Shown piece after piece: positions 1-64,000 of a stretch of DNA of 64,000 bases (positions are counted from its first letter, which is position 1; each line of letters opens with the position of its first letter). This DNA is from Cetorhinus maximus (lineage: Eukaryota), in assembly GCF_964194155.1 (NCBI RefSeq), contig NC_135914.1:7006001-7070000 (forward strand), in the 5' to 3' direction. A model generated the notes under the pieces. It did not search any database. It saw only the letters and a list, made by a program, of their open reading frames with translations, and was not told where the DNA came from. The translations under genes and the position numbers were made by a program.

Positions 1-626
1 GTCTGGAAACATCACTGAAAGGGTTGAAAAACTGGGACTGTTCTCTGGTTTTCCAAATTACTTACATTCCATTGTGCGTGTCTCAACAAAATAAACCTAA
101 TTCCATACTGATGCAGTTTTATCCCCTACTCTCCCTTTTAAGTTTGCTTTCTGTCTGGAGTCCTTCTATCATCTCTGAGCATTCTTGTTTGAAATCCACT
201 CCAGGAGTGACAACTTTGCTCTGTTGTTTTTGAGCTGCACAGCTAAACATGTTGGAAAAGTTGAAGAGACCGCTGCTGAATATACACAATGGTTCTTTGA
301 CTTAATGGTTTAAAAATATTTTGCTGGTAAAGTTTTCACCAAGAAACTGCTTCTATTCTGGTTAAAGGCTGGAGTGTGTATTGGAGAGATTTTTTTTAAA
401 AGACAAAATTGAAAAGCTTGCAGCTGCAAAGCTTCTTGAAACATTGTAAAAAGCACGGTGTTTCAACAGTAACTCTTGTGATGTGGTGATCGTTATGTAG
501 AAAAATTGATAACTGGGGTGTAGTTAACACACAGTCTGAGAAATAAGCTCTATTTGGTCCTTCAAGCTTGGTTCTTAGTCTGGTTGTTGTGGGGTTCCTC
601 AAACCCGTAAAATCCTGCTCTTAACA
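1..626 (+). mobile_element. Probable 3' part of an LTR
   Basis: Ends ...ctcttaaca, like the TSD-supported LTRs at 23.7 and 25.6 kb. The 5' end is outside the window. Confidence 0.35.
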
Positions 627-689
627 GATGTAAAAGCAATTCCTGTTCACAAGTTAATTGATCCTGGAGCACATACTTTTTAAACCCAA

Positions 690-2600
690 TCCATGTGTTC
701 AGCATCATGTGCATAAGAGATGAAGTTATGTGATATAATTAAAGAAATTAGCATAGAAAGGAAGGAGGTTCTAAGTGGTCCGGCAGGCTTAAAAGTAGAT
801 AAATCTCCAGACCTGTATGAAATGTATCCCAGGCTGTTGAGTGAAGCAAGGGAGGAGATAGCAGGGGCGCTGGCAATAATTTTCAATACCTCTCTGGACA
901 CAGAAGAGGTGCCAGAGGACTGGAGGACCACCAATGTGGTACCATGATTCAAGAAGGGAGGAAGGGATAACAGGGAACTACAGGCCAGTCAGCCTAACCT
1001 CAGTGGTGGGGAAACTATTGGAAGCAATTCTGAGGGACAGAATTAATCTACACTTGGAGAGGCAGGGATTAATCAAGGACAGTCAGCATGGTTTTGTTAA
1101 AGGGAGGTCATGTCTGACCAATTTGATTGAATTTTTCGAAGAGGTGACCAGGTGTGTAGATGAGGACAATGCATTTGACGTAGTCTACTTGGACTTCAGC
1201 AAGGCTTTTGATAAGGTCCCGCATGGGAGACTGGTAACGAAGGTAAGAGCCCATGGGATCCAAGGCAATTTGACAAATTGGATCCAGAATTGGCTGAGTG
1301 GCAGGAAGCAGAGGGTGATGGTCGAGGGGTGTTTTTGTGACTGGATGCCTGTGTCCAGTGGGGTTCCACAGGGATCGGTGTTAGGTCCCTTGCTGTTTGT
1401 GGTATATATAAACGATTTAGACTTGAATGTAGGAGGGTTGATCAGTGAGTTCACGGGTGACACGAAAATTGGTGGGGTGGTAAATAGTGAGGAGGATAGC
1501 CTTAGATTACAGGAGGATATAGACGGGCTGGTCAGATGGGCTGATTTGTGGCAAATGGAATTTAATCCGGATAAGTGTGAGGTGATGCACTGGGGCAGGA
1601 CAAACAAGGCACGGGAATACACGATGAATGGTAGGACCCTGGGAAGTACCAAGGATCAGAGGGACCTTGGTGTGCATGCCCACCAGTCCCTTAAGGTAGC
1701 AGGACAGGTAGATAAGGTGGTAAAGGTGGCATATGGGATACTTGCCTTTATTAGCCAAGGCATAGAATATAAGAGCAGGGAGGTTATGCTGGAACTGTAT
1801 AAAACACTGGTTAGGCCACAGCTAGAGTATTGTGTGCAGTTCTGGAATCCACATTATAGGAAGGATGTGATTGCACTAGAGAGTGCAGAGGAGATTTACC
1901 AGGATGTTAAAAACAAAAAGCTAAAAGCTACTGCAGATGCTGGAAATCCAAAACAAAAACAGAATTACCTGGAAAAACTCAGCAGGTCTGGCAGCATCGG
2001 TGGAGATATTTCACCTTTCTCCTAACTATACTCAGTTCTGCCGAAGGGTCATGAAGACTCGAAACGTTAACTGATTTCTTCTCCACCGATGCTGCCAGAC
2101 CTGCTGAGTTTTTCCAGGTAATTCTGTTTTTGTTTTACCAGGATGTTGCCTGGGCTGGAGAGTTTTAGTTATGAGGAGAGATTGGATGGACTGGGGTTAT
2201 TTTCCCTGGAGCAGAGAAGATTGACAGAGGGACATGATTGAGGTGTATAAAATTATATGGGGCATAGATAGGGTAGATAGGAAGGAACTTTTCCTCTTGG
2301 AGGAGGGATCAATAACCAGGGGGCATAGATTTAAGGTAAGGGGCAGGAGGTTTAGAGGGAATGTGAGGAAGAATTTTTTTACCCAGAGGGCGATGGGAAT
2401 CTGGAACTCTGCCTGAAAGGGTGGTAGAGGCAGAAACTCTCATAATATTTAAGAAGTATTTGGATGTGCACTTGCGATGCCACGGCATACAAGGCTATGG
2501 GCCTAGTGCTGGAAAATGGGATTATAATAGTTAGGTACTTGTTTGACTGGCGCAGACTCAATGGCCAAAGGGCCTTTTTCTCTGCTGTAGACCTCTATGA
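690..2600 (+). mobile_element. 5'-truncated CR1 LINE (RT region, frameshifted) with nested insertion at ~1909-2136
   Basis: [49 protein letters not shown], degenerate FADD, YKTLVRPQLEYC, TRGHRFK, NFFTQR. Confidence 0.93.
1909..2136. mobile_element. Short palindromic (Penelope-like) insertion within CR1
   Basis: Perfect ~57-bp inverted arms (1950-2006 / 2080-2136), flanked by duplicated tttaccaggatgtt (1895-1908, 2134-2147). The family call is an inference. Confidence 0.75.
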
Positions 2601-3615
2601 CTCTGAGGTTCTAATCTCTTGGGTAACAGTTTGTGCTTCTTATTTTTAAATAACTATATTACTGAGCTGTACTTGAATTTGCATATTGAACTTGGTCACC
2701 GTACTTTCAAGTGCACACTGCTTTGTAAGTTGATTAGTACTTGGAGGTGCCTACACTTAGGATCCTGATACAGTTCTTCACCCCGGGAATGAGGGGATAA
2801 TATTTATCAGGATCATTCCTTGGCAAGGCACAATGTTCTCAGAAGAGCAATAGTGTTGGCAGTCTTGGGTGTGTGATAGTAATTGGACAGGGTTGTACCC
2901 TCTGGGAGGCTTGGGGAAGAATGCAGGGGATCTTGTTGGCAACAGGCCTTTGCTTGTGCTCTTTGTTCCAGTGATTTGGTACATCAGTGTGGACTGGCAA
3001 AGAGTGAAAATGAAACGTGAAATGGCTTAATGGGTTCTAAAATAAACAGCCACCTGTTTTGCACGTGTAAACTGCAGTAAGTTTGAGAAGTTATGTGGAG
3101 TTTTAATTTAGGAAACTAGGATGATTAAAAGTATCTTCTGAATCCAAATGGAAAATGGCCCGCAACTTGTGCTCATTCCTCAGTCGCACCGGCTGTTATT
3201 TCAGCGCATCTCAATCATCTTTCACACACCAACAGTTGCTTGGAAAAGGAACCATTTATGTGCAGCAGGGCTCTTATTTTGACTATATTCTCAGTCAAGT
3301 GTAAAGACACTTGTTTGAGTGAGTTATATGTTTAGCAGGGTGTGCATATATTTGCAGGGTATTGAATTGGTTTGTTTGCTCTGCCTTGGTTTAAGAGGGA
3401 CTGTGTGCAAAGGGAAAATCCAGGATCTTAATATAGCTCAGCCCTGGAAGATGGAAATTGAAACTGCAAAATAAAAATGCTGAACTAAGGAAACCTCTTC
3501 TCCATTGGGAACCAGACTAAACAACACTTTTTCTGGGGTTTTTTTCTGTATTCTTCAACAGAGACCTGGTGTAACTTTCAACAGATTGACTTGTTGCTTG
3601 GCAGTATGGAACTTG

Positions 3616-4097
3616 AATATTGCTGAAAAGAGACATGTTGCTGAAGCTTTTTGTCTTGCACTCATCAGGACAAATGCAACAATTTCAAATGATCACAGCA
3701 ATTTATACTACAGGAGAAAAATGAGCTGATTGGTTGGCAAGTCCTCTTCGATTGGACGAGACGTTGCCATGGAGAAAGTAATGGGGAACTATGGGCTCCC
3801 CAAGCTCCTGGATAATTCGAAAAGACGCAAGGCTTGAACATATTCCTTTTCTTTGCTGAGAACGGGATCCCTACATATGAATGTATGTCACTTCTAGCAA
3901 ACAGGGACCCATTGTCCATGGCCACATTGATTAGCTGAGGTGTTACAATGGAGAAAGCAGGGTCGACTTGTCAATCAATCAGCTCCTTTTTTCTCCTGTA
4001 GTGTAAACTGTTGTGATTGTTGAAATTTGGCATTCTGATGTCCTGATGCGTAAAAGACAAAAGGTTTCGGCAACATGCCTCTCTTTACATCAATATT
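3616..4097. mobile_element. Palindromic element with ~130-bp imperfect inverted arms (Penelope-like or MITE)
   Basis: aatattgctgaaaagagacatgttgctgaagc...gagctgattggttggcaagtc pairs with gacttgtcaatcaatcagctc...cggcaacatgcctctctttacatcaatatt. Confidence 0.7.
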
Positions 4098-6049
4098 TCA
4101 GATTGACTTCAGGTGTCTTTCATTTGACAATGAGATTTACATAGAAAAATTTCAATCATGTTGCTTTATTGTAAAAGCACTGCTCATATGTAGGGTTTGA
4201 TGTAGAATCATTGATTTTATTCTCTCTCTCTTTGTTCCACGCCCCAAAGCCACTGTGTCCTACACAGCAGCACAGTTTTAAATTTGATTCTCTAATTTCT
4301 GCTGATTTGGCTGATGTCAGTGGTGAAGGCACATTGCATTGCTCTGAGTTAGGGAGTGGGGTGGGGGGGGGTGGAAATATCTTTATATGACTTAACCTGC
4401 ATGCCAAAGGTGGCCCCTTTGGGTGCGTAGCAGCAGTGCTCATTGCTGATCATTTTCACCGAAGCTTTAACTTACAACTTAATATGCAAAATCATTTGAG
4501 AAAATCATGAACATATATATCTATCCCACTGTCCCTGGCTCATTTCACAGGTGTCCCCAAGCCCCACACAATTCCTCAGCCAAGAGAGTGGATAGGCTGC
4601 TTCTTCCTACTCGGCACCCCACTCATGTGCGAGGTACAAACCTGTGGGTTTAAAACCTGCATTGCACCCCATCCATGCTACCTTGGCTAGCTTTGTTCAG
4701 AGTAATATTACTGCTATAGCAAAACACAGCAAAACAAAGTTGATGCTCTTAATTCATCCTGTCAAACTGCTTTCATGCCACCAGTGACAGACCTGTAACC
4801 ACCACACTTATTCACCCTAATATAGAACACAAATCATACTTGCCAAGCACCGACCACTCTTGTTTAGAAGCCTCAAGTCTAATTGTACTGCTGAATATTT
4901 TTCAAGCTCAAGTGGATATTGTGCAAGTATCACACACCCATCATACTGGCTGTAACACCACAAAATGTGAAGGATAACGGAACCCTGCAGTTGATCTGAG
5001 TTTGGACCACAAGATTAGAGTCTGCCTGTCCACACTTGCCTGTCCACTTATCGTATGTTCAATCACTATGTATATAAAAATCACTGAAATTTAATCTGTA
5101 GTTGATGACCAACGTTGTTGTTAATGTATAGTATCCAGCCTCCAGTTTCTGGATTTAATTTTTGTGTTTGCTGTTATCCATAAATATTTTAAATGTGGAG
5201 CTTTCAAGCCCAAACGGGGAGTGCCAAGGGGCCTCCACCACTAACTAGTTATTGAGGCAACCTTTTCTGGGTGCCCAGGACTATTCCCATCTTGGAGAAA
5301 AATCAACATGTGCTATAACACAGCTTCTTTGTCAGTTTCCAACACTTTCCTCCCTAAAACATAGAACTTGCAACACAGGTACTTGGCCTGTGCTGGCTTA
5401 TGCTCCACACCTGTCTCCTTTTATATCATTTATTTCATCATCAAATGAACATATCCTTCTATTCTTTTCTCCTCCATGTACTTACTGAGCTTATCCTTAA
5501 ATTGGAGTGTTTTAAAATAATTCTGAATCCATTACTGAATTTATCCAAAATCTGAACTTGTCAACCTCTGTGCCTTTTTGCTCAATGTTCCACTTTTTCG
5601 TGCCTTTCCCAGCACATGTCTCATCCAGCTATACTTAATGGAGTCTAGAACATCTCTGCAATACTGCATCCTCCGCAAAAGAAACCTGTAACCCAGTTGT
5701 TCTTCAAAAGAAAATTCCAATTAACTAGCTTTTGTAGCAAAGATTAACAAATCTTTGTGCAAGAGTTGCCCCAAATCTTTGTGTTTAGATTTGATTGTCT
5801 TATCTTCCATAAAATGTTGAAATAAAAACCCCACAGAAAACAAGAACTGTTGTCCATTTTTGTGTTGGTCAATTCAGCAGCTTGACACAAAGACTTGTCA
5901 CCTTTTTGGGCCTCCAAACCAAGCCGCTGGGATGCTCACTGGTAGAGTTTCTCTTTGTCTATAATGTGAACTGCATTCTCTCTCCCCAGAGGAACACACC
6001 TCTGGTATATTGTCATTGGACACTGTACAGAAAGCAAGACGTGCCTTTC

Positions 6050-6708
6050 TTTATGCATTCACGGGATGTGGGCTTTGCTGGCTGGGCCAGCATTTATTGC
6101 CCATCTCTAATTGCCCTTGTGAAGGTGGTGGTGAGCTGCCTTCTTGAACCGCTGTAGTCCCTGTGGTGTAGGTACACCCACAGTGCTGTTAGGAAGGGAG
6201 TTCCAAGATTTTGACCCAACAACAGTGAAGGAACGGTGATATATTTCCAAGTCAGGATGGTGAGTGGCTTGGAGGGAAACTTCTAGGTGGTGATATTCCC
6301 ATCTGTCTTTGCCCTTCTCCTTCTAGGTGGTAGCGGTCATGGGTTTGGAAGGTGCTGTCTAAGGAGCCTTGGTGAATTCCTGCAGTGCATCTTGTAGATG
6401 GTACACACTGCTGCGACTGTGTGTCGGTGGTGGAGGGAGTGGATGTGATGCCAATCAAGCGGGCTGCTTTGTCCTGGATGGTGTTGAGCTTCTTGAGTGT
6501 TGTGGGAGCTGCACTCCTCCAGGCAAGTGGGGAGTATCCCATCACACTCCTGACTTGTGCCTTGTACATGGTGAACAGACTTTGGGGAGTCAGGAGGTGA
6601 GTTACTCACCACAGGATCCCTAGCCTCTGACCTGCTCTTGCAGCCACAGTATTTATATGTCTAGACCAGTTCTGTTTTTGGTCCATGGTAACCCCCAGGA
6701 TGTTGATT
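6050..6708 (-). mobile_element. L2/CR1-group LINE 3' fragment
   Basis: YKAQVRSVMGYSPLAW...LKKLNTIQDKAARLIG, plus a 3' tail shared with several SINE copies. Confidence 0.8.
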
Positions 6709-7311
6709 TCCATACAGTGCCATTCACGACTTCGGGAAGTTCCAAAGCGTTTTACGGCCGTTGAACCGTTGTCAATGGGAATATTGGGAACCTGGGAGCT
6801 GCTCGGTGCCTTTACGTCTCCAGATTTTTTTTTTCAATCCTGTTCCGTAGGATCAATGTAGCTCATTGCCCTTTAAGGTTTGGCATTGGTTGCTAGTCTC
6901 TAGCGCTTTGATATGCTGTGCGGAGAGGCAATGCTAGCCAGTTTGCTTCAATGGATCCAGTGGCTCTAACTTGGCGACAATTTACAGAACCTTTTATCTT
7001 GATGTTCTCAGAACAGTGCGGCCGATCGGACAGAGCTGCATGTGCATTGCACACCGGCACTCGGAATTCCGTCCACCGCCAGCGATAGGTCCCTAGCTGT
7101 GGTATTCTGCCGCTAAAATTGTTCTGCCAAGTTTGGAGAGAGCGAGAAGACAATTCTGTGCCTGGGTGTTTTCAAGGAAACCCAGAAAATTTTGAGCAGC
7201 CACCGTTACACTTCACTGCCACCCCAGTGACGGGCGTAAGATAGATGTAGCAAGTTGCGTGGAAGCGACCAACTTCTAGAACTACTAATGTTGCAGAGCG
7301 GTAGTTTTTTT

Positions 7312-7352
7312 TGACGAAACGAAAGTGAAACTTGTCACGGTTCCCTATAAAA
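7312..7352 (+). promoter_or_regulatory. Candidate interferon-inducible ADAR promoter core: tandem ISRE/IRF-E plus TATA box
   Basis: TGACGAAACGAAAGTGAAACT (7312-7332) followed by TATAAAA (7346-7352), in a locally CpG-enriched stretch ~2.9 kb upstream of the exon 2 acceptor. Confidence 0.7.
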
Positions 7353-10297
7353 TGGTTTTGCCAGCAGGAGAGGTGGAGCCTCTTAAATCACATAACCAGT
7401 GTATGATCAGGCCCTGTAAAACTCCCCTCGGGTTAGGGATGGGCAAGTCACTTCCCATTACCAGGCAGTGCGGAGCGGAATCAAAACTGAAACTGGGGCC
7501 TAGTTGAAGGGACTGTCGAAGGCAGTATCTGCAGCTAACTCTGCTTGAAATCAAGTAGGATTCTTGTGGCAAAAACTGTGCCATTTAGTCTTTGTGACTG
7601 ATCAATATAAAGATAAGTAACTGTTAGTAAGAGATCTGCCTGTATGTGACTTGTTTTTATGTAGAGTGAACTGTGGGATTCCAGAAGTGAATGCCCTTTC
7701 CTAGGGATCAAGTTAGTTTGAAATCTTGGTGTCCTGTGCCAAAACAATTGGCTAAATTTTAGACTCCCAATGCCAATTCACACGTGCCCCAAAGTTTCAG
7801 ATAGAGATTCATCTGACTTTCATTGACTAGGAAGCTTCAAGCCAGTTCATTTCCAGCAACGCCGTGACAGGGAGACTCGAGGCTGAAACTGCTGCTCCAA
7901 ACTACAGACCCTGTCAGGGCTTCCCCCTCTGCTTAAAGGTGGTGCTGTTCCAGGAGTGTGTTTAACCACAGGTACTTTATGGTGAAGCTTGTTCATTTGT
8001 GCTGTGACTTAAAATTCTAAGCATTTCATTCAGCTGGTTCCCTTCTGCGGAGCAGTTTATCCCAGCTTTGTTTTGCTAAATATCTGATGATCTAATTATC
8101 TGCGCTTGCTCACTGGTGTGTGTTGTTGGTACCAATACACAAGCTGTTTTTATACCGTTGTGTTGGTGTTGGCTCTTGGCATGCAGTCTTTGCGCAGCCA
8201 GTGATAGTAAAGTAAATATGCCAGGAACAGGAGGCTGGAAGGTCTATTTTTTACCAGGTCTTCTGTCTGTTGGCCTTAGAGAATTGCATAGAAAATACAA
8301 TGCAACAGACCATTTGGCCCAACTGATCTATGCTGGTGTTAATACTCCACATGAGCCGGCTTCCACCCCATTTTATCTCATTCAATCTGTACATCTTTCT
8401 ATTCTTTTCTCCCTCACGTGCTTCCTCTTAAATACATCTCTACTGTTACCTCAGCTGTGAATTTCACATTAGGGATGGGCAATAAATGCTGGCCTAGCCA
8501 GCGACCCCCACATCCTGTAAATGAATTTTAAAAATTCTCCCCACTCTCTGGGGAAAGGAGTTCCTTCTGAATTCCCTATTGGATCTATTAGTGACTGTCT
8601 TACATGTAAAGCCCTCAGTTTTGGCCTCACCTCACCACCTCGCTTTTCCTCCCACCTCTCCCCCCAGGTAGTGTCCAGTGACTGTACTAGCTGACTGTAC
8701 AAGGCTCACACAGATGGCATCAGTATGACATTGCAGCAATATACAAGTAGGTTCAGCATAGATCCACAGCAATGTGAGTGATTCTTAACTGCCCTCTGAA
8801 AAGGCTGAGCAAGCCATTCAGTTATTAAGAGGGTGGTTCATCACCACCACCACCTTCTCAAGGGCAATTAATGATGGGCAGTAAATTCTGGACTTGCCTT
8901 TGCCCGCATCCTATGGATGAATTTTTCTTTTAAATGTGTAATGGAATAACAAACAGCCTGTGGAGTGGCTGGTTCCAAAATATTTGACCCAGGGAATATT
9001 GGAGAGGAGTTAACAAAATTATTTTTATATTTAAAAATAAAATTTAATTACAGAATAAGTTTCCTTTCCAAGTTCTTAATGCCTTGCAGTCTCCCCTTGA
9101 TTTCTGTAAGCCAAGTCCAGTTCCATCAGAATTAGTGTTTGTGATGTGATGGAACTGAGGTGCATGTTCTTGTCCAGCTGAAACTTGACCCCACTTCTTA
9201 CCCCATCACCACTTCCAGGTTACCTGACCTGAAGGAATGTGGATCTTGGCAGAGATCGTGTTGTCTTCATTGCTTTCCATAGTGCTGTTTCTAGAATTTT
9301 AATTGTTTTGTTCTCTGGAGGGATATGGAGATCAGTAATTGAAGCAGTAGGTTTCAATACATTTTCTTAATTAAAATATAATTGTTCAGCAGACAACTTG
9401 CAGGAATCCTCATTCTCCACAATCTCCCAGCCCTAAGTTACTCTCCTTTTCCTGCCTCTGCCTCTTCCCTAACAGAATGTAATGCTCACTACCATGTTGA
9501 TTGGTTGATGGCTCAGCACAGATACACTTCGGGAGAACCTGAATACCTGCACGGGGGCGAAAGTAATAGGAGGATATGTTGATGGAGTGAGATGCAGGAG
9601 GAGATTGATGTGGAATGTAAACCCTTAGCATAGGCCTCTTGGGCGGAATGGCTGTAAAATTGTGTGTGTGTGTAATAGGGTTGTGAGCATGCTAAAAAAA
9701 AATACTAGCAGTTTTCACCGAATCTTTGCCTTGTGCAAATTAATCAGAGATCAGCACATCAGGGAGGCACTTAACAGCTTATACCGGCAATTTCATACAT
9801 AGAATTATATAGAAAGCAAGCTACCTGGTCCAACCAGTCCATGTTGTTTATTCCCCTCATGAAATATTTGTACAATGTGCTGTGAATGGCTAAGTTCAGT
9901 ACTGCTGATACCACCACATTAAGACAATAAACCCTGGGGTTCAGTAGCACCCTGGGCCTGAATTGCATTGAGAGCTATGGATGGATGCAGCACAAAACAT
10001 AGACACACCCTCTCACTGCAAAAATGTGTGATTGCACTTGTACTTAGCCCAAATGGCTGTTCTGCCTGACCATCCCAGCTCGTGAATGTTGACAGGTATC
10101 ATAACCCATCCTGTCATCACTCCAAAGCCCTCACGCTAATTTTCCAGCAAGAGTCACTGGGTGGCCTTCAGGATAGGGAACCCTAGCTTATTTTATGCTG
10201 TAGATCTATTCTGTGTCCGTAATGTTGATTTTCTTTTTTTTTTAAAGGTGTATTCAAGTGATTCGATCAATTGAACCAAGATTCTGGTTCCATCTGC

Positions 10298-10350
10298 ATG
10301 CCCTTTTGTGTGTTGACAAAGGCAAACCCCACTGCTCTTATTAAAGAGCT

Positions 10351-10354
<4 letters not shown>
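10298..10354 (+). other. 18-codon uORF (MPFCVLTKANPTALIKEL*) whose TGA overlaps the ADAR start codon (ATGA)
   Basis: ATG 10298-10300 is open to TGA 10352-10354, downstream of the exon 2 acceptor. Translation is unproven. Confidence 0.6.
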
Positions 10355-42103
<31,749 letters not shown>

Positions 42104-43954
42104 GGGACAGGAAGGGTGAAAGGGGGAACAATTCTGTACAGAGGTTGTAGAGAATTTAAAAAAAAAACGCAGAAAACTTTTTTTTAAAAAAAAAGTTACC
42201 ACACAATTCCCAACATTCCTTTATAAATCTGTCAAATGTTTATAATCGAATGTAGTTTAAAAAATAATGATGTAGGCCTGATTTTAAAAGGAGAGTCACT
42301 TAAGCTAAGAATCGTAGGGATTGGGGATGGAGGGTGACCTCTTTCACGCAAATACTTCCACAAGATCAGGTGCTGCGTGTTCCTCTTGAGAAGGAAGTGC
42401 TTGGAGTGGGATACCCAGACACAGCGCGACACTAATAATTCTTTGTCCTGGATTGTTATTGGACCAACTGCATGACTCTGAAAAGGACGGGGATGAGGAG
42501 AGAGAAAGCAAGGGCGCATATGGTTGATAGATATCCAGCGGCAGCAGACTGTAGTCATGTTGCCGGTGCTTAGAACTCACTGCCTTCTCCATTCTCATTT
42601 CTCCCCACCCCCAGAGTCCCCGCTTGCCTGCTTAGTAGCTTCAAGACACTGGTTACATTTGCTTGCAGTCAGGTGATGGAACGAATTGAGGAGCCAAGTT
42701 TTTGACTGTTATACTTTAATTGAAATTTCCGCAGAGACAACTTTGCGAAAATTTAAATTTAAAAGTTACGCTCAAAAAAAACTTTGCTCCTCTCTCTCTC
42801 TCTCTCTCTGCCTATTTCGGAGAGCGATCCGCATGAGGTCAGTAGACCACATGGTTTTACCCGAGTTATAGTTCCACATCTGAGGCGCTCGCTCTCCTTT
42901 CCCTTACTTCCCAGCTATGTTTCTATCACCTGTTGTTCTCCCTGTTCGAGAGTCGAACATGAGGATGAAGAGCACCTGTTAGAGTAATGGAAGCTGTACC
43001 CTTGAAATGCTGCACCCTTGTAAGTTGGTCCACCATCTCCAGGAGAGGGTAGAGATTTTTGGGGGAGATGGGGAGGGACTATCAACAGGATAGGAACATG
43101 ATCAGAAGCCAAATTATTTGTTGCTGCTTTGTTGGAAGATAGCGTCTCGTAATTTGACCTTCTGTTCTTCGAGGTAGTTGCAGACACTGACAATGTTTGA
43201 TATCTTGGCATGGGATTGCTGCGTGACTTCCATCAGGTGTAGGAGTAAGGCAGGTGCAGTCTTGTATGGAGCGATGAGCTAGGTGGGTCCAAAGCGCCTC
43301 CCTTACATACATGTGTCCAAGTGAAATCACTGCAGTCCTGTTAGTGTTGCATGTTTTTCTTTTGTTTGTTCAAAGACTGACCAACAACTGTGTGGAACTT
43401 TGAAGCAAAACCCCAAAGTATTAAAAGCTGCTCAGAGCTTGCGCTCGCAGCGTTAAACCTGTCTTGCACCTTCACAGACAGACCTGCGCGTTTCCATCCC
43501 TCCATGAGCACTGCGTGATGCCTATGACAGGACATCAGCACACAGGCTGAGCTTGGCTGTCTCCCAGCTGCTTTTACAAACTGTTTCCACCCTCTTCATA
43601 CAATGCAACTGGGGGGTTGGTTAATGAGAGTGCCACTGACCTGTCCCCTTGGGGTGAGGTGCCTGCTGCTGAGCCCCAGGGTTTGTGCCAAGATGTTGGC
43701 CTGATTCAAGGCCGTTTTATCTCCTGCAACTACCTGCCTCCCACCCAAAGCTTTGGGCACCTGATGTTGTGAGAGTTTGCAGTTACAGAGCCTGGATGCC
43801 TGCTGTTCTCTATGAAGAATGTTGGCACAGGGTGGTTAGAGAAATCGAGTCCATGGAATGAAGTAGAACCATCTTGTGGTCCTTCACCTCTGGGGACCAG
43901 CCTTGAGTCCAGCACAGAATGCTGAAAATCAGCACTTGTAGTTAACTTGTTGAG

Positions 43955-44112
43955 CTGTATAATACTGGGGTACAGTACTGGTGGGGACAGGTCTATCACT
44001 ATAACACTGGGGTACAGTACTGGTGGGGACGGGTCTGTCCCTGTGTAACACTGGGGTACAGTACTGGTGGAACAGGTCTGTTGCTGTATAACACGGGTGT
44101 AGCACTGGTGGG
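43955..44112. repeat. ~42-46-bp minisatellite, ~3.5 copies, in the probable ADAR 3' UTR
   Basis: actggggtacagtactggtggggac units. Confidence 0.85.
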
Positions 44113-44438
44113 TGCAAGTCTTTCGATGGAGCTAGCAGCAAAGGAATCAGTTTGTGGTACTGACTGAGCTGAGTATTGGCCATAGGTGAAGACTGAGTTT
44201 GTCGAAGGGTTTCTGGCTGTGTTTTCAGCCACTACAGATGGGTGCTATTGCCTGCATGGTTCACACAGTCAAGTATGCCCCTACCACTCATCCTCACCAC
44301 TGTGTAAGTTTTTACTTGTTTGAGAAGTGGGTAGCAGTCAGGGTCTTGCACCATTACTTGCAGTGGTGAGCGAATGTTTAATGAGCATCGTACTTTCTCT
44401 TAGCAATTGTGAAGAAACTTGCCAGTGTATTTTTTTTA

Positions 44439-44444
44439 AATAAA
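44439..44444 (+). terminator. Candidate proximal ADAR polyadenylation signal AATAAA
   Basis: AATAAA ~2.3 kb after the stop in AT-rich context; another at 44726-44731. Confidence 0.4.
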
Positions 44445-46176
44445 AGTTTAATCACTTTCTGATGTATTGCAGTTTTGGAAAGTCTGCCTGCATTATATCT
44501 GATTTTAGTTCCCATTAAATGTTCTGCGGACAGAAGCAGGATTGAAGCTCTCGTGCTCCAGGTGTGTGTTTTTTTTTTTTGTTATTGCAATCCAGGTTTG
44601 CAGCTCGGTTGGTCTTAAACAGACGACCCCAACCCCCACCAATGAATGGGTGAAGGGTTTGAAGATATCAGACAGCAAAAGAACCCGGTTTAAAAGTCTA
44701 ACACTTCTACCTTTACTGCAATCAAAATAAATTGCTGTTTATTTTTCCCGTTTAGTCCCCACCCATTGATTCTCTGTCTGACTCCAGGTGCAGTGTGCGC
44801 TGACCACTCTTTCCTCTGCAAGGCAGAGGTGTCAGTCAGGCTAGTGTTGAGTGGGTAATGATCAACTGATTCTAAAATGAGCAAAAGCCACAGGCTGGGT
44901 TTAATATCCTGTGTTACCTCCCTTGCCACCTGCCAAGCCTTGCACAGTGCTAGTGCAGCCACATTCCATCCTGGATCATTGGAAATGTGGATGTGCAGCA
45001 GGGGGCCTGAGGAGGGAATGGAATTGGTGAATACTCTCACTTGGAGCTGCAAATTCTGGGGAAACTGGAATTTAGTCCCTGCCCCTGCTCCGCCCAGTTC
45101 CTGATGCGAGCTGTGCTGAGCAATGGCTGTGGAGGCCAGTGGTCTCTGACTCCGCCTGACAGCCTGTTTCAAGGGAAGTTGGTTTTGGGAGGTGGGGGGG
45201 CAGCGGTGTTCATTAGGAGTGTGTGCACAGGCAACATGCCTGCCCCTTAGTCCCAAGCTACCCAAGGGTGAGCACATGCAACTGCACATTGGTTACCTCA
45301 GCTTTCAGCACCTCTCTCTTTTTAATCTGTCTTTTTCTTGGTGGGTTAGTTGGACCTCGCTCCACACAGCCCTCCCTGACGGTGACGGAAATGGTAATCT
45401 AATTTTTCTGGGGAACTCCAGGCATGAGGAACGCCTTTCCATTCCACAGAGAAAAATGGTTTACATGTTTACCATGGACTGATTCAGTCCCACTTCCCAT
45501 CCAGTTTGCAATTGTTGATGGTTGAAATGTCAGTCAGTCTTGAATTAAAACATATTGTGTACAGTAGAGAGGGATACGCAACACAGAGAGGACAAAAACA
45601 AGTTCGGAAAGAATTACTCTTTGCTCTTCCTGTCTCCCCAGCACACATGCTACTGAATCTCTGCATGAGCCATTTTGGATCATGTTTGTCAGTTTGCTTT
45701 TTCTGCAAACGTAATGATTGGGGTATTACTATAAACCAGCATCTTGCCTGTTCCATTTGGGGTTCCCGTGTACAAGAGGAAACCTTACTGGACAGCGCGA
45801 GGCTGTGCCACAGGCACTGTAGTTTCTTTCTGACCTGCAGTATTCATGGGAAGGGAGAAGGAAGAAGCTGTCACTTTCAATCTTGGGGATCTTTTTAATC
45901 AGCTTTTCTTAATCCTTCCTTTGAGTAGTGAGGGCACCTAATACTGGGAGGCTGTTTGTGTGAAAGAGGCCTGGAATTGTTTTTAATGGCAGTGCACTGC
46001 ATGTCGATCAGCTTGTTCCCAACGCTTGTTAGTATGCTTTGGGGGTTTTATTGGGGCTGGGAGGGTGAGGGAATGTGTTACTTCTCTGTGTGCGTGTGTA
46101 TATGCTCCGTTTTTACAGGATTTTGTTTTTTGTAACAGCTAGCAAGTGTCTTGTTTTCATCCATTAAATCCTCTAG

Positions 46177-46182
46177 AATAAA
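46177..46182 (+). terminator. Candidate distal ADAR polyadenylation signal AATAAA
   Basis: ATTAAA just upstream and GT/T-rich sequence downstream. Confidence 0.45.
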
Positions 46183-46577
46183 TTGGATGTTCATCTTTTA
46201 AGAGAATTGGTGTAGGACTTTTTATTTTGTACCTTGGGACGGGAGTGGGTTGTTGGTATGTAGCAGGGAAGCCTTTGTCTGCGGTAGTATCGTGCTGTGG
46301 ACATCTCAGACTGTGGACCTTGGGGTGGGCGGGGGGGGTTGATGTATTTGCTCATAAAGGACAGGAGTCTCGAGAGTTACTGTTCCCCTTATCAGGAGTG
46401 CGATGTAGAGTTCGGAGAGTTGTGATATACCCTTTCAAATTGGCTTCTGATGTTTTGCTCCACTTTATGTTCCTTAAACCAACATTATTCACTTGGATTT
46501 TGTGCACTCATCATGGAGCAAGGCACCTATGCTGGAGAATATAACTGTCTCAGTTACTGGCACCCAGCATTCACATT

Positions 46578-46920
46578 CAGCATGGGGTTAGATACTGAGT
46601 AAAGTTCCCTCTACACTGTCCCCCTCAAACACTCCCAGGACAGGTACAGCACGGGGTTAGATACAGAGTAAAGCTCCCTCTACACTGTCCCCATCAAACA
46701 CTCCCAGGGCAGGTACAGCACGGGGTTAGATACAGAGTAAAGCTCCCTCTACACTGTCCCCATCAAACACTCCCAGGACAGGTACAGCACGGGGTTAGAT
46801 ACAGAGTAAAGCTCCCTCTACACTGTCTCCATCAAACACTCCCAGGACAGGTACAGCACGGGGTTAGATACAGAGTAAAGCTCCCTCTACACTGTCCCCA
46901 TCAAACAGTCTCAGGGCAGG
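46578..46920 (+). repeat. 69-bp minisatellite, ~5 copies, between the convergent genes
   Basis: gcacggggttagatacagagtaaagctccctctacactgtccccatcaaacactcccaggacaggtaca units. Confidence 0.95.
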
Positions 46921-47801
46921 TTGTTTAGCCCTCCTGTTTTGTAGTAGTTTAAGTATAGGTCATCCTGCAGTGCTTGACATCAAAAGGATCCCAGCTGCGC
47001 CTCACCTGTCCTCTCGTGGTGGCCGCAAGCATTTCTCAAAGTCGTCATTGACTTGAGCCAAGAGGCACCGAGGGCTCTGCTGTCCCAGGTGAGATCAGAA
47101 CAGGCTGAAAAAATTCTAGAAGGTGGAACGAATTTGCCCCTCCCATCTCCTAAAATATCAGGGTTGTATGGGTAAGTCTTAATCTTTGACCATGATTGCA
47201 GGTAGCTGCAATATGAATGTAACTGTGAGCTGGTGTTGATATAAACTCTTTCTGCAGCCACTGGCCACCCCCAACCCCCCGGCCCCAAACTAAAGTACTC
47301 CAATTCCTTATGTGAGTCTGAGCAGTGACAGGATATTTGATTGTGGGAGGCGACACAATGCATGCAAAAGCCAGACTTCTGTCAGACGCCTGCAGTCATT
47401 TTGGGGTGGAGTGGGGAAGGGCAGTGTTCGTCAGTGGATTCGGCTGGGTGGGGGGAAGAGGGTGAGGAACAGAATCTGCATTTTCTCTCTCATCCTTCTC
47501 GATTCCTGGGCACTGAGGTGCGAACCCTGTTGCCTGACCCAGCCCCTGACTTAGATCAGCCCTCACTCCAGCACGGAGCAGGGTGTAACCTTGGACTTCC
47601 CTGCTCAGTAGTACACTGAGGAGGGACGCACTCACCCACCAAACCTTCCCTGGCAATTTATAGATTTATCACAACCTTTCATTTTGAAGTGGCCTCTTGT
47701 TTAAATCCACTGTGCCCAGAAACCAGACTGTGATGGAGAAAATCTGTAGCTGAGGAGAAAGAAGTTTAAACCTCATTCCTATTACGTTTTGCAAAAACAC
47801 T

Positions 47802-47812
47802 TTTATTTTATT
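47802..47812 (-). terminator. Candidate CHRNB2 polyadenylation signals (tandem AATAAA on - strand)
   Basis: + strand tttattttatt, ~1.8 kb past the CHRNB2 stop. Confidence 0.5.
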
Positions 47813-49585
47813 TGACACAGAAACACAATTGAACACCAGTGAATCAATGCTATACGCAATCTGGGCCTGCCCCCTCTGGTTAAAATATGACTCCCGGCAG
47901 ACAGCCGGCGCATCTTTTTTTCCCCCAGCCCCTCCGCCCTGGCCCTACGTGTGATCTTTGAACCCTTCCGTTAAGCAGCTCAAAGACTTTGGGTTGATCC
48001 CAGGCGCAGAGAGAGTGGAGGTAAACTGGGTCCGTGGTGGGAGACTGTGCTTTGTGCCGAACTAATGGTGTCTTTGTTGGGTGAGGGATCTTGCACGGCG
48101 TGTGGTGCAGTCACTGGCATTGGAGGGGCGGTGGCCGCTCTCCAGTAACCTCTATCAACTAGGGCAGAGGGGAGGGGGGGGAAGCTGTCGTGTTGAATTA
48201 TTTCAGGCTGCAGGGAGGGTGCTTCATTCTCTGGACTAAACGTGTTTATGGGGAAGTGGCATCCGCTTCAGTTTTAAGGCTGTGCATTTAAGTCCTTCAG
48301 GTGTGGAAGCACAAAACACTTTTAGATACAAAGGGTGGTGAAAATCTGGAGCACTCACCACACACACCCCCCCCGATTTATGTCGGATAGAATATTGAGG
48401 CATATAGAGTAAAGGAGGGCAGGGTAAATGGGAGTTGAGGTACAGCTTGGCCACAATCAGATTTGGGTGACGGAAGGTTCAGAGCTGAATGGCCTCTTCC
48501 AGTTTTTCCATGAACATTGAAGGACTTATTTTCAATGGGTGAAAGACTGAAGGAACAGAAAATATTCTTTTTTTTTAAGTGTTGAATGGAATGGTTTGCA
48601 GGAGCAAATTGAGGAACTAAGGCTGAAAATTCACCAGCCCAAAAGCAAGAGGAGGTTTTCACCCCCCTTCCCCAGCACACGCTGCAGTGGAACATGGAAG
48701 CCTCGACAAAAACATTGAGGCTGAGTCGGTTTAATTTGTCCTAAAAAGAGCTGCACGCCTACTTGATTGGCAGTGGGACTGGACGTTACAGGGGCCGATA
48801 AACTGAGAGATGGTTAGATACTTCACAGAACTTTCCGACAATGTTGCATCAAACCCTCCCAGGGCGGGTACGGCGCGGGTTAGATGCGGGATAAAGCCTA
48901 AAGTAATGTTGCTGGGCCCCCTTTCTCCTTACTGAGCCAGTGTGTGATTTTCCCATTCCCAACAGATGTTGTGGCCTACCTGAGTGAGCTCTGCTGTTGG
49001 TGGGAAGCTGAGACCTTGTGATGGAAAGCTTCACTAAATTCACCTTTTGAAAAGCCAGTGTAATGTTAAGATTTTCCTCTGGGTGCCAATAGCAAAGATT
49101 TTCCCCCACCATCCCCTCATCTTCCTTACCTGACGATGCTGCCTCTTTTGCCTATGGGTGCTGGATGCCAACTGCCCTCTCCCACCTCCCCTCACTCGTC
49201 CATTTTTCAAGTGAGGCCAATAATGGCAGCTATTCAACTTGGATGGCACCCCAGCCCATCCTGGTTCCATCCTGATGCGCACACTGTAAGATGGTGATCA
49301 GTATCAAGGTTGATATTCCACCCACCCACCCCCGACTTCTCTCTCTCCTTGTCCTTCCCCCTCCTGCAACTCAATCACTGAGACCCGTGGTGGGACCCTA
49401 GCCACCTCCATGGCTAAAATCAGTTTGCAGTAACGGAGCAGGGATGAAATCCTGGACTCTGGCTCTGTATGGTAGTCCCGTTGAGTGGTGCTTGGAAGTG
49501 GATAAGAGCAAGAGCTTTGATACAAAATTTCTTGTACATTAGGGGAGTGAGATGAGCAGAGAATGAGACCTCGAGGCTCCTACTT

Positions 49586-57153
<7,568 letters not shown>

Positions 57154-57217
57154 CTGAAACAGAAAGAAGTTGTCATTTTCTTTTCGAAAAAAAATCCTCC
57201 TTTCTGGTGTTTCCTTC

Positions 57218-57658
57218 CCTCTCCTCTCCTGAAGCTGCTGACTCTCACTGGGGTACAGGTCCCCCTCCTCTACTGAAGGTGCTGACTCTCACTGGGGTAC
57301 AGGTCCCCCTCCTCTCCTGAAGGTGCTGACTCTCACTGGGGTACAGGGTCCCCCTCCTCTCCTGAAGGTGCTGACTCTCACTGGGGTACGGGGTCCCCTC
57401 CTCTCCTGAAGCTGCTGACTCTCACTGGGGTACAGGTCCCCCTCCTCTCCTGAAGGTGCTGACTCTCACTGGGGTACGGGGTCCCCTCCTCTCCTGAAGC
57501 TGCTGACTCTCACTGGGGTACAGGTCCCCCTCCTCTCCTGAAGGTGCTGACTCTCACTGGGGTACGGGGTCCCCCTCCTCTCCTGAAGCTGCTGACTCTC
57601 ACTGGGGTACAGGGTCCCCCTCCTCTCCTGAAGGTGCTGACTCTCACTGGGGTACAGG
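57218..57658. repeat. 44-45-bp minisatellite, ~10 copies
   Basis: cctcctctcctgaaggtgctgactctcactggggtacaggtccc units. Confidence 0.95.
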
Positions 57659-59084
57659 TGTATTATTGGGTGTAACACTCCTGGATATATTATATAACAC
57701 ACTGATGCTGATGTGCTTATGCAAGTCTAGCCAATCACACTACAACCAGTGGACCAACTCTGTCTATGCGGAGGGGTCAATTTGTCCGTCAGCCCAGTAA
57801 CCATCAGTAATTGGTGTCACAGTCTGGGACTGTGCTCATTAATCGCTCTGTTGCTGGATCTGTGCCCAGTACATTCTGTCACATCTTGTTGAATCAGTCA
57901 CCATTAATCACCTCACTGGAGAGTGAGATGAGACACTTGCTTAGAATGAAAAGTGGAAAAATCATTCTGCCTCGTTGGGCCCTGTTTCCATGGAGATCTG
58001 ATAGTTGGCACACAACAAACTGTTTCCGCAGCCTTTGGCATGGTTGGAAGCGACTCTCTTCCTTGTGAACCTTTGGGACCTTCTGACTTGGAAATATATC
58101 GGCTGTTCCTTCACTGTCGCTGGGTCAAAATCCTGGAACTCCCTCCCTAACAGCACGGTGGCTGTACCTACACCACAGGTACTGCAGTGGTTCAAGAAGG
58201 CAGCAGCTCACCCACCACCTTCTCAAGGGGCAATTGGGGATGGGGTATAAACGCTGGCCCAGCCAGCGACCCCCACATCTCATGAAAGAATAAGAAAATA
58301 TCCTGGTGCTCATTTATGTATAAACTCACAAAGTGAAGGACTGCGGAAGAAACATGCCGAGCTCTCACTTTCCAGCAAAAGGGTTTTTGCCCAGCAACCA
58401 GGAGTGAGTTGCCTGGCTTACCCACTCCACCCACCATCCCCACTCCATTAACCGAAGGACACTGAGGCCACTTTTTAATCACCCAGTACAATTCCGAGTC
58501 CCCAGTTGATTTTGTGAACCGTTCTGACACTTGGATATGCTTTGCTCCTTTAGAACAAGAGTGCCAGTCGCCCTTCAGCCTCCACGGTTGACGAGTGGGG
58601 AAGGGGGAAGTGGTCCCGGTTGACAGCCCTCCCTTGAGCAACGCAAGTTTGGGATCTTGCCCTGCAGAAAAGGACAAGCTTTCCTTGCTGAGACAACAGC
58701 AATTGGCGAGCTGCAGTTTAACTGTAGACACTGTGGTAACAGTATAACTACAGTCTGTTCTCTTTCTTTCGAGGGGCATGTGCTGCAATTTGACGAGGGG
58801 TATGGGCACCAACACAGCTTACCACCACCAGTTGGGGCACTAACTGTTTCCACCATTCCATGCCATTATCTGCCTGGGGGTCCTAAGCTCAGGAATTCTA
58901 CCCCCAAACCTTTCCTCTCCTCTCCTTTAAGAGGCTCCTTAAAACTTACCTCTTAGGGCAAGTCTTTGTTTATTCATGGGGTGTGGGCATCGCAGCCTAG
59001 GCCAGCATTTATTGCCCATCCCTAATTGCCCTTGTTCAGGGGGGCAGTTAAAAGAGTCAACCACATGGCTGTGGGTCTGGAGTC

Positions 59085-59900
59085 TTTTTTATTTTTTGCA
59101 AAAATATACTTTATTCATAAAATATCTTCAACCACATTCCAAACCATTTCAAAAACACCATTACAAGGGTACAATCCGGTTCAACTTTTACAAAATGTAT
59201 CACCAGGTGCATCAGCACAAACAATATTACAATCATTTACAGCCTTTCATTTTGAGCTGTACAGCCCGAGGGGGTTTAAACAGTTCCCAGCCCCTCGGTG
59301 CACTGTGGTAGAAAGGTCTTAGACAGCGACCCTTCCACATTGCGCCTTTGCAGCAGCTGCCCCAAGCTTTAGTACATCCCTCAGCACGTAGTCCTGGACC
59401 TTGGAATGTGCCAGTCCACAACACTCGGTCGGGGACAACTCTTTGTGCTGGAAGACCAACAAGTTTCGGGCAGACCAAAGCGCGTCTTTCACCGAGTTGA
59501 TGATCCTCCAGCTGCAGTTGATGTTTGCCTCGGTGTGTGTCCCTGGGAACAGCCCGTAGAGCACAGAGTCCTGTGTCACAGAACTACTCGGGATGAACCT
59601 CGACAGAAACCACAGCATCTCTCTCCAGACCTTCTTTGCAAAGGCACAATCCACAAGGAGGTGAACAACGGTCTCTTCCCCACCACAGCCACCTCGAGGG
59701 CAACGTGCAGAGGGGGTGAGACTCCTGGCGTGTAGGAAGGATCTGACGGGGAGGGCCTTTCTCACCACCAGCCAAGCCACGTCTTGGTGCTTGCTGGAAA
59801 GTTCTGGCGATGAGGCATTCTGCCAAATGACTTTGACAGTCTGCTCGGGGAACCATCCCACAGGATCCACCCTCTCCTTTTCCCTCAGGGCCTCTAGGAC
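59085..59900 (-). mobile_element. Tx1/L1-clade retrotransposon 3' end (zf-RVT C-terminus, 3' UTR, A-rich tail)
   Basis: CPRGGCGGEETVVHLLVDCAFAKKVW...KDALWSARN; AATAAA on the - strand near 59110 and a T-run at 59085. Confidence 0.85.
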
Positions 59901-59901
59901 G

Positions 59902-60240
59902 TTACGTGGGACATGGGCGTCGCTGTCTAGAGGCCAGCACTCATTGCCCATCCCTAATTGCCATTGTTCAGAGGGCATTTAAGAGTCACCCACAATTCTG
60001 TGGGTCTGGAGTCACATGTAGGCCAGACTGGGTAAGGACGGCAGATATCCTTCCCTAAAGGACATTAGTGAACCAGATGAGATTTTACAACAATCATTTC
60101 ATGGTCATCATTAGACGCTTAATTCCAGATTTTATTGGATTCAAATTTCACCATCTGCCATGGTGGGATTTGAACCCAGGTCCCCAGAGCATTACCCTGG
60201 GTCACCAGTCTAACGACAATACCACTACGCCTCCATCTCC
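59902..60240 (-). mobile_element. SINE copy (same family as 61190-61580)
   Basis: Reverse complement of the tRNA head (gggttcaaatccc), core and LINE-like tail. Confidence 0.8.
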
Positions 60241-60424
60241 CCCAAAGACCAAGTCTTTGATCACCTGCCTTAATATCTCCTTATATGGCTCAATGTCAAA
60301 TTTGTGTCTGATTGTCTGCTCCTGTGAAGTACCTTGGGATGTTTTACCATGTTAACAGTACAAGACAAGTTGTAGAATTTCCATTCTGCTACCCTCTGCG
60401 GAACAGCAGAGCAAGATGGCAAGA

Positions 60425-60922
60425 TGATACTTAAGAAAGGATATAGTTGCTTTCGAAGCAGATCAGAGAAGGCTCACTCTACTGCTTCCTAAGATGAAGG
60501 GGTGAGGAATGGCTGGACAGGCTGAGCCTGTATCCATTTGAGTTTAGAAGAGAAAGAGTTAATCTTATTAGAATGTAAAAGATCTTGAGGGGACTTGACA
60601 GGGTAAATGCTGAAAGGATGTTCCCCCTCATGGAGGGACTCGAACTAGGGGGTGCCGTTTAAAACTAGAGGGCCTCCCATTTAACCGGGAGATGAGGAGA
60701 ATTTATTTCCTCTCAGGGGGTCGTTAGTCTGTGGAATTCTCTTCCCCAGAGAACAGTAAAGGCTGAGTCGTTGAATATTTTCAAGGCTGAGTTAGACAGA
60801 CTTTTGATTAACAAGGGACTCAAAGGTGTAGACAGGAAAGTAGAGTCCGAGGCCACACTGAAATCAGCCATGATCTTGTCAATTGGAAGAGCGGGCCCAA
60901 GGGGCTGAATGGCCTACATTCG
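60425..60922 (+). mobile_element. CR1 3' fragment
   Basis: Homologous to 20365-20960. Confidence 0.75.
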
Positions 60923-61189
60923 TACGTTTGCATGTCTGAACATCTTCTCTGACTTCTCACTGAGGTATCACTATGGGATGCTTTCCAATGGAATACAGGA
61001 AATCTTAAACAAGTGGAAATATTAAGCTTAGGCAATTTGTCTTCCTAATTCCACCCCTTCCCTCACCTCTCCCAACTCCAGCTGGAGCTCAGTTTCACCA
61101 ACTGCCCACTGACATCTCACCCACGTGCCCTGTCCATACGCCTGAACCAAGACTATTTGTCCATGCAGGGCATCATTGCTATAAAGGAC

Positions 61190-61580
61190 AATGGTGGTGT
61201 AGTGGTAATGTCACTGTGCTAGTCATCCAGAGACCCCGGGTAGGGACATGGGTTCAAATCCTGTCATAGCAGCTTGTGGAATTTAAATTCAATTGATAAA
61301 TCGGGAATTGAAAGTTAGTCTCAGTAATGGTGACTGTGGCAACTATCCACAATTGTCATAAAAACCCCATCTGGTTCACTAATGTCCCTTTAGGAAGGGA
61401 AATCTGCTGTCCTTACCTGGTCTGGCCTACGTGTGACTCCAGACCCACAGCCATGTGGTTGACTTTTAACTGCCCCTCTGAAATGGCCGAGCAAGCCACT
61501 CAGTTCAAGGGGGCAATTAGGAGTGGGTGACAAATGTGGGCCTTGCCTGTGACATCCACATCACCTCAGAGAGTTAAAAA
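61190..61580 (+). mobile_element. Near-full-length tRNA-derived SINE with LINE-like tail
   Basis: ggtggtgtagtggt A-box, gggttcaaatcc B-box, core and gggcaattagg...acaaatgtgggcc tail. Confidence 0.8.
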
Positions 61581-61871
61581 GACCCCATCATCTTCCCGCC
61601 AGAGCAGGACCTCTCGTTAGTTGTGTCTTTCCACAACCATCATCTATCCTCTCACACGCTCAGGTTTGGGGCAAATGTGATTTTTACTCAGTTGGAGGGT
61701 GAGTCTCCGTTGGATGCTGCATTTCTGAAACTGAGACACTGGCTCTGCAAGCAACATCATTGACCATTGCTGAGCCCAGTGCTCAGTGGGTTACTCTCTC
61801 ACCACTGAGCCAAAATGTCATGGCTTCAAATCCCACTCCATAAACAATTGAGGCTGACGCGACAAGTGCCG

Positions 61872-64000
61872 CACTGAGGGAGTGCCGCACTGTCGGAGGG
61901 TCAGTGCTGAGGTAGCGCCGCACTGTCGGAGGGTCAGTACTGAGGGAGCGCCGCACTGTCGGAGGGTCAGTACTGAGGGAGCGCTGCACTGTGCAAGGAT
62001 CAGTACTGAGGGAGTGCCGCACTGTCGCAGGGTCAGTACTGAGGGAGCGCCGCACTGTAGGAGGGTCAGTACTGAGCAGGTGCTGTACTGTCGGAGTGTC
62101 AGTACTGAGGGAGTGCCACACTGTCGGAGAGTCAGTACTGAGGGAGTGCTGCACTGTGGCAGGGTCAGTCCTGAGGGAGTGCCGCACTGTCAGAGGGTCA
62201 GTACTGAGGGAGTGCCGCACTGTCAGAGGGTCAGTACTGAGGCAGTACTGCACTGTCGGAGGGTCAGTACTGAGGGAGCACCGCATGGGCAGAGGGTCAC
62301 CTCTGAGGGAACGCCGCACTGTCAAGAGAGTCAGTACTGAGGGAGTGCCGCACTGTCAGAGGGTCAGTACTGAGGGACTGCCATACTGTCAAAGGATCAA
62401 TACTGAGGGAGCACCGCACTGTCAGATGGTCAATGCTGAGGGAGGGCTGCACTGTCAAGAGAATCACTACTGAGGGAGTGCTGCACTGTCGGAGGGTCAG
62501 TACTGAGGGGGCCCCGCACTGTCGGAGGATCAGTACTGAGGGAGCGCCGCACTGTCGGAGGGTCAGTACTGAGGGAGCGCTGCACTGTGCGAGGGTGAGT
62601 ACTGAGGGAGTGCCGCACTGTCGGAGGGTCAGTACTGAGGGAGTGCCGCACTGTAGGAGGGTCAGTACTGAGCAGGTGCCGTACTGTCGGAGTGTCAGTA
62701 CTGAGGGAGTGCCGCACTGTCAGAGGGTCAGTGCTGAGGGAGCACCGCACTGTCGGAGGGTCAGTACTGAGGGAGTGCCGCACTGTCGGAGGGTCAGTAC
62801 TGAGGCAATACTGCACTGTCGGAGGGTCAGTACTGAGGGAGCACCGCATGGGCAGAGGGTCACCTCTGAGGGAACGCCGCACTGTCAAGAGAGTCAGTAC
62901 TGAGTGCTGCACTGTCAGAGGGTCAGTACTGAGGGACTGCCATACTGTCAAAGGATCAATACTGAGGGAGCACCGCACTGTCAGATGGTCAATGCTGAGG
63001 GAGGGCTGCACTGTCAAGAGAATCACTACTGAGGGAGCGCCGCACTGTCGGAGGGTCAGTACTGAGGGGGCCCCGCACTGTCGGAGGGTCAGTACTGAGG
63101 GAGCGCCGCACTGTCGGAGGGTCAGTACTGAGGGAGCGCTGCACTATGCGAGGGTGAGTACTGAGGGAGTGCCGCACTGTCGGAGGGTCAGTACTGAGGG
63201 AGTGCCGCACTGTAGGAGGGTCAGTACTGAGCAGGTGCCGTACTGTCGGAGTGTCAGTACTGAGGGAGTGCTGCACTGTCAGAGGGTCAGTGCTGAGGGA
63301 GCACCGCACTGTCGGAGGGTCAGTACTGAGGGAGTGCCGCACTGTCGGAGGGTCAGTACTGAGGCAGTACTGCACTGTCGGAGGGTCAGTACTGAGGGAG
63401 CACCGCATGGGCAGAGGGTCACCTCTGAGGGAACGCCGCACTGTCAAGAGAGTCAGTACTGAGTGCTGCACTGTCAGAGGGTCAGTACTGAGGGACTGCC
63501 ATACTGTCACAGGATCAATACTGAGGGAGCACCGCACTGTCAGATGGTCAATGCTGAGGGAGGGCTGTACTGTCAAGAGAATCACTACTGAGGGAGCGCC
63601 GCACTGTCGGAGGGTCAGTACTGAGGGAGTGCTGCACTGTCGGAGTCTCAGTACTGAGGGACCGCTGTGCTGTCAGATGTTCAGTACTGAGGCAGTGCCG
63701 GACTGTCAGAGGGTCATTTCTGAGGGAGCACCGCACTGTCATAGGGTCAGTACTGAGAGAGTGCCGCACAGTCGGAGGATCGGTACTGAGGGAGTGCTGC
63801 AGTATCGGAGGGTCAGTACTGAGGGAGCGCCGCACTGTCATAGGGTCAATACTGAGGGAGTGCCGCACTGTCGGAGGGTCAGTGCTGAGGGAGCGCCGCA
63901 CTGTCGGAGGCTCAATGCTGAGGGAGCGCCACACTGTCGGAGGGTCAGTGCTGAGGGAGCGCCGCACTGTCGGAGGGTCAGTACTGAGGGAGAGCCGCAC
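61872..64000 (+). repeat. 33-bp satellite with a ~559-bp higher-order repeat, runs off the window end
   Basis: gtactgagggagtgccgcactgtcggagggtca units. Identical variant blocks recur at 62430, 62989 and 63548. Confidence 0.96.

What the first reader, a model, noticed from the sequence alone, without database searches (positions are those of the whole stretch)
7171..7400. Candidate interferon-inducible ADAR1 promoter (tandem ISRE + TATA) in a probable cartilaginous fish
Seen: TGACGAAACGAAAGTGAAACT (three GAAA cores at 7316-7332, overlapped by a TGACG half-site), TATAAAA 13 nt later, and a GAS-like TTCAAGGAA at 7171-7179. These lie in a locally CpG-enriched stretch ~2.9 kb before exon 2. Known: mammalian ADAR1 p150 is driven by an ISRE promoter (exon 1A), whose core I recall as GAAACGAAAG. 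Inference: this is the orthologous promoter, which would place interferon control of ADAR1 at the base of jawed vertebrates. The first-exon donor cannot be determined by eye.
Basis: partly seen in the sequence, partly recalled or inferred. Interest (0 to 1): 0.75.

Follow-up and report, generated by a model that had tools for sequence, protein, structure and literature searches.

The report
Shark ADAR1 interferon-type promoter
This stretch of shark DNA is the start region of the RNA-editing gene ADAR1, with a textbook interferon-response motif just before the point where spliced transcripts of a related shark begin; interferon likely switches it on, as in mammals and bony fish, but here it would raise the amount of the full-length enzyme rather than choose between its long and short forms.

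Summary
Observation confirmed. The triple-GAAA element (7316-7332) and TATAAAA (7346) lie in a CpG-rich patch upstream of ADAR1 in a lamniform-like shark. Spliced contigs of a close relative, from two studies, begin at 7361 and 7373 and splice 7971 to 10248, giving a 599-nt non-coding first exon. The element's exact 15-mer occurs 11 times in the 4-Gb genome; 5 of the 10 other sites lie upstream of MOV10, IFI44-like (two), PARP12-like and IFI35. Viperin has a near-identical element. A rodent p150 primer shares 14 bases with it. IRF/ISGF3 control is therefore likely, but induction was not tested. Difference from mammals: Met1 lies in exon 2 behind an in-frame stop, and a second relative's transcript reaches the whole of exon 2 through another 5' end, so promoter choice would set dose, not p150 versus p110. 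A p110-like Met before Z-beta is present in 11 of 11 sharks and rays. The GAS and TGACG motifs are at chance frequency. Descent from the same promoter as mammalian PiA is plausible, not shown. ADAR1 is already a known ancestral ISG of bony vertebrates, and this scan noted a like promoter in a bamboo shark. New member of a known kind.

The parts
6701..7400 (.). CpG-enriched promoter patch (o/e 0.69-0.79 in 400-nt windows at 6801-7400; window median 0.31), beginning just after a repeat
   Evidence: repeat-derived depth at 5796-6827
7171..7181 (+). GAS-like palindrome; chance-level as a pattern, but 11 bases are identical to the 5' part of a rodent Adar1 p150 primer, where it abuts the ISRE. Role uncertain
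7312..7316 (+). TGACG half-site overlapping the first GAAA; not above chance
7316..7332 (+). Triple-GAAA ISRE/IRF element (spacers 1 and 2 nt, ending GAAACT)
   Evidence: like elements at viperin, MOV10, IFI44-like, PARP12-like, IFI35
7346..7352 (+). TATA box
   Evidence: sequence; contig 5' ends 15 and 27 nt after its first base
7361..7373 (+). 5' ends of spliced contigs of organism A in two studies; likely transcription start zone (contigs cannot prove a start)
   Evidence: X1 record 7 ends at 7361, X2 record 21 at 7373, both at the record end; separate upstream contigs about 11-fold shallower (8.1 vs 93.6; 34.2 vs 367.8)
7373..7971 (+). Proximal non-coding first exon, 599 nt, six upstream ATGs, none able to extend the ADAR1 frame
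7972..10247 (+). Intron 1, GT..AG, 2276 nt
   Evidence: joint 7969>10246 (cut +2) in X1 and X2; only strong donor-pattern match between 7350 and 10247
10248..11855 (+). Exon 2: 5' leader, in-frame stop at 10342-10344, Met1 at 10351, Z-alpha, Met243 at 11077, Z-beta, start of dsRBD1
10298..10354 (+). Out-of-frame upstream ORF (18 codons, weak context) whose stop overlaps Met1
11077..11079 (+). Second in-frame ATG, strong context, just before Z-beta; candidate p110-like start
13903..42100 (+). Remaining ADAR1 coding exons (dsRBDs, deaminase)
   Evidence: tblastn of P0001

Best explanation
This is the proximal TATA promoter and non-coding first exon of shark ADAR1, and its triple-GAAA element likely binds IRF proteins or ISGF3 so that interferon would boost transcription from about 7361-7373, raising the amount of full-length, Z-alpha-bearing ADAR1 rather than switching isoform. 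Shown: the motifs, the CpG patch, the exon and its splice into 10248 in a close relative, Met1 in exon 2 behind an in-frame stop, and like elements upstream of five other ISG orthologues. Inferred: factor binding, induction, a second upstream first exon that supplies basal transcript (candidate CpG island 31.9 kb upstream of exon 2), and a p110-like protein made by leaky scanning to Met243 from either transcript.
For:: contigs of organism A in two studies start at 7361 and 7373 and skip 2276 nt GT..AG into exon 2; 7373 is 27 nt from the TATA start; element unique in the window (0.09 expected), CpG o/e 0.79; exact 15-mer at 11 sites genome-wide; of the 10 others, 5 lie upstream of ISG orthologues: MOV10 (ATG 206 nt away), IFI44-like (0.9 and 6.3 kb), PARP12-like CCCH and WWE exons (4.9 and 6.2 kb), IFI35 (11.6 kb). 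Viperin, chosen beforehand as a control, has a near-identical triple element about 160 nt before its ATG. Background: 0 of 15 looser ISRE+TATA sites had an ISG domain within 10-20 kb. The genome has IRF genes (20 matches) and a type I IFN cluster (49 matches). Rodent and human exon-1 primers share 14 and 10 bases with the element. Isoform logic: stop at 10342 before Met1; X6 contig of organism B covers all of exon 2 with 90 other letters in front and has no 7969>10246 joint; 11 of 11 chondrichthyan proteins have no Met between Met1 and a Met just before Z-beta; 2 ATGs between Met1 and Met243 against 10.2 expected, 14 against 12.3 downstream.
Against: No induction data and no raw reads; contigs cannot show a start, a strand or a level, and they come from relatives, not this species. 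The promoter is active in two samples of unknown treatment, which a constitutive tissue promoter also explains. The loose ISRE+TATA pattern is not enriched genome-wide (29 hits, 28 for the reversed control); the exact 15-mer is rarer than its reversed control (11 vs 53) and 5 of its 10 other sites have no recognisable gene within 10 kb. A viperin-type pattern sits mostly in one repeat family (18 of 30 loci shown) and 0 of 5 unique sites followed showed an ISG domain. The element misses the first base of a published fish ISRE consensus. STAT2_C found no match, an uninformative blank. The place of the other first exon is not established; the 90 letters were not seen.
Confidence: 0.7

Rival explanations
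1. A real promoter driven by basal or tissue-specific IRF binding (IRF1/IRF2/IRF8 type) or by IRF3/7 directly after virus sensing, with little dependence on the interferon receptor.
For: Contigs from this exon are deep in two samples not known to be stimulated; GAAA repeats are bound by IRFs as well as ISGF3 (PMC3688568, passages); the GAS is at chance frequency; STAT2 was not confirmed in the genome.
Against: The same element stands at viperin, MOV10, IFI44-like, PARP12-like and IFI35, genes classed as ISGs (10.1101/693333 passages for rsad2, ifi44, parp12, and IFI35 named as a human ISG; PMC11281336 passages for MOV10); fish promoters with ISREs respond to IFN in reporters.
Confidence: 0.17
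2. Full mammalian logic: this promoter makes p150 and the upstream promoter makes only p110, for instance by splicing to a site inside exon 2 beyond Met1.
For: A review passage mentions a shortened exon 2 with an alternate exon 1 for ADAR1 isoforms and exons 1A/1B in grass carp (PMC12666519, passages); contigs drop minor forms.
Against: The X6 contig with the other 5' end aligns from 10246 through all of exon 2; no polypyrimidine-AG acceptor was found in the first 840 nt of exon 2; Met1 is in exon 2.
Confidence: 0.07
3. The motif is a chance or repeat-derived ISRE look-alike beside an ordinary TATA promoter, with no regulatory role.
For: Loose pattern not enriched genome-wide; a repeat family carries a similar triple-GAAA motif; half of the exact sites have no gene nearby.
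Against: This site has no similarity to that repeat family (0 neighbours); it lies 13 nt from the TATA of a gene whose mammalian and fish orthologues are ISGs; 14 bases match a rodent p150 exon-1 primer.
Confidence: 0.06

Closest known systems
Human and mouse ADAR1 interferon-inducible promoter PiA with exon 1A (PMC12925331, passages of section 4 and the figure 3 legend; PMC8118328, passages)
   Same: ISRE next to a first exon that splices to exon 2; a second first exon in the same gene; GAAA-C-GAAA-G core shared with published exon-1 primers (the papers do not label the primers as ISRE, that link is my inference); an internal Met before Z-beta; neighbours KCNN-type upstream and CHRNB2-type downstream (the human gene order is recalled).
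   Different: Mammalian exon 1A holds AUG1, so the promoter selects p150; here the first exon is non-coding (599 nt, six uATGs) and Met1 is in exon 2. A KCS-like/Sp element is not evident (no GC box in 6701-7400). The shark promoter has a TATA box; the mammalian one is TATA-less as I recall. The primers lie in transcribed sequence in mammals, whereas the shark element lies upstream of the contig starts.
Grass carp ADAR1 exons 1A/1B; grouper ADAR1-like; zebrafish adar as ancestral ISG (PMC12666519, PMC4337036, 10.1101/693333; passages only; the original grass carp promoter paper was not read)
   Same: Non-mammalian ADAR1 with alternative first exons and induction by poly(I:C) or virus.
   Different: Bony fish; induction was measured there and is not measured here. 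Position of the start codon relative to the first exons was not checked for teleosts.
Start-proximal ISRE + TATA promoters of ISGs, such as IFIT genes (PMC3688568, passages)
   Same: Two or three GAAA cores within 200 bp of a TATA box.
   Different: One base off the consensus used in that paper.

Membership tests
ISRE-driven ISG promoter | Tandem GAAA-N1-2-GAAA element close to the start | tested here: met
   7316-7332, 29-41 nt before the contig 5' ends; one base off the PMC3688568 consensus
ISRE-driven ISG promoter | Transcription starts just downstream and splices into the gene | tested here: met
   Spliced contigs from 7361/7373 in organism A, two studies; contigs give only a weak hint of the exact start and come from a relative
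ISRE-driven ISG promoter | Same element at other ISGs of the genome | tested here: met
   Viperin; 5 of 10 other exact 15-mer sites at four ISG orthologues
ISRE-driven ISG promoter | Induced by type I IFN in an ISRE-dependent way | not testable with these tools
   No treated samples identifiable and only contigs served
ISRE-driven ISG promoter | ISGF3 components (STAT1, STAT2, IRF9) present | tested here: inconclusive
   IRF family and type I IFN genes present; IRF9 not identified; STAT2_C search rang nowhere, controls included
Mammalian ADAR1 PiA / exon 1A | ISRE at an alternative first exon of ADAR1 | tested here: met
Mammalian ADAR1 PiA / exon 1A | First exon carries the p150 start codon | tested here: not met
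   In-frame stop 10342-10344 precedes Met1 at 10351 in exon 2; this Met aligns with residue 1 of 10 named shark and ray proteins
Mammalian ADAR1 PiA / exon 1A | Adjacent KCS-like (Sp-binding) element | tested here: inconclusive
   No GC box in 6701-7400; the KCS sequence itself was not available from a call
Mammalian ADAR1 PiA / exon 1A | Separate constitutive promoter with exon 1B/1C | tested here: inconclusive
   90 unplaced letters 5' of exon 2 in X6; candidate CpG island and single strong donor 31.9 kb upstream; not mapped with reads
Mammalian ADAR1 PiA / exon 1A | Common descent (alignable promoter across jawed vertebrates) | not testable with these tools
   No other vertebrate genome is held; short motif identity is not diagnostic because the same 15-mer occurs at unrelated ISGs

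The most novel reading that the evidence does not exclude
The ancestral jawed-vertebrate ADAR1 had two promoters, one interferon-driven, both feeding a shared exon 2 that holds the start codon; interferon set only the dose, and the long/short ratio was fixed by leaky scanning across an ATG-poor stretch to a Met before Z-beta. Mammals later coupled p150 to interferon by placing AUG1 in exon 1A. Sharks would then express Z-alpha-bearing ADAR1 constitutively.
Probability: 0.4. Interest if true: 0.6.

Novelty: new member of a known kind. Interest (0 to 1): 0.43.

Why it matters
ADAR1 is the brake that keeps self double-stranded RNA from firing the interferon system. An ISRE promoter in a shark would extend the feedback loop (interferon induces its own brake) from bony vertebrates to the oldest lineage with type I interferon. 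The position of the start codon suggests that the well-known link between interferon and the p150 isoform is a later addition. The mapped first exon and junction (7971>10248) give a direct qPCR or RNA-seq test, and the genome scan yields five more candidate shark ISG promoters.

Tried and rejected
GAS and TGACG as independent evidence: at or below chance. Loose ISRE+TATA composite as a genome-wide ISG predictor: 29 hits at 22 distinct places vs 28 control hits; 15 places followed 10-20 kb downstream with 150 of 152 selected ORFs, no ISG domain, one ONECUT-type gene; six repeat-like places not followed. Viperin-derived pattern: 42 hits vs 29 control, 18 of 30 loci shown in one repeat family, 5 unique sites followed, no ISG domain. 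ORF screens were partial: 104 of 126 ORFs, 105 of 152, 88 of 88, each list being only the top-ranked frames per locus, so short exons can be missed. No cover of 7172-7515 in X6 and X10, and no listed contig over the element in any of the four runs, so motif conservation in relatives is open. Placing the other first exon with reads was not achieved. STAT2_C search uninformative. Internal acceptor in exon 2: none found. Literature: searches found no paper on a chondrichthyan ADAR1 promoter or its induction (library limited to open papers); the primary promoter papers asked for (PMC16382, PMC8000508, PMC3057271) are not held. Table I and supplements of 10.1101/693333 were not seen; adar's place among ancestral ISGs rests on section passages. 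Earlier-findings look-ups by place and by sequence returned nothing.

Full report
Observation. The triple element is the only one in the window (0.09 expected from shuffles) and the only one in 134 kb of unselected DNA. CpG o/e peaks at 0.79 in 7001-7400 against a median of 0.31. The GAS pattern (38 vs 40.8 expected) and TGACG (37 vs 47.8) carry no weight alone. Both GAAA pairs are preceded by C, one base off a consensus used for fish ISREs (PMC3688568, passages).

Gene and organism. The ORF from 10351 has two Z-alpha-family stretches and the 38-kb exon a deaminase domain. P0001 maps in 14 blocks from 10351 to 42100. The exon-2 protein is 95% identical to Carcharodon ADAR1 and 52-76% to nine other sharks and rays, so this is a lamniform-like shark. 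A nicotinic-receptor exon lies downstream on the minus strand and a KCNN-like last exon 42.6 kb upstream of the window (by eye), the human gene order as I recall it.

Is it a promoter? The run search listed 19 rows, none on record as RNA; 14 guessed-RNA runs of related organisms hold part of exon 2. I laid four. In organism A, in two studies, one long contig begins at 7361 (X1) or 7373 (X2), runs to 7971, skips 2276 nt with GT..AG ends and continues through exon 2. These ends are 15 and 27 nt from the first base of the TATA. Separate contigs upstream are about 11-fold shallower in both runs. The first exon is thus about 599 nt, with the donor at 7972, the only strong donor match in the interval. 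Limits: contigs cannot prove a start, strand or level, the animals are relatives (about 97% identical), no DNA run was laid as a control, and no listed contig covers the element itself.

A second 5' end. In organism B (X6) the 4403-nt contig covers all of exon 2 but has 90 letters in front that are not placed on 2700-13000, and it has no 7969>10246 joint (tables were cut, so this is likely, not certain). Low-depth contigs upstream of 7300 in X1 and X2 fit intronic RNA from a further promoter. A CpG island 31-33 kb upstream of exon 2 has a TATA-like run and one strong donor 31.9 kb from the acceptor. It is a candidate only; it was not mapped with reads.

Does the element mean interferon control? 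A loose ISRE+TATA pattern is not enriched in the genome (29 hits, 28 reversed), and none of 15 such places followed had an ISG domain nearby. The exact element is more telling. Viperin, picked in advance, has a near-identical triple element about 160 nt before its ATG, with a TATA-like run beside it (ATG placed by eye). The exact 15-mer occurs at 11 places in 4 Gb (reversed control 53). Of the 10 besides ADAR1, one lies 206 nt before the ATG of MOV10, two lie 0.9 and 6.3 kb before an IFI44-like gene, one 4.9-6.2 kb before PARP12-like CCCH and WWE exons (first exon not mapped), and one 11.6 kb before the first aligned codon of IFI35. The other five are CpG-poor (o/e 0.11-0.42) and show no gene in the frames screened. 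All five sites with o/e of 0.49 or more, ADAR1 included, are at ISG orthologues; that cut was drawn after the fact. A viperin-type pattern gave a weaker picture: 42 hits vs 29, 18 of 30 shown in one repeat family, and no ISG domain at 5 unique sites followed. The genome holds IRF genes (20 matches) and a type I IFN array (49 matches); STAT2 was not confirmed. I put IRF/ISGF3 responsiveness at about 0.8; it is inferred, not measured.

Comparison with mammals. The human and mouse PiA promoter has a 12-bp ISRE and a KCS-like element and drives exon 1A, which holds AUG1 of p150; exons 1B/1C lack an AUG and give p110 from exon 2 (PMC12925331, section 4 and figure 3 legend passages; PMC8118328, passages). 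Published exon-1 primers contain the recalled core: 10 bases of a human primer (PMC4105233, table passage) and 14 bases of a rodent p150 primer (PMC11281990, methods passage, a rat study) match 7316 onward, and the first 11 bases of the rodent primer match the shark GAS-like site at 7171. The papers do not call these ISRE or GAS. The likeness is striking but does not prove descent, because the same 15-mer stands at four unrelated ISGs in this genome.

The mechanistic difference. Exon 2 has an in-frame stop at 10342 before Met1 at 10351, so no first exon can add an N-terminus, and the transcript with the other 5' end keeps all of exon 2. Met1 aligns with residue 1 of all 10 named chondrichthyan proteins and of zebrafish Adar. 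In 11 of 11 chondrichthyan sequences the next Met lies at residue 236-261, just before Z-beta and near the tetrapod p110 start. Between Met1 and Met243 there are 2 ATGs in 723 nt against 10.2 expected, while the following 777 nt have 14 against 12.3. This fits leaky scanning to a p110-like start, which is described for mammalian exon-1A mRNA. The inferred model: the proximal promoter raises the dose of ADAR1 mRNA on infection, and the long/short ratio is set at translation. Six upstream ATGs in the first exon (10.5 expected) and a weak uORF overlapping Met1 may tune the output; untested.

Novelty. ADAR is listed among ancestral ISGs of zebrafish and human (10.1101/693333, passages); grass carp ADAR1 is induced by virus and poly(I:C) and has exons 1A/1B (PMC4337036 and PMC12666519, passages). 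Nine searches found no chondrichthyan ADAR1 promoter study in the open library. Verdict: a real and probably interferon-responsive promoter, a new member of a known kind, with a mapped first exon and a testable twist on isoform control. Interest 0.43.

Noticed in passing
G000:C26:33.92-34.31 Mb (L061-L068): 49 matches to the type I interferon family, nearly all one exon-sized piece each, in about 390 kb: a very large tandem IFN array, some copies with stops or short frames.
   Followed up: no
L086-L095, L099, L100, L103, L105-L107, L110, L112: A dispersed repeat family carries a triple-GAAA, ISRE-like motif (18 of 30 loci shown); a possible mobile source of IRF sites.
   Followed up: no
L119, L120, L121, L124, L125, L096: Candidate ISRE promoters of shark MOV10, IFI44-like (five GAAA cores at C18:11560037), PARP12-like, IFI35 and viperin.
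   Followed up: partly
L097 (C5:37.33 Mb), L098, L113-L115 (C22:7.95-8.19 Mb), L108: CpG-rich unique or small-family ISRE sites with no gene identified within 10 kb; the C22 sites form a related cluster, perhaps a tandem ISG family.
   Followed up: partly
L026 / L069-L070 (C27:17.62 Mb, minus): Four GAAA cores plus TATAAAA about 6 kb upstream of a CUT-homeodomain (ONECUT-type) gene.
   Followed up: partly
L032:7200-9300: CpG island with a retroelement remnant on its 5' side, a TATA-like run at about 8239 and a single strong donor at 8327; candidate constitutive ADAR1 promoter.
   Followed up: partly
window 51698-52861 minus; L034 (about 42.6 kb upstream of the window): Nicotinic receptor (CHRNB2-like) exon downstream and KCNN-like last exon upstream of ADAR1.
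   Followed up: partly
window 880-2600, 14228-15400, 29846-31120: CR1-type LINE fragments with reverse transcriptase frames (RVT_1 at 880-2022; the others by eye).
   Followed up: no
window 18600-19630, 54730-56650, 61780-63670: Long minisatellite-like tandem arrays giving repetitive open frames.
   Followed up: no
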